Shown here: one piece after another, positions 1 through 45,102 of the stretch | Layout: every line of letters begins with the position of its first letter | How positions within the stretch are numbered: position 1 is the first letter of the stretch | Origin: Candidatus Nomurabacteria bacterium | Lineage (GTDB): Bacteria; Patescibacteriota; Minisyncoccia; Phycocordibacterales; UBA10002 | Reading direction: 5' to 3' | NCBI GenBank assembly: GCA_943349725.1 | Contig: CALQZP010000002.1 | Span: forward strand, 1 to 45,102 | DNA: 45,102 nt | Notes under the pieces: generated by a model | Databases searched by the model: none | What the model saw: only the letters and a program-made list of their open reading frames with translations | Told to the model about the DNA's origin: nothing | Program-made: the position numbers and the translations under genes

Positions 1-1
1 C

Positions 2-1099
2 TCCAATGAAATGATTGTGTCCGTCTTCCCCGCCTTCTTTAGCTCGGTGCTGAAGTCAGGCGCCGCTTCGCTTGGATTTATCGAGGGTGTGGCCGATGGT
101 CTTTCCAACCTCACCAAGATTTACTCCGGTCGTCTCTCCGACAGACTACAGAAAAGAAAAATGCTCGCGCTCTCCGGATATATCCTCTCGGTGGCAACAC
201 GTCCGTTCTACCTTGCTTCGTCGGTAGCGGGACATGTCCTCGGTATTAGGATCATTGACCGCATTGGTAAAGGGATACGAGAAGCCCCGCGAGATGCACT
301 GCTTTCGCTTTCCACGACAAAGGAAACGGTAGGCCGTTCGTTTGGCTTCCACCGAATGATGGATTCGCTTGGATCCATTTTGGGACCACTCGTCGCATTC
401 CTCATTCTAAGCGTCTATCCTGGAGCTTTTGACAAAGTATTTATGGTGGCTTTTGTGGTGGGCATGTTGGCACTTATGTCATTTGCTTTCATTAAGGAAA
501 TCCATGCCGTCCACACATCGGGAAAAACAATAGGTCTTCGTCTCAAGGCACACACAAAAGAGTTTAGGCGATTTCTTTGGGTTATCTTTTTCCTCTCCTT
601 CGCCAATCTTCCTATCGCACTCTTACTGCTTAGAACACAGGACCTCGGTCTCGCAACGAGTTACATTCCACTGTTTTATTTGTTCTTCAGTATTTCGTAT
701 ACGGTATTCTCAATGACGGCAGGGAGAATGGCAGACAAAGTCGGTGACAAGCCGGTCATACTTGGTGGGTATCTACTTATGGCGCTCGGATATCTCTTTA
801 TGATTTACGACCACACGTTATTCGCCCTTGCCATTGGCTTTATTATTCTTGGAATTGCAAGCGCCTTTACGGACGGAACGCTACGCGCCTTCGCGTCGCG
901 TCTTACCAGTGAAGAAGAGCGCGGTGGAGCCTATGGACTCCTCAATGCGACTATCGGATGTGGCGTTATCTTTGCCGGTATTGTGGGCGGAATGCTCTGG
1001 CAATACTATGGCGCCACCACTGCGCTCTCGCTCTCCCTTGGCCTCATTCTCGTCGCCCTCATCGCCTTCGGTCTCATCGACGGCAAGCGCACTCGCTAG
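2..1099 (+). CDS. MFS transporter, 5' end cut by window edge
   Basis: The frame is open from nt 2 with no stop before the ATG at 11. GRLSDRLQKRK matches MFS motif A (TM2-TM3 loop), so TM1 lies upstream. Multiple hydrophobic helices follow. Stop is TAG at 1097-1099. Confidence 0.8.
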   Translation, partial: SNEMIVSVFPAFFSSVLKSGAASLGFIEGVADGLSNLTKIYSGRLSDRLQKRKMLALSGYILSVATRPFYLASSVAGHVLGIRIIDRIGKGIREAPRDALLSLSTTKETVGRSFGFHRMMDSLGSILGPLVAFLILSVYPGAFDKVFMVAFVVGMLALMSFAFIKEIHAVHTSGKTIGLRLKAHTKEFRRFLWVIFFLSFANLPIALLLLRTQDLGLATSYIPLFYLFFSISYTVFSMTAGRMADKVGDKPVILGGYLLMALGYLFMIYDHTLFALAIGFIILGIASAFTDGTLRAFASRLTSEEERGGAYGLLNATIGCGVIFAGIVGGMLWQYYGATTALSLSLGLILVALIAFGLIDGKRTR

Positions 1100-1168
1100 T
1101 TTTAGAATTGGAAAAACCCGCGTTTTCCAGGCGCAGGGGAATGTAGCACGTGGCAAGTATGCACGACA

Positions 1169-1232
1169 CTATAGGCTAATTCGTGCTTGTCCCGCCGTAG
1201 CTTTATGCGAAGGGGGACGAATTAGCCTATAG
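1169..1232. repeat. Nested GC-rich palindromic element (family C, intergenic form)
   Basis: Perfect 15-bp outer stem CTATAGGCTAATTCG / CGAATTAGCCTATAG encloses the core TCCCGCCGTAGCTTTATGCGAAGGGGGA. Related cores occur at 5931-5983 and 8296-8347. It lies between the convergent MFS and trmD genes. Confidence 0.8.
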
Positions 1233-1250
1233 TAAACGGGGAGTAACCTT

Positions 1251-1976
1251 TTACTTTTTCTGGCGAGATTGTTTCCACTCGTCTATCTTGGCTTGGTGTC
1301 CGGAGAGGAGCACCTTCGGCACACGAAGTTTTTTTCCGTTGTATTCAAAAATCTCGGGGCGCGTGTAGACATCGGGGCTTGCGATACGGCTTTCCTCGCG
1401 TGAATTAAAATCGCCGAGCACGCCTTCCACTTGGCGTGCAATGACGTCTATCATAAGCATCGCGGGAAGTTCCCCACCGGTAAGTACGAACGGCCCGACG
1501 GACACCTCATCAACCTTTCCGCCAGAGGCGGATCCGCCTCTGGCGGAGAATGCTTTTTTCACCCGCGCGTCTATCCCCTCATACCGTCCGCAGATAATGA
1601 TGATGTCGGAGGACTTCGCATACTTCACTCCCGTTTCGTTCGTAAATTGTTTTCCGCTTGGCGTCAGCCACACAATAGGAGTTTTTAGTTTGAAGTTTTT
1701 AGTTTGAAGTTTTTTTGTGTTCTTATTTTTAACTGTAAACTCTAAACTTTTAACTGCTTCAGCTACCGCTTTGATAACCGGTTCGGCTTGAATGACCATC
1801 CCCGGTCCCCCGCCGTACGGTGCGCGGTCAATCCGCTTATGTTTATCTTCGGTGAAATCGCGGGGGTTGTAAAACTTCACTTTTATCTTTTTATCCTCAA
1901 TGGCGCGTTTCAAGATGGACTCCCCGAGGTAGGAGTCAAAAGCGTGCGGGAAGAGGGTTATGATGTGGAAAGTCAT
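1251..1976 (-). CDS. trmD: tRNA (guanine37-N1)-methyltransferase TrmD
   Basis: N-terminus FHIITLFPHAF, plus APYGGGPGMV and VLTGGELPAM, are typical TrmD motifs. The gene carries two repeat-derived in-frame insertions (1518-1547 and about 1678-1765). Confidence 0.93.
   Translation of the reverse strand: MTFHIITLFPHAFDSYLGESILKRAIEDKKIKVKFYNPRDFTEDKHKRIDRAPYGGGPGMVIQAEPVIKAVAEAVKSLEFTVKNKNTKKLQTKNFKLKTPIVWLTPSGKQFTNETGVKYAKSSDIIIICGRYEGIDARVKKAFSARGGSASGGKVDEVSVGPFVLTGGELPAMLMIDVIARQVEGVLGDFNSREESRIASPDVYTRPEIFEYNGKKLRVPKVLLSGHQAKIDEWKQSRQKK
1518..1547. repeat. 30-bp double-hairpin palindrome in-frame inside trmD
   Basis: TCCGCCAGAGGCGGA followed by TCCGCCTCTGGCGGA, a perfect palindrome that encodes ARGGSASGGK. 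The same hairpin pair occurs upstream of the GIY-YIG gene (26648-26676). Confidence 0.85.
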
Positions 1977-1983
1977 TGGGGGC

Positions 1984-2011
1984 AGTTAGTAGTAAGTAGA
2001 TAGTAGTAAGT
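1984..2011. repeat. Heptamer tandem array (agttagt agtaagt agatagt agtaagt)
   Basis: Four consecutive 7-bp units lie directly upstream of the trmD start. Confidence 0.75.
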
Positions 2012-2027
2012 AGAAAAAGAAAACGCA

Positions 2028-2057
2028 AGAAACAAAAGAGCTTGACCGAAGTCAAGC
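2028..2057 (-). terminator. Rho-independent terminator after the GNAT gene
   Basis: Minus-strand hairpin GCTTGAC-ttcg-GTCAAGC followed by TCTTTTGTTTCTT. Confidence 0.6.
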
Positions 2058-2085
2058 CCACTAAATGGAAACTTGAGTAGTTTGG

Positions 2086-2541
2086 CTAAAAGACGATTTT
2101 GTAGCGATTGCTGCTCTTTCCGGCTGGCTCAAAACCTAGGCCCTGATAGAGTGCGTTAGTTCCAGGGTTGCTAGCGTTACAGGTGAGGCGAACATCACTC
2201 AACCCCAAGCCTTTAGCACGCGCAACCAAATGAATCAGCAGATCCGAAGCAATCCCGTTTCGTCGGACCGACCGCTCAACACAGACATGTCCGATATAAC
2301 CACCAGATTTCACAAGTGAGTGCAGGACGAGCAAGCTGGCCATCCCTACAATCACCGAATGCTCGGTCACATCTCGGACAACCACTAGAATACCTCCGTG
2401 CGCAAAAAAGAGCTTGCGTTGCTTGGCCGAGAAGTTTCCGTCGTTTTTGCTTTGTGCAAAAAGTATCTGAAGGTCCCGTTGATCTTCTCCTGAAACCAAC
2501 CGTAGTTCCTCAAGTTTGAAACGAACTGTATCCATCTGCAT
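2086..2541 (-). CDS. GNAT family N-acetyltransferase
   Basis: The acetyl-CoA binding-type motif RRNGIASDLLIHLVARAKGLG and NALYQGLGFEP are present. ATG at 2541 is preferred because AAAGGA lies about 9 nt upstream. The longer ORF to 2607 would abut the upstream terminator. Confidence 0.75.
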   Translation of the reverse strand: MQMDTVRFKLEELRLVSGEDQRDLQILFAQSKNDGNFSAKQRKLFFAHGGILVVVRDVTEHSVIVGMASLLVLHSLVKSGGYIGHVCVERSVRRNGIASDLLIHLVARAKGLGLSDVRLTCNASNPGTNALYQGLGFEPAGKSSNRYKIVF

Positions 2542-2607
2542 ACTGTTTTTCCTTTCTGTAAATTGTTCAAAATTAGAATAACATACTTGTGCATATTTGT
2601 CCAACAC

Positions 2608-2640
2608 AAAACCGCCCCGACGAAGTCGGGGCGGTTTTGT
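2608..2640 (-). terminator. Bidirectional-type intrinsic terminator after the rpsP-KH operon
   Basis: Ten-bp GC stem CCGCCCCGAC / GTCGGGGCGG, flanked by AAAA and TTTT. On the minus strand it is followed by TTTTGTGTT. Confidence 0.75.
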
Positions 2641-2645
2641 GTTTC

Positions 2646-2687
2646 CCTAGTGCCTAGTTTCCTAGTGCCTAGTGCCTAGTGCCTAAC
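2646..2687. repeat. Heptamer tandem array (cctagtg units)
   Basis: cctagtg cctagtt(t) cctagtg cctagtg cctagtg cctaact, immediately 3' of the KH gene stop. Confidence 0.8.
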
Positions 2688-3005
2688 TTAAATCTTCAGG
2701 TCTTCCATCGCTTCGTCAACACTCTTTGTCGTGGAGCGTTCGGGGCGCATTCCGCCTTCGGGTTCACTGATCTTGAGGTTTACGCGTGCGTTGTTCTTCA
2801 TACCGACAACACGGAGAAGTGTTCGGATAGCCTTGGCGGTATTGCCGGAGCGACCGATAACCTTGCCCATATCAACCGGGCTAATCGCGAGAGTGAGAAG
2901 AACTCCCATCTCGTCAACCGTTCGAACGATTTTGACCTCATCAGGAGCGTCAACAAGCGCCTTCACCACATACTCGAGAAATGTAACATCACTTTCTTGT
3001 GCCAT
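2688..3005 (-). CDS. KH-domain RNA-binding protein (YlqC/UPF0109-like)
   Basis: VIGRSGNTAKAIRTLL is a GXXG KH motif, and the gene sits in the conserved position after rpsP. Start is placed at MAQESD (ATG 3003-3005). The track ORF to 3128 adds a non-conserved extension. Confidence 0.8.
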   Translation of the reverse strand: MAQESDVTFLEYVVKALVDAPDEVKIVRTVDEMGVLLTLAISPVDMGKVIGRSGNTAKAIRTLLRVVGMKNNARVNLKISEPEGGMRPERSTTKSVDEAMEDLKI

Positions 3006-3162
3006 AGTCTCATCTTTTACTAATCTTCTTAAAGAAAATTCGACCGTGCAGATTTGCCCAACACTGGCTGGGGTTACTGTCACCAAAAAGGGTACCATAC
3101 TTCCAAATACCAGTCCACACGAAAACAACCCGCAGAAGCGGGTTGTTTTCGTATAGAAATCT

Positions 3163-3555
3163 TTATGCCTTTGGCGCTTCGGCTACGGACTCGCCCTGCG
3201 TAGCCTTTGGCGAAGCAGGGGCTTCGGCTACCGGCTCGCCCTGCGTAGCCTTTGGCGAAGCAGGGGCTTCTTCTTTTTTGATGGGAGTTCGTTTTGGAAG
3301 TACGTTTATTTTCTTTCCCGGAATAATGCGCTCATGAACGAGATAGTTGTGCACGGTACCAGACGGCTGGGCTCCTTTGGAAATCCAATATTTGATGCGT
3401 TCAGCATCCACCTTCTTCTCGTCGGTCATGAGGTTGTAGGTGCCGAGCACTTCGTGGAACTTACCGCTTTTTGTGGAGTTTTTGGAGTCGGTCAAAACCA
3501 CCCGAAAAATCGGGATGTGCTTCCTGGCCACTCGCTGTAGTCTTATCTTCAACAT
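3163..3555 (-). CDS. rpsP: 30S ribosomal protein S16 with repeat-encoded C-terminal extension
   Basis: MLKIRLQRVARKHIPIFRVV is a canonical S16 N-terminus. The C-terminal tail is encoded by two tandem 45-bp repeats. Confidence 0.92.
   Translation of the reverse strand: MLKIRLQRVARKHIPIFRVVLTDSKNSTKSGKFHEVLGTYNLMTDEKKVDAERIKYWISKGAQPSGTVHNYLVHERIIPGKKINVLPKRTPIKKEEAPASPKATQGEPVAEAPASPKATQGESVAEAPKA
3187..3276. repeat. 2 x 45-bp tandem repeat (family C core CCCTGCGTAGCCTTTGGCGAAGCAGGGG) in-frame in the rpsP tail
   Basis: Units at 3187-3231 and 3232-3276 differ at a few positions. Each encodes EAPASPKATQGE(P/S)VA. Confidence 0.9.
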
Positions 3556-3562
3556 AGGCGAG

Positions 3563-3591
3563 ATGGTAGCAGAATAACATCTCCCCGTCAA
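3563..3591 (-). promoter_or_regulatory. rpsP promoter, leaderless geometry
   Basis: Minus strand reads TTGACG-N17-TACCAT-N7-ATG. Confidence 0.5.
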
Positions 3592-3594
3592 TTT

Positions 3595-3629
3595 TTCATA
3601 CTTCATAATTCATACTTCATAATTCATCT
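3595..3629. repeat. Heptamer tandem array (ttcata[ac] units)
   Basis: ttcatac ttcataa ttcatac ttcataa ttcatct, in the divergent rpsP/rnr intergenic region. Confidence 0.8.
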
Positions 3630-3637
3630 CTCTGTGC

Positions 3638-3643
3638 TATAGT
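3638..3643 (+). promoter_or_regulatory. -10 box for rnr (TATAGT-N6-GTG)
   Basis: TATAGT lies 6 nt upstream of the GTG at 3650. No convincing -35 was found. Confidence 0.4.
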
Positions 3644-3649
3644 ACGGAC

Positions 3650-5686
3650 GTGAAAAACAGGCATTCTCCCAAGCAACCACAGGAAAAGCACCCTAACTCC
3701 ACGATTACAGGGGTACTTAGCGTGAATTCGCGTGCCGTAGGCTTTATCTCCCCCGCTACGAATGCCCCTAAAAAAGGTAGCAGAAACAAAGACGAGGACA
3801 TAATGATTGAAACGCAAAATCTCCACACCGCGCTTAACCGTGACGAAGTGGAAGTTGAGGTACTCAAGGAAAAAGTAAAAGGGAGACGAACTGGAAAGGT
3901 GCTACGTGTTATCACACGCGCAAAAATGCGCTTTGTCGGGACAATTGAGGAAAGTGGAACGAGGCTCGTTCTGGCCCCGGATGATTTCCGGATGTACGCA
4001 AAGATAGTGATTCCAAAACCCCCGAGAGAAGCGCAGAAGGGACACAAAGCCTTGGTTGAAATCAAAGAATGGAAAGACGGCGGTGAACCACTGGGTGAGG
4101 TTATCAAAGTCATCGGCAAAAAGGGCGAGCACGAAGTGGAAATGGAGTCCATCATTCTTGAACGCGGATTTGAGAGTGCCTTCCCCCGCGACACCGAAGC
4201 CGAAGCCGAAAAAATTGCAGACGAGGCACAGAGACTTCTTAAAGAAACCGGCTCCCCTATTCCCGCGGACGAAATTACGAAAAGGCGAGACTTCCGCGAG
4301 ACTACCCTGTTCACCATTGACCCCGCAACAGCAAAAGATTTTGATGATGCCCTTTCGTTCCGCAGGCTGCCCTCCTCCGCTAAAGCTACGAAGGGCGAAT
4401 CTGAAGACAGATTCGAGATTGGCGTGCATATCGCCGACGTGTCCCACTATGTCCGCGAAGGTACCGCACTTGACCGTGAGGCGCGCGAGCGCGGGACAAG
4501 CGTCTACCTCGTAGACCGCACCATTCCGATGCTCCCCCACGCGCTTTCAAACGACCTCTGTTCGCTGAACCCCAATGTAGACCGGCTCGCCTTCTCGGCG
4601 GTCTTTGAAATGGACGAGAAAGGACACATTTACGAAAGGTGGTTTGGGAAAGGAGTCATACATTCGCAAATGCGTTTTACGTACGAAACGGCGCAGGAAT
4701 CAATAGACAATGGTGGAGTGCTTGCGGAGGAACTCCGGACATTAAACAGCATCGCGAAAAAACTGCGCGCGGAGAAAACAAGGCAAGGCGCTATTGATTT
4801 TGAACAGGACGAGGTCGCCTTTGAACTTGATGAAACCGGACACCCTGTCCGCATCTACAAAAAGAAACGTCTTGATACACATAAGCTGATTGAAGAGTTT
4901 ATGCTCCTCGCGAACCGCGAAGTCGCCCATCACTTTTCAAAGACCGCGGTAAAGGCTGGTGGCAAGCTCCAATTTATTTACCGTACCCACGACGAACCGA
5001 ACCGTGAAAAGCTGGAACAGCTCGGCATTTTCGTACGGGCGCTCGGACACGACCTTTCGGTCCAGAAAGATGGAACGGTAAGTGGGAAAGACCTCCAAGC
5101 ACTTTTTAATACAATTCAAGGACATGCCTCCGAGTCGCTTATCAAAACCGCGGCTATTCGTAGTATGGCGAAAGCTGTGTACTCCACGATGAACATCGGA
5201 CACTTCGGACTCGCGTTTGAACACTACACACATTTCACCTCACCTATCAGGCGCTATCCCGACCTCTTGGTACACCGCTCACTATTCGCGATACAGGAAC
5301 AGCACAAGGTGGACCCACAGAAGATGGCACAGCTTGAAAGAATGGCCTCGGACGCTACCAAGCGAGAAATATCCGCAGCGGAAGCGGAGCGCGAATCCAT
5401 TAAGCTAAAGCAGGTGGAATATATGGAAGAACGTATCGGAAAGGAGTTTGATGGGTTGATTTCCGGCGTAACCGAATGGGGTATTTATGTGGAGGAAAAA
5501 GACACTCGCTCGGAAGGAATGGTAAAGCTACGAGACATTTCCGGAGACTACTATGTACTTGAAGAAAAGACCTACTCGGTGGTAGGTGAACGCACCAAAA
5601 AGCGCTACTCGCTTGGCGACAAAGTACGTTTCAAAGTGGTCGGCGCGGATGTGGAGCGGAAAACGCTGGACTACAAACTTGTGTAA
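3650..5686 (+). CDS. rnr: Ribonuclease R (RNB-family 3'-5' exoribonuclease)
   Basis: RNB catalytic motifs FTIDPATAKDFDDALS and HFGLAFEHYTHFTSPIRRYPDLLVHR are present, with a C-terminal S1 domain (GLISGVTEWGIYVE). Confidence 0.93.
   Translation: MKNRHSPKQPQEKHPNSTITGVLSVNSRAVGFISPATNAPKKGSRNKDEDIMIETQNLHTALNRDEVEVEVLKEKVKGRRTGKVLRVITRAKMRFVGTIEESGTRLVLAPDDFRMYAKIVIPKPPREAQKGHKALVEIKEWKDGGEPLGEVIKVIGKKGEHEVEMESIILERGFESAFPRDTEAEAEKIADEAQRLLKETGSPIPADEITKRRDFRETTLFTIDPATAKDFDDALSFRRLPSSAKATKGESEDRFEIGVHIADVSHYVREGTALDREARERGTSVYLVDRTIPMLPHALSNDLCSLNPNVDRLAFSAVFEMDEKGHIYERWFGKGVIHSQMRFTYETAQESIDNGGVLAEELRTLNSIAKKLRAEKTRQGAIDFEQDEVAFELDETGHPVRIYKKKRLDTHKLIEEFMLLANREVAHHFSKTAVKAGGKLQFIYRTHDEPNREKLEQLGIFVRALGHDLSVQKDGTVSGKDLQALFNTIQGHASESLIKTAAIRSMAKAVYSTMNIGHFGLAFEHYTHFTSPIRRYPDLLVHRSLFAIQEQHKVDPQKMAQLERMASDATKREISAAEAERESIKLKQVEYMEERIGKEFDGLISGVTEWGIYVEEKDTRSEGMVKLRDISGDYYVLEEKTYSVVGERTKKRYSLGDKVRFKVVGADVERKTLDYKLV
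4369..4397. repeat. Family C-like element in-frame in rnr
   Basis: GCCCTCCTCCGCTAAAGCTACGAAGGGCG encodes PSSAKATKG. It resembles the core at 5948-5975 and lies in a loop just before the conserved GVHIADVSHYV. Confidence 0.5.
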
Positions 5687-5712
5687 TTTTTGACAAAGAA
5701 GGTGGGTTATCT

Positions 5713-5865
5713 ATGCAGACTCCTTTTATGAAAACAAACCACATAGGCATCGACGGATGGTCAAATGGTCCCACACCAAAACAAACAGCGCACACAGGCG
5801 GGCATTCTCCGCAAAAAGGAAAGCGCAAAAGTGTCGTTAAATTGGGGAGAGGACCCCTCCACTAG
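5713..5865 (+). CDS. Candidate 50-aa basic small protein (or part of an ncRNA or long 3' UTR)
   Basis: AAGGTG lies 8 nt upstream of ATG 5713. The ORF ends at TAG 5863-5865 and is followed by a terminator at 5882-5910. It is below the track size cutoff and I recognise no family. Confidence 0.25.
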   Translation: MQTPFMKTNHIGIDGWSNGPTPKQTAHTGGHSPQKGKRKSVVKLGRGPLH

Positions 5866-5881
5866 CCGAGCGACTGGGTAC

Positions 5882-5910
5882 GAGCCACGCGGGTAATGCG
5901 TGGCTTTTTT
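5882..5910 (+). terminator. Rho-independent terminator
   Basis: GAGCCACGC-gggtaat-GCGTGGC followed by TTTTTTGTT. Confidence 0.75.
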
Positions 5911-5930
5911 GTTGCATGCTTAAAAACTGG

Positions 5931-5983
5931 ATCCCCGCCTTCCCGCCTTCGCTAAAAGCTACGGACGGGAGCAGCGCGGGGAT
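5931..5983. repeat. Nested GC-rich palindromic element (family C, intergenic form)
   Basis: Outer stem ATCCCCGC / GCGGGGAT encloses the core CCCGCCTTCGCTAAAAGCTACGGACGGG. Confidence 0.7.
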
Positions 5984-6019
5984 GACGCAAAACATAGTCG
6001 CTCCGCTCCTTGCTTTGTG

Positions 6020-8284
6020 TCACTTCGCCACCGCCACTGCTTCGTCAAACGCAATAGAGAGGAGTTTGGACACTCCGCTTTTGTCCATGGTAACGCCGTA
6101 GATGACTCCGGCGCGGGACATCGTCTCGCGATTGTGCGTGATGAGGATAAGCTGTGAGTGTTTGGAAAGGTTCTCCACCATATCGCCATACTTCTTGGAG
6201 TTCGCCTCATCAAGTGCGGCGTCCGTTTCGTCAAGAATGATAAACGGCGGGGGTTTCACTTGCGACATCGCGAAGAGAAGCGCGATAGAGGTGAGAGCGC
6301 GCTCCCCACCCGAGAGCATCATCAGCGCTTTTATTTTCTTGCGCGGAAGGTTCACTTCAATGTCTATACCTGTTTCCTTTTCGGTGTCTTCGGGCACCGT
6401 TATTCCCTCCTCACTCGCGAGAAGGTCATCCATTTCCCTTCGTACTTTCTTCTCGGGCTTTGCGATCGAGAGTTTGGCCGAACCGCCCCCGAACATAAGG
6501 GAGAAATAATTCTGGAACTCTTTGTTTATCTTTAGAATACCGCCACGAAACTCCTCGTCGAGCTTCATAGAGAGCTCAGTGATAAGTTCACGAAGCGTCT
6601 CGGCGCTCTTCTCAAGGTCTGCAAGTTCGCGCGCGAGAAACTGGTCTCGCTCCGTCGCCTCCTCAAACTCCTTGAGGACTTCCGCTCCGCTTCCCCCGCC
6701 GGCATCTTCAATGCGAATTTTAAGCTTCTCTACTCTTCGTCGTCGCTCTTCTTGTTTTATCCGATCTTCAGACGTACTCGTCTGAAGATTTAGGACAGTA
6801 CCCGATTCATCTTTTACCTCCGCCTTTTCATACTCCATAAGTTCTCTCCCGACGAGAAGTATTCCCTCGGTCAGTTCTCGCTTGAAATCCCCTTCCAAAT
6901 GTTCAAGCTCGGAGTGCCTCACCCGAAGCGCGGTGAGCGTTCCGTGAAGCTCATTTTGGCGAGCCATAATGCGAAATACTTCCTTCTCCGCGTCACGACT
7001 TGAATCTTTTTCCTTCTCAATATCCAAGCGGAGTTTCTTTTCATCCTGCGCGACTTCCCCTTCAGCGTGCTGAATTTCGGAGAGCTTCTTTTCCGCCCCT
7101 TGTTTCTTTTCGCGAAGCGAGGCAATCTCCCGTTCAAAACCCTCGATACTCGGGTTTTTCTTTTGACGATATTTATCCAAAAGTCCGCCAAGAGCGTGCT
7201 TCACCGTTTCAAACGCTCGCTTCAACAGACCAATGTCTTCGCTCGTAAACGCCTGATCCACCTCCTTTGCAATGGACTCCACTTCGGAAATCGGGATAAG
7301 CGCTTCACTTACTTTTGCAGATTCCTGTGTGCTCTTCATACGCTCCGTGGACGCTATCTCACCCTCAAGCCGTCCAATGTCACGGGAAATACTTTCACGC
7401 TCCCTGCGGAGGCCATTTAAGCGCTCCTCAACCGCAATGACCGCCTTGGTCTTTGCATCCGCTCCGTGCGTTTCTTCCAAAATCTTTTTTGATGCGGAAA
7501 GTTTCTGTTCCAAATCGGCAAGCTCCGCTTTCGGCGAGCGTTCTTCATCGGATATCTTTTGTTTGGTGTGGGTGAGATAGGTATGCTCGCGTTTCAAATA
7601 CTCCGCGTAAAGCGAGCGGAGTTCTTCCTTGAGCAGTTTGGTCTTTTCCACCTTCTCCACCTGCTTTTTGAGAAAGGCGATATGCGGAGCAATCTCACGG
7701 CGCAGTGACCCCACCTGCTTCATATTTTCCTCGGTCTTTAGAAGTTTCCGTTCCGACTCCTCGCGCTTCCACTCAAATATCTTGAGACCAAGTGCATCCT
7801 CAATCATCTCGCGTCGCTCGCGCATATTGGCGTTCAGTATCCTGTCCGCTTCGCCTTGCGAAATAATGTGATGTCCCGACGCTCCAATATGCGCGCCCGA
7901 AAGGAGCTCTACAATATCGCGAAGCCGAACGGGTGAGCCGTTCACGAGATATTCGCTTCCCGCGTCGCGATAGATAACGCGTTCAATCGTTACTTCATCT
8001 ACATCAAGATTGAGCAATCGTTTTCGGTTATCAAACACGAGCTTTACCGACGCGCGGTTTGAGCGTCCTACTTCGGGGGAACCGTTCCAGATGAGGTCCT
8101 CGGTGCGCTTCCCGCGCATACTCTTGATGGACTGCTCGCCGAGTACAAAGCGAAATGCTTCGGCGGTATTGCTCTTCCCGCTTCCGTTTGGCCCCACGAT
8201 GCCCGTGATGGGCGTGTTGAAAGAGAGTTCGGTCTTCTTGGCGAACGATTTGAAACCGATGAGTTCTAGGCTTTTGAGATACAT
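6020..8284 (-). CDS. smc: SMC-family chromosome segregation ATPase, unusually short (754 aa)
   Basis: N-terminal Walker A GPNGSGKSN within an SMC-type head. C-terminal signature LSGGERALTSIALLFAM and Walker B FIILDETDAALD. Long coiled-coil middle. Stop codon is TGA. Confidence 0.85.
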   Translation of the reverse strand: MYLKSLELIGFKSFAKKTELSFNTPITGIVGPNGSGKSNTAEAFRFVLGEQSIKSMRGKRTEDLIWNGSPEVGRSNRASVKLVFDNRKRLLNLDVDEVTIERVIYRDAGSEYLVNGSPVRLRDIVELLSGAHIGASGHHIISQGEADRILNANMRERREMIEDALGLKIFEWKREESERKLLKTEENMKQVGSLRREIAPHIAFLKKQVEKVEKTKLLKEELRSLYAEYLKREHTYLTHTKQKISDEERSPKAELADLEQKLSASKKILEETHGADAKTKAVIAVEERLNGLRRERESISRDIGRLEGEIASTERMKSTQESAKVSEALIPISEVESIAKEVDQAFTSEDIGLLKRAFETVKHALGGLLDKYRQKKNPSIEGFEREIASLREKKQGAEKKLSEIQHAEGEVAQDEKKLRLDIEKEKDSSRDAEKEVFRIMARQNELHGTLTALRVRHSELEHLEGDFKRELTEGILLVGRELMEYEKAEVKDESGTVLNLQTSTSEDRIKQEERRRRVEKLKIRIEDAGGGSGAEVLKEFEEATERDQFLARELADLEKSAETLRELITELSMKLDEEFRGGILKINKEFQNYFSLMFGGGSAKLSIAKPEKKVRREMDDLLASEEGITVPEDTEKETGIDIEVNLPRKKIKALMMLSGGERALTSIALLFAMSQVKPPPFIILDETDAALDEANSKKYGDMVENLSKHSQLILITHNRETMSRAGVIYGVTMDKSGVSKLLSIAFDEAVAVAK

Positions 8285-8295
8285 AGTTGTTTGTC

Positions 8296-8347
8296 ATTCC
8301 AGCGCTGTGCCCTCCGTAGCTTCTTAGCGAAGGAGGGAGGCTGGAAT
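8296..8347. repeat. Nested GC-rich palindromic element (family C, intergenic form) in the smc 5' region
   Basis: Outer stem ATTCCAGC / GCTGGAAT encloses the core CCCTCCGTAGCTTCTTAGCGAAGGAGGG. Confidence 0.75.
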
Positions 8348-8395
8348 CCAAGTTCATGGAAAAAGACAGGTAAAGTATAGCTTTTTCAATGCAAT

Positions 8396-8424
8396 AAAAA
8401 AAGCGCCGTAGATTACAGCGCTTT
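8396..8424 (-). terminator. Rho-independent terminator
   Basis: Minus-strand hairpin AAGCGC-tgtaatctacg-GCGCTT followed by TTTTTTT. Confidence 0.65.
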
Positions 8425-8451
8425 ACCTGGATTCGTTGCCTCAGCCTGAAG

Positions 8452-8846
8452 TTACAAATTTTCCCCCGTTTGAACGCGGAGAACATCTATCATCGGACCG
8501 GCTTTACGTGTGCTCTCGACGAGCCACCGCTCCCACAGTTCGGGGGTGCAGACGTTCGTCATGTCGAGATTGGCGATTTCTGGGAGCTGCTTCTTGAGTT
8601 CGGGTATTACCTTTTCTCTTGTGAAGGTTACCAGTACTTCATAAGCGAAGTCCCCCCACAGACCAAACATGTGTCGGCGAGACTAAGAAGGTCAGACATC
8701 TTAAATTCAGAGTCCGCGGCGTTAACCCCGATCGCAATATCGATATAAATCAGGTTGAGGATGAGCCGTGTGGGGAAAGATCGTACAGGAGGTTTCATTT
8801 CATTAACTACTTTCTCATGGGCCTCGGAAACATATCCGTATGGCAA
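8452..8846 (-). pseudogene. Frameshifted ORF pair of unknown function (possible gene remnant)
   Basis: Two 72-aa ORFs in different frames overlap at 8628-8670. The upstream one has only a TTG start and an in-frame TAG six codons further upstream. I recognise no family. Confidence 0.35.
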
Positions 8847-8935
8847 TGCTTTTGTTGTGGTGAACTAATGCGAACGACATCCGCCGCCCGCTTCACCTCA
8901 CCGCACACTACAACGAAAAACAGCAAACTTTTCAA

Positions 8936-8975
8936 ATTACCCCAAGTAACACCGATAGGCGCTACTTGGAGTAAT
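8936..8975. promoter_or_regulatory. Palindrome copy 1 (downstream of PaaX-like gene 1)
   Basis: ATTACCCCAAGTA-acaccgataggcgc-TACTTGGAGTAAT. It lies 13 nt past the stop codon, in the same orientation and with the same spacer as the copy at 9603-9644. Confidence 0.6.
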
Positions 8976-8988
8976 TAGCGAATGAGCG

Positions 8989-9597
8989 CTAGATAGGCTT
9001 TTTGAGATTGAACCGAAGAAGGAGCTCGGCTTCATTGGTGATGTGTGTCATAACACCGTATCGCACATAGCGCCCTACTTCAAAAAAGTTTGAGATGAAA
9101 TCGACTTCATCCGCACACGAGAATGGATGAATGTAGACTGACTTTTGACATTGAAAGAAACCGAGGGCAAGGAGTTTGTCTCGGAGAGAAAGTCGAGCGG
9201 TCTTGTACTTCTCGGGGATATCAAAGATTACCATGTGCCAGAGCCCATCCCACACTTCGGGAACCTTGACTTCCATTCTGCTGAAATTGAATGTGATAAC
9301 GCGCTTCTTCCCTTTTTCGGTTAAGACAGCCGTTATCGTACCATCCTCGTTTTCGGTCATGGAAACTAAACGGTCTGTGTAGAACTCACGGATAATTCGC
9401 GAGAGGTATGTACGCTCAACATCTTTCCACTCATCCGCAAGTTCTCCCAAAATACGAAACTGTTTTGGAAGCGTACCAGCAAAGGAAAGTGCGACACCCG
9501 CCTGAAGTAGCAAAAGAATCTTCATTTTTGTCGGGCTATAGATTCGTTTCGCCCCTTTCTTCTTCTTTTTCCTGTCTCGTTGCAGAGATATCACCAT
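8989..9597 (-). CDS. PaaX-like winged-helix regulator, paralog 1
   Basis: WDGLWHMVIFDIPEKYKTARLSLRDKLLALGFFQCQKSVYIHP matches the PaaX middle/C-terminal pattern (compare E. coli PaaX WDGKW...). Paralogous to 22122-22721. Start is placed at ATG 9597, because the ORF start at 9630 would read through the palindrome. Confidence 0.7.
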   Translation of the reverse strand: MVISLQRDRKKKKKGAKRIYSPTKMKILLLLQAGVALSFAGTLPKQFRILGELADEWKDVERTYLSRIIREFYTDRLVSMTENEDGTITAVLTEKGKKRVITFNFSRMEVKVPEVWDGLWHMVIFDIPEKYKTARLSLRDKLLALGFFQCQKSVYIHPFSCADEVDFISNFFEVGRYVRYGVMTHITNEAELLLRFNLKKPI

Positions 9598-9602
9598 GTA
9601 CG

Positions 9603-9644
9603 AATTATACCAAGTAACACCGATAGGCACTACTTGGTATAATT
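9603..9644. promoter_or_regulatory. Palindrome copy 2 (operator/promoter of PaaX-like gene 1)
   Basis: Perfect 14-bp arms AATTATACCAAGTA / TACTTGGTATAATT with a 14-nt spacer. The minus-strand TATAAT (9604-9609) lies 6 nt from ATG 9597. Confidence 0.6.
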
Positions 9645-9681
9645 ATCTTGACAAGTTGATCTGCCAATTGACCCGCGGAAA

Positions 9682-10371
9682 CTATTCCCAGTTTTTGGCT
9701 TCAAGTCCGCGCTTCGCTGCTTCTTGCTCGGCTTCCTGCTTTGACTTCCCTTCTCCTTCGGCAACTTTTTCCTTTCCGAGGAAAACGGCTACGGTAAATT
9801 TCTTGTCATGATCGGGTCCCTCGGCACTTACGGTTGCATAGGAAGGAGTGACGCCGACAATTTCCTGCGCTTTTTCCTGGAAATGACTTTTCGCGTCAAG
9901 CCACATCTTCTTGTGCACAATATCGTCGATGAGTTTGAAAATATGTTTGCTGACAAAAAGCTTGGTCACCTCGTACCCCCCATCAAGATAGAGCGCGCCG
10001 ATAAACGCTTCAATAGTGTTCGCGAGAATGACCTGACGCGCGCGACCGGTATCTTTGGTCTCTCCGCGGGAAAGCAGAAGAAAGTCATTCATTCCCAATC
10101 CCTCCGCCACTCCTGCGAGCGTAACCGCATTCACGAGTGCGGAGCGGTACGAGGTCAGGTCACCTTCGTCCTTGTCGGGGTATTTCCCGTATAGATATTC
10201 GGTTACGATAAGCTCCAGCACCGCATCGCCGAGGAACTCAAGACGCTCGTTGTGTTCCATTCCGCTCTTTCGGTTCTCGTTCAAATAAGAACGATGCGTG
10301 AAGGCAGTACGCAACAGAGTCTTATCCTTAAAGGTAATACCGAGGTGTTTCTCAAAACTGCTAAAATCCAT
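9682..10371 (-). CDS. rnc: Ribonuclease III
   Basis: The RNase III signature NERLEFLGDAVLEL is present, with a C-terminal dsRBD (KSKQEAEQEAAKRGL). ATG 10371 (MDFSSFEKHLGITFKD) is preferred over the GTG at 10419. Confidence 0.92.
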   Translation of the reverse strand: MDFSSFEKHLGITFKDKTLLRTAFTHRSYLNENRKSGMEHNERLEFLGDAVLELIVTEYLYGKYPDKDEGDLTSYRSALVNAVTLAGVAEGLGMNDFLLLSRGETKDTGRARQVILANTIEAFIGALYLDGGYEVTKLFVSKHIFKLIDDIVHKKMWLDAKSHFQEKAQEIVGVTPSYATVSAEGPDHDKKFTVAVFLGKEKVAEGEGKSKQEAEQEAAKRGLEAKNWE

Positions 10372-10416
10372 ACGCTTCGCACTCGACACGAATATACCAA
10401 GGGGAGACTCGAATGA

Positions 10417-10451
10417 CACGAATAAAATACAACTATTGGATTTTATTCGTG
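10417..10451 (-). terminator. Hairpin after nusB-NUDIX (terminator-like, no clean U-tract)
   Basis: Perfect 12-bp stem CACGAATAAAAT / ATTTTATTCGTG, nested within a second inverted repeat AATGACACGAAT (10411-10422) / ATTCGTGTCATT (10467-10478). Confidence 0.35.
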
Positions 10452-10486
10452 TAATTCGCTCTTAGATTCGTGTCATTAGTGTCGTG

Positions 10487-11395
10487 TTATTTTTTTAATA
10501 ATAAATTGATTGCCTTAGTAACAATAGGAAGAATATCTTCGTAAAAATTAAGCTCTAGGATATCTCCTAATTTAAACCATCTCGCGTCATCAAGACCTCC
10601 CTTTTTCTCGAGTGTCAGCGATACAAATTTTGCCTCTCCAAGGAAATAATGTACCTGTTTGCGAAGCTTTCCCAACTCGGGGTCGGACGCCACATACTCA
10701 TTCGAGCCCAGGTCCTCTCCAATAACGATATCAATTCCTATTTCTTCTTTAATTTCACGTATAGTTCCTTCCTCAACCGTTTCGTCGGCAATACTCGGAT
10801 TATCTCCAATTTTTCCTTTAGAAAGCGTCCAGTGTCCAAAAATATCGTGCACCAGAGCAAGGTATATATCCTTCCCATCGCGAGCGTACACTACCGCGCC
10901 ACCAAGTCTTTTTATCGGCATCTTCTCAAACGGCACGTCTACTTTCTTTTTGCGGGGAGCCGCTTCCTTGCCCGGCTCACCGAGCTCTTTGTATATGGAA
11001 CCGAGCACGCCGTTCACAAACTTACCACTATTATCTCCACCGAAGGTCTTGGCGAGTTCAATCGCTTCATTGATGGCGACCTTCGCGGGAACCTCCTCTT
11101 TGTCGGCAAACAAAAGCTCAAAAAGCCCAAGACGGAGCACGTTGCGGTCTATCGGTGATATCTTTTCTATCGGCCAATCGGGAGCGGCCTTGCCGATAAT
11201 ACGGTCAAGGTCTTCACGCTTGGAAAGAACGTGCGAAAGGAGCTCGTCCAAGAAATCGGAGTCGGTGAGACCTGGCGCAAATTCGTCAATGTTACGTTTG
11301 AGGAGAACCGCGGCACGCTCAACTGGCAACTTTCTAAAATCCCACTCGTAGAGGGTTTGGAGAACGATTGACCTTGCAAGGTGCCTGTTGGCCAT
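10487..11395 (-). CDS. nusB: NusB antitermination factor fused to a C-terminal NUDIX hydrolase domain
   Basis: The N-terminal ~140 aa are NusB-like (ARSIVLQTLYEWDF, PAKVAINEAIELAKTFGG, KFVNGVLG). The C-terminal part carries the Nudix box GKIGDNPSIADETVEEGTIREIKEEIGI. Confidence 0.85.
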   Translation of the reverse strand: MANRHLARSIVLQTLYEWDFRKLPVERAAVLLKRNIDEFAPGLTDSDFLDELLSHVLSKREDLDRIIGKAAPDWPIEKISPIDRNVLRLGLFELLFADKEEVPAKVAINEAIELAKTFGGDNSGKFVNGVLGSIYKELGEPGKEAAPRKKKVDVPFEKMPIKRLGGAVVYARDGKDIYLALVHDIFGHWTLSKGKIGDNPSIADETVEEGTIREIKEEIGIDIVIGEDLGSNEYVASDPELGKLRKQVHYFLGEAKFVSLTLEKKGGLDDARWFKLGDILELNFYEDILPIVTKAINLLLKK

Positions 11396-11475
11396 AAAGA
11401 ACTGAATGATGAAGTCAGAATTAGGAAGTATGAGAAAAAACTGTTCACAGTCTTTTCGTGTTTAATTCATACTTC

Positions 11476-11709
11476 TTAATTCTTACTTCCGCTTTTTGCG
11501 CGATCCTTCTGCTTCTTAAGCTTCTTGTCTATCTTCGCCTGTATATCAACAATAACCCGTCCACGGTACTTTCCGCAATGGGGACAAACGCTATGAGAGG
11601 GTCTCGGTTTCTTGCAGGAGTCACATACGGAAAAACTCGGCGCCACAAGCTTAAAATGTGAGCGCCTATTATTTCGGTGGGATTTCGTTGACCGCATTCG
11701 GACTACCAT
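11476..11709 (-). CDS. rpmF: 50S ribosomal protein L32
   Basis: MVVRMRSTKSHRNNRRSH with CxxC...CxxC zinc ribbon (CDSC, CPHC). Start is placed at ATG 11709. Confidence 0.88.
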   Translation of the reverse strand: MVVRMRSTKSHRNNRRSHFKLVAPSFSVCDSCKKPRPSHSVCPHCGKYRGRVIVDIQAKIDKKLKKQKDRAKSGSKN

Positions 11710-11716
11710 AACCGCT

Positions 11717-11744
11717 AGTATATATGGTTTATACAGAAAATCAA
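11717..11744 (-). promoter_or_regulatory. rpmF promoter, leaderless geometry
   Basis: Minus strand reads TTGATT-N16-TATACT-N7-ATG. The TATACTagcggt motif is the same as at dnaE. Confidence 0.5.
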
Positions 11745-11796
11745 GAATACCGTTGGTTCCTGTGTACAAGGGGAAAATGACGCTCTACTTTCGCGG

Positions 11797-11940
11797 AAAT
11801 CCCAAATCCCAAATCATAAAATCCAAATCCCAAACAATCTCCAAATTCCAAACATCAAACCAAGACAGCACGAGTTTGAGCTTTTTGAATTTGAGTATTG
11901 GAGATTGTTTGGAGATTGGTGTTTGGAAATTGGAATTTTC
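11797..11940. repeat. Inverted heptamer arrays forming a long imperfect hairpin; the right arm encodes the rnhB C-terminus
   Basis: The left arm is aaatccc/aaatcat/ccaaaca-type 7-mers. CCAAACAATCTCCAA (11830-11844) is perfectly complementary to TTGGAGATTGTTTGG (11898-11912). Confidence 0.75.
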
Positions 11941-12535
11941 TTAAGAAGCTTTTTCGATGCACTTCCGACACGCCGTACTCTTGGAGTGCCTCATAATGCT
12001 TTCGGGTGCCGTATCCCTTGTGTTCCTCAAAACCGTACTCCGGAAATCGCTTCGCTAACCCGACCATATGCCTATCACGGCGCACCTTCGCGATAACAGA
12101 AGCCGTTGCGATGAGTGGTTCGTTTTCATCGCCATCTATAATGCTTTCCTGGAGTTGAAAAACGGCTGGAGCGCGAAGCGTGCCGTCAAGAAGTACGAAG
12201 CACTTCGCTGGGTGAACAGCGAGGTTGAATAGCACACGCGCAACCGCCAGATGAAGTGCCTTAGCCATCCCCTGCTGATCAATTGATGACGAATGTACAA
12301 ATGTCGTACTGAAACGACAACTCCCGCTCTCTGCAAGCGTCTCTATTTTTGAAAGCCAGCGTTCTCTTTCCGCAGACGAGAGTTGTTTTGAGTCGTGAAT
12401 ACCCCGCAGCGCTTTGAGCGTAACCGGGAGTTTCTTCCTCTCCACCAAAAAAGCACCGACACAGAGCGGTCCCGCCAAGGGCCCTCGCCCGACTTCATCA
12501 ATGCCGACAAGATAGTCAGGAGAAAACTCCGTCAT
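11855..12535 (-). CDS. rnhB: Ribonuclease HII
   Basis: GIDEVGRGPLAGPL catalytic motif. The last ~26 aa (FQFPNTNLQTISNTQIQKAQTRAVLV) are repeat-encoded. Confidence 0.9.
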   Translation of the reverse strand: MTEFSPDYLVGIDEVGRGPLAGPLCVGAFLVERKKLPVTLKALRGIHDSKQLSSAERERWLSKIETLAESGSCRFSTTFVHSSSIDQQGMAKALHLAVARVLFNLAVHPAKCFVLLDGTLRAPAVFQLQESIIDGDENEPLIATASVIAKVRRDRHMVGLAKRFPEYGFEEHKGYGTRKHYEALQEYGVSEVHRKSFLRKFQFPNTNLQTISNTQIQKAQTRAVLV

Positions 12536-12586
12536 AATAAAAAGTTACTATATGAGTGATGTGCATAGATATCTAGTGAGAAAGAT

Positions 12587-13135
12587 TTATTTGGGACTAC
12601 AAAGACAGTAGTCTGCACGGGGTTGGGACGGATTGTTGTTACACCAATTTGTATTACCGCTTCCCCAAGTGATACGACAGGATGCACCAAAACCTACGTG
12701 CGAAGGATTGGGTGTTTCAAGTTCAGTGACTAAAAGTCCACCGAGAGTATTATCCGCATAATTATAATAACTATATTGAAGATTCTGCGGACCGTTCGGA
12801 GTAGGATGCACAGGAATTAACGAAAGAAATCCCTCATCCTTTAATTGCTGCGCCATATTTTTGAAATTATCGGTATGCGCTGGACCACCAGACGGGGGTA
12901 CATTTGCACCTTCGTTCGGGTGTTTACCATATTTATCATAGTACAATGATAAAGCTTTTTGAACCTGCCCGAGGTCAGAAATTCTTCGTGCATCCCTAGC
13001 CTTCATACGAGCCGAGTTGAGGGACGCGAAAACAATACTGGAGAGCATTCCGATAATGGCGATAACAACGAGAAGTTCTATGAGGGTAAATCCTCTTTGA
13101 AAATTAGGAGTGTTCATACGTTTGTAAAATTTCAT
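12587..13135 (-). CDS. Type IV pilin-like protein (prepilin N-terminal methylation motif)
   Basis: QRG/FTLIELLVVIAIIGMLSSIVFASLNSAR class III signal. The start region is tandemly duplicated, so the alternative start is ATG 13117. Confidence 0.85.
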   Translation of the reverse strand: MKFYKRMNTPNFQRGFTLIELLVVIAIIGMLSSIVFASLNSARMKARDARRISDLGQVQKALSLYYDKYGKHPNEGANVPPSGGPAHTDNFKNMAQQLKDEGFLSLIPVHPTPNGPQNLQYSYYNYADNTLGGLLVTELETPNPSHVGFGASCRITWGSGNTNWCNNNPSQPRADYCLCSPK

Positions 13136-13147
13136 ACATTTGTAAAA

Positions 13148-13675
13148 TTATGGGTTACCCCAACAACCAGGCTTCGCGGTGGGGTCACCTGCACCACCAC
13201 CATACGCATCATATTCACCTGTCGTACCACCACTTCCGGAACAAAGCCATTTGCCGTTGTTGAGCGGAACCATAATTGAATAGTACTTGTCGGAATTCCC
13301 CATTCCCTGTGAAAGCCAAAAAAGATAGGTGGGTCCTACGGTGTTTGCCGTTTTCACGTTGGCGACAATCTTATCGCAAATAGCTATTGCTTGTGCCCTA
13401 TATTTTGCATCAACCGACGCAAAGAAACCCGTGCATGTGGGAACACTTTGGGTTACCCACCCTTTATTCATTGTGTCGTAGCTTCCCGTGTCGTCATACA
13501 CAAGTTCAAGAATATTCCTCAGCTCCCTAACTTCTGCCCTAATGGTCGCGTCCTTTCCCTTTAGCCGAGCCGAATTGAGGGACGCAAACACAATACTGGA
13601 GAGCATTCCAATGATTGCGATAACGACAAGAAGTTCTATGAGGGTGAACCCGCGTTTATGAAAATATGAGTGCAT
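13148..13675 (-). CDS. Type IV pilin-like protein
   Basis: HKRG/FTLIELLVVIAIIGMLSSIVFASLNSAR. Confidence 0.85.
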   Translation of the reverse strand: MHSYFHKRGFTLIELLVVIAIIGMLSSIVFASLNSARLKGKDATIRAEVRELRNILELVYDDTGSYDTMNKGWVTQSVPTCTGFFASVDAKYRAQAIAICDKIVANVKTANTVGPTYLFWLSQGMGNSDKYYSIMVPLNNGKWLCSGSGGTTGEYDAYGGGAGDPTAKPGCWGNP

Positions 13676-13722
13676 GATTTTTGAGATAGGGTCTTGTCCT
13701 AAAGTATACCACGCCTTTTTGA

Positions 13723-13751
13723 TTGTTTAGCGAGTGGGGAAAAAGTATACT
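13723..13751 (+). promoter_or_regulatory. dnaE promoter, leaderless geometry
   Basis: TTGTTT-N17-TATACT-N6-ATG(13758). Confidence 0.5.
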
Positions 13752-13757
13752 AGCGGT

Positions 13758-16700
13758 ATGTCGTATATACCCCTCAATGTGCATAGTCATTATAGCCTGC
13801 TTTCGGCTCTGCCGAAGATTCCCGACCTAGTGGCGCATGGAAAAAAGCTTGGACTCACTTCCCTCGCCCTTACCGACAACGGCAACCTGTATGGAGCGAT
13901 AGAGTTCTACAAGGAATGTAAAAGCGCGGGGATAAAACCGATTATCGGCATCCATGCCTATATGGCGATTCGCACACGGCTGGACAAGCAATCCGGTGTG
14001 GATAACCGCCGTCATCGGCTCATCCTGCTCGCCAAAAATGAAACGGGGTATCGCAACCTTTTGAAGCTTGCAAGCCGTGCCAGTCTTGAGGGTTTCTACT
14101 ACAAACCACGCATTGACCGAGAAATCCTTAGCGAACACGCGGAAGGACTCATCGCCATCGCCCCGGCTTTTGATGCCGACATCCAAAGCTTTATTGCCAC
14201 AACAGACGACGAGTCTGCCCTCGCTCGTCTTAAGTACTATCAAGACCTATTCGGAAAGGATGGTTTTTATTTTGAAATAAGCCGGCACCCCGAGATAGAG
14301 GGACACGACGAGCTGATGAGAAAAGTGGTTGCGTTCGCACAGAAGCACTCGGTGCCACTCGTCGCCTCGCAGGAGGTTTACTACCTTTTCCCCGAAGAAA
14401 AGAAAGCGCGCGAAACGCTTCTCCTCGTAAACTCGCAGGGCGAGCCGAAAGATTTACGCACGGACGATTCCGATTTCTCGTTCCTTCCGCCTGAAAAAGT
14501 TGCGGAGCTTTTTGCCGACATTCCGGAAGCAATCGCGAACACGAGCAAAATCGCGGACGCCTGCAACCTTGAACTTACGCTCGGCAAGTGGGTCTTCCCC
14601 GACTACAAAACGAAAAACGGTGAGAGCTACGACGACGAACTTCAGGAAATGGTGACGTCGGGCATAGTGCGAAGGAAGATGATGCAAACACCGGAGCTTG
14701 AAAAACGCGTTGCCTATGAACTTGGCGTTATTAAGGCCAAAGGCTACGCCCCCTACTTCCTTGTGGTCGCCGACCTTCTGCGCTTCGCGCACGAACAGGG
14801 TATTCTCACGACCATTAGAGGATCGGTCGCAGGCTCTATGGTGACCTACCTTGCCGGTATTACAAACGTTGACCCATTTGAATACAAACTTCCCTTTGAA
14901 CGCTTCCTGAACCCCGAACGCCCTTCTGCCCCCGATATTGATATGGACTACGCCGATAATAGGCGCGACGAAATGATTGAGTACGCGAAGCAAAAGTACG
15001 GAGCGAACAAAGTGGCGCAGATTGGAACGTTCGGCACTATGATGGCGCGCGGAAGCGTGCGTGACATCGCCCGCGCTATGGGATTTGAATACTCCCTCGG
15101 CGACCGTATCGCGAAACTCATCCCCTTCGGTTCGCAGGGTTTCCCGATGTCCATTGACCGCGCGCTTGAGCTTGTCCCCGAACTCGCGAAACTCTACAAG
15201 GACGACGAGGACACAAAAACCGTCATAGATATGGCGAAGAAAATTGAAGGGTGCGCCCGCCATATCAGCGTACACGCCGCGGGTGTCGTGATTGCCCCGA
15301 CCGCGCTTACCGATTTCGTCCCGCTCCAACTGGACCCTAAAGGCGGAAAACTCATCACCCAGTATGATATGCACGCGGTTGAAGACGCGGGACTCCTCAA
15401 GTTTGATTTTCTCGGCATCAAAAACCTCTCCATCCTCGCGGACGCGGTCGTGCTCGTGAAGAAGATTGAGGGAACGGTGGTTGATATTGAAAATGTCCCA
15501 CTCGCCGACAAAAAGACATTTGATATGCTCGCGCTCGGCGAAACGGGCGGACTGTTCCAACTTAACGGCGCAGGTATGACTCGCTACCTCAAAGAACTGC
15601 GTCCATCTTCCATTCACGACATCAACGCAATGGTCGCCCTCTACCGCCCTGGCCCCATGGAATCAATTCCGCAATACATCGAGCGCAAGCATAAGCCGGG
15701 ACTCGTACAGTATCTGGACCCGCGCCTTCGAGAGATTCTCGCCGATTCCTACGGCGTTATCACCTATCAAGACGATGTGCTACTCATTTCCATCAAACTC
15801 GCCGGATACAGCTGGCTTGAGGCCGATAAGCTTCGAAAGGCTATGGGGAAAAAGATTCCCGTAGAAATGGAAGCACAAAAAGAAAAACTCCTCGCAGGTT
15901 TTATCAAAAACGGACTGACCAAAGAAAAATCAGCGAAACTCTGGAGCTTGATTGAGCCATTCGCCGCATACGGCTTTGGAAAAGCCCACGCCGCAAGCTA
16001 TGGCCGTGTTGCCTACCAAACCGCATATATGAAAGCCAACTTCCCCGCTATCTATATGTCGGCGGTACTCACCGCCGAATCGGGAGATGTGGAAAAAGTG
16101 GGTGAAATTATTCACGAGTGCAAACGAATGGAGATTCCGGTACTCCCACCTTCCATTAACGAAAGCTACTCTGCTTTTACAGTAGTAAAAGCTCAACTGA
16201 CAACTGACAACTTACAACTGACAACTCCTGATTCGGCAGACCGAATCAGGTTCGGCCTCATGACCATCAAAAACTTCGGAGAAGGTATCTCACACACCAT
16301 CATCAAAGAGCGAAAAGAACACGGGGTATTCAAATCGCTTTCCGATTTTCTTGAACGCGTTAACGACCGCAACCTCAACAAGAAATCCCTGGAAGCTCTT
16401 ATCAAGGCCGGCGCACTGGATGAGTTCGGAGAGCGAGGACAAATGCTCGCGAATATTGAACTCCTGCTTGAACAAAGCAAGCAAAGTGGGAAAGGTCCCG
16501 CAGGTCAGGACTCATTATTCGGCGGCATGGGAAGCACGATTGCGATGCCATCGCTCAAACTCCTAGAAGCCGTACCTGCAACAATGGAAGAAAAGCTCGC
16601 GTGGGAGAAGGAATTGCTTGGTCTCTATATCTCGGGACATCCGCTTGATAAGTTTCGAGAGGTCTTGGAGAAACGCGAATTCACCATCGCGCGCGTGAAG

Positions 16701-16964
16701 GAAGAAATGCGCGAAGGTATGACCGTCGTCATCGGCGGGATTGTTGAAGAAGTAAAACCCATTATTACCAAAAAGAACGACACGATGGCGTTCCTGCGCG
16801 TCGCCGACTTCACCTCTACCCTTGAAGTTGTCGTGTTCCCAAAAGTCTACGAGGAATTCAAAAAGCTCCTATCTTCCGAAAGCTGTATCGCAATCAAGGG
16901 CCGTTATTCAACCCGAAACGGCACCTCCTCGCTCATCGCGGAAAAAGTAAAGGAGCTTAAATAG
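13758..16964 (+). CDS. dnaE: DNA polymerase III alpha subunit
   Basis: PHP domain start MSYIPLNVHSHYSLL, plus the conserved GLLKFDFLGIKNL and a C-terminal OB. ATG 13758 is preferred over GTG 13734 because of the -10 geometry. Confidence 0.93.
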   Translation: MSYIPLNVHSHYSLLSALPKIPDLVAHGKKLGLTSLALTDNGNLYGAIEFYKECKSAGIKPIIGIHAYMAIRTRLDKQSGVDNRRHRLILLAKNETGYRNLLKLASRASLEGFYYKPRIDREILSEHAEGLIAIAPAFDADIQSFIATTDDESALARLKYYQDLFGKDGFYFEISRHPEIEGHDELMRKVVAFAQKHSVPLVASQEVYYLFPEEKKARETLLLVNSQGEPKDLRTDDSDFSFLPPEKVAELFADIPEAIANTSKIADACNLELTLGKWVFPDYKTKNGESYDDELQEMVTSGIVRRKMMQTPELEKRVAYELGVIKAKGYAPYFLVVADLLRFAHEQGILTTIRGSVAGSMVTYLAGITNVDPFEYKLPFERFLNPERPSAPDIDMDYADNRRDEMIEYAKQKYGANKVAQIGTFGTMMARGSVRDIARAMGFEYSLGDRIAKLIPFGSQGFPMSIDRALELVPELAKLYKDDEDTKTVIDMAKKIEGCARHISVHAAGVVIAPTALTDFVPLQLDPKGGKLITQYDMHAVEDAGLLKFDFLGIKNLSILADAVVLVKKIEGTVVDIENVPLADKKTFDMLALGETGGLFQLNGAGMTRYLKELRPSSIHDINAMVALYRPGPMESIPQYIERKHKPGLVQYLDPRLREILADSYGVITYQDDVLLISIKLAGYSWLEADKLRKAMGKKIPVEMEAQKEKLLAGFIKNGLTKEKSAKLWSLIEPFAAYGFGKAHAASYGRVAYQTAYMKANFPAIYMSAVLTAESGDVEKVGEIIHECKRMEIPVLPPSINESYSAFTVVKAQLTTDNLQLTTPDSADRIRFGLMTIKNFGEGISHTIIKERKEHGVFKSLSDFLERVNDRNLNKKSLEALIKAGALDEFGERGQMLANIELLLEQSKQSGKGPAGQDSLFGGMGSTIAMPSLKLLEAVPATMEEKLAWEKELLGLYISGHPLDKFREVLEKREFTIARVKEEMREGMTVVIGGIVEEVKPIITKKNDTMAFLRVADFTSTLEVVVFPKVYEEFKKLLSSESCIAIKGRYSTRNGTSSLIAEKVKELK
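16194..16250. repeat. Heptamer array (caactga x4.7) plus a perfect 10-bp hairpin, in-frame in dnaE
   Basis: caactga caactga caactta caactga caact, then CCTGATTCGG-caga-CCGAATCAGG. Together they encode QLTTDNLQLTTPDSADRIR, just before the conserved IRFGL. Confidence 0.85.
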
Positions 16965-17066
16965 GCTTTAGGCAAGAAGGCTCTAGGAACTCCTAGACGA
17001 CTTTCTTGTTTGAGCCTAGTGCCTAACGCCTAGCGCCTTTGGGCTGATTTTGTTATGATTTCACGT

Positions 17067-18794
17067 ATGTCAGAGAATGAACACCTATCGCATATTCGCC
17101 ACTCGCTCGCCCACCTCCTCGCTTCGTCGGTACGGGAGCTGTACCCGGGTGCCAAGAATGCTATTGGCCCATCGGTAGACGACGGTTTCTACCAGGACTT
17201 CGAACTTCCTCACCCTATCTCAGACAAGGAGCTAACCGCAATTGAGAACAAGATGCGGGAAAAGGTCAAAGGTTGGAAACAGTTTGAACGTAAAGAAGTA
17301 ACACCCGAAGAAGCAAAGAAAGAATTCGCGTGGAACGAATACAAGACAGAGCTCATAGAGGAGTTCTCAAAAGACGGTAAGACGCTTACCTTTTACACCG
17401 TGGGCGATTTTGTCGACCTATGTAAGGGAGGACATGTTGAGAGCCCAGCCAAAGAAATTCCTTCGGGTTCATGGAAACTGGACCGCGTCGCGGGAGCATA
17501 CTGGCGAGGCGACGAAAAGAACAAAATGCTGACACGTATTTACGGACTTGCGTTTGAAACCAGAGAAGCACTTGAAGCGTACACAAAGCAGCGCGAGGAA
17601 GCCGAAAAGCGCGACCACAAGAAGCTGGGGAAGGAATTGGGGCTTTTTATGTTCCACGAGACTGCACCAGGTATGCCCTATTGGCTCCCAAAGGGTCTTA
17701 TCCTCTACAATGAGTTGGTAGATTTTTGGCGAAAGGAACACCGTTTGCATGGATACAAGGAGATCGCGAGTCCTTTGGTGAACAAAGCTGAACTTTGGAA
17801 GATATCAGGACACTGGGACCACTACCAGGAGGACATGTTTATCGCGAATATGGGAGAGAATGAGGTGTATGGAGTCAAGCCAATGAATTGTCCGAACGCG
17901 ATGATTGTCTTTCAGTCTCTACAGGTAAGTTACAAAGACTTGCCACTGCGTCTTTCAGATACGGACAGGCTTCATCGTTATGAACGTTCGGGGACACTTA
18001 ACGGACTCCTTCGTTGTCGTTCGTTCCAACAAGACGATTCACACAATTATATTTCAGAAGGCATGATAGCGTCGGAGTACGCCCACATTTTTGACGTATG
18101 CAAGAAGTTCTATGGAATCTTTGATCTAAGCTATTCTTTCCGTCTTGGTACCAGACCGGAGAAGTTTCTTGGGGATAAAGCTACCTGGGACAGGGCTGAA
18201 CGGTCACTTCACGATATTCTCAAAGTATCTGGGGTGTCCTACACCGTGGCCGAAGGCGACGGTGCCTTTTATGGGCCAAAAGTAGACATCTTGATGAAGG
18301 ATTCTCTCGGTCGAGACTGGCAGATGGGTACCGTGCAACTAGACTTCCAGCAACCCTTACGTTTTGGTCTTGAATACACCGACAAAGATGGAAAGAAAAA
18401 GACGCCCGTTGTAGTACATCGTGTCATTTATGGTTCTCTAGAACGTTTTATCGGCATCCTTACTGAACACACCGCCGGTGCCTTTCCCCTTTGGCTTTCG
18501 CCGGTGCAGGTCAAGATTCTTCCCGTTGGCGAGAAGTTTATGGACTACGCGAAGTCTGTACACAAAGCCCTCACGGATGCGGAAATCCGTTCGGAACTGG
18601 ACGAGTCCAACGAAACGCTGGGCAAAAAAGTACGAGGCGCAAAGGTAGAAAAAGCCCCGTACTGGATAGTGGTCGGCGCCAAAGAAGAAGCCGAAAAAAC
18701 CGTCACCCTTGAAAGCCGAACCGGCAGTAAGGATACGCTCCCGCTCGCGGAGCTGTCTTCACGACTTACAAAAGAAATTAAGGAAAAGAGTTAA
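17067..18794 (+). CDS. thrS: Threonyl-tRNA synthetase lacking the N-terminal TGS domain
   Basis: The protein starts at the HxxxH editing-domain motif (IRHSLAHLL). Class II motifs and a C-terminal anticodon-binding domain are present. ATG 17067 is preferred (TATGAT-N7-ATG); the alternative is ATG 17055. Confidence 0.9.
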   Translation: MSENEHLSHIRHSLAHLLASSVRELYPGAKNAIGPSVDDGFYQDFELPHPISDKELTAIENKMREKVKGWKQFERKEVTPEEAKKEFAWNEYKTELIEEFSKDGKTLTFYTVGDFVDLCKGGHVESPAKEIPSGSWKLDRVAGAYWRGDEKNKMLTRIYGLAFETREALEAYTKQREEAEKRDHKKLGKELGLFMFHETAPGMPYWLPKGLILYNELVDFWRKEHRLHGYKEIASPLVNKAELWKISGHWDHYQEDMFIANMGENEVYGVKPMNCPNAMIVFQSLQVSYKDLPLRLSDTDRLHRYERSGTLNGLLRCRSFQQDDSHNYISEGMIASEYAHIFDVCKKFYGIFDLSYSFRLGTRPEKFLGDKATWDRAERSLHDILKVSGVSYTVAEGDGAFYGPKVDILMKDSLGRDWQMGTVQLDFQQPLRFGLEYTDKDGKKKTPVVVHRVIYGSLERFIGILTEHTAGAFPLWLSPVQVKILPVGEKFMDYAKSVHKALTDAEIRSELDESNETLGKKVRGAKVEKAPYWIVVGAKEEAEKTVTLESRTGSKDTLPLAELSSRLTKEIKEKS

Positions 18795-18833
18795 AAAAAG
18801 AAGGTCGGTCCCGGTGAAGAGACCGACCTTTGC
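18793..18833. terminator. Bidirectional terminator between thrS and the gyrB-kinase operon
   Basis: Stem AAGGTCGGTC / GACCGACCTT, with an A7 run upstream (a T-run on the minus strand) and TTTG downstream. Confidence 0.6.
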
Positions 18834-18845
18834 GCAACGCACTAT

Positions 18846-19052
18846 TTATGCGTTGCAGACCAGGAACGAAATACCTGACACTTCTATCCTCTCGGCGACA
18901 ATACCCGACTTCCCAAGGCGACTTTGCCCTTCGGCAGAATCCTCTTTGACAAGCATAAGCCCATCACCCAAAGGTTTCGTATCAGCCTTTTCCGCTACAG
19001 CCTGCTTAGCCACAGCGATTACTATGGCTCTGAATTTATTTACAAGTGTCAT
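18846..19052 (-). CDS. Hypothetical 68-aa protein
   Basis: The ORF starts 33 nt downstream of the kinase gene and ends just before the terminator. No recognisable motif or RBS. Confidence 0.3.
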   Translation of the reverse strand: MTLVNKFRAIVIAVAKQAVAEKADTKPLGDGLMLVKEDSAEGQSRLGKSGIVAERIEVSGISFLVCNA

Positions 19053-19084
19053 AACGTACTCGACAGAGAAAGATACTATACTAA

Positions 19085-19825
19085 TCAGATTTTGTCAATC
19101 ATCGCTTTTTTGAGCAACAAATGCACCTTCTTCAGACCTTGAAAATCATCTATAAACGCATTAATGTTAACCCTGCCGGCACGAGAAGGTTTCTCATACG
19201 CGTCATACTCAGTCGCGTATACCGCGGTCCCAAAGTCAATCACGTATGGTTTCCCATCTGCCGTTCCTATCATAATGTTGCCGGCGTGAAGATCCCGATG
19301 ATATATTCCTTTCTCATGCATCTTCTGCACAAAGCTCTCAAGTTTTTCCCAGAAACTATCTTCTTCATATGATGCAGGGATTTCTTCAAATCCATTGATA
19401 ACATGTTCTAAGCTCACCGCAGGAAGTCGTTCCATGATCAAGGCACTAACCTTCTTTGGCATCCCGCTTGAGTCCGAGCCAATCTTTTCCATAGAATAAT
19501 AGGGCTTTGGCACCCCAACATCTCTTGCGATTTCCTGTAAATCGGAAAGGAATTCTGCCTCTATATACGCACTATTGTAAAAGGGTGAACCGACTCGTTC
19601 TTGCGAGATGGTGCCGTAGTTTCTATCGTCACTCATTACTTTGACACAGACCTTCTCATTCGCCTCCAGCCCATGAACCTCTGCAAGGGACCCCTTTCCA
19701 ATAAGCCGTTCTGGCTCCTCAAGCAAAGTCTCCACATATGAAATAAATCTTTCTTTGACAACAACATCCGCCACTTCACTCTCAGAAGAAGCCTTGACGA
19801 TATCAAATGAAAGTTCGTGAGACAT
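19085..19825 (-). CDS. Small eukaryotic-like protein kinase domain protein
   Basis: Glycine loop GKGSLAEV, VCVKV lysine, catalytic loop YHRDLHAGNIM and DFG (VIDFGTA). The start lies 2 nt after the gyrB stop. Confidence 0.75.
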   Translation of the reverse strand: MSHELSFDIVKASSESEVADVVVKERFISYVETLLEEPERLIGKGSLAEVHGLEANEKVCVKVMSDDRNYGTISQERVGSPFYNSAYIEAEFLSDLQEIARDVGVPKPYYSMEKIGSDSSGMPKKVSALIMERLPAVSLEHVINGFEEIPASYEEDSFWEKLESFVQKMHEKGIYHRDLHAGNIMIGTADGKPYVIDFGTAVYATEYDAYEKPSRAGRVNINAFIDDFQGLKKVHLLLKKAMIDKI

Positions 19826-19827
19826 AG

Positions 19828-21909
19828 TTAAATATCGAGCGTCGCTTTTGTCGCGTTGGATTGAATGAAGCTCTTGCGTGCCGGCACATCCTCGCCCATC
19901 AAGATATCAAAGACTTTGTCGGCATCCTGCGCGTCTTCTACGGTCACCTGCTTTAGGACGCGGTGTTCGGGGTCCATCGTAGTCTCCCAGAGTTCATCAG
20001 GGTTCATTTCTCCAAGACCTTTGTAGCGCTGGATGGAAACTTTGGTTGATTTCGGCTTGCCCTGCGTAGCCTTTGGCGAAGCAGGGGCTTCCACTTCTTC
20101 TGTTTCCTGTCCTTCCTCCGCCTCCTCTTCGGCGTCTTTTACCTCAATTCCCTCTTTCTTCAAAAAGGTGTTTTTCTCCTCGTCCGAGTAGAAATAGTAA
20201 AACTCTTTACCACGTTTCACTTTGTACAGTGGCGGTTGCGCGATATAGATAAACCCTCCGTCAATGAGCTGTCTGAAATAGCGGAAAAAGAGTGTGAGAA
20301 GGAGTGTTCTAATATGCGCGCCGTCAACGTCGGCATCGGTCGCGATGATAACTTTGTGGTAACGAAGTCTGGAAACATCAAACGAATCGGAAATACCGGT
20401 ACCAAGCGCAATAACGAGCGCTTTGATTTCGGCAAAGGCAAGTATCTTATCGAGCCTTGCGCGTTCAACGTTCAGTACTTTTCCGCGAAGCGGAAGGATG
20501 GCCTGCGTCCTGCGGTCGCGTCCTTGCTTCGCGCTACCCCCTGCCGAATCTCCCTCCACAATAAAGACTTCCGCTTCTTCGGCACTTTTAGTTTCGCAAT
20601 CGGCAAGCTTACCCGGCAAGGTCATTCCCTCAAGCGCGCCTTTGCGTAGCACCGAGTCTTTCGCGGCCTTGGCCGCTTTGCGTGCCTTGAGCGCCAAGAT
20701 AACTTTGCTCACCATCGCTCTCGCGTCGTCGGGATTTTCCTCAAGAAACGCTGTGAAGAACTCTCCGAAAACCGTCGCAACGGCAGACTGCGCCTCTACA
20801 CTACCGAGTTTGGCTTTGGTCTGACCTTCAAATTGGATTTCACGGAGTTTAACCGAAATAACTGCCGTAAGTCCTTCCAGAACGTCCTCGCCAGTGAAGT
20901 TTTCCTCGCTTTCCTTGATGTATTCGTTCTTGCGGGCGTAGGAATTGAGCGTTCTCGTAAGTGCTGTCTTGAAACCGGTGACATGTGTTCCACCATCGGG
21001 TGTGTGGATATTGTTCGCAAACGGCATCACTCGCGAAGAAATATCGTCCACATACTGCAGGGCAATCTCAACGGATTCCACACCCTCTACTTTTTTCTCC
21101 ACGTAGAAAATGCTCTTGTGAATAGATTTGAAGTGCTCATTGTAATGCTTGACGAGCGAAAGGAGTCCTCCTTCAAAATAGAAGGTGTGTGAGGGTACTT
21201 CAAGTCCGAGTTCACGCAGATAAAATACATCCGCCGTGTCAACTTCGGGAAGAGCTCGCGCGTCAATCACCGAGATACGCAAACCTTTCACAAGATACGC
21301 CTGCTGACGCATATGGGTGACCACTCGGTCAAAATTGAACTCCACTCCCTCTTTAAAGATTTCCTTGTCAGGCTCAAAAGTCACAAGGGTGCCATGAAGA
21401 TCGCTCTTGCCTATTTTCTTGACGAGCGCTTTGCGCTTGCCTTGCTTGTACTCCTGCATAAAGACGCCACCGTCGCGATGCACTACAACTTCCAAATAGA
21501 TGGAGAGTGCGTTTACGACTGATGCACCCACTCCGTGCAGACCTCCGGACACCTTGTACCCTTCGCCACCGAACTTTCCTCCGGCGTGGAGGGTGGTCAT
21601 AATGGTTTCAAGAGCAGAGACTTTCGTTGACTTGTGCGTATCCACGGGAATACCTCGGCCGTTGTCCACCACGCGCACTCGGTTATTCGGCAAGAGCGCC
21701 ACCTCAATATCGGTACAAAAACCACCCATCGCCTCATCGCGTGAGTTGTCAAAGATTTCAGTAATCAGGTGATGGAGACCATCGGGACCGGTCGTACCGA
21801 TATACATTCCAGGGCGCTTACGTACCGGTTCCAAACCTTCAAGAACGGTAATAGAAGAGGCGTCGTACTGCGCTACTTTCTCCTTTTTTTCTTCCTTATT
21901 TTTAGCCAT
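19828..21909 (-). CDS. gyrB: DNA gyrase subunit B
   Basis: GHKL ATPase motifs (EIFDNSRDEA, GLHGVGASVVNALS), Toprim (EVFIVEGDSAGGSAKQGRDR, ATDADVDGAHI) and YKGLGEMNPDELW. Confidence 0.95.
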   Translation of the reverse strand: MAKNKEEKKEKVAQYDASSITVLEGLEPVRKRPGMYIGTTGPDGLHHLITEIFDNSRDEAMGGFCTDIEVALLPNNRVRVVDNGRGIPVDTHKSTKVSALETIMTTLHAGGKFGGEGYKVSGGLHGVGASVVNALSIYLEVVVHRDGGVFMQEYKQGKRKALVKKIGKSDLHGTLVTFEPDKEIFKEGVEFNFDRVVTHMRQQAYLVKGLRISVIDARALPEVDTADVFYLRELGLEVPSHTFYFEGGLLSLVKHYNEHFKSIHKSIFYVEKKVEGVESVEIALQYVDDISSRVMPFANNIHTPDGGTHVTGFKTALTRTLNSYARKNEYIKESEENFTGEDVLEGLTAVISVKLREIQFEGQTKAKLGSVEAQSAVATVFGEFFTAFLEENPDDARAMVSKVILALKARKAAKAAKDSVLRKGALEGMTLPGKLADCETKSAEEAEVFIVEGDSAGGSAKQGRDRRTQAILPLRGKVLNVERARLDKILAFAEIKALVIALGTGISDSFDVSRLRYHKVIIATDADVDGAHIRTLLLTLFFRYFRQLIDGGFIYIAQPPLYKVKRGKEFYYFYSDEEKNTFLKKEGIEVKDAEEEAEEGQETEEVEAPASPKATQGKPKSTKVSIQRYKGLGEMNPDELWETTMDPEHRVLKQVTVEDAQDADKVFDILMGEDVPARKSFIQSNATKATLDI
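20054..20091. repeat. Family C element in-frame in gyrB
   Basis: CCCTGCGTAGCCTTTGGCGAAGCAGGGG (20060-20087) is identical to the rpsP repeat core and encodes APASPKATQGKP. Confidence 0.9.
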
Positions 21910-22080
21910 AGTTGGAGATAGACATTAAAAAAACACCACTGCTTAGAGTAGCTTCATTCTATCAAAATAGCCTTACAAAAGAAAGCTATTTTTAACCCCA
22001 CAATGGGGACAAACTTATCCCCATACCCACGCTTCAAAACACTAGTATTCGCTCTTATTTGTAATTTACATTCCGACAAA

Positions 22081-22116
22081 ATTACCACTTATCAGCGGTC
22101 GCTGATAAGTGGTAAT
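22081..22116. promoter_or_regulatory. Palindrome copy 1 (downstream of PaaX-like gene 2, about 170 nt upstream of the gyrB start)
   Basis: Perfect 17-bp arms ATTACCACTTATCAGCG-gt-CGCTGATAAGTGGTAAT, 5 nt past the stop codon. Confidence 0.6.
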
Positions 22117-22121
22117 GATAT

Positions 22122-22721
22122 TTAGTGCCTTGTGATCTCCAGCCCGAAATGTTTGCGCAGCCATCCATCGTTTTCAATATATTCGGCAATGATGTAGAGA
22201 ATCTCAACCCCAATATGATAATCGGCCTTAAGTAGCGAAAGAAAATCTTCGCAGTCATGCGGATAGACCCACACACTATGGTGCAGATGTACAAACCCAA
22301 CACTCTGAAGCGTCCACCGAAGTAATTCCCGAACCTTCTTTCTTTTCTCTTTTATATCAAAACTGACCAGTCTCCACTTCCCATCCCACTTTTCGGGCTT
22401 TGAGAGCTGGTAATCCGCACGTTCTATTTCTGAAATCCGCTTTTCACCAACCTTGGTTAGTGTGATAAAACCTTTCTTGTCCACTATAACAAATCCTGAT
22501 TTCTCCAACAGCTCTACTGAACGACTCACCGTAAATCGAAAAGGGCGTTTCGTCTTTATCCATCCAAACTCCTCCAACACGCGCAATGTATTAGGGGCGA
22601 CCAGCGCCATAGAAAGTCCTCCTGCCGCTACGATCGCATAGAGTACTGCTTTTTGCACTACAGCAATTCTACTCTTCCGTTCCTTCTTCTTCTTTAGTCC
22701 CTTAACCTGACTTGCTCGCAT
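22122..22721 (-). CDS. PaaX-like winged-helix regulator, paralog 2
   Basis: WDGKWRLVSFDIKEKRKKVRELLRWTLQSVGFVHLHHSVWVYP, with an N-terminal wHTH-like segment. Paralog of 8989-9597. Confidence 0.7.
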   Translation of the reverse strand: MRASQVKGLKKKKERKSRIAVVQKAVLYAIVAAGGLSMALVAPNTLRVLEEFGWIKTKRPFRFTVSRSVELLEKSGFVIVDKKGFITLTKVGEKRISEIERADYQLSKPEKWDGKWRLVSFDIKEKRKKVRELLRWTLQSVGFVHLHHSVWVYPHDCEDFLSLLKADYHIGVEILYIIAEYIENDGWLRKHFGLEITRH

Positions 22722-22730
22722 GTTCTCACT

Positions 22731-22764
22731 TTACCACATATCAGCGACCGCTGATATGTGGTAA
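22731..22764. promoter_or_regulatory. Palindrome copy 2 (operator upstream of PaaX-like gene 2)
   Basis: Perfect 16-bp arms TTACCACATATCAGCG-ac-CGCTGATATGTGGTAA, 9 nt upstream of ATG 22721. Confidence 0.6.
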
Positions 22765-22839
22765 CTATGAGCTTCTATGTATCCTGAGTACGCAGGTGAC
22801 CTGTAAGTCGCACGCGAAAAGTATTAGCGAGTTTGATGG

Positions 22840-24798
22840 CTAGCGGACTTCCCAGCCGTTTAATTTGAGTGCGCTGTAGACCTTTTCCATGCTGGCGTTC
22901 ACTTCCTCGTCGGAGAGGGTTCGGTCGAAGGATTGAAAGACGAGGCGGAATGCGAGGGATTTTTTGCCGTCTTTTAAAAACTCGTCAAAAAGCTCAGGGC
23001 CACGAACGACAAGCTGACCAGCGTTTTCTTTAATTGCTTTTGCAACCGAATCTGCGGAAGGAAAAACATCCCCCGCCTCCGAAGACGGAGGTACCCCCTT
23101 TGCTAAGGGGGATACAAACAGCGCCACGTCGCGAACAATAAATGGATACAGCGAAAACGGAGCAAACTTCACGTTGCGCGAAGGGAAAACAGAAATATCC
23201 CATTTTTTTGGTTCAGAAAGCCCATCAAGGACCTGATTTAGAGTACACTCAAATACTCCGTCTTTCATTTCTCCGGTAAGGGTTACACAGAGCTCCTTCC
23301 CAAGGAGTTCTACCACTCCAGTAAGTTCGCCTGCAATCTTCTTCTTCGGTCCTCCGTAGCCAATCGCAAGTGAGGTAACTTCCCCGCTCGTAGGCTTGCC
23401 CGCCGAAGCCTCGGCGAAGGCGGGAAAGATGCGACCAATCTCAAAAATACGCGTTTCGGATGTTCCGAGTAGCGGAGCGTTTAGTGCATTCATTTTAAGC
23501 GCTTTCTCAAAATTACCGCGTAGGTTCGCTCGCGCGTACTTCTTGTCCTCCGCAAGTGGCTTTAAAATAGCAATCTCGCCGGTATCTGAAAAAGAAGACG
23601 TCTGTATCTCCGAAAAGCCAGCGTTTACCAGAATTTCGCGGATTTTCCACTCGTAGTAAAAGGACGTGGGAATTTCCGTGACTCCTCCCGCTTGAGGAAC
23701 AACTGCAAGAATCTTGTCATAACCAATAATCCGACCGACTTCTTCCACGATGTCTTCGAAAATTACTAAATCAAGACGCTCGGGTGGAATATGCGCCAGA
23801 AGCTTCTCGCCTTCTTTATTACAGGAAATACCCAATCGGCGGAGGACATCAACAATCTCAGGCTCGGAAAGTGCTACACCGAGTTTCCGCGAAATGAGCT
23901 CCGTGTCTACCTCGAGAGTTCGTGCATGGACTTCTTCAAATGAAACTATTTCTCGCTTCCCTATTCTCACACCCTCGGCGCCCGTGATTGATTCTATAAG
24001 TAAGGCAAGCCGGTCAATCCCTTCTTCGCCGAGGAGCGGAGAAAGCCGATTCTCGAAACGCTTTGACGCTTCGGTTTTGATGCCAGTCGAGGTTGCGGTG
24101 CGACGGATATAAGAAGGGTTCCAATTGGCCGCTTCCAAGATAAGGTTTTTGGTCGCCTCGTCTACTTCTGCACGTTTCCCTCCTTTGATTCCCGCAAGTG
24201 AAAGCGGCCCTTCGTCATCGGCAATCACCAGTTCATTATTGTTGAGTTCCACCCGCTTGTTATCAAGGGTCACCATTACCTCACCCTTTCGTGCAAAACG
24301 AACCACAAGCCCGCCCTTCACCTTGTCCGCGTCAAAGGCATGAAGTGGCCGTCCGATATCAAACATCACATAGTTTGTAGCATCAACGATATTATTGATT
24401 GAACGCTGGCCGATAGACTCGAGTGCCTCTTTAAGCCACGCGGGAGACTCCCCAACCTTAACATTTTCCATGCTCCGTGCGACAAATTTCGTACAAAGCT
24501 CCGGTTCATCAATCCGAACATCGACAGAAATCACGTCTGGAGATTCCACAATTTTCTTTTCTTCCCGATTTTTGAGAGGTACATTCAAAATCGCAGAAAC
24601 TTCCCGTGCAATACCGCGGTGCGAAAGCGCGTAGCAGGCTCTGTCTGGAAGAACTTTAACATCCAAAACAGTATCGTTGCCGACATGCTCAACACTCTCG
24701 ATTTCGGCAAATGAAAAAGTAATCCGATCTGAAAGCTCCTCCGATGTTGGAAGTTTTTCATCAAAATATGACTGCAACCATTTATAAGAAACTTTCAT
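22840..24798 (-). CDS. pheT: Phenylalanyl-tRNA synthetase beta subunit, without the OB tRNA-binding domain
   Basis: B1 start MKVSYKWLQSYF runs directly into LPDRACYALSHRGIAREV. B3/4, B5 and a C-terminal FDX-ACB-like region are present. Length is 652 aa. Confidence 0.9.
   Translation of the reverse strand: MKVSYKWLQSYFDEKLPTSEELSDRITFSFAEIESVEHVGNDTVLDVKVLPDRACYALSHRGIAREVSAILNVPLKNREEKKIVESPDVISVDVRIDEPELCTKFVARSMENVKVGESPAWLKEALESIGQRSINNIVDATNYVMFDIGRPLHAFDADKVKGGLVVRFARKGEVMVTLDNKRVELNNNELVIADDEGPLSLAGIKGGKRAEVDEATKNLILEAANWNPSYIRRTATSTGIKTEASKRFENRLSPLLGEEGIDRLALLIESITGAEGVRIGKREIVSFEEVHARTLEVDTELISRKLGVALSEPEIVDVLRRLGISCNKEGEKLLAHIPPERLDLVIFEDIVEEVGRIIGYDKILAVVPQAGGVTEIPTSFYYEWKIREILVNAGFSEIQTSSFSDTGEIAILKPLAEDKKYARANLRGNFEKALKMNALNAPLLGTSETRIFEIGRIFPAFAEASAGKPTSGEVTSLAIGYGGPKKKIAGELTGVVELLGKELCVTLTGEMKDGVFECTLNQVLDGLSEPKKWDISVFPSRNVKFAPFSLYPFIVRDVALFVSPLAKGVPPSSEAGDVFPSADSVAKAIKENAGQLVVRGPELFDEFLKDGKKSLAFRLVFQSFDRTLSDEEVNASMEKVYSALKLNGWEVR
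23070..23113. repeat. Family A hairpin element in-frame in pheT
   Basis: CCCCCGCCTCCGAAGACGGAGGTACCCCCTTTGCTAAGGGGGATA encodes SPLAKGVPPSSEAGD. It is the reverse complement of the RpiB-type element. Confidence 0.85.
23399..23423. repeat. GC hairpin element in-frame in pheT
   Basis: CCCGCCGAAGCCTCGGCGAAGGCGGG encodes AFAEASAGKP. Confidence 0.6.
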
Positions 24799-24801
24799 GT
24801 T

Positions 24802-25380
24802 TTAAATACCTAGATTTTTAAAAGTCTCTTTCTCCCATGCAAGAAATTTGCGGCGTATTTCCCCCGGATTTTTTAAATCAGATTTTAGTGCACAAGCACT
24901 ATCAAGCATGTCCTTCTGCCAATCTATTCTTGAATCGAGTAGAGAAATCAACCGATCTAACTCGCTCACAGCACTAGAATCTCTTTGGTAAACAGCCAAA
25001 TATGCTATTGCCTGCTGTGTATATAAATCCTTATCGTTCCTTACTGATTTAATTGTCTCACTAACGTTTTTAGTTTGTAGGAAAGGCATAGCCTCTTTTT
25101 TTATTTTATCTTCCAATTCTGGAATTAAGTTAGGAACATCTGCATCCCAACTTCCCCCAATTCTAAACCCCGTATTGAAAACAAAATGTGAAGCGGGAAT
25201 AAAACTAAGTTGTATAAAAACATGTACATAAAATTTCCTAGGATTGCTTGAGGTATCAAAAAAAATACCACGAAGTACACCATCAACGGGTTGTGAAAAC
25301 AGTAGCTGCCCCTTGGAAGAAAAATTCGGAAAATTCGGGAGTAATTTTTCGATTATTCCATTCAGTTCTTTTTTAGTCAT
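24802..25380 (-). CDS. Hypothetical protein wedged between pheS and pheT (AT-rich)
   Basis: A 192-aa ORF. ATG 25380 lies 1 nt after the pheS stop, and its own stop lies 3 nt before the pheT ATG. It is visibly more AT-rich than the flanks. There may be a vague resemblance to DUF4304-type proteins, but this is pattern memory only. Confidence 0.6.
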   Translation of the reverse strand: MTKKELNGIIEKLLPNFPNFSSKGQLLFSQPVDGVLRGIFFDTSSNPRKFYVHVFIQLSFIPASHFVFNTGFRIGGSWDADVPNLIPELEDKIKKEAMPFLQTKNVSETIKSVRNDKDLYTQQAIAYLAVYQRDSSAVSELDRLISLLDSRIDWQKDMLDSACALKSDLKNPGEIRRKFLAWEKETFKNLGI

Positions 25381-25381
25381 T

Positions 25382-26179
25382 TTAGAATTGGTTTACAAGA
25401 CGCAAGTCTCCGTTATAAAACATACGGACGTCGGGGATGCCGGTTTTGAGCATTACGAGGCGGTCTATTCCACATCCGAACGCGAAACCGGAGTACTCCT
25501 TAGGGTCAATGCCAGAAGCGCGGAGGACATTGGGGTGCATGAGGCCTGAGCCGAGCACTTCAAGCCATTTCCCTTTCCATTTCATATCAACCTCGGCGGA
25601 GGGCTCGGTAAAGGCGAAGAAACTTGGGCGGAAGCGGATTTCAATTTCTGGTCCGAAAAACTTTTTCAAGAAGAACTCAAGTGTTCCCTTGAGGTGTGCA
25701 AGGCTTACATTTTTATCGATATATAGACCTTCAAGTTGAAAAAACTGCGCTTCGTGGGTGGCATCCGTTGCTTCGTTTCGGAACACCTTTCCGGGCACCA
25801 CGATTTTGTACGGGGGTTTGATGCCCAGCTTTACCTTGTTTTCAACATAACGTATCTGCACGGGAGAAGTATGCGTTCGGAGGACGGGTCTCTCGCTTCT
25901 TTCCCCGTTTTCTTCCTTTTGAATTTGGATATTAGAATTTGTTTCGGATTTCGGATTTCGGATTTCGGATTTCACATTTTTGGTCTTCACCCAAAAGGTA
26001 TCCTGCATATCCCTCGCAGGATGGTCGTTTGGGATATTGAGCGCGTCAAAGTTGTACCATTCGGTTTCCAGTTCGGGACCAACCGCAATCGCGAAGCCAA
26101 GCTCCTCAAAAATAGAGCGTATATCAAAAATAGCCTGTGAAATGGGGTGAATGTGTCCTTGTGCCTCTTTACTTTCCAT
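25382..26179 (-). CDS. pheS: Phenylalanyl-tRNA synthetase alpha subunit, short N-terminus
   Basis: NIPNDHPARDMQDTFWV, LRTHTSPVQIRY and GFAFGCGIDRLVML class II motifs. Confidence 0.92.
   Translation of the reverse strand: MESKEAQGHIHPISQAIFDIRSIFEELGFAIAVGPELETEWYNFDALNIPNDHPARDMQDTFWVKTKNVKSEIRNPKSETNSNIQIQKEENGERSERPVLRTHTSPVQIRYVENKVKLGIKPPYKIVVPGKVFRNEATDATHEAQFFQLEGLYIDKNVSLAHLKGTLEFFLKKFFGPEIEIRFRPSFFAFTEPSAEVDMKWKGKWLEVLGSGLMHPNVLRASGIDPKEYSGFAFGCGIDRLVMLKTGIPDVRMFYNGDLRLVNQF
25944..25971. repeat. 4 x 7-bp tandem repeat (tcggatt) in-frame in pheS
   Basis: Four exact heptamers within a low-complexity insertion that encodes KNVKSEIRNPKSETNSNIQIQKEE, between the conserved DTFWV and LRTHTS. 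Confidence 0.9.
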
Positions 26180-26240
26180 GCGCTCTATTTAAGCACAAAA
26201 GACCGCTCTTTGGAACGGGTTTAAACACCACCACCCCCAA

Positions 26241-26319
26241 ACCCCTCCTTAACTGAGGAGGGGAAGAAATCCCTCCTGCCAAAGACGGCAGTACTCCCTT
26301 TAGGAAAGGGAGAATTAAG
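26241..26319. repeat. Array of GC hairpin modules 3' of tRNA-Thr
   Basis: CCCTCCTTAACTGAGGAGGG, CTGCCAAAGACGGCAG and TACTCCCTTTAGGAAAGGGAGAATTAAGA. The last module recurs at 31983-32008 and 35109-35135. Confidence 0.8.
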
Positions 26320-26320
26320 A

Positions 26321-26396
26321 TGGAGCCGCCTCCCAGATTTGAACTGGGGACATCCACTTTACAAAAGTGGCGCTCTACCAACTGAGCTAAGGCGGC
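26321..26396 (-). tRNA. tRNA-Thr (anticodon UGU), CCA encoded
   Basis: The minus strand folds as a cloverleaf: acceptor GCCGCCT/AGGCGGC, D-arm GCTC/GAGC, anticodon stem CCACT/AGTGG with loop TTTGTAA, T-arm CCCAG-TTCAAAT-CTGGG, then T-CCA. Confidence 0.93.
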
Positions 26397-26632
26397 GTGA
26401 TGGTATCCAAGAACTTTCTTCCTTGTCCGGACTTCAGGAAGTGTTCCCGTTTGATTGCAGAAGTTTTATCATGGAACACTTCGTTATACAACAGGATAAA
26501 CGGTCCGTTTGATTTTGTAAATTTATTACAGCCCGTATTATGTTCCTGCAATCTCTCTTGCGGAGATTTAGAAGTATACCCCACATAACGTTTTTCGTTG
26601 CGCAAGCTTCTTAAAACATAGACAGAAAACAT
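26387..26632 (-). CDS. Small GIY-YIG nuclease family protein
   Basis: MFSVYVLRSLRNEKRYVGYTSKSPQERLQEHNTG...AIKREHFLKSG is the GIY-YIG/URI pattern. The stop TAG lies inside tRNA positions 8-10. Start is placed at ATG 26632. Confidence 0.8.
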   Translation of the reverse strand: MFSVYVLRSLRNEKRYVGYTSKSPQERLQEHNTGCNKFTKSNGPFILLYNEVFHDKTSAIKREHFLKSGQGRKFLDTITPP

Positions 26633-26694
26633 GTCGATGGTACTACCCCAGCCGGAGGCTGGTCCGCCTCCGGCGGAAACTGAGCTAAGGCGGC
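26397..26694 (-). mobile_element. Candidate GIY-YIG insertion cassette bounded by a 17-nt direct repeat of the tRNA-Thr 5' end
   Basis: AACTGAGCTAAGGCGGC occurs at 26380-26396 and at 26678-26694. The GC hairpins CCAGCCGGAGGCTGG and TCCGCCTCCGGCGGA lie at 26648-26676. Confidence 0.45.
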
Positions 26695-26715
26695 ACATTT
26701 CAACCGGCAACAATA

Positions 26716-27111
26716 CTACAACGAACCCGGGCGTGAAGAATCTCCCTCCGTCTTCTCAAGTACACTCTTGAGGTGTACCGACACGTCTACCGTGCCCTTA
26801 CGCACCTGCGTACGTCTTCCGCGGAGGTACCTATTGAGACGCAGAGCAAAGGCATGCATCAGTGCGTCAAAGAAAAGGTGTGCGTTATGGACGGTCGTCT
26901 TGGTCCAGACGGTTGAAACATGCACGGCGGTCGTCGCGCAGTCCTTGCAGGTCGCAGTTCCGCGCGTAAACAGGTCCTGCACCATGGGGTCACCTTTCGC
27001 GCGAAGGTGGCGAAGCGGCGTATTCGCGTTTCGGGTAAGCTCAAAGACCTTCAGACCAAAGAGGGTGAGGAGGCCAATGAGCGAAAATCCGAACAGGGTC
27101 ACGGACCACAT
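26716..27111 (-). CDS. Hypothetical membrane-anchored protein
   Basis: N-terminal hydrophobic helix WSVTLFGFSLIGLLTLFGL. The start lies 10 nt after the tsf stop. Confidence 0.5.
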   Translation of the reverse strand: MWSVTLFGFSLIGLLTLFGLKVFELTRNANTPLRHLRAKGDPMVQDLFTRGTATCKDCATTAVHVSTVWTKTTVHNAHLFFDALMHAFALRLNRYLRGRRTQVRKGTVDVSVHLKSVLEKTEGDSSRPGSL

Positions 27112-27120
27112 AGATATAGA

Positions 27121-27711
27121 TTATGAACGATTACTTGTTGAATACCGCGCGAAGCGGGCCACCTCAATCTTCTCACCAAATTTCTGTATGGCGTTTTCAA
27201 TAAGATTTTTGATGGTTTGGTCGGGATTCTTGATAAACGGCTGTTCAAGCAAAATCTTCTCGGCAAAATAAGAATTCATTTTCCCTTCAAGAATCTTCTC
27301 TTGCATCTCCTTCGGCTTTCCTTCCACTTCTTTCATAAGCACTTCTTTTGCTCGTTCAAGTGTTTCGACGCTGATATCCTCACGTCTGACGAACTCCGGC
27401 TTGGAAGCGGCGACATGCATTGCGATATCGTAGGCGAGCGCCCTAAAGGCTTCATTTCCCGAAACAAAATCGGTCTCGGAGGCAAGCTCAAGAAGTACGC
27501 CAACAGTTCCTCCGTGGTGAATATAGGATGCGACAGTACCCGCACCGAGAGTGCGGTCGGCTTTTTTGACGGCGGCGTCGGCTCCTTTTCGCTGGAGAAT
27601 AACTTTGGCCTTTTCTATATCGCCTTTTGACTCTTCAAGCGCTTTACGGCAGAGCATGACCGATACGCCAGTTTCGTCGCGCAATTTTTTGATTAATTCG
27701 GTAGTAACCAT
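27121..27711 (-). CDS. tsf: Elongation factor Ts (short form)
   Basis: UBA-like N-terminus LIKKLRDETGVSVMLCRKALEES, and ETDFVSGNEAF. Confidence 0.92.
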   Translation of the reverse strand: MVTTELIKKLRDETGVSVMLCRKALEESKGDIEKAKVILQRKGADAAVKKADRTLGAGTVASYIHHGGTVGVLLELASETDFVSGNEAFRALAYDIAMHVAASKPEFVRREDISVETLERAKEVLMKEVEGKPKEMQEKILEGKMNSYFAEKILLEQPFIKNPDQTIKNLIENAIQKFGEKIEVARFARYSTSNRS

Positions 27712-27800
27712 AGCGTTTAGCGTTTAGCGTTTAGCGCTTAGAAAAAGACACGGGGGTTCTTGTCCCATATCCTATCACTAATCGCTAAACGCTAACCGCT
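27712..27800. repeat. Inverted heptamer arrays (agcgttt x4 / aaacgct x3) between rpsB and tsf
   Basis: The left array (27712-27739) and right array (27780-27800) are reverse complements. The right arm encodes the last residues and the stop of rpsB. Confidence 0.85.
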
Positions 27801-28504
27801 TCTTTAGACTTCCCCGCCTCGTAAGCCGCAACAATGCGGTCTATGAAGTAGGCAATGCTCGCGCGAGACGCATCGTTACCGGGAATAACAAAATCAACTT
27901 TTGAGAAGTCACAGTCGGAACTTGCAAGCGCAATAACAGGAACACCTTCCTTCTTCGCTTCGGTCACGGCAATATGCTCCTTTCCCGGGTCAATGACAAA
28001 CATCGCTCCCGGCATACCTTTAAGTGGTACGAGCCCGCCGAACATCAGCTCAAGCTTCACGACCTCTCGGTCAATGAGGAGTCGCTCTTTCTTCGTATAC
28101 TTTGCAAGCTCTCCTTTTTCGCTCTTTGAGACAAGGTCGAGCATCTTATCAATACGAGCGCGAATGTTCGCGAAGTTGGTGAGACTGCCTCCAATCCATC
28201 GTCCGAAAACGGCGGGCATACCGAGCTTCGCGGCACCGGCTTTCACCACATCACGTGCCTCGTTCTTACCTCCCACAAAAAGAAGGGTCTTACCCTCTTT
28301 TGCAAGAGCTCGTACAAACTCTTCGGCCTTTTGGAGAGATGCTTTGGTCTTTTCAAGGTCAAAAATTTCAACGCCACTCTTGGCGCCGAAAATATAGGGG
28401 GAAGTTGTGGGATGGTGCCTTGAGCGACGGTAACCGAAATGAGCACCCGCGCTAAACAGGGTGTCGATAATAGGGTCGCTACTGGTTACTTTTCCTTCAT
28501 TCAT
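27785..28504 (-). CDS. rpsB: 30S ribosomal protein S2
   Basis: [21 protein letters not shown] and [15 protein letters not shown] 28504 is preferred over the TTG at 28522. Confidence 0.92.
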
Positions 28505-28512
28505 GAAATAGG

Positions 28513-28541
28513 AGTGTACCAAATAAGCTCTGGAGACGCAA
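28513..28541 (-). promoter_or_regulatory. rpsB promoter, near-leaderless geometry
   Basis: Minus strand reads TTGCGT-N17-TACACT-N8-ATG. Confidence 0.45.
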
Positions 28542-28550
28542 CTTTCTTAA

Positions 28551-28673
28551 AATCCTAAGCACTAAACTCTAAATCCTAAACAAATTAGAAATACCAAGCA
28601 CAGAAATACAGAGGTGGAGTTAACGTTCAAAATGTATGTCTTATCTAGGGTTTCGGGTTTAGAATTTAGGACG
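28551..28673. repeat. Inverted heptamer arrays (aatccta-type / tagggtt-type) between prfA and rpsB
   Basis: Left: aatccta agcacta aactcta aatccta. Right: tagggtt tcgggtt tagaatt taggacg. The right arm overlaps the prfA stop. Confidence 0.75.
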
Positions 28674-29634
28674 TAACTGCGGATTGCTCCACAGACGCAG
28701 TTTCAAGTGCCTCAAGTATCGGGTCCAAATTACCGGCAAAAATAGCTGGAATGTTGTGCCACGACTCCTTGATGCGATGGTCGGTAATGCGATCCTGCAA
28801 TATGTTGTAGGTACGGATCTTCTCGGAGCGATCGGCGGTACCAATCTGGTCTTTCCGCACACCGGCGTACTTTGTTGCCTCTTCTTCCTCCTTCTTTTGT
28901 TCCAGTTTTGACATAAGGATTCCCATCGCCTTTTCTCGGTTTCGCCCCTGACTTCGCTCCGAAGTACAGCGCACGACAATACCAGTTGGCTTGTGTGTCA
29001 GACGCACGGCGGTCTCAACTTTGTTGACGTTTTGTCCGCCCGCACCACCCGAACGTGAGAACTCAATCTCAATATCGGTAGAAGGGACTTCAAGGTTTGT
29101 TTTCTTACGAATAGGAAGAATGGCGACCGAGGCGGTTGAGGTGTGCACGCGCCCCGACTTTTCGGTGTTGGGCACACGCTGAATACGGTGCACTCCGGTT
29201 TCAAAGCGAAGAATTTTGTAGCACCCTTTGCCTCCTATTTCAAACGACGCTTCTTTGTATCCGCCGATTGACGTACTGGATTCGTCCATCGTAATAAACG
29301 ACCAGCCCTTTTTCTGAGCGTACGCTTTGTACATATCGGCAAGTTTATATGCAAAGAGTGCCGCTTCTTCCCCACCTACTCCCGCGCGTACTTCAAGCAC
29401 GAGTTCGTCCGGAAATGCCTCCTCTTCCTCCCCTTCCTTGAGCAGACTGTCCATCTGCGCACGCAGTGTCGTCTTTTGCGCTTCCAAATCGGTCAGTTCT
29501 TTTTTGGCGAGCTCACCCATCGTAGGGTCGCTCTTAAGGAGTCCCTGTATTTCTTCCTCTTCCTTTAGGAGACGTTCAAAACTCTCCGCGAGATAGGCGG
29601 TCTTGTGATTTTTCTTGTATTTATCTAAATCCAT
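28666..29634 (-). CDS. prfA: Peptide chain release factor 1
   Basis: GGQ motif [20 protein letters not shown]. The tripeptide position reads PNT (PxT type, hence RF1). Start is placed at ATG 29634 (MDLDKYKK). Confidence 0.88.
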
Positions 29635-29715
29635 AAAAAAAGACACTAGGAGGCTAGGCACTTAACCACTAGGGAAAACCTAGAGCCTGAAGCCTAGTTC
29701 CTAGTGCCTGCAACC

Positions 29716-29946
29716 TTACGCCTTCTTGGCTGTCTTCTTGGCCGCGCTTTTTGCCTGCTTTGCCTTGAAACGGTCAATGCGTCCCGCAGTATCAACAATC
29801 TTGTCCGCGCCCGTGTAAAACGGGTGGCAGTTGCTACAGATTTCAACGTTTAGTTCAGATTTTGTGGACCCCACAGCGAAAATGGCTCCGCAAGCGCAGG
29901 TGGCTTTAGCTTCGGTATAAAACGGTGGGTGGATGTCTTTTTTCAT
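29716..29946 (-). CDS. rpmE: 50S ribosomal protein L31
   Basis: [10 protein letters not shown]...[10 protein letters not shown]. Start is placed at ATG 29946. Confidence 0.9.
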
Positions 29947-30096
29947 TGGGACTGAAAACCAATCTGCTAATGGGTACCAATCTGCAAATACCTGCAAATC
30001 AGAATACCAATACGATAGCAGAAAGAGAGGAAATTGACAAATCCCACCCAACCTGCAATTCTGGCTCCGGAAATTATGTACTCATCTAGCTTCCAC

Positions 30097-30480
30097 CTAC
30101 ACACCTCTCACCACCATCGCGTTATCACCCTGTGGGCCGGTATTCGCGCAGACGAGCTTTCGCGGCAACTGCCACACCTTGACTGAAAGGTAGTCCTCGC
30201 ATTCTACAACGGACATACACCCATGCGGAAAGGAAACGTGACGATCCACTTTATCCCGCTTCCGCGGAGAAAGCGCAACCGTTATGGGCTTGGCACTAAA
30301 ATCAGGACATTCAAAAACGGAGGTGAATTCACCGTCAGCACTCTCGCTTCCGACTGCGTTTTGGAGAACACAACGCTTATCCACGCACTCATTGCAATCG
30401 GGGTAAAGGACCCAGAAAAGCATACCGCTCTTTTTATGACTCTTCACTAACCTCTTGAAAACAACATTCTCTCGCGCCAC
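30097..30480 (-). CDS. Hypothetical Cys-rich protein
   Basis: A 127-aa ORF with a GTG start (alternative ATG at MLFWVL). Contains CNECVDKRC and no recognisable family. Confidence 0.4.
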   Translation of the reverse strand: MARENVVFKRLVKSHKKSGMLFWVLYPDCNECVDKRCVLQNAVGSESADGEFTSVFECPDFSAKPITVALSPRKRDKVDRHVSFPHGCMSVVECEDYLSVKVWQLPRKLVCANTGPQGDNAMVVRGV

Positions 30481-30523
30481 GATCCTCTTGGTTTCGTGGA
30501 GCTTTTCCTTTCTTTTTTCTTCG

Positions 30524-30579
30524 CTACCTTCTACTTTCTACCGTCTAATATCTACTGTCTATTGTCTGCTTTCTTTCTA
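30524..30579. repeat. Heptamer tandem array (ctacNNt units, 8 copies)
   Basis: ctacctt ctacttt ctaccgt ctaatat ctactgt ctattgt ctgcttt ctttcta, overlapping the stop of the upstream gene. Confidence 0.8.
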
Positions 30580-31914
30580 AAGATTCTGCAACGGGTCAAT
30601 CATATTTTCCTGTATGTTTGTCGCGTGGGACATAACATTCGCCGCGTAAGTCTTTCCTCTTGTCTTCCATGCGCTTCCTGCATAGTACTTCGCCGCGGCG
30701 GTAGACTCTGCCGAATATCCTCCTGCATCAGCGCCAAGGTCTGAAAGATAGATACCCGAAGCAAAAAATGCATCACGCGGAATCCATGGGTCGGGAGTGG
30801 ACACGCCCGACGCCTTGGCGATTCGCTTTTCAAGTGGTGCCCATGTTGAGGGGATAAACTGGGAAGGCCCCATCGCACCTCCATAGCCACCTTTTTGAGG
30901 GCAGGATACCGGCTTCAACTTTGGGTCAAAACCCAAACGCTCAGAAAGGCTTAAGAATGGAAGAATGTCTCTCGTCGGCTTCATAATCGCCTTAAAGGGT
31001 GTTCCGGTATTTTTGCCGACTCCATCACCGGTCGTAAGATTGGTGACGAGACACTGTCCTACGTTTTCTCCAAGATTGGTTTCCTGGGTCAAAATGGCGA
31101 GTAGGAACGCCGGCCGAATTCCCGTCCTTTTCTGTACCTCAAGAGCGTAGTTATAGGCAGTCCCAAACGGAATTGCCGCGCTGTCGCGGAGTGAAAAGAG
31201 TGCGGAGCGTATCTGCGCAGCGCGTTTTTCCCGCTCACCGAGAATTCCTTTGTACGTCTTTTCTTCCGTCTTACTTATCGCAAGTAGCTCCTTTTTCTGT
31301 GCCTCACTCTTTTGAATTTGACGCTGTTCCGCCTCTATCGTCTTGCGAGCATCCGTTTCCGCATCTTGCCGTTTGGTCAGTGTTTCCTTTGCCGTTTCCG
31401 TTACCGTACGTGTCGTGCGTATGGACTCAAACGACTGTTTGAGTGCACGTTCAAATGCCCTAATAGAATCCAAGTCACTAAAAAAATCCGAAAGCTTCTG
31501 TCCACTCAAAGCAAACTCTGCGATCGAATTAGACTCAAGCGCGTTTGTCTTGCGAATGAGCTCGGCGAGTGAATCTTCCTGTCTCGTTATCTTTTGATTT
31601 AAGCCGACAATAACTGTGGTCTTTTCTCCGATATCTTTACCGAGTTGTTGAATGACAATGTTCTTCGCTTTTATGGTTGCTTTCGCTTCAGCGATTTTGG
31701 CATTGAGAATTGCAATGTCACGAGAAATAGAGGCGGTCTCGTTTTCTTTAGAGGCAAGAATGCCCGCCCAGTGCGCGATGTCTTTGTTCGTCGCATCAAG
31801 CTCGACCTGAAGCTCCGCCTGTCGCCGGGCGACTGCATCAGTGCTTTGAGCATACGTACAAAACGGAATAGCGAGAACTAAAAGTATAAAAAGAGTTGTG
31901 AAGCTTTTAGTCAT
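30577..31914 (-). CDS. Secreted coiled-coil protein with C-terminal lytic transglycosylase (SLT/MltB-like) domain
   Basis: Signal peptide FILLVLAIPFCTYA, a ~230-aa coiled coil, then LTQETNLG and GAMGPSQFIPSTW, which resemble MltB-type motifs. Confidence 0.75.
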   Translation of the reverse strand: MTKSFTTLFILLVLAIPFCTYAQSTDAVARRQAELQVELDATNKDIAHWAGILASKENETASISRDIAILNAKIAEAKATIKAKNIVIQQLGKDIGEKTTVIVGLNQKITRQEDSLAELIRKTNALESNSIAEFALSGQKLSDFFSDLDSIRAFERALKQSFESIRTTRTVTETAKETLTKRQDAETDARKTIEAEQRQIQKSEAQKKELLAISKTEEKTYKGILGEREKRAAQIRSALFSLRDSAAIPFGTAYNYALEVQKRTGIRPAFLLAILTQETNLGENVGQCLVTNLTTGDGVGKNTGTPFKAIMKPTRDILPFLSLSERLGFDPKLKPVSCPQKGGYGGAMGPSQFIPSTWAPLEKRIAKASGVSTPDPWIPRDAFFASGIYLSDLGADAGGYSAESTAAAKYYAGSAWKTRGKTYAANVMSHATNIQENMIDPLQNL

Positions 31915-32024
31915 ATCCGTGCCTGTTTTATTCCTCCTTTTTTAAAGCCTGCTCGACTGAACGACCTCAGTCGTTCGGGCGGGCTCCCTTTAGCAAAGGG
32001 AGAATAAGATGCCCCACAATGGTA

Positions 32025-32055
32025 ACACAAAAGGCGGGTTCTCTCCGCCTTTTGT
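32025..32055 (-). terminator. Terminator after rplY
   Basis: Perfect 12-bp stem CACAAAAGGCGG / CCGCCTTTTGTG with a T-rich 3' side on the minus strand. Confidence 0.65.
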
Positions 32056-32085
32056 GCTTTGATTTCGTATGGTGTGAAAAGAAAG

Positions 32086-32793
32086 TTATTTTTTGGCCTC
32101 TTTCTTTTCCTCCTTCTTTGCGGGAGCCTTTGCAGAAGCGCCTCCTTCGGCGGCTGTAGCACCTTCTTCGCCTGGAACAGGCTCTTTACCCTTCTTCATT
32201 ACTTCAATCGTAGAGAGGTCAACCGGAGCTTCCTCCACCACTTCTTCTCTCGGTTCGTACACCGAGGCGATAACGTCGTCGGGAGAAATAACGAGAGTTA
32301 CACCTTCGGGAAGGTTAATTTCCTTGGCGGTAATGACGCTGTCAAACGCGACAAGCGGAGAAATATCAATTTCAAGTTTCTGGGGAAGGTTTTTCGGCTC
32401 GGCTTCAATTTCAAGGCTGTGCACCACTTTGACGAGCACACCACCAAGGTCCTTAACCGCGGGAGAAACACCCTTAAATTCAATCGGAACCTTAATCTTG
32501 AGTTTCTGTCCTTTTTCAAACACGTAAAAGTCGGCGTGACGAGCCTCACCTGTTACCGGATGCTTATCCACATCGTGAATAAGAGAGGGAATCTCTTCGG
32601 TGCCGTGCTGAAGATTGACGACGGTGTTTTCACCGGCCTTTTTCCAGACCTTTCCAAAATCACGAGTAGAAAGCGTGATGGAGGTTGACGCTTGTTTCTT
32701 ACCGTAAAAGACCGCGGGAATCTTACCTCCGTTTCTAAGGGTATTCGGAGCCACTTTCGGGTCCCGCTTTTCAAAAGCTAAGTTGATTGCCAT
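32086..32793 (-). CDS. rplY: 50S ribosomal protein L25/Ctc
   Basis: RNGGKIPAVFYGK and HPVTGEARHADF, with an acidic/lysine-rich tail. Confidence 0.9.
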   Translation of the reverse strand: MAINLAFEKRDPKVAPNTLRNGGKIPAVFYGKKQASTSITLSTRDFGKVWKKAGENTVVNLQHGTEEIPSLIHDVDKHPVTGEARHADFYVFEKGQKLKIKVPIEFKGVSPAVKDLGGVLVKVVHSLEIEAEPKNLPQKLEIDISPLVAFDSVITAKEINLPEGVTLVISPDDVIASVYEPREEVVEEAPVDLSTIEVMKKGKEPVPGEEGATAAEGGASAKAPAKKEEKKEAKK

Positions 32794-32818
32794 AGGGCGA
32801 TACTATAGCGAAATCTTC

Positions 32819-33226
32819 CTAAAAATGCAACGTGTTTGGTTCCTCCTTTGTAAAAGGAGGTGCCGAGGTCTTCCGAGGCGGAGGATTTAAGACATCTTCA
32901 ATAGTTCGTAGTACGCCTTCCATGTTATGACGTACATCACTATCTAGAAATCGGAGAAATCGAATGCCTTCACACTCTATCGCCTTTTGTCTTTGAATAT
33001 CCTTATCAATCTTTCCATTATGCGTTGCACCATCAATTTCAAGGGCAAGCCTTAGCTTTTCACAGTAGAAGTCAACTACATAGGTCAATATAGGCCGTTG
33101 TCGAAGGAATTGAACCCCTAATTTCCTCGCCTTCAATTCCTTCCACAAAAGCGCTTCGGCAAGATTGCCTGACGAGCGTAGAATTCGTCCGACTTTTTTC
33201 AAATCTGAACGATAGTGAAGCTTCAT
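32819..33226 (-). CDS. DUF559 (Vsr/restriction-endonuclease-like) domain protein
   Basis: AEALLWKELKARKLGVQFLRQRPILTYVVDFYCEKLRLALEIDGATH...EGIRFLRF is the typical DUF559 pattern. The last ~22 aa (NPPPRKTSAPPFTKEEPNTLHF) are encoded by the left element. GGAGG lies 4 nt before the ATG, inside the right element. Confidence 0.8.
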   Translation of the reverse strand: MKLHYRSDLKKVGRILRSSGNLAEALLWKELKARKLGVQFLRQRPILTYVVDFYCEKLRLALEIDGATHNGKIDKDIQRQKAIECEGIRFLRFLDSDVRHNMEGVLRTIEDVLNPPPRKTSAPPFTKEEPNTLHF

Positions 33227-33282
33227 AAATCCTCCGTCCTGATAAGAATCAGGACACCTCCTTTTGCAAAGGAGGAACTAAG
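32838..33282 (-). mobile_element. Candidate composite unit: DUF559 nuclease gene bracketed by inverted ~55-bp family A elements
   Basis: Left copy 32838-32891 (forward), right copy 33227-33282 (reverse). The outer 25 nt match at 23/25 (GTTCCTCCTTTGyAAAAGGAGGTG), and both inner ends read CGGAGGATTTA. Confidence 0.45.
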
Positions 33283-34246
33283 AAACCCGATTGGGTGGTA
33301 CCTTCCCCTCAAAAAAGGCGATGAGGTTTTCGGCGACAAGCTTTGCCATACCGTCACGGGCAGACCTCGTGGCAGAAGCAGTGTGCGGTGTAATGACTAC
33401 ATTCGGGAGCTTCGCTAGACCCTTTGCGAGTTTTGGTTCGTGTTCAAACACATCAAGGCCGGCACCACAGATGACATTTTTCTGGAGCGCTTCTACAAGC
33501 GCTTTTTCGTCTATGACAGGACCACGAGAAGTATTTAAGAGGTACGCACTCTTTTTCATGAGTGCGAGGCGCTCCGCATTCATGAGGTGCGTGGTAGTTG
33601 GAAGAAGTGGTACGTGAATAGAGATGATATCGGCTTCCTTCAAAACCTCTTCGGGTGTTGCGCGGAAGGTTCCTCCGGTCGCTTTTTCAAACTCCTCACT
33701 CTTTTTAATGTCATAGTAAATGACGGACATCCCAAGCCCTTTTCCCGCAATTTCAGCAACCCGTCCACCAATTCGTCCCGCGCCTAGGATGCCAAGCACT
33801 TTCCCTTGCAGTTCCTCGCCAAGAAAAAGCTCTGGACCCCATCCTTTGTATTTTCCCTTACGAAGATAGGTATCACTTTCCACCACACGCTTCACCACCG
33901 CAAACATAAGTGCAATAGTGTGTTCCGCGACTGCTTCCGTTAGCGCACCAGGGGTGTTCGTGATGGTTACTCCTCTCTTTTTCGCCTCATCCAGATACAC
34001 ATTGTTAAATCCAACAGCATAGTTCGCGAAAATCTTCGCGGTCGGTACCGCGTCAAATACTTCTCCATCAATCGTGTCGGTAAGGAGCGAGAGTACGCCA
34101 TCGTACGGTTTCTTCTTGAGAACCTTAATAAGTTCCCGCTTCGTAAGCGGTCGGTCTTTGGTGGAAATGTCCAGTTCAAACCCCTTACTCTTCAGCATTG
34201 AAAGTCCAACGTCGGGAATCTTTCGGGTTACATATATCGTAGTCAT
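33278..34246 (-). CDS. D-isomer-specific 2-hydroxyacid dehydrogenase (glyoxylate/hydroxypyruvate reductase-like)
   Basis: NAD fold GILGAGRIGGRVA, NTSRGPVIDEKAL, and GAGLDVFEHEP...TPH. Confidence 0.88.
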   Translation of the reverse strand: MTTIYVTRKIPDVGLSMLKSKGFELDISTKDRPLTKRELIKVLKKKPYDGVLSLLTDTIDGEVFDAVPTAKIFANYAVGFNNVYLDEAKKRGVTITNTPGALTEAVAEHTIALMFAVVKRVVESDTYLRKGKYKGWGPELFLGEELQGKVLGILGAGRIGGRVAEIAGKGLGMSVIYYDIKKSEEFEKATGGTFRATPEEVLKEADIISIHVPLLPTTTHLMNAERLALMKKSAYLLNTSRGPVIDEKALVEALQKNVICGAGLDVFEHEPKLAKGLAKLPNVVITPHTASATRSARDGMAKLVAENLIAFFEGKVPPNRVS

Positions 34247-34371
34247 AGAATAGAAAATAATGAATTAAGAGTTAGGCAAAGAAAGCATGCACATTTTCGG
34301 TGCCTAATTTCAGTATTCATACTTGATACTTCAACGTACGGAATATGATACCATACCCGTACGGTTAGCTG

Positions 34372-34377
34372 TATAAT
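34372..34377 (+). promoter_or_regulatory. -10 box for the PfkB kinase gene (TATAAT-N6-ATG)
   Basis: Consensus TATAAT lies 6 nt upstream of ATG 34384. Confidence 0.5.
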
Positions 34378-34383
34378 ACAATC

Positions 34384-35493
34384 ATGCACAAACAACTAGA
34401 CTTCCTCGCCATCGGCGACATCACGACCGACGCGTTTATAAAACTCAAAGAAGCCAGTGTTTCCTGCGATATTGATAAGGAGAACTGCACCATCTCAATG
34501 CGCTTTGCCGACAAAGTCCCCTACGAATCGGTAGAGGTTGTCCGCGCGGTCGGCAATTCGCCGAACGCTTCGGTGTCAGCCTCTCGCCTCGGACTCGCTT
34601 CCGGACTTGTCACCGACATTGGTGATGACGAAAATGGACGCGACTGCACGGACACGCTGAAACAGGAAAAAGTAGACACCAGCCTAGTCACCATCCACAA
34701 AGGAGAGAAAACAAACTACCACTACGTCTTGATGTATGAGGCAGAGCGTACGATTTTGGTAAAGCACGAGGAGTATAGCTACAAACTTCCCGCGATTGAA
34801 CCTGCGCCAAAATGGATATATCTTTCGTCACTCGGGGGAAACTCGGAACAGTATCACTCTGAACTCGCGGACTACCTTGAGAGCAATCCTGGAGTACAAC
34901 TCGCTTTTCAGCCCGGAACTTTTCAGATGAAATTAGGAAGAGAGAAGCTAAAAAGACTTTACCAGCGTTCCGCTCTCTTCTTCTGCAATAAGGAGGAGGC
35001 GGGGCGCATTCTCTCTTTCCCCATTCCTCCTTTACTAAAGGAGGTGTCCGAGTCTTCGAGGACGGAGGATTTAAATCCCTCCCCCTCACGGGGGTCTACG
35101 ACCATTTCAGTACTCCCTTTGGAAAAGGGAGAATTGCACATCAAAAAGTTACTTTCTGGTATCGGCGCACTTGGACCAAAAACTGTGGTGATTACCGACG
35201 GACCAAAAGGTGCGTACGCATACGATAGCGCCACAGACGAATACTTATTTATGCCGATTTACCCGGACCCGAAACCTCCCGTTTCCCGCACAGGTGCCGG
35301 TGATGCCTTCGCCTCAACTTTTACCTCCGCCATTATTCTCGGCAAATCGGTCAAAGAGGCACTCACGTGGGCGCCTATCAACTCCGCCTATGTAGTGCAA
35401 CAAATCGGCGCACAAAAAGGACTCCTTACTCGCGCGGAGCTTGAAAACTATCTTGCCTCTGCACCTGAAAACTACACGCCTGCACACCTCTAA
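34384..35493 (+). CDS. PfkB-family carbohydrate kinase with a ~37-aa repeat-encoded insertion
   Basis: Ribokinase-like start DFLAIGDITTDAF and C-terminal motif TGAGDAFASTF. The insertion is at 35024-35135. Confidence 0.85.
   Translation: MHKQLDFLAIGDITTDAFIKLKEASVSCDIDKENCTISMRFADKVPYESVEVVRAVGNSPNASVSASRLGLASGLVTDIGDDENGRDCTDTLKQEKVDTSLVTIHKGEKTNYHYVLMYEAERTILVKHEEYSYKLPAIEPAPKWIYLSSLGGNSEQYHSELADYLESNPGVQLAFQPGTFQMKLGREKLKRLYQRSALFFCNKEEAGRILSFPIPPLLKEVSESSRTEDLNPSPSRGSTTISVLPLEKGELHIKKLLSGIGALGPKTVVITDGPKGAYAYDSATDEYLFMPIYPDPKPPVSRTGAGDAFASTFTSAIILGKSVKEALTWAPINSAYVVQQIGAQKGLLTRAELENYLASAPENYTPAHL
35024..35135. repeat. Composite family A hairpin array in-frame in the PfkB kinase
   Basis: TTCCTCCTTTACTAAAGGAGGTGTCCGAGTCTTCGAGGACGGAGGATTTAAAT is nearly identical to 32840-32889. 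It is followed by CCCTCCCCCTCACGGGGG and GTACTCCCTTTGGAAAAGGGAGAATT. Confidence 0.9.
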
Positions 35494-35541
35494 CCTGAAC
35501 CCAGAAACCAACCGTTCAACCAAGAAACAGTGGCCTGCTGT

Positions 35542-35569
35542 TTCTACTATACTACAGAGTATAGTAGAA
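35542..35569. promoter_or_regulatory. 28-bp perfect palindrome upstream of the TrpR/YerC-like gene
   Basis: TTCTACTATACT-acag-AGTATAGTAGAA. It contains TATAGT (35560-35565) and ends 14 nt before ATG 35584. Confidence 0.6.
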
Positions 35570-35583
35570 TTAAAAAATCAACT

Positions 35584-36054
35584 ATGCCAAGAAAAGAACT
35601 ATCAAAAATCAACCCTAAGGAGCGGCAACGAATCCTCGATGAATTTTGGACGATGATAGCGCTTCTAGATACAAAGGATCAGGTGAAAAACTTTTTTAAG
35701 GATTTACTTTCGGCGAGTGAGTCGGTTATGCTGGCGCGTCGTATTCAAATTGCCAAGCTTCTCCTGTCCGGAGTCGGCTACGATGCTATAGAAAAGCGAC
35801 TGGGAACCGGACCGACCACTATCGCTTCGGTACATCGCTGGCTCCAGGGAGGCTTTGGTGGCTATGCGAGTGCGATACCGAAGCTTACGCAGGAAATCGA
35901 GAGGCGAGAGAAAGTCGCAGAGCGGCGCGAGGAAGAAAGCGTCCCTTTAAGTTCAAGATGGATGCGAAAAAAGTACCCGCTTCATTACCTTCTCGTAAAC
36001 ATGATGAACGACGATGACGAAGATTTGAGCCCTCCCCGCAAGATTTCAGGCTAG
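35584..36054 (+). CDS. TrpR-like YerC/YecD family DNA-binding protein
   Basis: FFKDLLSASESVMLARRIQIAKLLLSGVGYDAIEKRLGTGPTTIASVHRWLQGGFGGY matches the YerC/YecD pattern. Start is placed at ATG 35584. Confidence 0.75.
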   Translation: MPRKELSKINPKERQRILDEFWTMIALLDTKDQVKNFFKDLLSASESVMLARRIQIAKLLLSGVGYDAIEKRLGTGPTTIASVHRWLQGGFGGYASAIPKLTQEIERREKVAERREEESVPLSSRWMRKKYPLHYLLVNMMNDDDEDLSPPRKISG

Positions 36055-36092
36055 GCTAAACTGATCTGACCTCCGACCTAACCTGTTTTATT

Positions 36093-36120
36093 TTCTACTA
36101 TACTACAGAGTATAGTAGAA
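36093..36120. promoter_or_regulatory. Second identical copy of the 28-bp palindrome, downstream of the TrpR-like gene
   Basis: The 28 bp are identical to 35542-35569, starting 38 nt past the stop codon. Confidence 0.6.
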
Positions 36121-36310
36121 AATGTTTGAGGCAAATTAACGTAACCACTTATTCCGTTTAATTACTTATCCCCAATGTACCCAGAAAAGGTTCTGCGTGT
36201 TTCCTTCCCCCGCGCCTTGCATTTACTATTCTTTTCCTTGTTGCGGAAGAGGGGGCTCTGTAACGCTTTCAACATAGTACTAGGTAGTATAGCAGATCTA
36301 TTCGGAGATA

Positions 36311-36897
36311 TTATAAACCTTCCTTAATGAGAACGCTGTAGTCAAACTCGGTATTCCAGTTGCGCCCTGACGGGCATCCTCCGGGCGTGCTAGCAGAACA
36401 AAGCGACGGCGTACCACACATCGCGTTTTGTTTATTATCAAAACCTGCTGTCTCCACTTCGTGAATGGCGATGACGGCAAAGGGACCTTTAATATCGGGA
36501 CAGTTCGCATAGCGCTGGTCATAGCGATAGTAGGCATAATAATAATTTCCACCTGGGATAAACAGATTGAAACCGGTGTTAGTGGTATTTACCGGATCAA
36601 CAGACACTTTACTCATATAGGGCTTAATCGCCACGATAAAATTAGCAGGATTAACGTCACTTGTCTCCCAACCACCGTGCGGCCCGGGAACAGGAGGGGG
36701 AAACTGCCCGTCGTGGTCGGCGGCATAGAGATGAAGTGCCTTTATAATCTCATTCATATCGGAAACGCGCCGAGCATCCCTCCCTTTTTGTCGTGCGCTA
36801 TTCAAACTTGCAAAGACAATAGACGACAGCATGCCGATGATGGCGATGACAACGAGGAGTTCTATGAGGGTGAACGCTTTTTTGAGTTCAAGTGCAT
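36311..36897 (-). pseudogene. Type IV pilin-like gene with a frameshift in an A6 tract at the signal peptide
   Basis: The conserved AFTLIELLVVIAIIGMLSS frame has no start codon after an in-frame TAG at 36911-36913. ATG 36897 is in the +1 frame. One extra A in the A6 run (36878-36883) would give MHLNSKKAFTLIELL. TATAAT (36905-36910) lies 7 nt upstream of the ATG. Confidence 0.6.
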
Positions 36898-36910
36898 AAC
36901 CCTGATTATA

Positions 36911-37948
36911 CTACCTACCAAGCAATTTCTTTGTAGCTTGTTTGATGTGCTCAACCGTCATTCCGTAGTGAGCCAGGATTTCCTCCGGCTTGCCGGATTG
37001 CCCGAACACATCATTTACTCCGACAAACTCCATTGGAGTCGGATGTTTTTGCACTAGAAGCTCGGCCACCGCAGAGCCCATTCCTCCCATCACCTGATGT
37101 TCTTCAACGGTAACAATGCGCCCGCACTCTTTTGCAAGCTCTACGATTGCGTCTACATCAAGCGGTTTAATAGTAGCGAGATTGAGCACCGTGACAGCAA
37201 TTCCCTCTTCCTCAAGCTCTTTCGCCGCCAGGAGCGCCTTGTGCAAAAGTCCTCCTGTGCCTATTATTCCTACTTTATTCTTAATTCCTACCTGCCCGAC
37301 TGCCCCATTCAGGCGGGATTCATTATTCTGTGTTCGATAGAACACTTGCGCTTTCCCTATCTCAAACGGCGTGTCGTCCGTCGTGATAACGGGAGTCTTT
37401 TCACGCGCGAGACGAATGTAGGTCGGTGTTTTTGTTTTAGCGCAGGCGAGCGTTGCCTTCTTCGCTTCAATAGCGTCACACGGCGAAAGTACACACATAT
37501 TGGGAAGTACGCGCATAATTGCGAGGTCTTCAATGGCTTGGTGTGTTCCGCCGTCAGGACCCACGGAAACTCCCGCGTGCGAGCCAACAATCTTCACGGG
37601 GCGGTCGTTGTAGCAAATGGTGGTACGAATCTGCTCCCAGTTTCGTCCCGGGCTAAACATAGCGTACGAGCTACAGAACGGAATCTTGCCCATCGCGGCC
37701 ATACCGGAAGCGACGGTCACCAGGTTCTGCTCGGCAACACCCATTTCCACAAATCGGTTCGAGAACTTCTTCGCGAAAAGGTGCATCTGCGTAGACTCGG
37801 TAAGGTCGGCGCACAGTCCCACCACATTTTCATCCGCTTCTCCCGCAGCCAAAAGCCCCTCGCCGAACCCCTTACGAATCGGCACCTGTTCTACGTCCTT
37901 GTCCCAAATTTTGGGGTTGAGTTTTACGGCAGTGTTGAGCATCTTCAT
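36911..37948 (-). CDS. tkt: Transketolase, C-terminal half (pyrimidine-binding plus C-terminal domains)
   Basis: FVEMGVAEQNLVTVASGMA, GVSVGPDGGTHQAIEDLAIMRVLPN and IKPLD. Confidence 0.92.
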   Translation of the reverse strand: MKMLNTAVKLNPKIWDKDVEQVPIRKGFGEGLLAAGEADENVVGLCADLTESTQMHLFAKKFSNRFVEMGVAEQNLVTVASGMAAMGKIPFCSSYAMFSPGRNWEQIRTTICYNDRPVKIVGSHAGVSVGPDGGTHQAIEDLAIMRVLPNMCVLSPCDAIEAKKATLACAKTKTPTYIRLAREKTPVITTDDTPFEIGKAQVFYRTQNNESRLNGAVGQVGIKNKVGIIGTGGLLHKALLAAKELEEEGIAVTVLNLATIKPLDVDAIVELAKECGRIVTVEEHQVMGGMGSAVAELLVQKHPTPMEFVGVNDVFGQSGKPEEILAHYGMTVEHIKQATKKLLGR

Positions 37949-37951
37949 TAA

Positions 37952-38227
37952 TTAAATGAACATCTGTATAAAAGAAAAGAAAAGTAAAGTCCCAAAAATG
38001 ATATGTATTATTGCATACTGTCCACTTTGCAGTTCCTTTAACCCGAAAGATCGAAATGCAAATAAGATTTCAGCGATTAAAAAAATTGGAACCAAAAATA
38101 CGAATGCATACGCGACATATCCCCATAATTCACCGGCAAACAGGGGAAGCACGAGCAGAAAAGGGATACCGAACGCCAGGATAACTGCACACATGAGAGA
38201 AAGATTTGCTTTTGTGATGTTTTTCAT
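37952..38227 (-). CDS. Small membrane protein (3 predicted TM helices)
   Basis: Hydrophobic 91-aa ORF. Its stop lies 3 nt upstream of the tktC ATG. Confidence 0.5.
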   Translation of the reverse strand: MKNITKANLSLMCAVILAFGIPFLLVLPLFAGELWGYVAYAFVFLVPIFLIAEILFAFRSFGLKELQSGQYAIIHIIFGTLLFFSFIQMFI

Positions 38228-38262
38228 ACTCTTATATCAGTTGCCTACCCCCCCCATATTCC

Positions 38263-38529
38263 CTACTTAACCATCAATTTCAATCCCAGCCCCCCCGTCA
38301 CCTTTTTCAAAAAAGAAAGCGTGGGGTTTGTACGGCCAGATTCAAACCGCGCCAGCGCGGACTGCGCCAAACCGATTCTTTTTGCAAATTCCCGCTGCGT
38401 AAGTTTTTTGTTTATACGAGCTCGTATCAAAGCTTCGTATAGTTGAAATTCAAACTCAAGCTGCTCGTAAGCTTGCTTGCGTCTTGGGTCTTTTATGAGT
38501 TCATCATGTAATTGTTTACCGGTTTTCAT
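38263..38529 (-). CDS. higA: XRE-family HTH antitoxin (HigA-like)
   Basis: LTQREFAKRIGLAQSALARFESGRTNPTLSFLKKV is an HTH_XRE pattern. The gene lies directly downstream of a RelE/HigB-type toxin gene. Confidence 0.75.
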   Translation of the reverse strand: MKTGKQLHDELIKDPRRKQAYEQLEFEFQLYEALIRARINKKLTQREFAKRIGLAQSALARFESGRTNPTLSFLKKVTGGLGLKLMVK

Positions 38530-38558
38530 AACGTATCTATGATAACATATGTGTTATC

Positions 38559-38876
38559 TTATGCAAGTTCCACTACTTCCTTTTGGATTTTTCGAGCATA
38601 TGCCATATCCCGCAGAGAGATTTTTCCGGTTTTTTTGATAAAACCATGGATAACATACGCTTTATTATTCTTAAAAAGATAGAGAATTCTGACTTGCTTC
38701 TTCCCGTGTATCCGTAGTTCAAATAATCCTCTTCCTAAACTCTTTGAATCCGGCATATCAATAAGGTGTCCGACTCTTTCCAACACTTCCCTCGTCCTAT
38801 CTACTCGCATAGATGTTTCTGGATCTAGGTTTTTTATAAACTTTTCTATTTTTTCATTCCAATAAATTACTTCCAT
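38559..38876 (-). CDS. higB: RelE/ParE-superfamily toxin (HigB / Gp49-like)
   Basis: LGRGLFELRIHGKKQVRILYLFKNNKAYVIHGFIKKTGK is the typical Gp49/HigB pattern, and the toxin-first order is the HigBA arrangement. Confidence 0.75.
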   Translation of the reverse strand: MEVIYWNEKIEKFIKNLDPETSMRVDRTREVLERVGHLIDMPDSKSLGRGLFELRIHGKKQVRILYLFKNNKAYVIHGFIKKTGKISLRDMAYARKIQKEVVELA

Positions 38877-38880
38877 ACGG

Positions 38881-39000
38881 CTATTTTATTTTCTCAACGA
38901 ATCCTTTGCGAATCGGCACCTGTTCGACATCTTTGCCTACGGTGAACTTGTCGAATCCGTCCCAAATTTTGGGGTTGAGTTTTACGGCATTGTTTAGCAT
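38881..39000 (-). pseudogene. Remnant copy of the tktC 5' end (39-aa ORF)
   Basis: Encodes MLNNAVKLNPKIWDGFDKFTVGKDVEQVPIRKGF..., versus the real MKMLNTAVKLNPKIWDKDVEQVPIRKGF. It shares an identical 27-nt block GTAAAACTCAACCCCAAAATTTGGGAC. Its stop lies 4 nt before the higB ATG. Confidence 0.75.
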
Positions 39001-39028
39001 TTGACAAAAAAAAATGAGGCGTTATACT
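39001..39028 (+). promoter_or_regulatory. Near-consensus sigma70-type promoter pointing antisense into the MazF-like gene
   Basis: TTGACA-N16-TATACT on the plus strand. A GC hairpin CCCCCC-gcaa-GGGGGG lies about 25 nt downstream. Confidence 0.45.
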
Positions 39029-39075
39029 AGCACTACTTTTGGGATTTTCCCACGGCCCCCCGCAAGGGGGGAAAA

Positions 39076-39495
39076 TTATTTCTCCTTTCGGTGAGTGTAC
39101 AGATTTTCAAAACCAGCGCAGACTTTCTTCCAATCTTCGTCATCAATCTGTATAAGTTTACTTGATAATCGCCGATAATCAAAGTTCCGCGATTGATGGA
39201 GCAGAACCACGCTTGTTTTCGAGAAAAGCTTTATCGGAACGTACCAACTTCCTTTTTTGCTTTGTGAAGTCATCGGTATACCTAAAAATGAATAGGTACC
39301 TAGCTTTTTGTAGATTAAAACTGGTCTTGAGAATAACCTACTCTTTCCGTTAATTTCCGTGCCAATATTTTCTCCCAGACTACACCACCAGACTTCACCC
39401 TCCTTAAACAAAGGTGGGTTTGCCGTACTCTCATGCAGTTTCTCTTTCAACCCTATCCACTCCAAAAATCTTTTTACTGTTTTTACGACAATCAT
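39076..39495 (-). CDS. PemK/MazF-family toxin-like protein, no adjacent antitoxin gene
   Basis: FKEGEVWWCSLGENIGTEINGKSRLFSRPVLIY resembles the MazF/PemK N-terminal pattern. Start is placed at ATG 39495. Confidence 0.6.
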   Translation of the reverse strand: MIVVKTVKRFLEWIGLKEKLHESTANPPLFKEGEVWWCSLGENIGTEINGKSRLFSRPVLIYKKLGTYSFLGIPMTSQSKKGSWYVPIKLFSKTSVVLLHQSRNFDYRRLSSKLIQIDDEDWKKVCAGFENLYTHRKEK

Positions 39496-39500
39496 AGGGT

Positions 39501-39629
39501 TTAGGAAAATATCAAACGCTCTTCCCAAAATCCTTTCCGAATCGGCACCTGTTCGACATCTTTGCCTACGGTGAACTTGTCGAATCCGTCCCAAATTTTG
39601 GGGTTGAGTTTTACAGCGTGGTTTATCAT
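39501..39629 (-). pseudogene. Second remnant copy of the tktC 5' end (42-aa ORF)
   Basis: Encodes MINHAVKLNPKIWDGFDKFTVGKDVEQVPIRKGFWEERLIFS. It is nearly identical to the 38881-39000 copy, including the extra GFDKFTVG segment. Its stop lies 5 nt before the MazF-like ATG. Confidence 0.75.
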
Positions 39630-39632
39630 ATT

Positions 39633-39977
39633 TTATTTAGCAATAAGAAAAACCATAAAAAATACAAAAAGAAGCATAAGCAAGCAAAAAATACCTATAA
39701 GTCCTGGAAGGAGATTGAGGACCTTCGAGAAACCAGTGACATTATCAGCTCTATTCTTGGAAAAAGAAATCACAGAAACCCTGATCATTAAAAATATGAA
39801 GACAAGAAATGTTCCTAACAAATACAGGAGTGATATGGACTGGCCTCTTGTCTCTGTTTCGGGACTCATCGCTATACTTCCGATAATGGCAGGAAGAAAA
39901 AAGAGAATTATGGCTAAGATGTAGGCTCTTTTTGGTTTTGAAGATTGGTTTATCATTAAAAGTTTGCGTAATACCAA
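39633..39977 (-). CDS. Small membrane protein
   Basis: Hydrophobic ORF with 3 predicted TM helices. Its stop lies 3 nt upstream of the remnant tktC start, which mirrors the geometry of 37952-38227 relative to the real tktC. Confidence 0.5.
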   Translation of the reverse strand: MVLRKLLMINQSSKPKRAYILAIILFFLPAIIGSIAMSPETETRGQSISLLYLLGTFLVFIFLMIRVSVISFSKNRADNVTGFSKVLNLLPGLIGIFCLLMLLFVFFMVFLIAK

Positions 39978-40273
39978 TAAGAATAAAAAAGGCCGTAAAC
40001 ACTAAAAGCAAATGTGCCGACTGCTATGGGAATTAATATCGCTCCAGTGACGATATAGACTAACCGTGATTTGCCCTCCCGTAATTTCCTTCGTATTACC
40101 AGAAAAGATTGTATAGCAATCAAAAGAGATAGTCCGGAAATGAAAATATCTGTTGCACGACCGAATGAATAAGCAAACAACTCTCCTCTTTCGCCATGGT
40201 TAAAGAAGAAGATAATCAGGACGAACCAGAGAATTATATAGCTCACCCACCACGTTTTCTTGAAGAAAGTCAT
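39956..40273 (-). CDS. Small membrane protein
   Basis: Hydrophobic 105-aa ORF. Its ATG overlaps the TGA of the tktN remnant (ATGA). Confidence 0.5.
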   Translation of the reverse strand: MTFFKKTWWVSYIILWFVLIIFFFNHGERGELFAYSFGRATDIFISGLSLLIAIQSFLVIRRKLREGKSRLVYIVTGAILIPIAVGTFAFSVYGLFYSYWYYANF

Positions 40274-40383
40274 ATATTTTGTGAAATTTGCTTACCGAGT
40301 TCGTCAAGGACTTTCAGGGCCATCGCACACTCCTCCTTGTTCCGGGGCTTGCCCCCACACCAAAAGCAAAATATATACTTCAT
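40270..40383 (-). pseudogene. Remnant copy of the tktN 3' end (37-aa ORF)
   Basis: Encodes ...FWCGGKPRNKEECAMALKVLDELGKQISQNI, versus the real C-terminus FEWHGKPPTPKEGEMALAVLRKLGKELNK. Confidence 0.6.
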
Positions 40384-40386
40384 ACT

Positions 40387-41310
40387 TTATTTGTTAAGTT
40401 CTTTACCTAGCTTTCGTAATACCGCTAAAGCCATTTCTCCCTCTTTTGGTGTCGGGGGCTTGCCGTGCCACTCAAACTTGCGTTCAAAGTCGGGAACACC
40501 CTTCCCTGGAATCGTATTTGCAATGATGACGGTGGGTTTGTCGAACTCGGCTTTGGCTTCACCAATCGCGCGGTGAATGTCCGCGAAGTCGTGCCCGTTC
40601 ACTTCAATCACGTGCCAGTTGAATGCCTGCCACTTATCGGAAAGTGGCTCAAGAGGCATAATGTCCTCGGTGAAGCCGTCTATCTGAATATTGTTGCGGT
40701 CTACAATGGCAATGAGATTACCGAGCTTTTCTTTCCCCGCGAGCATCGCGCCTTCCCAACTGTTTCCCTCTTCAAGTTCTCCGTCTGAAAGAAGCGCGTA
40801 AAACCATTTCTTATAGGAACGCCCCGCGTCAATACGCTCCGCAAGCGCCATACCGACCGCTTGCGAGAGGCCGGAGCCGAGCGGACCCGATGAGGTTTCA
40901 AGCGCGGGAATATATTCGCGGTGCGGATGTCCCTGAAAAATACTGCCGTATTTGCGGAGACTCTTTGTAAACTGTTCTACTCCATCCTTGCCGAAGTATC
41001 CCGCGTGCGCCATCGCCGAATACAGTACGGGACAGATATGTCCGTTTGAAAGTACAAGGCGGTCGCGTTCTGCCCAGTCGGGCTTCTTCGGGTCGTGACG
41101 CATTTCGTGGAAATACAGGTATGCGAAAATATCGGCCATACCGAGTGGTCCCGCGGTGTGTCCCGAACCCGCCTCAACGAGCGCTTCAATAAGCGAAATG
41201 CGAATGTCGTTCGCCTTCTTGGCGAGTTTCTGTATGTCCGCATCCGTAAGGTGCGTGTCGCTGGGGTTGTGGACACCATTGTGGTCTTTATCATCGAGAG
41301 TATGGGTCAT
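40387..41310 (-). CDS. tkt: Transketolase, N-terminal half (TPP-binding)
   Basis: GSGHTAGPLGMADIFAYLYF, SNGHICPVLYSAMA and LLSDGELEEGNSWEG. Confidence 0.92.
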   Translation of the reverse strand: MTHTLDDKDHNGVHNPSDTHLTDADIQKLAKKANDIRISLIEALVEAGSGHTAGPLGMADIFAYLYFHEMRHDPKKPDWAERDRLVLSNGHICPVLYSAMAHAGYFGKDGVEQFTKSLRKYGSIFQGHPHREYIPALETSSGPLGSGLSQAVGMALAERIDAGRSYKKWFYALLSDGELEEGNSWEGAMLAGKEKLGNLIAIVDRNNIQIDGFTEDIMPLEPLSDKWQAFNWHVIEVNGHDFADIHRAIGEAKAEFDKPTVIIANTIPGKGVPDFERKFEWHGKPPTPKEGEMALAVLRKLGKELNK

Positions 41311-41311
41311 A

Positions 41312-41575
41312 TTATTTTCCTATCCTTGTTGAAGTCTCAAGTCGTGACACCCTATCCGCCAAACGCGTGTGCGCGTCCCACGAGACTTTCTGGTCCACCA
41401 GAGCATCAATGCGATTGTTGGTTCCTAAAATCTGAGCGCCTATTCTCTGCTCAATACCCTGAATCTCTGACTCGAGCTTCGCAGTAAGAACCTTTTCTTG
41501 CTCTGAAAAACCATTGGCTACCATAGTAGCCAGCTTTTCCAGTGTCATCTTTTCTTTTCGAGCATTCTTCTTCAT
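41312..41575 (-). CDS. Hypothetical coiled-coil protein
   Basis: The ORF sits between rpe and tktN, and its stop lies 1 nt before the tktN ATG. ATG 41575 is preceded by TATACT-N8 and AAAGGA. The alternative start is GTG 41632. Confidence 0.45.
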   Translation of the reverse strand: MKKNARKEKMTLEKLATMVANGFSEQEKVLTAKLESEIQGIEQRIGAQILGTNNRIDALVDQKVSWDAHTRLADRVSRLETSTRIGK

Positions 41576-41640
41576 ATCCTTTAAGTATACCACCTCAAAG
41601 ACAGTGTAAAAAGCACACCAGAAACGGCACACGGGGCGAG

Positions 41641-42327
41641 CTATCCCTTAGGAAACAACCGCTCAAGCTCCCGCACCGCCTCCGCCGGGTTTGCTTTGCC
41701 AAAAACCGCGGAACCTGCGACCAAGCGGCTCGCGCCGGCCTCAATGAGTCTCGGAGCCGTTTCAAAGTTCACCCCAATATCAACGCTAATCGTGAGTTCG
41801 GGGTACTTCTTGCGTAGATGTGCGATTTTGGGAAGGACCACTTCTTCATCAAGAGTCACGCCCTGAAATCCCACGCGGTCACTACCCATACACTGGACAA
41901 AATTCACTTCGTGGAGAAAGGTCTCCAATTTCTCAAGCGGAGTTGCAGGTTTGAGTGCGAGACCAATATCCACCACGTGCTTCCACTCTTTGAGAATATC
42001 GGAGAGTGTATCCGCGGGCGTGCTCTCAATATGGAGAATAACTCGGCTGGCTCCCGCGCGTACCCAAAACGGCACGGCTTCCTGCGGTTTCACCACCATC
42101 AGGTCAAACTCAAAATCAAAATCTTGCCAGAATGGAAAACCTTCCTGCTCATTCATAAGCGCGGTTATCTCTCCATGGTCGCCGATATACGGCCACGTCT
42201 TTGTAGGCGCGAATTTGCCGTCCACGATATCTATCTGCACCGTGTCCGCGACACCTTTAACAAGCTCGAGCTTCGCGAGTATCTCTTGAAAATCTTTGGG
42301 GAGAATAGCGGGGACGATGTGGTGCAC
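41641..42327 (-). CDS. rpe: Ribulose-phosphate 3-epimerase family protein
   Basis: IVPAILPKDF...VQIDIVDGKFAP and a C-terminal GASRLVAGSAVF, TIM-barrel Rpe pattern. Confidence 0.8.
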   Translation of the reverse strand: MHHIVPAILPKDFQEILAKLELVKGVADTVQIDIVDGKFAPTKTWPYIGDHGEITALMNEQEGFPFWQDFDFEFDLMVVKPQEAVPFWVRAGASRVILHIESTPADTLSDILKEWKHVVDIGLALKPATPLEKLETFLHEVNFVQCMGSDRVGFQGVTLDEEVVLPKIAHLRKKYPELTISVDIGVNFETAPRLIEAGASRLVAGSAVFGKANPAEAVRELERLFPKG

Positions 42328-42380
42328 AAAAAAATACTCTTTAATCTTGTAATCCGCTCTTCAAAATGCGCTACAGACCG

Positions 42381-42842
42381 CTAATCAACGAGTTGAAAAA
42401 AGTGATTGGCCCCCCACCCGCAGGTGCTTTTGCTGTCCAAATGCTCAAGATATCCCCAGACGACATATCTTCCTAGGCAAGGGCCTGGCGACGGCTCTGA
42501 CGGGTTCCACGTTAGCTGATAAAAGGCATAGTAACGTGTACTTTCATTGGCAGTCGGGTCAACAGGTAACTTTGGAAGATAGGGAGCGAGAGCGGTTTTG
42601 AAGTTTGGCGGCCAGTCGCCGGAGATTGTGTTCACTCCGCTAGAAGGATACGCTGAGTTGTTATTCTCGTAGTAAAGCTGTATGGCCTTTACGAGTTGCG
42701 CCAACTCCACCCGTCTTTGTGCATCCCTCCCTTTCTGCCGTGCCGTATTCAAACTCGCAAACACAATGGACGAGAGCATGCCGATGATGGCGATGACGAC
42801 GAGGAGTTCTATGAGGGTAAATCCTTTGCTGTGTTTTCTCAT
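42381..42842 (-). CDS. Type IV pilin-like protein
   Basis: MRKHSKG/FTLIELLVVIAIIGMLSSIVFASLNTARQKGRDA. Confidence 0.85.
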   Translation of the reverse strand: MRKHSKGFTLIELLVVIAIIGMLSSIVFASLNTARQKGRDAQRRVELAQLVKAIQLYYENNNSAYPSSGVNTISGDWPPNFKTALAPYLPKLPVDPTANESTRYYAFYQLTWNPSEPSPGPCLGRYVVWGYLEHLDSKSTCGWGANHFFQLVD

Positions 42843-42848
42843 TTGAAA

Positions 42849-43364
42849 TTATACCATATCAATTTTCTTCAGTCTTCTGATGTGTCGTTCATCATTTGAA
42901 AATGGTGTCAGAAGCCACAGGCGCACCGCTTCCTTGGCGTCTTCTAGTGTGACGAACCGTGTACCGATAGTGATGACATTTGAGTCATTGTGGTCTCGCG
43001 AAACCGTCACCATACTCGGGTTGTTGCCGTAATAGACGACCGCTCGAACACCGGGGACACGATTGGCCGCAATCATTTCACCCTGCCCGGAACCTGCGGG
43101 AACAATCCCTCGGACCAATCGGGAATCCCCCTTAGTAAAGGGGGTGCCGGAGGCGGGGGTTGTTGACATCTCTCCTCCCTTTTCTAGGGGAGAGTAGGAC
43201 GCAACTTTCCTCGCCATCGGTATCACATAGTCGGGATAGTCATCGGTCTTATCAAACGTAAGCGGACCACAATCCTCCACGTCGTGTCCCAGCGTTTTCA
43301 CGTACGCCATCAGCTCTTTTTTAAGTTCAAACCCGGCATGGTCACCGGCGAAATATATTTTCAT
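42849..43364 (-). CDS. rpiB: Ribose-5-phosphate isomerase B with a repeat-encoded insertion
   Basis: MKIYFAGDHAGFELK and GSGQGEMIAANRVPGVRA (Glu-type active site, as in mycobacterial RpiB). The insertion is at 43126-43197. Confidence 0.88.
   Translation of the reverse strand: MKIYFAGDHAGFELKKELMAYVKTLGHDVEDCGPLTFDKTDDYPDYVIPMARKVASYSPLEKGGEMSTTPASGTPFTKGDSRLVRGIVPAGSGQGEMIAANRVPGVRAVVYYGNNPSMVTVSRDHNDSNVITIGTRFVTLEDAKEAVRLWLLTPFSNDERHIRRLKKIDMV
43126..43197. repeat. Family A hairpin array in-frame in rpiB
   Basis: ATCCCCCTTAGTAAAGGGGGTGCCGGAGGCGGGGG and CTCTCCTCCCTTTTCTAGGGGAGAG encode SYSPLEKGGEMSTTPASGTPFTKGD. Confidence 0.9.
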
Positions 43365-43370
43365 AGGTGT

Positions 43371-43844
43371 TTACTTCGGCTCAAACCAGCCTGTGACTGA
43401 GGTATTCGAACTTCCCCACACGAATGGCACGCCTTGATTATTGCTAAGTTCGAAAGTGGTTCCAACTTTGTAGCTTCCGTCAGATTTCAGCGCGTAGGCA
43501 TAATGCTTTCCTTGAGGGTCAAGCATCGTACAAACGGGAAGATACGGCTTCAAACCCCCAGTCATCATACTACAGGGCAAGGACTCACTGTAGTTATTAT
43601 CATCAATCCAGTAATAGGTGTTGAAAACTCCCGGATAGGCATCATTCTTGTCAAAATAAAGTTCCAGAGCGGTTTTAATCTGCCGGAGTTCACTGACGCG
43701 TTTTGCATCCCTCCCTTTTTGCCTGGCGGTATTCAAACTTGCAAACACAATGGACGACAGCATACCGATGATGGCGATCACGACGAGGAGTTCTATGAGG
43801 GTGAACCCACTTTTTTGCATTTTTGAAAATTGAAAATTGGTCAT
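43371..43844 (-). CDS. Type IV pilin-like protein
   Basis: MQKSG/FTLIELLVVIAIIGMLSSIVFASLNTARQKGRDA. The alternative start is ATG 43820. Confidence 0.85.
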   Translation of the reverse strand: MTNFQFSKMQKSGFTLIELLVVIAIIGMLSSIVFASLNTARQKGRDAKRVSELRQIKTALELYFDKNDAYPGVFNTYYWIDDNNYSESLPCSMMTGGLKPYLPVCTMLDPQGKHYAYALKSDGSYKVGTTFELSNNQGVPFVWGSSNTSVTGWFEPK

Positions 43845-43850
43845 TGAAAA

Positions 43851-44861
43851 TTACTTTAGCTCTTTCCCTGCCTCAATGACATGCTTCACCAGCGTGTTTG
43901 CGTACCCGCTCTCATTATCATACCACGCGAGAACTTTGACAAGATTCCCCCCGACAACTTTTGTCATCGAGAGTTCCGCAATGGCTCCTTCGGGACGGCC
44001 GAGGATATCGCTTGAGACAAGCTCTGCTTCGGCAACGGCAAAAATCCCTTGCCACCGCTTTTCCTTGCTGGCTTTCGTAAGCGCACTGTTAACCTCATCC
44101 ACGCTGGTGTCGCGTTTGGCGATAAAGGTAATGTCGGCGATGGAACCGCAGATAACCGGCACGCGAAGCGAGATGCCATCAAACTTACCAGCAAGTTCCG
44201 GATATGCTTTTGTCACGGCAATCGCCGCGCCAGTAGAAGACGGGATAATGTTTTGTGCCGCGGCACGACCTTCGCGAAATCCTTTCTTCCCTGCGGGAGA
44301 ATCCACGAGTGACTGCGTAGCAGTGTAGGCGTGCACGGTGTTCAGCACCGCTTTTTCAATACCGATAACCTCGTCCAAAATTGCGATGAGTGGTGAAGTG
44401 GCGTTTGTGGTGCATGACGCGTTAGAGCTGATGACACACTCCGAGAGCTTCTCTTCATTGAGTCCCATCAGAATGGTGGTACCGTCCTTAATCGGTGCGC
44501 TAATAATCACCCGCTTCGCACCCGCGTCAAGGTGTCCCTGCGACAGCTCCGCACCGGCGAAAAAACCGGTTGCTTCAATCACAATATCCACACCAAGACT
44601 CTTCCAGGGGAGCTTCCCCGGCTCTTTTTCAGAAAGATACGCCACCTTACGCCCTTCTACACTAAGGGACCCCTCGTCTACGACCACCTCAAGACCACTT
44701 CGCCCATAAGCGGTGTCGTACCTCAAGAGATACGCCATATTCTGTATGTCACTAAGGTCATTTACCGCCACGACCTCAATGTCAGGGTGCTTTATCGCTA
44801 CTCGTAAAAAAGCCCGACCAATTCTTCCCAACCCATTTATCGCTACGTTGATTTTTTTCAT
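43851..44861 (-). CDS. gap: Glyceraldehyde-3-phosphate dehydrogenase
   Basis: INGLGRIGRAF, the active site SNASCTTNA, and WYDNESGY. Confidence 0.93.
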   Translation of the reverse strand: MKKINVAINGLGRIGRAFLRVAIKHPDIEVVAVNDLSDIQNMAYLLRYDTAYGRSGLEVVVDEGSLSVEGRKVAYLSEKEPGKLPWKSLGVDIVIEATGFFAGAELSQGHLDAGAKRVIISAPIKDGTTILMGLNEEKLSECVISSNASCTTNATSPLIAILDEVIGIEKAVLNTVHAYTATQSLVDSPAGKKGFREGRAAAQNIIPSSTGAAIAVTKAYPELAGKFDGISLRVPVICGSIADITFIAKRDTSVDEVNSALTKASKEKRWQGIFAVAEAELVSSDILGRPEGAIAELSMTKVVGGNLVKVLAWYDNESGYANTLVKHVIEAGKELK

Positions 44862-44914
44862 ACAGTCATTATACCCCTCTCCACTTCATTCGTTAAGCCT
44901 TTCGAAGTAACTTC

Positions 44915-44952
44915 TCTGTTGAGGTCTGTTGGGGTTAGTCTGTTGAGGTTAG
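44915..44952. repeat. Three tandem 12-14-bp direct repeats (tctgttgRggt..)
   Basis: tctgttgaggt / ctgttggggttag / tctgttgaggttag, about 40 nt upstream of the -10 box at 44994. Confidence 0.6.
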
Positions 44953-44993
44953 ACTTCCAGCTACCTTTGAAGTAGTACAAGGCGATTAGCCAT

Positions 44994-44999
44994 ATAATC
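44994..44999 (+). promoter_or_regulatory. -10 box (TATAAT-N6-ATG) for the partial ORF at the window end
   Basis: Consensus TATAAT lies 6 nt upstream of ATG 45006. Confidence 0.4.
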
Positions 45000-45005
45000 A
45001 CCTGT

Positions 45006-45102
45006 ATGAACAGCACAAAAAACTACGGTCATGTAAGCCTTGAGGAACGCAAACACCTGGCGTATCTCTACAATAGAGAAGACCGGGGAACCTTGCGACA
45101 AA
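45006..45102 (+). CDS. Partial ORF, possibly the HTH N-terminus of a transposase or regulator
   Basis: MNSTKNYGHVSLEERKHLAYLYNREDRGTLRQ. The SLEER..L pattern weakly recalls IS30-type HTH N-termini. The ORF is cut by the window edge. Confidence 0.25.
   Translation, partial: MNSTKNYGHVSLEERKHLAYLYNREDRGTLRQ

Follow-up and report, generated by a model that had tools for sequence, protein, structure and literature searches.

The stretch of Candidatus Nomurabacteria DNA analyzed here (45,102 nucleotides; hereafter the window) encodes small PaaX-like proteins whose genes each lie between two copies of a long palindrome of their own. This palindrome-gene-palindrome layout is common to all the paralogs of the genome and to most of 175 relatives, and we found no published description of it in the literature searched. 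The layout, its spread, the covariation of protein and site, and the conservation of the sequences involved are demonstrated by the genome comparisons. We propose, with a probability of roughly 0.6, that these genes encode self-repressing "mini-PaaX" proteins, in which two domains would read out the long palindrome and for which a second site would be an intrinsic part of the module. That the protein binds these palindromes and represses its own gene, and what the second site does, we infer from the sequences.

Pfam reports PF20803 (PaaX_M, "PaaX central Cas2-like domain") alone on the 199-aa protein encoded at 22122-22721, with an E-value of 3e-19 and a score of 69.3 bits against a cut-off of 24 over residues 110-183, and does not list the PaaX-type N-terminal winged helix (PF07848) at E-values up to 1. 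A single-sequence search of the PDB gave weak matches and a 60-sequence profile was used instead; among proteins of known structure, this search places E. coli PaaX (8a39) first, with an alignment that starts at the recognition helix and wing (8a39 residues 56-142) and extends into the Cas2-like domain. An AlphaFold2 model (mean pLDDT 77.7; 81-95 across residues 111-190, with low confidence in the N-terminal part) displays a β-α-β-β-α-β domain preceded by a winged helix (helix 61-74, wing 78-88), and Foldseek ranks PaaX 8a39 first (198 columns), then Rv0674 (3kfw), and then Cas2 (5xvn_F, 5zyf) and VapD chains. The Cas2/VapD-like fold that had been guessed for the C-terminal part from its residue pattern is therefore borne out by both the Pfam name and the structural matches to PaaX, Cas2 and VapD; the Cas2-like fold of PaaX_M is already recorded in Pfam and hence was known before. 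The protein shares with the phenylacetyl-CoA-responsive PaaX of E. coli and Pseudomonas (8a39, 3l09), its best match in both sequence and fold, the Cas2-like dimerisation domain PF20803 and, going by the model and the alignments to 8a39, probably the N-terminal winged helix in front of it. Unlike PaaX, it has no PaaX_C effector domain (PF08223), which is absent from the whole genome as well, and its loci show no paa gene context. The two also differ after β1, where the family has an invariant Cas2-type F-D-I-x-E and E. coli PaaX has L-S-E-G; D122 and E125, invariant in the family, are missing from E. coli PaaX, and a purely DNA-binding role leaves these Cas2-type residues unexplained. Going by the models, the protein is probably a PaaX-lineage mini-PaaX, comprising a winged helix and a Cas2-like dimerisation domain without the effector domain.

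The upstream palindrome lies 9 nt 5' of the mini-PaaX ATG at 22721, and the downstream palindrome begins 5 nt past the stop codon at 22122-22124 (Table 1). The sequence-only reading had described this pair, and its coordinates, spacings and perfect symmetry were all correct; the cognate pair that it ascribed to the paralog at 8989-9597 was likewise found. The half-site pattern of the window gene occurs four times in the window against an expectation of 0.30, and none of 100 shuffles reached four.

Table 1. Coordinates of the features discussed (window positions, unless another location is named)
Feature	Position	Strand	Remarks
Mini-PaaX gene	22122..22721	-	199 aa; winged helix and Cas2-like PaaX_M, without PaaX_C
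Upstream palindrome (putative operator)	22731..22764	.	perfect, 16+2+16 nt; TTACCACATATCAGCG-AC-CGCTGATATGTGGTAA
Downstream palindrome (putative second binding site)	22081..22116	.	perfect, 17+2+17 nt; ATTACCACTTATCAGCG-GT-CGCTGATAAGTGGTAAT
Extended -10 TGgTAAAGT of the mini-PaaX gene	22728..22736	-	followed by 6 nt and ATG; predicted leaderless promoter, read from sequence
Recognition helix and wing	22452..22553	-	residues ~57-90; proposed arm reader
His148 codon	22278..22280	-	residue before the invariant Ser of Q-x-S; β2-β3 hairpin tip
Cas2-like (PaaX_M) domain	22173..22394	-	invariant F121, D122, E125, R131, R135, S149
Paralog 1	8989..9597	-	202 aa; PF20803, E 2e-19
Upstream palindrome of paralog 1	9603..9644	.	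right arm contains TGGTATAAT, then 6 nt and ATG
Downstream palindrome of paralog 1	8935..8976	.	
gyrB -10 element TAGAAT with TG extension	21956..21961	-	46 nt upstream of the gyrB ATG; outside the cassette
TrpR/YerC-like gene	35584..36054		Trp_repressor PF01371, E 1.7e-14
Palindromes of the TrpR-like gene	35541-35570 and 36090-36123		perfect
Window-type solo palindromes, perfect	C5:15210; C29:8767		
Window-type solo palindromes, imperfect	C47:379; C4:18162		

The genome to which the window belongs (0.92 Mb in 66 contigs, from an ultra-small CPR bacterium of Parcubacteria type) encodes seven PaaX_M proteins, whose genes neighbor pheT, gyrB, smc, rnc, dnaJ, cysS, proS and pyrH, and all seven are bracketed by a private pair of palindromes of 32-44 bp. 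Long palindromes number 105 in this genome as opposed to none in one shuffled copy. Across 41 related genomes the PaaX_M family occurs in all 20 members of the genus and in 8 of 20 other families of the order, at 1-8 copies; under a strict rule, 56 of the 81 genes from the genus and order relatives have both palindromes, 19 just one and 6 neither. Of the incomplete brackets, several fall at contig ends. In a wider sample of the order the family is present in 55 of 151 genomes with 1-10 copies each, and among 94 further genes from this sample 49 possess both palindromes and 34 one. Upstream and downstream half-sites of the same gene are 88% identical, as against 48% for those of different genes. 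With both copies present in 7/7 paralogs and in 56/81 and 49/94 relatives, the suggestion that bracketing characterizes the family, and is no coincidence, is upheld.

In the window gene the right arm of the upstream copy continues into the extended -10 TGgTAAAGT. In 48 of 156 family genes exactly 6 nt separate the end of a TANNNT motif from the start codon, compared with about 8 on average at other offsets, and 23 of these 48 also have the TG extension. The distance from dyad to start is most frequently 25-29 nt (26 nt in the window gene). These regularities suggest that the upstream palindrome covers a leaderless promoter, and such a placement predicts autorepression by occlusion. A precedent is provided by E. 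coli PaaX, which binds TGATTC-N27-GAATCA and represses its own promoter Px by steric hindrance (PMC9493321). The mini-PaaX sites resemble this long-dyad operator, whose hexamers are ~27 bp apart, with a spacing of TTACCAC-N20-GTGGTAA in the window gene and TTAGCA-N24-TGCTAA in paralogs. The differences are that the mini-PaaX site is palindromic over its whole 34-44 bp, with a centre that co-varies with a residue of the Cas2-like domain, and that the gene lies between two such sites, in genomes with up to 10 paralogs that each have a private one. Perfect symmetry over 34-44 bp exceeds that of most operators, which is an observation against an autorepressor.

Long perfect stems would also fold as RNA or single-stranded DNA, and the palindromes could on that account be hairpins that stabilize mRNA 3' ends, or that are bound or cut by a Cas2/VapD-like RNA-binding or RNase module. 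The downstream copy would indeed be transcribed unless transcription stops earlier, and the relatives in the Cas2 and VapD families include RNases. However, a leaderless start would leave the upstream copy outside the mRNA, the winged helix is a reader of duplex DNA, and solo copies of the palindromes occur in divergent promoter regions. Furthermore, the self-complementarity of the palindromes extends to their very centre, as expected for duplex DNA held by a symmetric dimer, while a hairpin loop has no need of a self-complementary central 4-6 nt. We accordingly consider a hairpin function very improbable.

Comparison of paralogs indicates which parts of the protein vary together with the site. 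In the clade of the window protein, paralogs are 70-75% identical, with near-identical Cas2-like domains and differing recognition helices and palindrome arms: the recognition helix RPFRFTVSRS pairs with TTACCACATAT arms, and SAKDTISKS or NPRDTISKS with TACACTAT arms. Arm distance shows a Spearman correlation of 0.37 with distance in the recognition-helix segment and of 0.14-0.25 with other segments, values that are descriptive only, the pairs being non-independent. The centre of the palindrome tracks a different residue. Among 157 distinct proteins, residue 148 is K in 15, R in 14 and N in 3 of those with a CGATCG centre, and H in 9 and Q in 14 of those with a CGGCCG centre; the two sets of residues have zero overlap, without exception among the 55 symmetric-centre genes. 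Asymmetric CGG|TCG centres, the type seen in the window, mostly go with N, D, H or K. Given that clade structure dominates the plain mutual information of protein columns with DNA positions, save for the pair of residue 148 and the centre, tree-based independent contrasts were used; 74 genes yielded three contrasts and were under-powered, and 94 genes were added. On a tree from which the residue-148 columns had been left out, the centre changed at least 10 times, and 6/6 well-supported contrasts agree with the association (p 0.03), as do 8/8 for GC versus AT centres (p 0.008). That residue 148 tracks the central base pair is evidence that the Cas2-like dimer would sit on the dyad and be coupled to its central step, be it via contact or via DNA shape.

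This placement recalls the Cas2 proteins (5xvn, 5zyf), with which the domain shares a ferredoxin-like fold, the conserved Asp after β1 and a Q-x-S-V motif. In CRISPR adaptation a Cas2 dimer lies across the centre of the prespacer duplex, whose ends are occupied by Cas1, an arrangement resembling the one proposed here, in which the Cas2-like dimer would be central and the winged helices terminal. In contrast to Cas2, the protein has a winged helix as fusion partner, the genome encodes no Cas1, and the CRISPR_Cas2 Pfam profile remains under its threshold (14.1 and 18.1 bits, where 23.8 would be required; 14 for the window protein). Moreover, the reading proposed here would be sequence-specific, whereas Cas2 contacts the backbone.

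A related species (G008) has an orthologous cassette between pheT and gyrB, with a protein 89% identical by alignment and 91% by search. Comparison of the two genes gives a dS of 0.77 and a dN of 0.063 (dN/dS ~0.08), next to a dS of 0.87 for pheS and of 1.5 or more for pheT and gyrB. By these values the mini-PaaX gene has been inherited vertically, under purifying selection and with no trace of recent transfer. Recent transfer was considered as a candidate explanation and rejected, the dS comparison showing no excess similarity. Between the genome of the window (G000) and G008 the arms of both palindromes are unchanged at 64/64 positions, and the sole change is an inversion of the GT/AC dinucleotide at the centre of each copy. 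With only 56% identity in the intergenic DNA that precedes the upstream palindrome, both copies are under sequence constraint.

The position of the downstream copy directly past the stop codon, and the TTTTG that follows its stem in the window gene, would also suit an intrinsic terminator whose likeness to the upstream site is due to chance or shared origin. This we regard as highly improbable in view of several observations: 1) in each paralog the downstream sequence matches the cognate upstream site; 2) five or more T in the next 8 nt are found in only 8% of the family's downstream copies, no more than on the antisense side; 3) the downstream copies have 37% GC as against 48% for the genome; 4) the real terminators of this genome have GC-rich stems, loops of 3-4 nt and T-runs. 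An outward promoter as the main role of the downstream copy was likewise considered and set aside, TANNNT at the same dyad offset being weakly enriched (15/124).

The sequence-only reading had the downstream copy about 170 nt upstream of the gyrB start, and the distance to the gyrB ATG (21909), on the same strand, measures 172 nt. It went on to propose that the regulator could gate the gyrB-kinase operon, with the downstream palindrome as its operator; a protein bound there could indeed stop read-through from pheST or from the cassette into gyrB. However, gyrB has a promoter of its own (TTTTGATAGAAT / TGATAGAAT, ~46 nt before the ATG), which is conserved together with its leader in G008 and G009, where the cassette is present, and in G016, G014 and G002, where it is not, and more weakly in G020. 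The palindrome centre lies ~150 nt upstream of the start site of this promoter. Furthermore, downstream copies occur at every paralog whatever follows, those of the C11 and C27 paralogs facing the 3' end of a convergent gene. Given the conserved gyrB promoter and the downstream copies in all contexts, the downstream palindrome would be a part of the cassette rather than a gyrB operator; the gating of gyrB is thus not supported, and we consider it very unlikely, although a protein bound at the site might act as a roadblock to read-through into gyrB.

Beyond the brackets, the palindrome of each paralog has 1-4 extra copies in the genome, all of them intergenic. The majority of these solo copies adjoin a stop codon in tandem gene pairs and four separate convergent genes and thus have no promoter to act on, a point against an autorepressor. 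The solo copy at C5 is flanked by a recG-like and a suhB-like gene that diverge from it and whose -10 elements are 30-55 nt away. Among 13 genomes of the genus with the aminopeptidase gene, the C29 solo copy occupies the corresponding position in just three, G000, G008 and G014. The window protein is without a close relative in G014. In the genome of the window, orphan perfect palindromes match the sites of paralogs known only from relatives, and a degraded eighth paralog (C30:683-1109) retains a perfect upstream palindrome. The persistence of orphan palindromes without a cognate protein also speaks against the autorepressor reading. The spot between pheT and gyrB is variable: it holds the mini-PaaX cassette in five species (G000, G008, G009, G010 and G015, with an identical orientation relative to pheT), a cassette of the TrpR-like kind in G016 and opposite-strand genes in G014 and G002, and it is empty in G020. 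In G009 a 43-codon relic of the pheT 3' end, recognized as a protein-level match, lies just past the cassette; here the cassette was gained along with a pheT end, through recombination within the flanking gene and not by insertion at a palindrome.

The window also contains a cassette built around a TrpR/YerC-like gene (Table 1), which has its own perfect palindrome right before the ATG and again past the stop, with solo copies elsewhere in the genome. It is like the mini-PaaX cassettes in this layout and unlike them in having an unrelated fold with no Cas2-like domain. The bracket is thus not tied to the Cas2 fold, which weakens the case for mobility through a Cas2 nuclease, and the observation favours a design common to small autoregulated DNA binders in these genomes.

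These data bear on the possibility that palindrome, gene and palindrome form a mobile or selfish cassette, whose Cas2-like domain would cut or nick a solo dyad so that repair or recombination copies the gene in. Such copying-in would recreate a full palindrome on each side, and the solo copies would be empty sites. Several features fit this scheme: the invariance of D122 and E125 despite their absence from E. coli PaaX; the Cas2-domain residue that tracks the dyad; the patchy distribution of the family (55/151 genomes of the order, 1-10 copies); the contents of the pheT-gyrB spot, which vary by species; solo sites that are present or absent between species; and the orphan palindromes matching relatives-only paralogs, along with the degraded paralog. 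The arrangement also resembles that of REP/REPIN elements and their RAYT genes, in which a gene has its palindromic repeat on either side, the repeat type differs from paralog to paralog, and lone copies are scattered through intergenic regions, for the most part close to gene ends. Unlike RAYT, mini-PaaX is not an HUH/Y1 transposase (Pfam finds PaaX_M alone), and its sites are limited to 1-4 solo copies per type, form no REPIN doublets and are conserved between species instead of expanding. Against mobility stand the same bracket on the TrpR-like gene, which has no nuclease-like domain; the constant place and orientation after pheT in five species; the dS of 0.77, near that of pheS, without a sign of recent transfer; and the gain in G009, whose pheT relic points to flank recombination and not to palindrome insertion. 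In addition, Pfam detects no recombinase or transposase domain in the protein, and no relatives of mini-PaaX were found in phages, plasmids or the viral contigs of IMG/VR. A cassette for site-specific recombination of the lox/dif kind was also considered; no inversion was seen, the orientation being the same in five species. On balance we judge a mobile cassette to be unlikely. Its more specific form, in which the Cas2-fold dimer would do more than space two winged helices and would be a sequence-reading and possibly cutting module on its own dyad, and the units would spread by cleavage of solo palindromes and templated repair, appears quite unlikely. If true, CPR bacteria would harbour Cas2-based self-propagating cassettes of a class not described before, which might form an evolutionary bridge between transcription factors and Cas2.

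Returning to the self-repressing mini-PaaX, we envisage that one dimer would bind one long palindrome, with its two winged helices reading the outer arms and its Cas2-like dimer placed on the dyad, where the tip of the β2-β3 hairpin, with residue 148, would sense the central base pair. The upstream palindrome would overlie an extended -10 from which transcription starts at or next to the ATG, and the protein would occlude RNA polymerase in the manner of PaaX at Px. The downstream palindrome would most likely either strengthen repression via looping or act as a roadblock that insulates the gene from neighboring transcription. The few solo copies could be extra sites of the same protein, and divergence of paralogs in both protein and site would have given each its private set of sites.

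The CPR/Patescibacteria have very few recognizable regulators, and a family with up to 10 copies in genomes of less than 1 Mb may be among their main sets of sequence-specific DNA binders. Its private protein-site pairs constitute a natural specificity table, linking recognition helix to arms and residue 148 to the central base pair, and this table leads to a testable prediction of how PaaX-lineage proteins read out long operators. The structure of a PaaX-operator complex was unsolved as of a 2022 review (PMC9493321). A Cas2 fold that is coupled to DNA sequence also bears on the origin of Cas2. Finally, as an unrelated TrpR-like gene is bracketed in the same way, regulator genes in these compact genomes may follow a general design rule.

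Long palindromes number 105 in the genome under study, versus none in the shuffled genome, and at least four additional families of such long palindromes, all of them perfect, are scattered through it. Three intergenic regions of this genome each hold two palindromes of unlike type separated by 20-60 nt, one being of the type of a resident PaaX_M paralog and the other of an orphan type, for which the genome encodes no cognate protein. A degraded eighth paralog, from which the Cas2-like core is gone, retains about 120 nt upstream a perfect palindrome, CAGCTTTTATTTACGGCCGTAAATAAAAGCTG; palindromes of this type serve paralogs from two related genomes (G014 and G017) as their cognate site. The same bracketing arrangement is seen around a gene of the Trp_repressor family, whose palindrome also has solo copies on contigs C3, C10 and C18. 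In the related genome G016 a relative of this gene, with a different palindrome, occupies the pheT-gyrB spot.

Positions of the palindromes and associated features (contig:position in the genome under study unless a related genome is named)
Feature	Position	Details
Degraded eighth paralog	C30:529-1109	
Trp_repressor-family gene	window 35584-36054	PF01371, E 1.7e-14
Palindromes bracketing it	window 35541-35570, 36090-36123	perfect; TTCTACTATACT-ACAG-AGTATAGTAGAA
Unlike palindrome pairs	C6:5466-5565, C35:2283-2415, C50:1237-1313	
Additional palindrome families		AACATTCCAACATTCT..; ATAGCTACTCTTTACTT..; CTATTCGCCAATTCGCG..; TTTCCGCCAGAGGCGGA|TCCGCC..
Examples, group 1	C5:12923, C29:3260, C58:1015, C15:10609, C7:13610	
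Examples, group 2	C21:6494, C21:8882, C4:30737, C31:1791, C34:626	
Examples, group 3	C3:27886, C33:1945, C3:20770, C58:2275	
Example, group 4	window 1516-1549	
Central dinucleotides, cassette palindromes	window 22098-22099, 22747-22748	GT or AC
Conserved gyrB upstream region	window 21950-22020	includes GTCCCCATT..GGGG
PaaX_M family genes near contig ends	G003:C7:76-633, G019:C12:130-687, G016:C73:269-799, G060:C41:62-271	related genomes

Comparison of the cassette in the pheT-gyrB spot with its counterpart in the related genome G008 reveals that the asymmetric central dinucleotide is flipped in both palindrome copies, with every arm position unchanged. The palindrome centre in the clade of the window protein drifts within CG-RY-CG. 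In G009, another relative, a relic of pheT comprising its last 43 codons (DGKKPFAFSLVF...KGKGCEVR*) lies about 70 nt past the downstream palindrome of the cassette; therefore, the cassette came in with a new pheT end, the two having entered via recombination in the flank. In the match tables for related genomes, the distance from a PaaX_M family gene to the end of its contig is in many cases no more than a few hundred bases, a pattern suggestive of assembly breaks caused by the long palindromes or by strain variation at the loci concerned.

The region upstream of gyrB is conserved across the genus, being recognizable at the equivalent loci of the relatives (L039-L044). One of its features is a hairpin, AAAATAGC-N13-GCTATTTT; this overlaps the TGATAGAAT promoter at the -35 position. 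The conserved region may be a gyrase-specific control element.

Follow-up and report, generated by a model that had tools for sequence, protein, structure and literature searches.

In fungal mitochondria, so-called mORFs couple a free-standing endonuclease gene to a replacement for part of the essential gene that they invade. They occur in atp6 of Allomyces macrogynus and in atp6, atp9, cox2 and nad3 of Glomus; the displaced native part persists as an untranslated remnant, the part brought in may derive from a foreign allele, and the endonuclease of the Glomus atp9 mORF is a GIY-YIG enzyme (PMC3630166). Fungal mitochondria also harbor double-hairpin elements (DHEs), which are short and GC-rich, are thought to be mobile and reside in intergenic regions as well as in rRNA genes (PMC10085805). 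A GIY-YIG nuclease in the vicinity of tRNA genes is documented for phage T4, where the site-specific endonuclease SegB is encoded in a tRNA gene cluster and is needed for the T4 tRNA region to be inherited preferentially when a related phage co-infects (PMC2330249). Here, we analyze a bacterial locus in which a tRNA gene, a GIY-YIG nuclease gene and a double hairpin are found together. Our literature search did not yield any description of such a tRNA-nuclease-hairpin arrangement in bacteria; most subscription journals lay outside this search and a prior description is possible.

The locus is part of a 45,102-nt stretch of DNA from Candidatus Nomurabacteria, which we refer to as the window, and its features are compiled in Table 1. 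ARAGORN and Rfam find a single tRNA gene in the window, namely tRNA-Thr(UGU) at 26321-26396 on the minus strand, which is near-identical to the tRNA-Thr of relatives L081 to L084 described further below. According to the original prediction, the first 17 nt of this tRNA are duplicated. Exact copies of the 17-mer GCCGCCTTAGCTCAGTT are indeed present at 26380-26396 and 26678-26694, i.e., at a distance of 298 nt, and nowhere else in the 45 kb even when up to three mismatches are allowed (mean expectation in shuffled sequence: 0.10), which rules out that the 17-mer is merely a dispersed motif. The interval between the copies contains the expected 81-aa GIY-YIG ORF (Pfam E=3.9e-15) and, upstream of it, two adjacent 15-nt GC hairpins (TCCGCCGGAGGCGGA then CCAGCCTCCGGCTGG) with stems TCCGCC/GGCGGA and CCAGCC/GGCTGG enclosing the loops GGA and TCC, respectively. 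This 30-nt unit is termed HP30. What did not stand is the notion of a plain 17-nt repeat, because the tRNA sequence resumes past the hairpin with GGTAG. When HP30 is removed, the upstream piece matches tRNA-Thr 1-22 in 22 of 22 positions. The upstream repeat is a displaced copy of tRNA positions 1-22 into which exactly 30 nt have been inserted behind T17, and a simple 17-nt target-site duplication is rejected. Read in the sense of the tRNA, the order is flank, tRNA 1-17, HP30, GGTAG, a 10-nt spacer, the ORF and the intact tRNA. The final 10 nt of the ORF overlap tRNA-Thr, and its TAG stop codon at 26387-26389 coincides with tRNA positions 8-10, in agreement with the claim that the ORF terminates inside the tRNA.

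Table 1 Features of the tRNA-Thr locus and of the solitary HP30 copy in the window.
Feature	Position	Strand	Basis
tRNA-Thr(UGU), intact, the invaded gene	26321..26396	-	ARAGORN; Rfam tRNA 70.5 bits
81-aa single-domain GIY-YIG ORF, UPF0213/YhbQ-like	26387..26632	-	ORF list, Pfam PF01541
GGTAG, copy of tRNA 18-22 (26643-26647), followed by 10-nt non-conserved spacer before ATG	26633..26647	-	sequence
HP30, 30-nt double hairpin, inserted precisely at the 17/18 junction of the displaced tRNA piece	26648..26677	-	
Displaced copy of tRNA-Thr 1-17, where the tRNA 5' end lay ancestrally	26678..26694	-	exact repeat; native flank precedes
Native upstream flank GTAGTATTGTTGCCGGTTGAAATGT	26695..26719	-	comparison with L081-L083
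Solo HP30, perfect 30-nt palindrome in trmD (ORF 1251-1976, minus strand)	1518..1547	.	

An Rfam search of positions 25900 to 27200 at permissive thresholds returned the tRNA only, with neither an intron nor a known regulatory RNA, so that the ORF does not qualify as part of a group I intron. Searching the locus for promoters and terminators revealed one weak promoter-like site within the ORF and one terminator downstream, and no promoter for the locus was identified. A 108-aa ORF starting at TTG and running through the hairpins was rejected as a real gene, as every homologue starts with MF.VYVL. The spacer before the ATG (TACCATCGAC) bears some resemblance to the 3' end of the ORF (GATACCATCAC); this likeness was not found at other loci and is therefore treated as chance.

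With the mitochondrial mORFs, the window shares the combination of a remnant (tRNA 1-22), an ORF and an intact tRNA gene, and the same holds for 46 of 55 scored loci elsewhere. It differs from them in that the target is a bacterial tRNA gene of which the 5' end is duplicated, which mirrors the mitochondrial arrangement. Further differences are the enzyme of about 80 aa, which lacks a DNA-binding domain and receives its stop from the tRNA, and the hairpin residing in the displaced piece. SegB, on the other hand, is a phage gene, and in the abstract describing it neither a partial tRNA duplication nor a hairpin element is mentioned (PMC2330249).

The uninterrupted state of the site, for which related genomes were to be inspected, was indeed found. 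With the neighboring Tsf protein as the query, a metagenome scan yielded 80 loci, among which the gene order tsf, small ORF, tRNA-Thr(UGU) is conserved; nearly all of them are without a GIY-YIG gene. In L081, L082 and L083, the Tsf proteins of which are 92-94% identical to that of the window, the flank GTAGTATTGTTGTCGGTTACAATT directly abuts an intact tRNA-Thr (GCCGCC...) and there is no ORF. Some 60 loci of more distant relatives lack the ORF as well. In the window, the homologous flank GTAGTATTGTTGCCGGTTGAAATGT abuts the 17-nt fragment instead of an intact tRNA. As the same flank is joined to the intact tRNA in the ORF-free relatives, the window lineage carries a 298-bp insertion, and since it is the native flank that abuts the fragment, the latter shows where the 5' end of the tRNA was located ancestrally. 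Presence and absence at one and the same site is thus observed among close relatives, as required for a free-standing homing endonuclease gene. The site is clean in the more distant relatives L085, L086 and L088, where a TTGACA...TATACT promoter immediately precedes the tRNA. The same site in L091 (78% Tsf identity) is occupied by a decayed cassette, in which the fragment is mutated, the hairpin degenerate and the ORF truncated. Relics are also present upstream in L081-L083, where GCCGCCTTA, a 38-nt GC hairpin and GACTCAG occur without an ORF, and in L084, where a 13-nt stretch repeating the beginning of the tRNA lies about 95 nt in front of it. As read from present-day sequences, the loci L091, L081-L083 and L084 suggest that cassettes have repeatedly been gained, have decayed and have been lost at the tRNA-Thr site. 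The idea of an insertion that regenerates the tRNA is therefore supported by the ORF-free relatives but needs to be modified in two respects: a variable displaced 5' piece carrying a hairpin takes the place of a simple target-site duplication, and at some loci an imported allele provides the intact tRNA. An integrase-driven tRNA island was rejected, because a recombinase is missing, the 298-bp insert contains nothing but the 81-aa ORF and it is the 5' and not the 3' end of the tRNA that is duplicated. The locus does not fulfill the definition of a classical transposon or IS element either, since the duplicated length varies and the hairpin is one-sided and inserted without duplication.

The arrangement is not confined to tRNA-Thr. 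We examined 80 genome loci with homologues 58-73% identical to the window protein, bearing in mind that counts across these loci are not phylogenetically independent. In eight cases the contig stops within 300 nt of the ORF and is uninformative as to a downstream tRNA. All 72 informative loci have a tRNA on the same strand directly downstream of the ORF: at a distance of up to 60 nt in 55 of the 80 loci, at 72-167 nt in five, and as an intron-split tRNA-Asn(GUU) in twelve, nine of which reached the Rfam threshold for a group I intron and three of which were recognised by eye. In these twelve loci the ORF mostly lies upstream of the intron; the Rfam match overlaps the ORF in L026 and L043. Nine tRNA types are hit, namely Asn, Ala, Val (with two anticodons), Ile, Thr, Met, Phe, Lys and Pro. 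In 29 loci the ORF ends on a TAG that occupies tRNA positions 8-10 or lies one base off. The check suggested at the outset, namely whether homologues elsewhere are accompanied by a partial duplicate of their tRNA together with the same hairpins, turned out positive for the 46 loci already mentioned, out of 55 that could be scored: an upstream tRNA fragment begins at positions 1-3, and the fragments are identical to their cognate tRNA in 1051 of 1076 nt. The length of the displaced piece varies, with fragment ends (b) between position 11 and position 55. The fragments are interrupted by at least one hairpin unit after tRNA position 8, 12/13, 17 or 28/29, and the cognate tRNA continues after the hairpin just as it does in the window. 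The points of interruption after T8, T12, T17 and T28 share the motif AGYT↓. That the upstream fragment represents exon 1 of an intron-split tRNA was rejected, as this could fit some of the tRNA-Asn loci only. Among the proteins, the nearest neighbor shares the tRNA type in 44 of 63 cases (chance fraction 0.34); judged by this measure, protein lineages track the tRNA type, with occasional switches of target from Ala to Phe, from Ile to Met and from Asn to Pro.

Several loci bear signs of mobility. Perfect tandem units, a sign of recent activity, were observed in L009 and L037, with 294 of 294 and 364 of 364 nt identical, and in both the tandem period equals the distance between the two copies of tRNA 1-c. 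In five further loci (L007, L040, L058, L066, L070), the intact tRNA is closely followed by remains of the same tRNA that are interrupted by hairpins. Except in L070, these remains stem from a different allele, and three alleles are found in L058. Remains of a different allele beside an intact tRNA imply that the intact tRNA can be an import by which the resident copy was displaced. In L007, L019, L029, L040, L058 and L066, the acceptor stem or the T arm of the upstream fragment deviates from that of the intact tRNA, the difference residing in the acceptor arm in L019 and L029; in the window, both copies are identical in 22 of 22 positions. The perfect tandem units, the decay of some copies and the displacement of foreign tRNA alleles suggest that homing is still going on, as far as this can be deduced from comparison of loci.

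In principle, the structure could also have arisen without any contribution of the nuclease, if a circle of about 300 bp consisting of tRNA 1-b, hairpin and ORF were integrated and excised by homologous or site-specific recombination of the host across the short 1-c repeat in the manner proposed by Campbell. A single crossover in 1-c would yield exactly the observed structure and perfect tandem units would be expected as well. However, the cassette is devoid of a recombinase, a homology of 8-29 nt is very short, and a non-replicating 300-bp circle has no obvious route between cells, which renders this explanation improbable. An even weaker case can be made for a host gene, i.e., a housekeeping or repair GIY-YIG protein co-transcribed with tRNAs, with the partial tRNA copies resulting from replication slippage at hairpins. 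Such a gene would be in accordance with its constant position in tRNA operons and with the strong purifying selection documented below. It would not be expected to be absent from the same locus in the closest relatives, to occupy nine different tRNA types, to leave decayed copies and relics, to occur in tandem or to be accompanied by foreign tRNA alleles, nor would contigs be expected to break at it as often as they do. We consider this explanation very improbable.

The protein encoded by the ORF matches Pfam GIY-YIG (PF01541) with 56.4 bits at a cutoff of 22.6 over residues 2-68 of 81. No second Pfam domain and no DNA-binding module were found in the 81-aa protein, which is a catalytic domain alone and thus lacks the separate sequence-recognition domain usual for homing endonucleases. 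Seg proteins are larger and possess DNA-binding regions. In an alignment of 26 homologous sequences, Y5, Y16, R27, H31 and E63 are invariant, such that the complete catalytic set (GIY Tyr, YIG Tyr, Arg, His and Glu) is present in the 81-aa ORF as well as in the homologues. We take these residues to be the equivalents of I-TevI Y6, Y17, R27, H31 and E75. Where dS is unsaturated, the median dN/dS for the ORF family amounts to 0.14, and by this estimate the ORF is under purifying selection. For the window ORF itself no value is given, since comparison with its best relatives runs into saturation of dS. Purifying selection of such strength might also reflect a use of the protein by the host. In total, 160 homologues were collected; the best 120 of these share 60-76% identity with the window protein and originate mostly from Patescibacteria/CPR sources. 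Viral contigs yielded only four distant relatives, which makes a phage origin unlikely, and neither NCBIfam nor PHROGs contains a family matching the window ORF. The nearest solved relatives by sequence are the UPF0213 proteins 1YWL and 1ZG2 (E=9e-9 and 2e-7, respectively). These UPF0213/YhbQ-like proteins have the same single-domain size as the window protein. Their PDB entries are labelled hypothetical, and no linkage to mobility or tRNA is recorded for them in the searchable literature.

HP30 is not restricted to the cassette. Within the window, pairs of 15-nt GC hairpins are present at 26648-26677 and at 1518-1547 only (shuffled sequence contains 0.24 such hairpins), and the predicted kinship of the two proved correct: the palindrome in trmD belongs to the same 30-nt family and constitutes an exact in-frame insert of ten codons, visible as ten additional residues (SARGGSASGG) against solved TrmD. 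Both copies are predicted to fold stably (-13.1 kcal/mol, z=-3.9 at the tRNA; -17.5 kcal/mol, z=-6.7 in trmD). In L051 and L066, HP30 likewise resides in frame in long ORFs, where it reads SAKGGSAPGG and PARGGSAFGG, so that the peptide form in proteins can be written as (S/P)A(K/R)GGSAxGG. Across the related loci, 85 isolated exact copies define stems YCMGCC/GGCKGR, a first loop RRA and a second loop TYY, the stems being conserved over the loops. Insertion is precise, proceeds without target duplication and follows AGYT, with T at position -1 in 75 and Y at position -2 in 83 of the 85 copies. HP30 is a small site-specific insertion of its own, which also lands in frame in protein genes. As a short GC-rich two-hairpin unit with many copies and an insertion in trmD, it fits the description of a double-hairpin or miniature palindromic element. 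Its bond with the nuclease is evident from its distribution. In 406 kb of cassette loci we counted 212 such hairpins, 157 of them no more than 200 nt upstream of a GIY-YIG start, and 427 kb of cassette-free relatives contained eight single terminator-like hairpins and no double hairpin at all. On this positional evidence, the nuclease is indeed linked to a dispersed family of palindromes.

HP30 resembles the mitochondrial DHEs in its size of 30 nt, in the higher conservation of stems than of loops, in its stacking into multiples and in its insertion into genes. It is distinguished from them by its occurrence in bacteria (CPR), its preference for AGYT↓, its coupling to a nuclease gene and its in-frame positions in proteins. 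Comparable elements are also the GC clusters of yeast mitochondria and the palindromic elements of Rickettsia. To our knowledge, no enzyme has been established for the mobility of mitochondrial DHEs or GC clusters, and the hairpin-linked GIY-YIG protein is therefore a candidate to test.

These properties raise the question of which component is the primary one. HP30 itself could be the mobile element targeting AGYT↓, with the GIY-YIG protein serving it as a trans-acting nuclease as RAYT does for REP. This proposal takes account of the precise insertion without target duplication at several positions, sometimes with two to four units per fragment, of the occurrence of HP30 in either stem order, downstream of tRNAs and in frame in TrmD and the ORFs of L051 and L066, and of the finding that the stems of cassettes at different tRNAs are more conserved than the ORF. 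It meets the difficulty that GIY-YIG enzymes hydrolyze DNA; we know of no strand transfer by such enzymes. Nor does it explain why the ORF always abuts tRNA +1 and why the 5' part of the tRNA is duplicated. We regard it as rather doubtful, and the same applies to its corollary that dead tRNA fragments are neutral landing pads and that the ORF-tRNA arrangement arises separately. Note that primacy of the hairpin is compatible with homing and does not exclude it.

The probable explanation in our view is a minimal, free-standing, selfish homing cassette at tRNA genes that is accompanied by a mobile double hairpin; its cleavage activity is inferred. According to this homing model, the 81-aa nuclease would cut the uninvaded tRNA gene in its 5' third, and the likely cut sites, again by inference, are the positions of the hairpins after T8, T12, T17 or T28 (AGYT↓). 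The break would then be repaired by copying from the invaded allele. The layout that results consists of native flank, tRNA 1-c, HP30, a few tRNA bases, spacer, ORF and intact tRNA. The role of HP30 can only be surmised: located at the presumed break point, it may render the displaced fragment uncuttable, and it may shorten the direct repeat able to delete the cassette. The ORF has no stop codon of its own and, as we infer, no promoter either. It may be read from the tRNA transcript, such co-transcription being inferred only, and translation would terminate at the conserved U8-A9-G10. When RNase P cleaves at tRNA +1, the stop codon would be lost from the nuclease mRNA, and this putative loss may hold nuclease levels low.

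Homing of this kind faces objections. There is no biochemical evidence for cleavage, and target specificity is likewise deduced, with recognition of a tRNA gene by a single domain remaining unexplained. The intact tRNA beside the ORF keeps every candidate target, and self-immunity is unexplained as well. A simple version of homing, moreover, does not account for the acquisition of the correct 1-c piece when the tRNA type is switched.

A broader hypothesis, which we put forward only tentatively, merges nuclease and hairpin into a two-part system. The nuclease of about 80 aa would cut after AGYT, and HP30 would be copied into the breaks; together they would drive homing into many tRNAs, move tRNA alleles among CPR species and seed ten-residue inserts in proteins. 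It is conceivable, with the same reservation, that the nuclease of this two-part system is directed by structure or by a motif and that a system of this kind has not yet been described.

A selfish element inside CPR/Patescibacteria tRNA genes that regenerates the tRNA would represent a new host group and a new target. The cassette comprises about 300 bp with an enzyme of 80 aa and borrows its stop codon from the host gene, as it probably does its promoter. We know of few homing elements this small. Cassettes move tRNA alleles horizontally and break metagenome assemblies, and the pseudo-tRNA fragments and chimeric tRNA loci associated with them can mislead annotation. A nuclease of 80 aa with a defined DNA target would be of interest to tool developers.

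The same layout is adopted by more distant GIY-YIG subfamilies (35-41% identity), which are associated with other GC hairpins. In L055, two GIY-YIG subfamilies are stacked at a single tRNA.

The tRNA-Thr locus carries probable traces of cassettes also in relatives from which the nuclease gene is absent. In the three closest tsf-tRNA-Thr loci (L081-L083), a remnant lies about 100-150 nt upstream of tRNA-Thr and consists of GCCGCCTTA, a 38-nt GC hairpin (CCCGCCCG...CGGGCGGG) and GACTCAG. In L084, a further tsf-tRNA-Thr locus, the tRNA start is copied over 13 nt, about 95 nt upstream of tRNA-Thr. None of the upstream remnants in L081-L083 and L084 contains an ORF. These cassette-free relatives are not pristine, and their remnants look like scars of earlier cassettes. 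A decayed cassette occupies the very site of the window cassette in L091 (78% Tsf identity), where the displaced copy of the tRNA 5' end is mutated (GTCGCCTTAGCTCCGTT), the hairpin is broken and only residues 47-78 remain of the GIY-YIG ORF. No tRNA was detected in L091 between this decayed cassette and the contig end.

At one locus (L055), a single tRNA-Asn carries two different, stacked GIY-YIG subfamilies. The two differ in hairpin type, and a separate tRNA 5' fragment belongs to each, an arrangement that points to successive, nested invasions. A distant GIY-YIG (39% identity) resides downstream of tsf in L124 and L125. GCCACCT, a 37-nt GC hairpin and TAGAGCTC precede it, and on its other side lies a tandem repeat, about 86 nt in length, with a tRNA-like start (GCCACCTTAGCTGTCTTGGTAGGCCCGCTCAG...).

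In 12 CPR loci (L023, L026, L032, L043, L047, L052, L057, L061, L062, L063, L069 and L079), an intron interrupts the anticodon loop of a tRNA-Asn(GUU) downstream of the GIY-YIG ORF. These introns measure roughly 200-350 nt, and nine of the 12 meet the Rfam group I threshold. The intron of L079 seems to contain an HNH-type ORF of its own.

Two of the loci encoding homologues of the window protein contain the whole cassette unit in tandem (294 nt in L009, 364 nt in L037). The copies are 100% identical, reflecting either very recent duplication or copy-number variation within the population. Eight of the 80 contigs with such homologues (L001, L006, L010, L017, L064, L068 and two others) end less than 300 nt past the nuclease ORF, and in the majority of these the distance is below 100 nt, which suggests that short-read assemblies are broken by cassette, hairpin or tRNA repeats.

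The 30-nt double hairpin HP30 also resides inside protein genes. In all three in-frame copies it is read as a decapeptide rich in Gly, Ser and Ala. This is SARGGSASGG in TrmD of the window, and the two long ORFs of L051 and L066 show SAKGGSAPGG and PARGGSAFGG. Compared with a solved TrmD, it forms an insert of exactly 10 residues in the window protein.

Coordinates of cassette-related and neighboring features
Feature	Locus	Position	ORF strand	Remark
HP30 in trmD ORF (1251-1976)	window	1518-1547	minus	in-frame
HP30 in long ORF	L051	1024-1053		in-frame
HP30 in long ORF	L066	1248-1277		in-frame
TTTCGGA-unit short tandem repeat in pheS ORF (25382-26179)	window	25942-25972	minus	
Terminator-like site	window	26203-26218		single site within tRNA-Thr/pheS interval
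Short hairpins, tRNA-Thr to pheS	window	26200-26320		
Decayed cassette	L091	1150-1300		
Stacked GIY-YIG subfamilies	L055	2500-3240		
Tandem cassette units	L009	2940-3527		
Tandem cassette units	L037	2880-3607		
Distant GIY-YIG	L124	5040-5526		

The several short hairpins that follow one another between tRNA-Thr and pheS, among them CTCCCTTTCCTAAAGGGAG, CTGCCGTCTTTGGCAG and CCCCTCCTCAGTTAAGGAGGGG, are unrelated to HP30 and partly conserved in L081. The repeat within pheS comprises two 17-nt copies, 14 nt apart, and coincides with a low-complexity protein stretch (...KSEIRNPKSETNSN...).

Follow-up and report, generated by a model that had tools for sequence, protein, structure and literature searches.

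In a 45,102-nucleotide stretch of a Candidatus Nomurabacteria genome, here called the window, a gene for a predicted DUF559 nuclease is centred exactly between two structured repeats of opposite orientation. We read this locus as one copy of a widespread two-part module that combines a gene for a DUF559 nuclease of about 115 aa with an inverted pair of structured repeats, and put the probability of this reading at about 0.55. Most likely the module is a selfish nuclease-repeat partnership, comparable to a REP/RAYT system or a homing endonuclease, in which the nuclease would act on the repeats. Counts of the element in the source genome cover the 45-kb window.

A nuclease gene between inverted structured repeats

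The DUF559 gene occupies the junction of the 2-hydroxyacid dehydrogenase gene and rplY as a 135-aa ORF on the minus strand (32819-33226), with inverted elements of about 55 nt on both sides. The composite organisation of these elements is as the original prediction described it. The outer arms (32836-32862 and 33255-33281) are 93% complementary over 27 nt and the inner arms (32879-32892 and 33223-33236) 93% complementary over 14 nt, both inner ends read CGGAGGATTTA, and a GGAGG is found 4 nt upstream of the ATG (CGGAGGATTTATG). The spacer of 16-18 nt that separates outer from inner arm is unlike in sequence between the two copies.

Read along the minus strand, the 5′ terminal repeat (33223-33282; strict triplex-motif match at 33228-33275) begins with an outer TTAGTT and continues with a first hairpin, H1 (CCTCCTTT-GCA-AAAGGAGG), a second hairpin, a third strand (GGAGGATT) and T-ATG. 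Hairpin 2 of this copy, TCCTGAT-tctt-ATCAGGA, has an MFE of -10.9 versus -1.3 for shuffled sequence. The outer end of the repeat shares nucleotides with the stop codon (TAG) of the 2-hydroxyacid dehydrogenase gene, and at its inner end the third-strand GGAGG is used a second time, by the DUF559 gene as its Shine-Dalgarno sequence. The 3′ terminal repeat (32836-32892, plus strand; strict match at 32842-32887) is the inverted copy, with an outer TTGGTT, H1 (CCTCCTTT-GTA-AAAGGAGG), a hairpin 2 with tandem G.A pairs (GCCGAGG-tctt-CCGAGGC) and the third strand GGAGGATT. At both ends of the cassette the H1 stem is a perfect 8 bp, and the repeats bound the ORF at the exact limits of its domain.

A Pfam search of the 135-aa ORF returned matches to DUF559 (PF04480) and MTES_1575 only, and no DDE, serine, tyrosine or HUH/Y1 transposase. 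The DUF559 match (E = 4.9e-27; 94.4 bits versus a curated cut-off of 20.6) is complete, with aa 9-113 covering profile positions 3-108 of 109, and the NCBIfam YcjD family (PRK09767) is matched at E = 6.7e-16. The closest solved relatives by sequence profile, 3HRL (N. gonorrhoeae NGO0050; 8e-23) and 3R3P (I-Bth0305I; 2.5e-5), also came out as the top fold matches of an AF2 model (pLDDT 82.5, tail disordered): 3HRL with a TM-score of 0.86 on the target, and the catalytic domain of I-Bth0305I with a Foldseek probability of 1.00 and a TM-score of 0.76 on the target. The model matched 1CW0 as well. Across homologues, residues E24, D52, E63/D65 and H69 are invariant and D95 is nearly so, in agreement with the published EDxHD catalytic motif (PMC3239194). 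Profile and model together identify the ORF as a predicted Vsr-like nuclease of the EDxHD type. We rejected a role in defence, as a PADLOC search for defence systems gave weak matches to nuclease domains alone.

The original prediction also held that the left repeat copy had overwritten the native 3′ end of the gene, so that the last ~22 codons would be element-encoded. The first part of this claim is contradicted by the completeness of the domain and by a tail that is conserved throughout the family. The second part stands for a C-terminal tail of aa ~113-130, which the repeat does encode (PPFTKEE here, PPLxKEE or PPFxKGE in homologues), but not for the last five codons (NTLHF) and the stop, which lie beyond the element in the rplY promoter spacer. 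An element-encoded tail is the usual condition in this DUF559 subfamily. The protein itself is under purifying selection (dN/dS about 0.1), as judged from dN/dS values of 0.10-0.12 at dS > 1, a distance over which the repeat arms have meanwhile stayed nearly identical.

The repeats have the design of triplex-motif repeats

Each element consists of a C-rich/G-rich hairpin followed by another hairpin, of variable sequence, and by a second G-run. Because the second G-run is a mirror image of the first, the design matches that of the BoxC/PIT/‘TM’ repeats of E. coli and other bacteria. Such repeats have been on record in E. coli since the 1990s; proteobacterial genomes contain thousands of them, and the loci where they lie are hypervariable (Holder et al. 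2015, PMC4666352). This likeness had not been recognised in the first reading of the sequence. In the window copies GGAGGATT mirrors AAAGGAGG in 8/8 triads, and across loci 74 of 109 halves have a third segment that mirrors the purine arm perfectly under the rules for G*G, A*A and T*A triads. We rejected the reading of the two G-runs as direct repeats, that is, as tandem protein-binding sites, since the informative cases favour the mirror by 49 to 11. Between subtypes all three strands covary (AAAGGGAG/GAGGGATT, AAAGGAGG/GGAGGATT, AGAGGGG/GGGGTGT and GGAGAAGG/GGTTGAGG). The variable hairpin that fills the second loop of the CPR repeats is kept structurally despite many different stems (mean MFE -5.5 versus -2.1 for shuffled sequences), with an MFE below the shuffle mean in 63 of 74 cases. 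Judged by these features, each repeat has the potential to fold into an intrastrand purine-motif triplex. No Rfam family matched the repeats, whether those of the window or those of seven related loci; a single Flavo-1 match at one of the loci (L087) was set aside as unrelated sequence 2 kb off.

The correspondence with BoxC/PIT/TM repeats extends from the order of parts (C-rich arm, loop, complementary G-rich arm, loop, mirrored second G-rich arm) to the dispersal of the copies, the frequent inverted pairs of two distinct types and the genomic setting: the loci of the known repeats are hypervariable between strains, the CPR cassette is present or absent among relatives, and one E. coli copy adjoins ycjD. 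The CPR repeats nevertheless depart from the TMECO consensus, CCCTCNCCC-N3-6-GGGNGAGGG-N3-GGGNGAGGG. Their arms are CCTCCTTT/CTCCCTTT with the third strand GGAGGATT, whereas TMECO has CCCTCNCCC; their second loop measures 17-31 nt and carries an extra covarying hairpin, whereas that of TMECO measures 3 nt; three of them lie in frame in genes, whereas TMECO copies are reported as always intergenic. Because arm sequence, loop 2 and in-gene copies differ, we regard the CPR repeat as an instance of the BoxC/PIT/TM design and not as the E. coli family itself. The CPR repeats also bracket a nuclease gene, whereas Holder et al. (PMC4666352), who detected the triplex in vitro but not in vivo, called the origin of TM repeats unclear and linked them neither to mobile elements nor to an enzyme.

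Gene-less copies resemble the cassette without its gene

The hairpin pattern matched seven times in the window versus 0.02 expected, and a strict structural scan gave nine matches, eight of them real elements, versus 0.03 in shuffles. What had been taken for a solo copy of ~50 nt in the PfkB-family kinase gene is indeed an in-frame copy (nhmmer, E = 9e-18), but it is a gene-less inverted pair, or doublet, of ~116 nt (35022-35137, plus strand). Its halves, one of the CCTCC type (35026-35071, plus) and one of the CTCCC type (35074-35131, minus), are fused where GGAGGATTT meets AAATCCCTCC, and the insertion adds 36 aa in frame that orthologues lack. A second, degenerate doublet lies between rplY and an SLT-domain gene (31925-32010, minus strand) and comprises a CTCCC-type H1, an internal hairpin and the remnant of a CCTCC-type H1.

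The variants that had been predicted in pheT and rpiB are both present and form a second sequence subtype (CCCCCTT...GGGGGTT/AT) that shares its design with the cassette repeats; the window contains no gene cognate to this subtype. The pheT copy (23068-23111, minus strand) is a single repeat of this CCCCC subtype, placed in frame in the FDX-ACB domain, where it encodes the peptide SPLAKGVPPSSEAG; it reads CCCCCTT-AGCA-AAGGGGG, with hairpin 2 CCTCCG-tctt-CGGAGG and the third strand GGGGGAT. In rpiB (43100-43200, plus strand), a repeat of the same subtype (43127-43161) and an adjacent CTCTCC..GGGGAGAG hairpin lie in frame and in antisense orientation, produce a net insertion of ~23 aa relative to solved RpiB structures and split the Pfam match into two stretches. 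Two further triplex-type repeats follow in tandem directly after the CCA end of tRNA-Thr (26230-26320, minus strand), one of the CTCCC type with a hairpin 2 (26268-26312) and one of the compact CCCCTCCT type (26230-26263).

Every CPR doublet joins one CTCCC-type and one CCTCC-type half, the two types that most cassettes carry at their 5′ and 3′ ends, and by this comparison of sequences a doublet would be a cassette minus its gene. Gene-less doublets and singlets are dispersed through the genome and persist at sites that tolerate them, among these the in-frame positions in PfkB, rpiB and pheT. In this they resemble Rickettsia palindromic elements (RPEs), which are bacterial repeats found inside coding sequences, and other in-CDS MITEs, whose short palindromic in-frame insertions are likewise tolerated. 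To our knowledge no gene has been established as a partner of RPEs, which bear no relation to the triplex motif in either sequence or design.

Flanking repeats recur among DUF559 homologues

The original prediction had proposed asking whether DUF559 genes are systematically flanked by inverted copies of the element, and they are. Inverted repeats flank 56 of 74 homologues drawn from CPR, Bacteroidota, Nitrospirota and other phyla, compared with 0/360 control positions; the other 18 homologues have no clear flanking repeat. Under a strict definition, a copy is found on both sides of 38/80 genes, on one side of 18/80 and on neither side of 24/80, versus a density of 0.8 copies per 10 kb elsewhere. 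The background density of the repeats is 0.4-0.8 per 10 kb, and in many genomes there is no further copy within 20 kb of the DUF559 gene. In Bacteroidota the repeat design is kept, with the G-run 10-50 nt from the start codon.

A shared repeat type accompanies proteins that are up to 86% identical in MAGs assigned to different phyla, which could reflect occasional horizontal spread of the module between lineages; binning errors could also give such cross-phylum identity. Relatives with 37-40% identity on viral-labelled contigs have flanking repeats too, of a different repeat sequence. Carriage by phage was considered and rejected, the relatives in IMG/VR all being distant (≤40% identity), though the best of them are repeat-flanked. 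The literature search, in which subscription-only papers lay outside the scope, found no paper connecting DUF559 or ycjD with BoxC/PIT/TMECO repeats, and the link between gene and repeat appears to be new. Its recurrence across phyla points to the nuclease as an unrecognised partner of BoxC/PIT/triplex-motif repeats.

Gain, loss and decay at the orthologous junction

At the 2-hydroxyacid dehydrogenase/rplY junction of related genomes we found the cassette in independent assemblies, together with the clean empty sites and the decayed cassettes that the original prediction had suggested looking for. It is present in three other lineages, L091, L092 and L099, in the last of which the gene is split by another MITE, and at L095 it has suffered an internal deletion and carries nested repeats. 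The junction is without a cassette at L093, L166, L113, L096 (a clean site of 37 nt), L097, L101 and L115. Neither of the patterns that would speak for independent insertion or for chance association, namely the gene or the elements alone at this junction and unflanked paralogues at background repeat density, was seen: in the junction survey gene and elements always came together, apart from sites where the elements accompany a remnant of the gene.

Synonymous sites of the L091 and L092 genes are near or at saturation (dS from 1.1 to not computable). As the cassette has been kept at one junction over this distance, it does not behave as a frequently hopping transposon; such long retention also fits a domesticated or host-useful gene. 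No target-site duplication was seen at the 2-hydroxyacid dehydrogenase/rplY junction, in PfkB or at the E. coli hrpB-mrcB doublet, where filled and empty flanks have diverged, and no footprint could be defined in the filled and empty alleles of CPR or E. coli. Such alleles therefore do not account for how elements first reach new sites, coding sequences among them. Repeats nested around cassettes suggest that doublets already in place received the insertion.

A parallel in Escherichia coli

YcjD of E. coli and NGO0050 of N. gonorrhoeae (3HRL) belong to the same domain family, and ycjD is loosely associated with repeats. BoxC/TMECO no. 9 lies 168 nt downstream of ycjD, and in ycjD-less strains gene and repeat are missing together. 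A degenerate hairpin is found at the 3′ end of ycjD, and the gene is not neatly bracketed. E. coli doublets always pair a type A with a type B repeat (PMC4666352). Strain K-12 carries ycjD and 23 TM copies. In an evenly spaced sample of 58 chromosomes the median number of TM-like places is 16 with ycjD versus 3 without it, a striking correlation that comprises few independent events. We give it less weight because ycjD and eefRABCD are phylogroup-linked alternatives (PMC12817139) and because some ycjD-less strains keep 9-16 TM-like copies.

Proposed mechanism and alternative explanations

The cassette shares with REP/RAYT systems a single nuclease gene between inverted copies of a genome-dispersed repeat. 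Like REPINs, its repeats are structured and hairpin-forming, and gene-less inverted doublets are their main dispersed form; like RAYT genes, the DUF559 gene is mostly inherited vertically. It differs in having a Vsr-like enzyme of the PD-(D/E)XK superfamily instead of a HUH/Y1 (IS200-like) transposase, and in repeats that lack a GTAG or CGTC tag and possess a third, mirror-symmetric strand. The cassette would work like a REP/RAYT system and is not a member of that class. The second parallel is with the EDxHD homing endonuclease I-Bth0305I (3R3P), which has a homologous catalytic domain with conserved active-site residues and acts as a dimer that cuts a pseudopalindromic site (PMC3239194). As a homing gene splits its target, the DUF559 gene sits in the middle of the palindromic doublet junction that it is presumed to split. 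Unlike EDxHD homing endonucleases, it is a free-standing ORF with no intron or intein and no N-terminal NUMOD/HTH DNA-binding region, and its presumed target is a repeated element and not a conserved host gene.

On the reading that we prefer, the nuclease, probably a dimer like I-Bth0305I, would recognise the repeat and cut either the palindromic doublet junction, where GGAGGATTT meets AAATCCTCC, or a folded single-stranded form. Repair of the break would then copy element DNA from another copy and so spread the gene into doublets, a step that we call homing-like because the insertion splits the site. Gene-less copies would be maintained or amplified in trans, as REPINs are by RAYT. The module as a whole would be mostly vertical, with frequent decay and loss and an occasional move between lineages.

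The alternative that survives best, although we consider it unlikely, is that the nuclease serves the host by resolving the hairpins or triplexes of repeats that spread by other means, the flanking copies being its substrates or autoregulatory operators. Strong purifying selection, long syntenic retention and the Vsr-type repair-enzyme fold all fit a housekeeping role of this kind, as do reports that such repeats cause instability and block polymerases in vitro (PMC4666352); the use of the third strand as a ribosome-binding site in CPR would even permit structure-dependent control of translation. What a host-serving enzyme leaves unaccounted for is the placement of the gene between the two distinct end types of gene-less doublets, the joint gain, loss and decay of gene and repeats at one junction, and the repeat sequence type that travels with the protein across phyla. 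There would also be little for it to police, because many genomes have no other copy within 20 kb.

The original prediction compared the architecture to an autonomous/non-autonomous pair of mobile elements. Part of this has held up, as the gene is flanked and gene-less pairs with the cassette’s end types exist, while the lack of a recognised transposase and the long retention speak against the rest. In its strict form, a cut-and-paste TIR transposon with DUF559 as sole transposase and doublets as MITEs derived by internal deletion, we judge the idea rather improbable. Such a transposon would explain the terminal inverted repeats around the gene, the TIR-TIR copies without it, the internally deleted intermediate at L095, the presence/absence polymorphism, and the resemblance of some doublet centres (ATTTTGAAATCC) to an ATGAAAT gene start joined to a GAAATCC gene end. 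It would be expected to leave target-site duplications, however, and none was found, though the flanks compared have diverged; the cassette has instead been retained in synteny while synonymous sites approached or reached saturation. The protein is a nuclease domain of ~115 aa alone, in which neither a DNA-binding nor a strand-transfer module is recognisable, and those of its relatives that are known only nick or cut. The exact central position of the gene in distant lineages, too, fits insertion into a palindromic target better than random deletions. Because a Vsr-like nuclease of this size has no known strand-transfer activity, we consider a relationship of the REP/RAYT or homing kind more likely than a classical cut-and-paste pair.

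An RNA-level explanation seems to us very improbable. The repeats would be cis elements such as terminators, mRNA stabilisers or sequesterers of the ribosome-binding site, and would lie beside DUF559 to control the expression of a gene acquired by horizontal transfer, with no part in DNA mobility. H1 does pair an anti-SD-like CACCTCCTTT with AAAGGAGG, sites lie at gene ends and after a tRNA, and one terminator-like pattern runs over a hairpin 2. The mirror rule, by contrast, is that of a purine-motif triplex, a structure that RNA does not adopt according to PMC4666352; that paper also cites earlier work in which PIT elements acted neither as promoters nor as terminators. The repeats match no Rfam family and occur in both orientations and inside coding sequences, and in Bacteroidota the design persists with 10-50 nt between G-run and start codon. 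Finally, the repeats are fairly dense in the window (eight real elements in 45 kb), but chance juxtaposition or an assembly artefact is effectively refuted, as none of the 360 controls reaches the inverted-repeat score of the 56 flanked DUF559 genes and the cassette stands at the same junction in independent assemblies.

Implications

We extend the selfish nuclease-repeat partnership to bacteria at large more tentatively, at somewhat short of even odds: DUF559 nucleases would be the missing partners of BoxC/PIT/TM repeats bacteria-wide and the basis of an overlooked class of selfish DNA with an origin separate from that of REP/RAYT. In this class a minimal Vsr-like nuclease would read a folded (triplex or hairpin) or palindromic repeat and drive the copying of its own gene and of gene-less doublets, and in CPR the insertions would be numerous enough to remodel enzymes in frame. 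This is directly testable in E. coli through ycjD and the TM copies. If the nuclease acts on the repeats, a function would be assigned to DUF559, a large family that includes YcjD and a protein of solved structure, and the rise and spread of BoxC/PIT/TM repeats would have an explanation. REP/RAYT would be joined by a second case of structured repeats maintained by a nuclease, with a different chemistry, and nature would provide a case of a protein that may read a non-B DNA fold. The copies in PfkB, rpiB and pheT mean that repeat insertions inside core enzymes are tolerated in the small genomes of CPR bacteria.

Results

The DUF559 ORF upstream of rplY (32819–33226, minus strand, 135 aa) encodes a complete domain (Pfam PF04480, E = 4.9e-27), with residues 9–113 covering profile positions 3–108 of 109. 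It is bracketed by an inverted repeat whose outer arms (27 nt; 32836–32862 and 33255–33281) and inner arms (14 nt; 32879–32892 and 33223–33236) are each 93% complementary, in agreement with the original prediction, and there is very little doubt that this architecture is real. The middle parts of the two copies (16–18 nt) are unlike each other, while both copies share the inner end CGGAGGATTTA. As proposed, the inner end of the 5′ repeat supplies a GGAGG 4 nt upstream of the DUF559 ATG. The left repeat had also been thought to overwrite the native 3′ end of the gene, but the nuclease domain is complete and a repeat-encoded tail is the family norm: the C-terminus ...PPLxKEE or ...PPFxKGE, directly followed by the stop codon, is in many homologues the translated first hairpin of the 3′ repeat. 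A candidate rplY promoter (TTGCAT-17 nt-TATAGT; 32791–32830, minus strand) ends 8 nt before the ATG, so that the rplY transcript would seem to be nearly leaderless. It is conserved in relatives both with and without the cassette, and the DUF559 stop codon falls within its spacer.

Among DUF559 homologues E24, D52, E63, D65 and H69 are invariant and D95 nearly so, matching the E-D-x-H-D active-site pattern of Vsr-like nucleases (PMC3239194). Profile searches of PDB sequences retrieved Neisseria gonorrhoeae NGO0050 (3HRL, 8e-23) and the catalytic domain of the homing endonuclease I-Bth0305I (3R3P, 2.5e-5), which cuts a pseudopalindromic site and whose activity is linked to dimerisation (PMC3239194). 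The AlphaFold model (pLDDT 82.5, tail 114–135 disordered) resembles both structures, the nuclease domains of AbaSI and PvuRts1I, and Vsr. YcjD was the only related NCBIfam model, and a PADLOC search with the protein returned nothing specific.

Each repeat copy, or half, consists of five parts from outside to inside: a short conserved outer motif, (c)TTaATT; a C-rich/G-rich first hairpin (H1) made up of CCTCCTTT or CTCCCTTT, a 3-nt loop and AAAGGAGG or AAAGGGAG; a linker of two or three bases; a second hairpin (hairpin 2); and a G-rich third strand, GGAGGATT or GAGGGATT, followed by T. The third strand mirrors the H1 purine arm, and antiparallel alignment of the two gives G·G, A·A and T·A triads only, as predicted by the rules of a purine-motif intrastrand triplex. 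The mirror rule is met perfectly by 74 of 109 halves from the window and related loci and the direct-copy rule by 35; since mirror beats direct copy 49 to 11 among the informative halves of this set, a direct copy was rejected. The three strands covary between repeat subtypes, pairing AAAGGGAG with GAGGGATT, AAAGGAGG with GGAGGATT, AGAGGGG with GGGGTGT, AAGGGGGA with AGGGGGTT and GGAGAAGG with GGTTGAGG. Hairpin 2 is conserved in structure and not in sequence: its mean folding energy is −5.5 kcal/mol versus −2.1 in shuffles (74 distinct CPR copies), and its stems include many unrelated perfect ones and some others with tandem G·A pairs. No Rfam family matches the repeats.

The hairpin pattern occurs seven times in the window versus 0.02 expected, and a profile built from the three best copies recovers these at E ~1e-17 to 1e-18 along with weaker relatives. 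A strict scan for the triplex design gave nine matches versus 0.03 in shuffled sequence. One match arises from the palindromic H1 of the right repeat being read backwards, so that eight elements are real: the two cassette ends, two halves of a doublet (a gene-less inverted pair) in the PfkB gene, two tandem copies directly 3′ of tRNA-Thr (26230–26312), and single copies in pheT (23068–23111) and rpiB (43127–43161); a degenerate pair lies at 31925–32010. What had been described as a ~50-nt solo copy in PfkB is thus an inverted pair of ~116 nt (35022–35137), and the rpiB and pheT copies, taken for variants of the same element, are indeed repeats but belong to a second sequence subtype. The in-frame copies are genuine insertions. 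The 36 aa that the doublet adds to PfkB are precisely what its orthologues on related contigs are missing; in alignments with solved structures, RpiB falls into two blocks with ~23 extra residues, the repeat among them, in between; and the pheT copy falls within the FDX-ACB domain. The PfkB surface loop concerned (gene 34384–35493, codons ~212–252) carries three different insertions in three lineages, with a single CCCCC-type repeat in locus L099 and an unrelated palindrome in L096.

In the region 26230–26396 the tandem repeats follow the encoded CCA end of tRNA-Thr(TGT) without a gap, which suggests either that they inserted beside tRNA 3′ ends or that they act at the ends of transcripts. Compact variants without hairpin 2 (CCCCTCCT..AGGAGGGG..GGGGTGGT) are found at 43170–43195, at 26230–26263 and in the upstream region of locus L014. 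Compact and long forms coexist in the same genomes, and several subtypes therefore share one genome, although the window shows a single cognate DUF559 gene.

The 200 DUF559 homologues retrieved at E ≤ 1e-5 come mainly from CPR/Parcubacteria, plus many other phyla. Two distant CPR genomes bracket the gene alike, with ATTCTCCCTTT..AAAGGGAG-hairpin-GGAGGGATTT-ATG at the 5′ end and AAATCCTCCG-hairpin-CACCTCCTTT..AAAGGAGGAAT at the 3′ end. We fetched 80 DUF559 loci from species-representative genomes, with taxa including CPR, Ekhidna, Pontibacter, Flavobacteriaceae, Nitrospirota, Deltaproteobacteria, Ignavibacteria, Zixibacteria and Chloroflexota, and at each we scored the strongest inverted repeat that the 160 nt upstream form with the 3′ end region. 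A score of ≥13 was reached at 56 of 74 testable loci and at none of 360 control positions within these loci; systematic flanking of DUF559 genes, as originally proposed, is general beyond the source genome. By the strict triplex definition, copies in the correct orientation flank 38 of the 80 genes on both sides and another 18 on a single side, with a background elsewhere in these loci of 0.83 per 10 kb (0.41 per 10 kb by similarity to the local repeat). Relatives on viral-labelled contigs (37–40% identical) are also bracketed, by repeats with another arm sequence that still obey the mirror rule. Proteins with up to 86% identity in MAGs assigned to different phyla (Deltaproteobacteria and Nitrospira; L028 versus L038 and other loci) come with the same CCCCCTT-type repeat, which suggests horizontal transfer of the whole gene-repeat unit between phyla or, alternatively, a binning error.

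In most CPR cassettes the 5′ repeat has a CTCCC-type arm and the 3′ repeat a CCTCC-type arm, and every gene-less doublet found comprises one half of each type joined at ATTT(0–6 nt)AAAT. In sequence terms, a doublet corresponds to a cassette minus the gene. In the window cassette and its orthologues, both repeats are of the CCTCC type. Two nested repeats per side are common in cassettes (L095, L007, L020, L025 and L044), as would be expected if new insertions enter pre-existing doublets at their centre.

Scanning metagenomes with the adjacent 2-hydroxyacid dehydrogenase yielded 80 loci; the junction is kept fully or partly in 13, L25 (the rplY product) was matched in 15, and 14 junctions were read. 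Occupancy is patchy. The cassette with the same repeats is present in L091 and L092 (DUF559 73% and 71% identical) and in L099, in which an unrelated MITE (~6200–6400, ~170 nt, terminal repeats TAGGACTTACGCGTTTG...CAAACGCGTAAGTCCTA) interrupts the gene. A decayed cassette in L095 has another repeat subtype, nested copies and an internally deleted DUF559 remnant. Gene and repeats are both traceless in L093, L166, L113, L097, L101, L115 and L096, the last being an empty site of the kind anticipated, with only 37 nt from the stop codon to the rplY start. Neither the gene without repeats nor repeats without the gene or its remnant, the patterns that would have spoken for independent insertions, was seen among the junctions read. 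L093, the closest relative (dehydrogenase 93% identical), carries an unrelated ORF of ~230 aa at the junction (1955–2690; MRFELPDDKGEVEKAADAIWKRAEEY...), which makes the interval a hot spot for varied inserts; L101, L113, L115 and L166 have long AC-rich/GT-rich palindromes (100–200 nt) where the cassette would be, a different family of intergenic hairpins. Comparison of the window with L091 and L092 shows the nuclease domain to be under purifying selection (dN/dS 0.10–0.12) at a synonymous divergence close to or at saturation (dS from 1.1 to not computable), and H1 and the third strand are almost identical across this divergence. The protein is thus functional, constraint acts on the repeats, and vertical inheritance can maintain the cassette for a long time.

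The three-block design is that of the Escherichia coli BoxC repeats, renamed PIT elements and then TM/TMECO (Holder et al. 2015, PMC4666352), with the consensus CCCTCNCCC-N3-6-GGGNGAGGG-N3-GGGNGAGGG. MG1655 carries 23 copies and 262 proteobacterial genomes carry 3610 in total; they are always intergenic, form inverted pairs of type A plus type B at five MG1655 sites, and mark loci that are more variable between strains (PMC4666352). The single strand forms a triplex in vitro, with none detected in vivo; the authors saw no association with transposons, phages or plasmids and called the origin of the motif unclear (PMC4666352). The window repeat differs in its extra hairpin, in-frame copies and sequence, and is a new, more elaborate variant of this design.

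The E. coli DUF559 gene, ycjD, bears a degenerate C-run/G-run hairpin at its 3′ end, and TMECO no. 9 (1351204–1351239) lies 168 nt downstream. Between ycjD and this repeat lies another, partial copy of the ycjD 3′ end (L173, K-12 ycjD-fabI, 2541–2910; GAGACGGTGCTGGAGAATATTC...), which suggests an older rearranged or nested cassette. ycjD was found in 3378 of 5426 complete E. coli genomes; the sapF-fabI interval is occupied by either ycjD or the eefRABCD efflux operon, and strains with the latter lack TMECO no. 9 (also PMC12817139). In 58 chromosomes sampled at even spacing, ycjD-positive strains have 11–26 TM-like places (median 16) and ycjD-negative strains 1–16 (median 3; Mann-Whitney p 6e-9), an association that is no more than suggestive, since the split tracks phylogroups and few independent events lie behind it. 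Exceptions lacking ycjD yet carrying TM-like copies are O157:H7 (12) and a few other strains (9–16). The hrpB-mrcB doublet has filled, empty and collapsed-to-single-hairpin alleles, and comparison of the three states revealed no clean target duplication. The words ycjD and endonuclease are absent from PMC4666352, and our literature search found no link of DUF559 or ycjD to these repeats; the bracketing of DUF559 by triplex-type repeats appears to be unreported so far.

Discussion

We put the probability of a functional link between the nuclease and its flanking repeats at roughly 55%. The favoured reading is a selfish nuclease-repeat partnership, in which the nuclease would recognise and cut its flanking repeats and thereby spread them. 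It is favoured because the gene sits at the exact centre of a palindromic doublet, splitting it, and because a single, mostly vertical nuclease gene is embedded in a genome-populating repeat. The former feature recalls homing endonuclease genes, given that relatives of DUF559 cut pseudopalindromic sites, and the latter REP/RAYT systems.

A repair nuclease serving the host is the next reading, and would leave the joint gain, loss and diversification of gene and repeats unaccounted for. The original prediction of an autonomous/non-autonomous mobile element pair holds as regards the unit architecture, gene-less doublets and patchy presence, but its classical form, a transposase with MITEs, is weaker: no target duplication was found, cassette synteny is long-lived and, to our knowledge, the DUF559/Vsr-like fold has no joining activity. 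A purely RNA-level role of the repeats is disfavoured by the mirror rule, by their occurrence in both orientations and by previous work, cited in PMC4666352, in which assays for promoter and terminator activity were negative.

The bracketing of DUF559 genes by triplex-type repeats is more general than could be seen from the window sequence alone. It makes DUF559 a concrete candidate for the enzyme behind the BoxC/PIT/TM repeats, and gives DUF559 a candidate function.

What the first reader, a model, noticed from the sequence alone, without database searches (positions are those of the whole stretch)
35024..35135. A ~112-bp array of three GC hairpin modules is inserted in-frame in a PfkB sugar kinase
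The kinase ORF stays open across a block made only of dispersed repeat modules. One is the CCTCCTTT-AAAGGAGG module with its GGAGGATTTAA tail, as found next to DUF559. One is a CCCCCTCACGGGGG hairpin. One is the TCCCTTTGGAAAAGGGAGAATT module, also seen at 26293-26316 and 31983-32008.

The block encodes about 37 aa (FPIPPLLKEVSESSRTEDLNPSPSRGSTTISVLPLEKGEL). It lies between the conserved NKEEAGRIL segment and the following helix. This resembles Rickettsia palindromic elements (RPEs), the known precedent for palindromic elements inserted in-frame, here in a different lineage and with modular elements.
Basis: partly seen in the sequence, partly recalled or inferred. Interest (0 to 1): 0.66.

Follow-up and report, generated by a model that had tools for sequence, protein, structure and literature searches.

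The report
Palindromic mobile element inside a kinase
A roughly 110-base palindromic mobile DNA element, the gene-less form of a small nuclease cassette, sits in frame in a surface loop of a sugar-kinase gene in a Parcubacteria genome; this is a Rickettsia-like phenomenon in a new lineage, and it recurs at the same loop in related genomes.

Summary
The PfkB ORF (34384-35493) stays open across 35024-35135, a block built from dispersed hairpin repeats. The gene is 36 codons longer than most orthologs: 98 of the 120 closest have no insert of more than 2 residues at this site.

The block is not three independent modules. It is one composite five-hairpin imperfect palindrome (H1-H5). In another genome (L212) the same element carries a DUF559 (Vsr-like PD-(D/E)XK) nuclease gene in the middle of H3. 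The window has its own DUF559 cassette at 32819-33281, flanked by inverted H1-H2 modules. The PfkB copy therefore looks like an ORF-less, MITE-like derivative.

The same element family lies in frame in KsgA, a PPDK-like protein and an alcohol dehydrogenase in other metagenomes. The same PfkB loop is occupied in 22 of 120 orthologs, scattered over the tree, by at least three or four palindromic families.

One nearly identical allele pair differs by replacement of a whole block. A second pair changes from near-identical to diverged at the insert. This suggests spread by homologous recombination.

AlphaFold2 models the insert as a disordered loop on an intact ribokinase fold.

Verdict: an RPE-like in-frame selfish element in Patescibacteria. 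It is a new variant of a known kind, with a new candidate nuclease partner.

The parts
34384..35493 (+). PfkB-family (ribokinase-fold) sugar/nucleoside kinase gene, 369 aa, host of the insert
   Evidence: Pfam PfkB, E = 1.8e-29. All 55 invariant columns of the 118-sequence ortholog alignment are present. The AlphaFold2 model has mean pLDDT 90.3 and pTM 0.89. Its fold matches ribokinases, with target-normalised TM-score up to 0.87 against 1rka. Synteny with 2-Hacid_dh, the Trp-repressor-like gene and transketolase is shared with orthologous loci.
35014..35139 (+). Loop-coding segment between the conserved 'RIL' and 'IKKLL' anchors: 126 nt here against 18 nt in most orthologs
   Evidence: tblastn anchor mapping, protein alignments and DNA alignment to the closest insert-free loci L089 and L005.
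35024..35135 (+). Five-hairpin palindromic element (type A): the ORF-less form of the DUF559 cassette, read in frame as IPPLLKEVSESSRTEDLNPSPSRGSTTISVLPLEKGE
   Evidence: Same architecture in 22 distinct copies from the window, PfkB orthologs and a metagenome scan. No Rfam family matches. No terminator-like site is found.
35026..35044 (+). H1 hairpin CCTCCTTT-ACT-AAAGGAGG. Its 3' arm plus TG reads AAAGGAGGTG, a Shine-Dalgarno-like string
   Evidence: Across 23 copies, 97% of cells in the H1 helix are paired.
35046..35063 (+). H2 hairpin GTCC-GA-G-TCTT-C-GA-GGAC: a variable stem with tandem G.A mismatches
   Evidence: 6 of 7 pairs show compensatory changes across 23 copies. Covariation score is 0.168 against 0.071 in shuffles, and 0 of 500 shuffles reach it. 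Each copy folds as a hairpin.
35064..35082 (+). H3 central palindrome GGAGGATTT/AAATCCCTCC: the point where the DUF559 ORF sits in full-length cassettes
   Evidence: In L212, H1-H2-GGAGGATTTC | DUF559 | GAAATCCCTCC-H4-H5. The window and L147/L152 cassettes confirm the arrangement.
35081..35094 (+). H4 variable GC hairpin CCCCCTCACGGGGG
   Evidence: H4 differs in sequence but folds as a hairpin in nearly all copies.
35095..35112 (+). Extra 18 nt (TCTACGACCATTTCAGTA) between H4 and H5, absent from most copies. It resembles a short 'AGTCTACGACTA..CAG' string nested in other copies
   Evidence: Comparison of copies. Similar strings occur in L175, L110 and L196.
35113..35131 (+). H5 hairpin CTCCCTTT-GGA-AAAGGGAG
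   Evidence: Other window copies lie at 26294 and 31984.
32819..33226 (-). DUF559 (Vsr-like PD-(D/E)XK nuclease) gene of a full-length cassette. Its C-terminal tail is encoded by the flanking module
   Evidence: Pfam DUF559, E = 4.9e-27. Translation. The start codon lies within GGAGGATTTATG.
32840..32890 (+). Cassette end: H1-H2-GGAGGATTTAA module
   Evidence: (family D11).
33226..33281 (-). Other cassette end: an inverted H1-H2-GGAGGATTTAT module that abuts the stop codon of 2-Hacid_dh
   Evidence: (inverted repeats I4, I5). Syntenic loci L085, L086 and L088 lack the cassette.
26242..26320 (+). Intergenic partial copy (H1-like, right half of H3, H4, H5), lying just 3' of the tRNA gene (which is on the minus strand)
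31925..32010 (+). Intergenic degenerate copy (H1 remnant, H4-like hairpin, H5)

Best explanation
The segment is a non-autonomous palindromic mobile element, MITE-like and RPE-like. It belongs to a family whose full-length members carry a DUF559 (Vsr-like PD-(D/E)XK) nuclease gene in the middle of the central palindrome.

A copy of about 110 nt lies in frame in the loop between helix 203-210 (which carries the NxxE motif) and helix 246-261 of a ribokinase-fold kinase. It is most likely transcribed and translated with the gene as a disordered surface loop of 36 extra residues. The kinase probably remains functional.

The insert is best seen as selfish or neutral DNA that survives because this loop tolerates it and because the reading frame and stop-free state have been filtered by selection.

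Within Parcubacteria the same loop has been hit repeatedly by this and other palindromic families. Insert-bearing blocks move between related lineages by homologous recombination.

Shown:
- insertion relative to orthologs;
- repeat-family membership;
- the relationship to the DUF559 cassette;
- in-frame copies in other genes;
- an allele that differs by replacement of a whole block.

Inferred:
- translation of the insert and retained kinase function;
- that DUF559 is the mobilising enzyme;
- the direction and mechanism of transfer.
For: 1. Insertion. 98 of the 120 closest orthologs have a 17-20-residue segment where the window has 54. The closest relatives, P0002 and P0003, lack the insert.

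2. Repeat family. There are 22 distinct five-hairpin copies with conserved H1, H3 and H5 and covarying H2 and H4.

3. Nuclease cassette.
- L212 reads H1-H2-H3L | DUF559 | H3R-H4-H5.
- The DUF559 genes of the window and of L147/L152 are exactly flanked by inverted modules.
- The window cassette is absent from syntenic loci.
- 50 of 120 DUF559 homologs have module-encoded C-terminal tails, and many lie on very short contigs.

4. In-frame copies in other genuine genes: KsgA/RrnaAD, PPDK_N and ADH_zinc_N for type A, and TrmD and ABC_tran for sister subtypes. The KsgA copy is read in a different frame, so the DNA rather than the peptide is what is conserved.

5. Selection filter. Of 18 type-A copies ascertained by DNA pattern, 4 lie inside genes. 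All 4 are in frame and none splits a gene. Only 25 of 66 forward and 17 of 66 reverse frames of the element are open.

6. Permissive loop. Residues 211-245 have no secondary structure, and pLDDT is below 50 at 223-244, in a model with mean pLDDT 90.3. The fold is that of ribokinase.

7. Hot spot and recombination.
- 22 of 120 orthologs carry inserts in this loop, scattered on the NJ tree beside insert-free sisters.
- L001 (with insert) and L088 (without) are 100% identical over about 600 nt upstream and 330 nt downstream. They differ in a replaced block that includes about 45 nt 3' of the element.
- L210 and L211 are almost identical for about 1.4 kb up to the insert, then diverged after it.
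Against: - There are no expression or proteomic data, so translation of the insert and kinase activity are inferred.
- No target-site duplication was seen.
- DUF559 is not a known transposase, so mobility by this enzyme is conjecture.
- The PfkB ortholog copies were found through intact predicted proteins, which biases them towards in-frame cases.
- The recombination signatures come from metagenome assemblies. A repeat can cause chimeric joins, which is a particular concern for the L210/L211 pair.
- The RNA fold of the whole insert is not much more stable than shuffled sequence (z = -1.9 and -1.1).
Confidence: 0.8

Rival explanations
1. Site-specific homing. A trans-acting DUF559 nuclease cuts the empty PfkB loop sequence, and repair from an insert-bearing allele copies the element together with flanking sequence (co-conversion). 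This would explain the recurrence at one site.
For: - The five-hairpin element lies between loop codons 3 and 4, in the same orientation and frame, in at least three separated lineages: the window, P0051 and the P0014/P0017/P0038 clade.
- The replaced block in L001 versus L088 includes flanking coding sequence.
- There is a divergence breakpoint at the insert in L210 versus L211.
- The native loop DNA (GGAAACCGAAGAA) resembles the 3' arm of H5 (GGAAAAGGGAGAA).
Against: - Other palindromic families occupy slightly different positions in the same loop. This fits a permissive-site filter better than a single recognition sequence.
- The element also sits in unrelated genes and in intergenic sites with no common flank beyond its own ends.
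- No nuclease activity or target is known for DUF559.
- None of the 80 GTDB species-representative loci carries the element.
Confidence: 0.2
2. The insert has been co-opted for an RNA- or protein-level function. The three Shine-Dalgarno-like strings sequestered in hairpins might pause ribosomes or stabilise the mRNA, or the loop might mediate an interaction.
For: - H1's 3' arm (AAAGGAGGTG), H3 (GGAGGA) and H5 (AAGGGAG) are Shine-Dalgarno-like (sequence).
- Hairpin H2 keeps its pairing through compensatory changes.
- The insert persists in several lineages.
Against: - The same hairpins are conserved in intergenic copies and in other reading frames, so the conservation is a property of the element and not of PfkB.
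- Close relatives do without the insert.
- The peptide is predicted to be disordered.
- Palindrome symmetry can be maintained by the element's own biology.
Confidence: 0.08
3. The gene is a decaying pseudogene and the open frame is a coincidence.
For: Palindromic insertions can be disruptive. No expression data are available.
Against: - All 55 invariant ortholog positions are intact, including the NxxE and GAGD motifs.
- The model is confident everywhere outside the insert.
- Five independent assemblies keep the same element in frame.
- Four of four pattern-ascertained copies inside genes are in frame.
Confidence: 0.07
4. The segment is an ancestral loop that most orthologs have lost.
For: Several diverged orthologs share a similar peptide at the site.
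Against: - The segment is nucleotide-level repeat DNA that also occurs in intergenic regions and in other genes.
- Carriers are scattered on the tree, each next to an insert-free sister with the exact 6-residue loop.
- None of the 80 species-representative loci has it.
Confidence: 0.03
5. The insert is removed before or during translation, for example as an intron-like intervening sequence or by ribosomal bypass.
For: Hairpin-rich inserts in coding sequence are bypassed or spliced in some systems. This rests on general knowledge (phage T4 gene 60, yeast mitochondrial byps) and was not tested here.
Against: - Every copy seen inside a gene is a multiple of three in net length and free of stops. 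That constraint would be unnecessary if the insert were removed.
- No Rfam intron or ribozyme family matches.
Confidence: 0.02

Closest known systems
Rickettsia palindromic elements (RPEs; Ogata et al. 2000, as summarised in PMC10969869)
   Same: Both are dispersed palindromic repeats of about 100-150 nt. Both are inserted in frame in unrelated housekeeping genes, leave the host ORF intact, and appear to sit in structurally permissive positions. Both also occur in intergenic DNA.
   Different: - The host lineage is different (Parcubacteria/Patescibacteria rather than Rickettsia), and no sequence relationship is known.
- There is no conserved RPE-type peptide: the KsgA copy uses another frame.
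- A candidate protein-coding parent (the DUF559 cassette) exists.
- One loop is occupied repeatedly across orthologs.
- Blocks show signs of exchange by recombination.
Bacterial MITEs that make in-frame fusions (intragenic ERIC, Coxiella QMITE1, Anabaena MITEs; review PMC10969869)
   Same: Small, non-autonomous and multi-copy, with terminal inverted repeats. They share their ends with a longer protein-coding element.
   Different: The longer element encodes a PD-(D/E)XK nuclease and not a recognised transposase. No target-site duplication was found.
REPtrons (a REP-associated tyrosine transposase gene flanked by inverted REP hairpins). Comparison from my own knowledge
   Same: A small gene bracketed by inverted copies of the hairpin repeat that is dispersed through the genome.
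   Different: The enzyme is DUF559 and not a Y1/HUH transposase. The repeat unit is a multi-hairpin module of 50-100 nt and not a REP of 20-40 nt. The only Y1_Tnp gene seen (in L002) is not flanked by the modules.
Homing endonuclease genes with co-conversion of flanks, including Vsr-like (EDxHD) homing endonucleases. Comparison from my own knowledge
   Same: A small nuclease-encoding selfish cassette, recurrence at the same site of a conserved gene, and flanking sequence replaced together with the insert.
   Different: There is no intron or intein to restore the host product. The PfkB copies lack the nuclease gene. Targets are not a single conserved sequence.

Membership tests
Rickettsia palindromic elements (RPE) | Dispersed repeat of about 100-150 nt with palindromic or hairpin potential | tested here: met
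   112-nt five-hairpin imperfect palindrome. There are 22 distinct full copies and at least 120 module hits.
Rickettsia palindromic elements (RPE) | In-frame insertion in protein-coding genes, with the host ORF kept intact | tested here: met
   PfkB in the window and four orthologs; also KsgA, PPDK_N and ADH_zinc_N.
Rickettsia palindromic elements (RPE) | Sequence membership in the RPE-1 to RPE-10 families of Rickettsia genomes | not tested
   No RPE sequences were available for comparison. The host is a Parcubacteria genome (source names). I therefore treat this as an analogue, not a member.
Rickettsia palindromic elements (RPE) | Inserted segment lies on the protein surface and is compatible with the fold | tested here: met
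   Residues 211-245 are coil with pLDDT below 50 at 223-244. The rest of the model is confident and has the ribokinase fold. This rests on a model only.
MITE | Small, with no coding capacity of its own, and terminal inverted repeats | tested here: met
   The ends ATTCCTCC...GGGAGAAT extend to CTTAATTCC...GGAATTAAG in many copies. H1 and H5, and H2 and H4, are mirror counterparts.
MITE | Shares its ends with a longer autonomous element | tested here: met
   L212 reads H1-H2-H3L | DUF559 | H3R-H4-H5. The window and L147/L152 cassettes agree.
MITE | The autonomous partner encodes a transposase | tested here: not met
   The partner ORF is DUF559/MTES_1575, a PD-(D/E)XK nuclease family. No transposase domain was found.
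MITE | Target-site duplication flanking the insertions | tested here: inconclusive
   The flanks of 22 copies show no consistent direct repeat. The apparent TTA/TAA flanks are inverted and are part of the element's ends.
REP / RAYT (REPtron) | A Y1 (HUH) transposase gene flanked by inverted REPs | tested here: not met
   The flanked gene is DUF559. The weak Y1_Tnp hit in L002 has no modules around it.
Homing endonuclease element | A nuclease gene resides within the mobile insert at the homing site | tested here: not met
   The PfkB copies contain no ORF. DUF559 is encoded elsewhere, at 32819-33226.
Homing endonuclease element | Co-conversion of flanking host sequence with the insert | tested here: inconclusive
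   The L001/L088 block replacement includes about 45 nt of 3' flank, and there is a breakpoint at the insert in L210/L211. These are metagenome assemblies, and ordinary recombination would give the same pattern.
PfkB / ribokinase family (host gene) | PfkB domain, NxxE and GAGD motifs, ribokinase fold | tested here: met

The most novel reading that the evidence does not exclude
DUF559 nuclease cassettes bounded by multi-hairpin ends, together with their ORF-less five-hairpin derivatives, form a previously undescribed class of mobile element in Patescibacteria. The arrangement resembles a REPtron or a homing element but uses a PD-(D/E)XK nuclease. These elements colonise housekeeping genes in frame at permissive loops and spread between lineages by recombination, which makes particular loops (such as this PfkB loop) recurrent insertion hot spots.
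Probability: 0.35. Interest if true: 0.75.

Novelty: new variant of a known kind. Interest (0 to 1): 0.6.

Why it matters
In-frame selfish palindromes are textbook only for Rickettsia. Finding the same behaviour in Patescibacteria, with many housekeeping genes affected, matters for four reasons.

1. It shows that this route of protein-length evolution is broader than thought. In this 45-kb window PfkB and RpiB are affected, with candidate cases (judged by eye) in PheT, GyrB and S16. KsgA, a PPDK-like protein, an alcohol dehydrogenase and TrmD are affected elsewhere.

2. It offers a candidate enzyme for such elements. DUF559 is a very abundant family with no assigned role.

3. It gives a natural system in which one protein loop has been hit repeatedly. 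That allows tests of structural tolerance against target specificity.

4. It warns annotators that extra loops in proteins of these reduced genomes may be repeat DNA and not lineage-specific functional insertions.

Tried and rejected
- **Rfam.** Scans at gathering threshold over the whole window, and at permissive E-value over 34900-35250, returned only the tRNA and chance-level hits.
- **Whole-insert fold.** The RNA fold of the insert is not clearly more stable than shuffles on either strand. I therefore relied on per-hairpin covariation.
- **Terminator and promoter scan.** Nothing was found in the insert, so an internal intrinsic terminator is rejected.
- **Peptide census.** A peptide-profile search for the insert peptide across the protein database found nothing (34 candidates, none scored).
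- **Y1 transposase link.** The weak Y1_Tnp gene next to PfkB in L002 has no modules around it, so a REP/RAYT-type link was dropped.
- **Target-site duplications.** None was consistent.
- **Broken PfkB copies.** I looked for PfkB copies, intact or broken, among the 120 pattern-ascertained metagenome loci and found none.
- **Internal translation start.** The TTG after H5 is only 2 nt from the GGGAGAA string and is not conserved in other copies, so this idea was rejected.
- **Literature.** Searches found no report linking Parcubacteria or Patescibacteria with MITEs, in-frame palindromic elements or DUF559. The library is partial.
Full report
**Observation**

The ORF 34384..35493 (+) encodes a 369-residue PfkB kinase (Pfam PF00294, E = 1.8e-29). 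It reads straight through 35024-35135.

That block consists of repeat modules that are far more frequent in the window than chance allows:
- CCTCCTTT-N3-AAAGGAGG occurs three times exactly, against 0.02 expected.
- CTCCCTTT-N3-AAAGGGAG occurs three times, against 0.02 expected.
- A 51-nt module is shared with 32840-32890 at 78% identity, and an inverted copy lies at 33226-33281.

**It is an insertion**

The 120 best orthologs all come from Parcubacteria/Paceibacteria-type metagenome bins and are mostly 330-333 residues long.

Between the conserved EEAxxIL and the following LL, 87 of them have 18 residues and 98 have 17-20. The window has 54.

At DNA level the gap between the 'RIL' and 'IKKLL' anchors is 126 nt in the window. 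It is 18 nt in 61 of the 88 loci compared, and it is always a multiple of three.

The two closest relatives (P0002 and P0003, 80% identity) have the short loop.

Shared synteny confirms orthology. The neighbours are a divergent 2-hydroxyacid dehydrogenase, a Trp-repressor-like gene and transketolase.

**Anatomy**

I compared the window copy with the inserts of four orthologs (L001, L002, L003, L084) and with copies recovered by a DNA-pattern scan of metagenomes. The block is one composite element and not three independent modules. Its parts are:
- H1: TTCCTCCTTT-N3-AAAGGAGGTG.
- H2: a stem of variable sequence, usually GCC-GA-G-TCTG-C-GA-GGC, with tandem G.A mismatches.
- H3: the central palindrome GGAGGATTT/AAATCCCTCC.
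- H4: a GC hairpin of free sequence.
- H5: CTCCCTTT-N3-AAAGGGAGAAT.

The two halves mirror each other: H1 matches H5, H2 matches H4, and H3 is the centre.

Twenty-two distinct full copies were collected. In H2, six of seven pairs change on both sides while keeping the pair. The covariation score is 0.168 against 0.071 in shuffles, and no shuffle of 500 reaches it. H2 and H4 fold as hairpins in nearly all copies although their sequences differ.

The compensatory changes alter the encoded peptide (SESSRT, AESARP, AHSDET, PESARG). In a KsgA gene the element is read in a different frame. What is conserved is therefore nucleic-acid symmetry and not a peptide.

No Rfam family matches. No terminator-like site lies in the insert.

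**Relationship to DUF559**

In the window, the DUF559 gene 32819..33226 (-) (Pfam E = 4.9e-27) is bracketed by inverted H1-H2-GGAGGATTTA modules. Its start codon lies in GGAGGATTTATG, and its C-terminal tail is encoded by the other module.

The cassette lies between the L25 and 2-Hacid_dh genes. Three syntenic loci (L085, L086, L088) have no cassette and no module there. It is therefore an insertion.

The same arrangement recurs around a 61%-identical DUF559 gene in L147/L152.

The decisive case is L212. Read on the reverse strand it gives H1-H2-GGAGGATTTC, then the DUF559 ORF, then GAAATCCCTCC-H4-H5. That is the five-hairpin element with the nuclease gene in the middle of H3. The PfkB insert is therefore the ORF-less form of this cassette.

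Of 120 DUF559 homologs, 50 have C-terminal tails with peptides that the modules would encode (PPLxKEE, LPLxKGE, [IL][KN][SP][SP]). Many lie on contigs under 1.5 kb, as expected for multi-copy DNA that breaks assemblies.

**The behaviour is general**

The same family lies in frame inside genuine domains in other metagenomes:
- Type A copies sit in KsgA/RrnaAD, PPDK_N and ADH_zinc_N.
- Sister subtypes sit in TrmD and an ABC ATPase.

Eighteen type-A copies were ascertained purely by DNA pattern. Four lie inside genes, and all four are in frame and free of stops. The others sit next to the ends of different complete genes such as RecA, TatD, Fmt and RarA. Those identifications are from my inspection of the translations.

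Only 25 of 66 forward frames and 17 of 66 reverse frames of the element are open. The copies inside genes are therefore a filtered subset.

The window itself holds further cases:
- RpiB carries about 24 extra residues from a palindromic element relative to solved RpiB structures.
- PheT contains a variant H1-H2 module, judged by eye.
- A different 47-nt repeat encodes EAPASPKATQG in GyrB and twice in S16, also judged by eye.

**A recurrent site**

Twenty-two of the 120 orthologs have inserts of 6-47 residues in this same six-residue loop. On a neighbour-joining tree they are scattered, and each sits beside an insert-free sister.

At least three or four palindromic families are involved:
- the five-hairpin element;
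- a pair of small GAGGT...ACCTC hairpins (GRTSxERGPT);
- an 80-nt long-armed palindrome in L086;
- a DPVKSAEADNGAS type, for which I did not obtain the DNA.

They occupy slightly different codon positions. This fits a structurally permissive loop better than a single recognition sequence.

The five-hairpin element, however, lies between loop codons 3 and 4 in the same orientation in at least three separated lineages. The native loop DNA (GGAAACCGAAGAA) also resembles the 3' arm of H5 (GGAAAAGGGAGAA). Some sequence preference or microhomology therefore cannot be excluded.

**Recombination**

L001 (with insert) and L088 (without) are 100% identical for about 600 nt upstream and about 330 nt downstream. 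Between them lies a fully different block that runs from the 'IL' codons to just before 'LGPK'. It includes about 45 nt of coding sequence 3' of the element.

The insert-free allele resembles its sister P0044 in that tract. The insert-bearing block therefore looks imported.

L210 (with insert) and L211 (without) are almost identical for about 1.4 kb up to the insert and diverged after it.

These are metagenome assemblies, and repeats can cause chimeric joins. The first pair is a clean internal replacement seen in two independent assemblies, which makes it the stronger case.

**Structure**

An AlphaFold2 model built with 118 orthologs has mean pLDDT 90.3 and pTM 0.89. Residues 211-245 have no secondary structure, and pLDDT is below 50 at 223-244. 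They lie between helices 203-210 and 246-261.

The model matches ribokinases, with target-normalised TM-score up to 0.87 against 1rka. All 55 invariant ortholog positions are intact. The gene therefore does not look like a pseudogene.

**Interpretation**

The best-supported reading is an RPE-like, MITE-like selfish element. It derives from a DUF559 nuclease cassette, is inserted in frame in a permissive loop, and is probably translated as a disordered loop.

Insertion, family membership, the cassette relationship, other in-frame hosts and block replacement are shown. Translation, retained kinase function, DUF559 as the mobilising enzyme and the transfer mechanism are inferred.

**Comparison with what is known**

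In-frame palindromic insertion is known for Rickettsia RPEs and for a few MITEs (review PMC10969869). My searches of the held library found nothing on this for Parcubacteria or Patescibacteria, and nothing linking it to DUF559.

The element works like an RPE, but membership of the RPE families was not tested and the host lineage differs. It meets the structural criteria for a MITE. Its partner, however, is a PD-(D/E)XK nuclease and not a transposase, and no target-site duplication was found. The gene-flanked-by-inverted-repeats layout resembles a REPtron but lacks the Y1 enzyme.

I rate it a new variant of a known kind. The more novel possibility is that DUF559 cassettes are a new mobile-element class.

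Noticed in passing
window 43119-43195 (ORF 42849..43364, minus strand): The RpiB-like gene carries about 24 extra residues (YSPLEKGGEMSTTPASGTPFTKGDS...) encoded by a palindromic element with CCCCCTTAGTAAAGGGGG and CTCCCCTAGAAAAGGGAG hairpins. In the PDB RpiB alignment, query 1-53 matches target 5-57 and query 84-164 matches target 64-142.
   Followed up: partly
window 23065-23115 (PheT, ORF 22840..24798, minus strand): A variant H1-H2-H3L module (CCCCCTTAGCAAAGGGGG, ACCTCCGTCTTCGGAGG, GGGGGATG) is read in frame as SPLAKGVPPSSEAGDV inside the FDX-ACB domain. The Pfam match covers 99 residues against 88 profile positions.
   Followed up: partly
window 20053-20099 (GyrB) and 3187-3278 (S16 ORF 3163..3606): A different 47-nt hairpin repeat (GGCTCGCCCTGCGTAGCCTTTGGCGAAGCAGGGGCTTC) encodes EAPASPKATQG(E/K)P. 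It occurs once in the GyrB linker and twice in tandem in the C-terminal tail of ribosomal protein S16.
   Followed up: partly
window 35093-35110; L175, L110, L196: A short string (GTCTACGACCATTTCAG here; AGTCTACGACTA..CAG elsewhere) appears nested inside several copies of the hairpin element, sometimes interrupting H1. It may be a still smaller inserted sequence.
   Followed up: no
window 35541-35569 and 36092-36120: The Trp-repressor-like gene 35584..36054 is bracketed by two identical 29-nt palindromic repeats (TTTCTACTATACTACAGAGTATAGTAGAA). In orthologous loci this gene is on the opposite strand relative to PfkB.
   Followed up: no
window 1518-1547 (ORF 1251..1976, minus strand): A 30-nt perfect palindrome, TCCGCCAGAGGCGGATCCGCCTCTGGCGGA, lies inside a 241-residue ORF.
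   Followed up: no
L097, L100, L131, L162, L115 (metagenome loci): In several contigs the five-hairpin element is itself embedded in a larger inverted repeat (GTAACCCCTCACACTC ... GAGTGTGAGGGGTTAC). This suggests nested palindromic elements.
   Followed up: no
L103 8166-10616 and L147 4024-6447: The RecA genes next to element copies are 807-816 residues long, with a large internal block between the P-loop region and the rest of RecA. This looks like an intein (by eye).
   Followed up: no
window 35113-35139 versus L005 and L089 empty sites: The native loop DNA of insert-free orthologs (GGAAACCGAAGAAACCGACATC) aligns with the 3' arm of H5 plus its flank in the window (GGAAAAGGGAGAATTGCACATC). 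This may be microhomology at the insertion point.
   Followed up: partly
L134, L141, L160, L163, L172, L178 and others (metagenome loci): A sister subfamily has the same H1-H2-GGAGGATTTA ends, but its centre is a long stem (CTTGAGTTACGGG ... CCCGTAACTCAAG) in place of H3. One copy is in frame in TrmD.
   Followed up: partly
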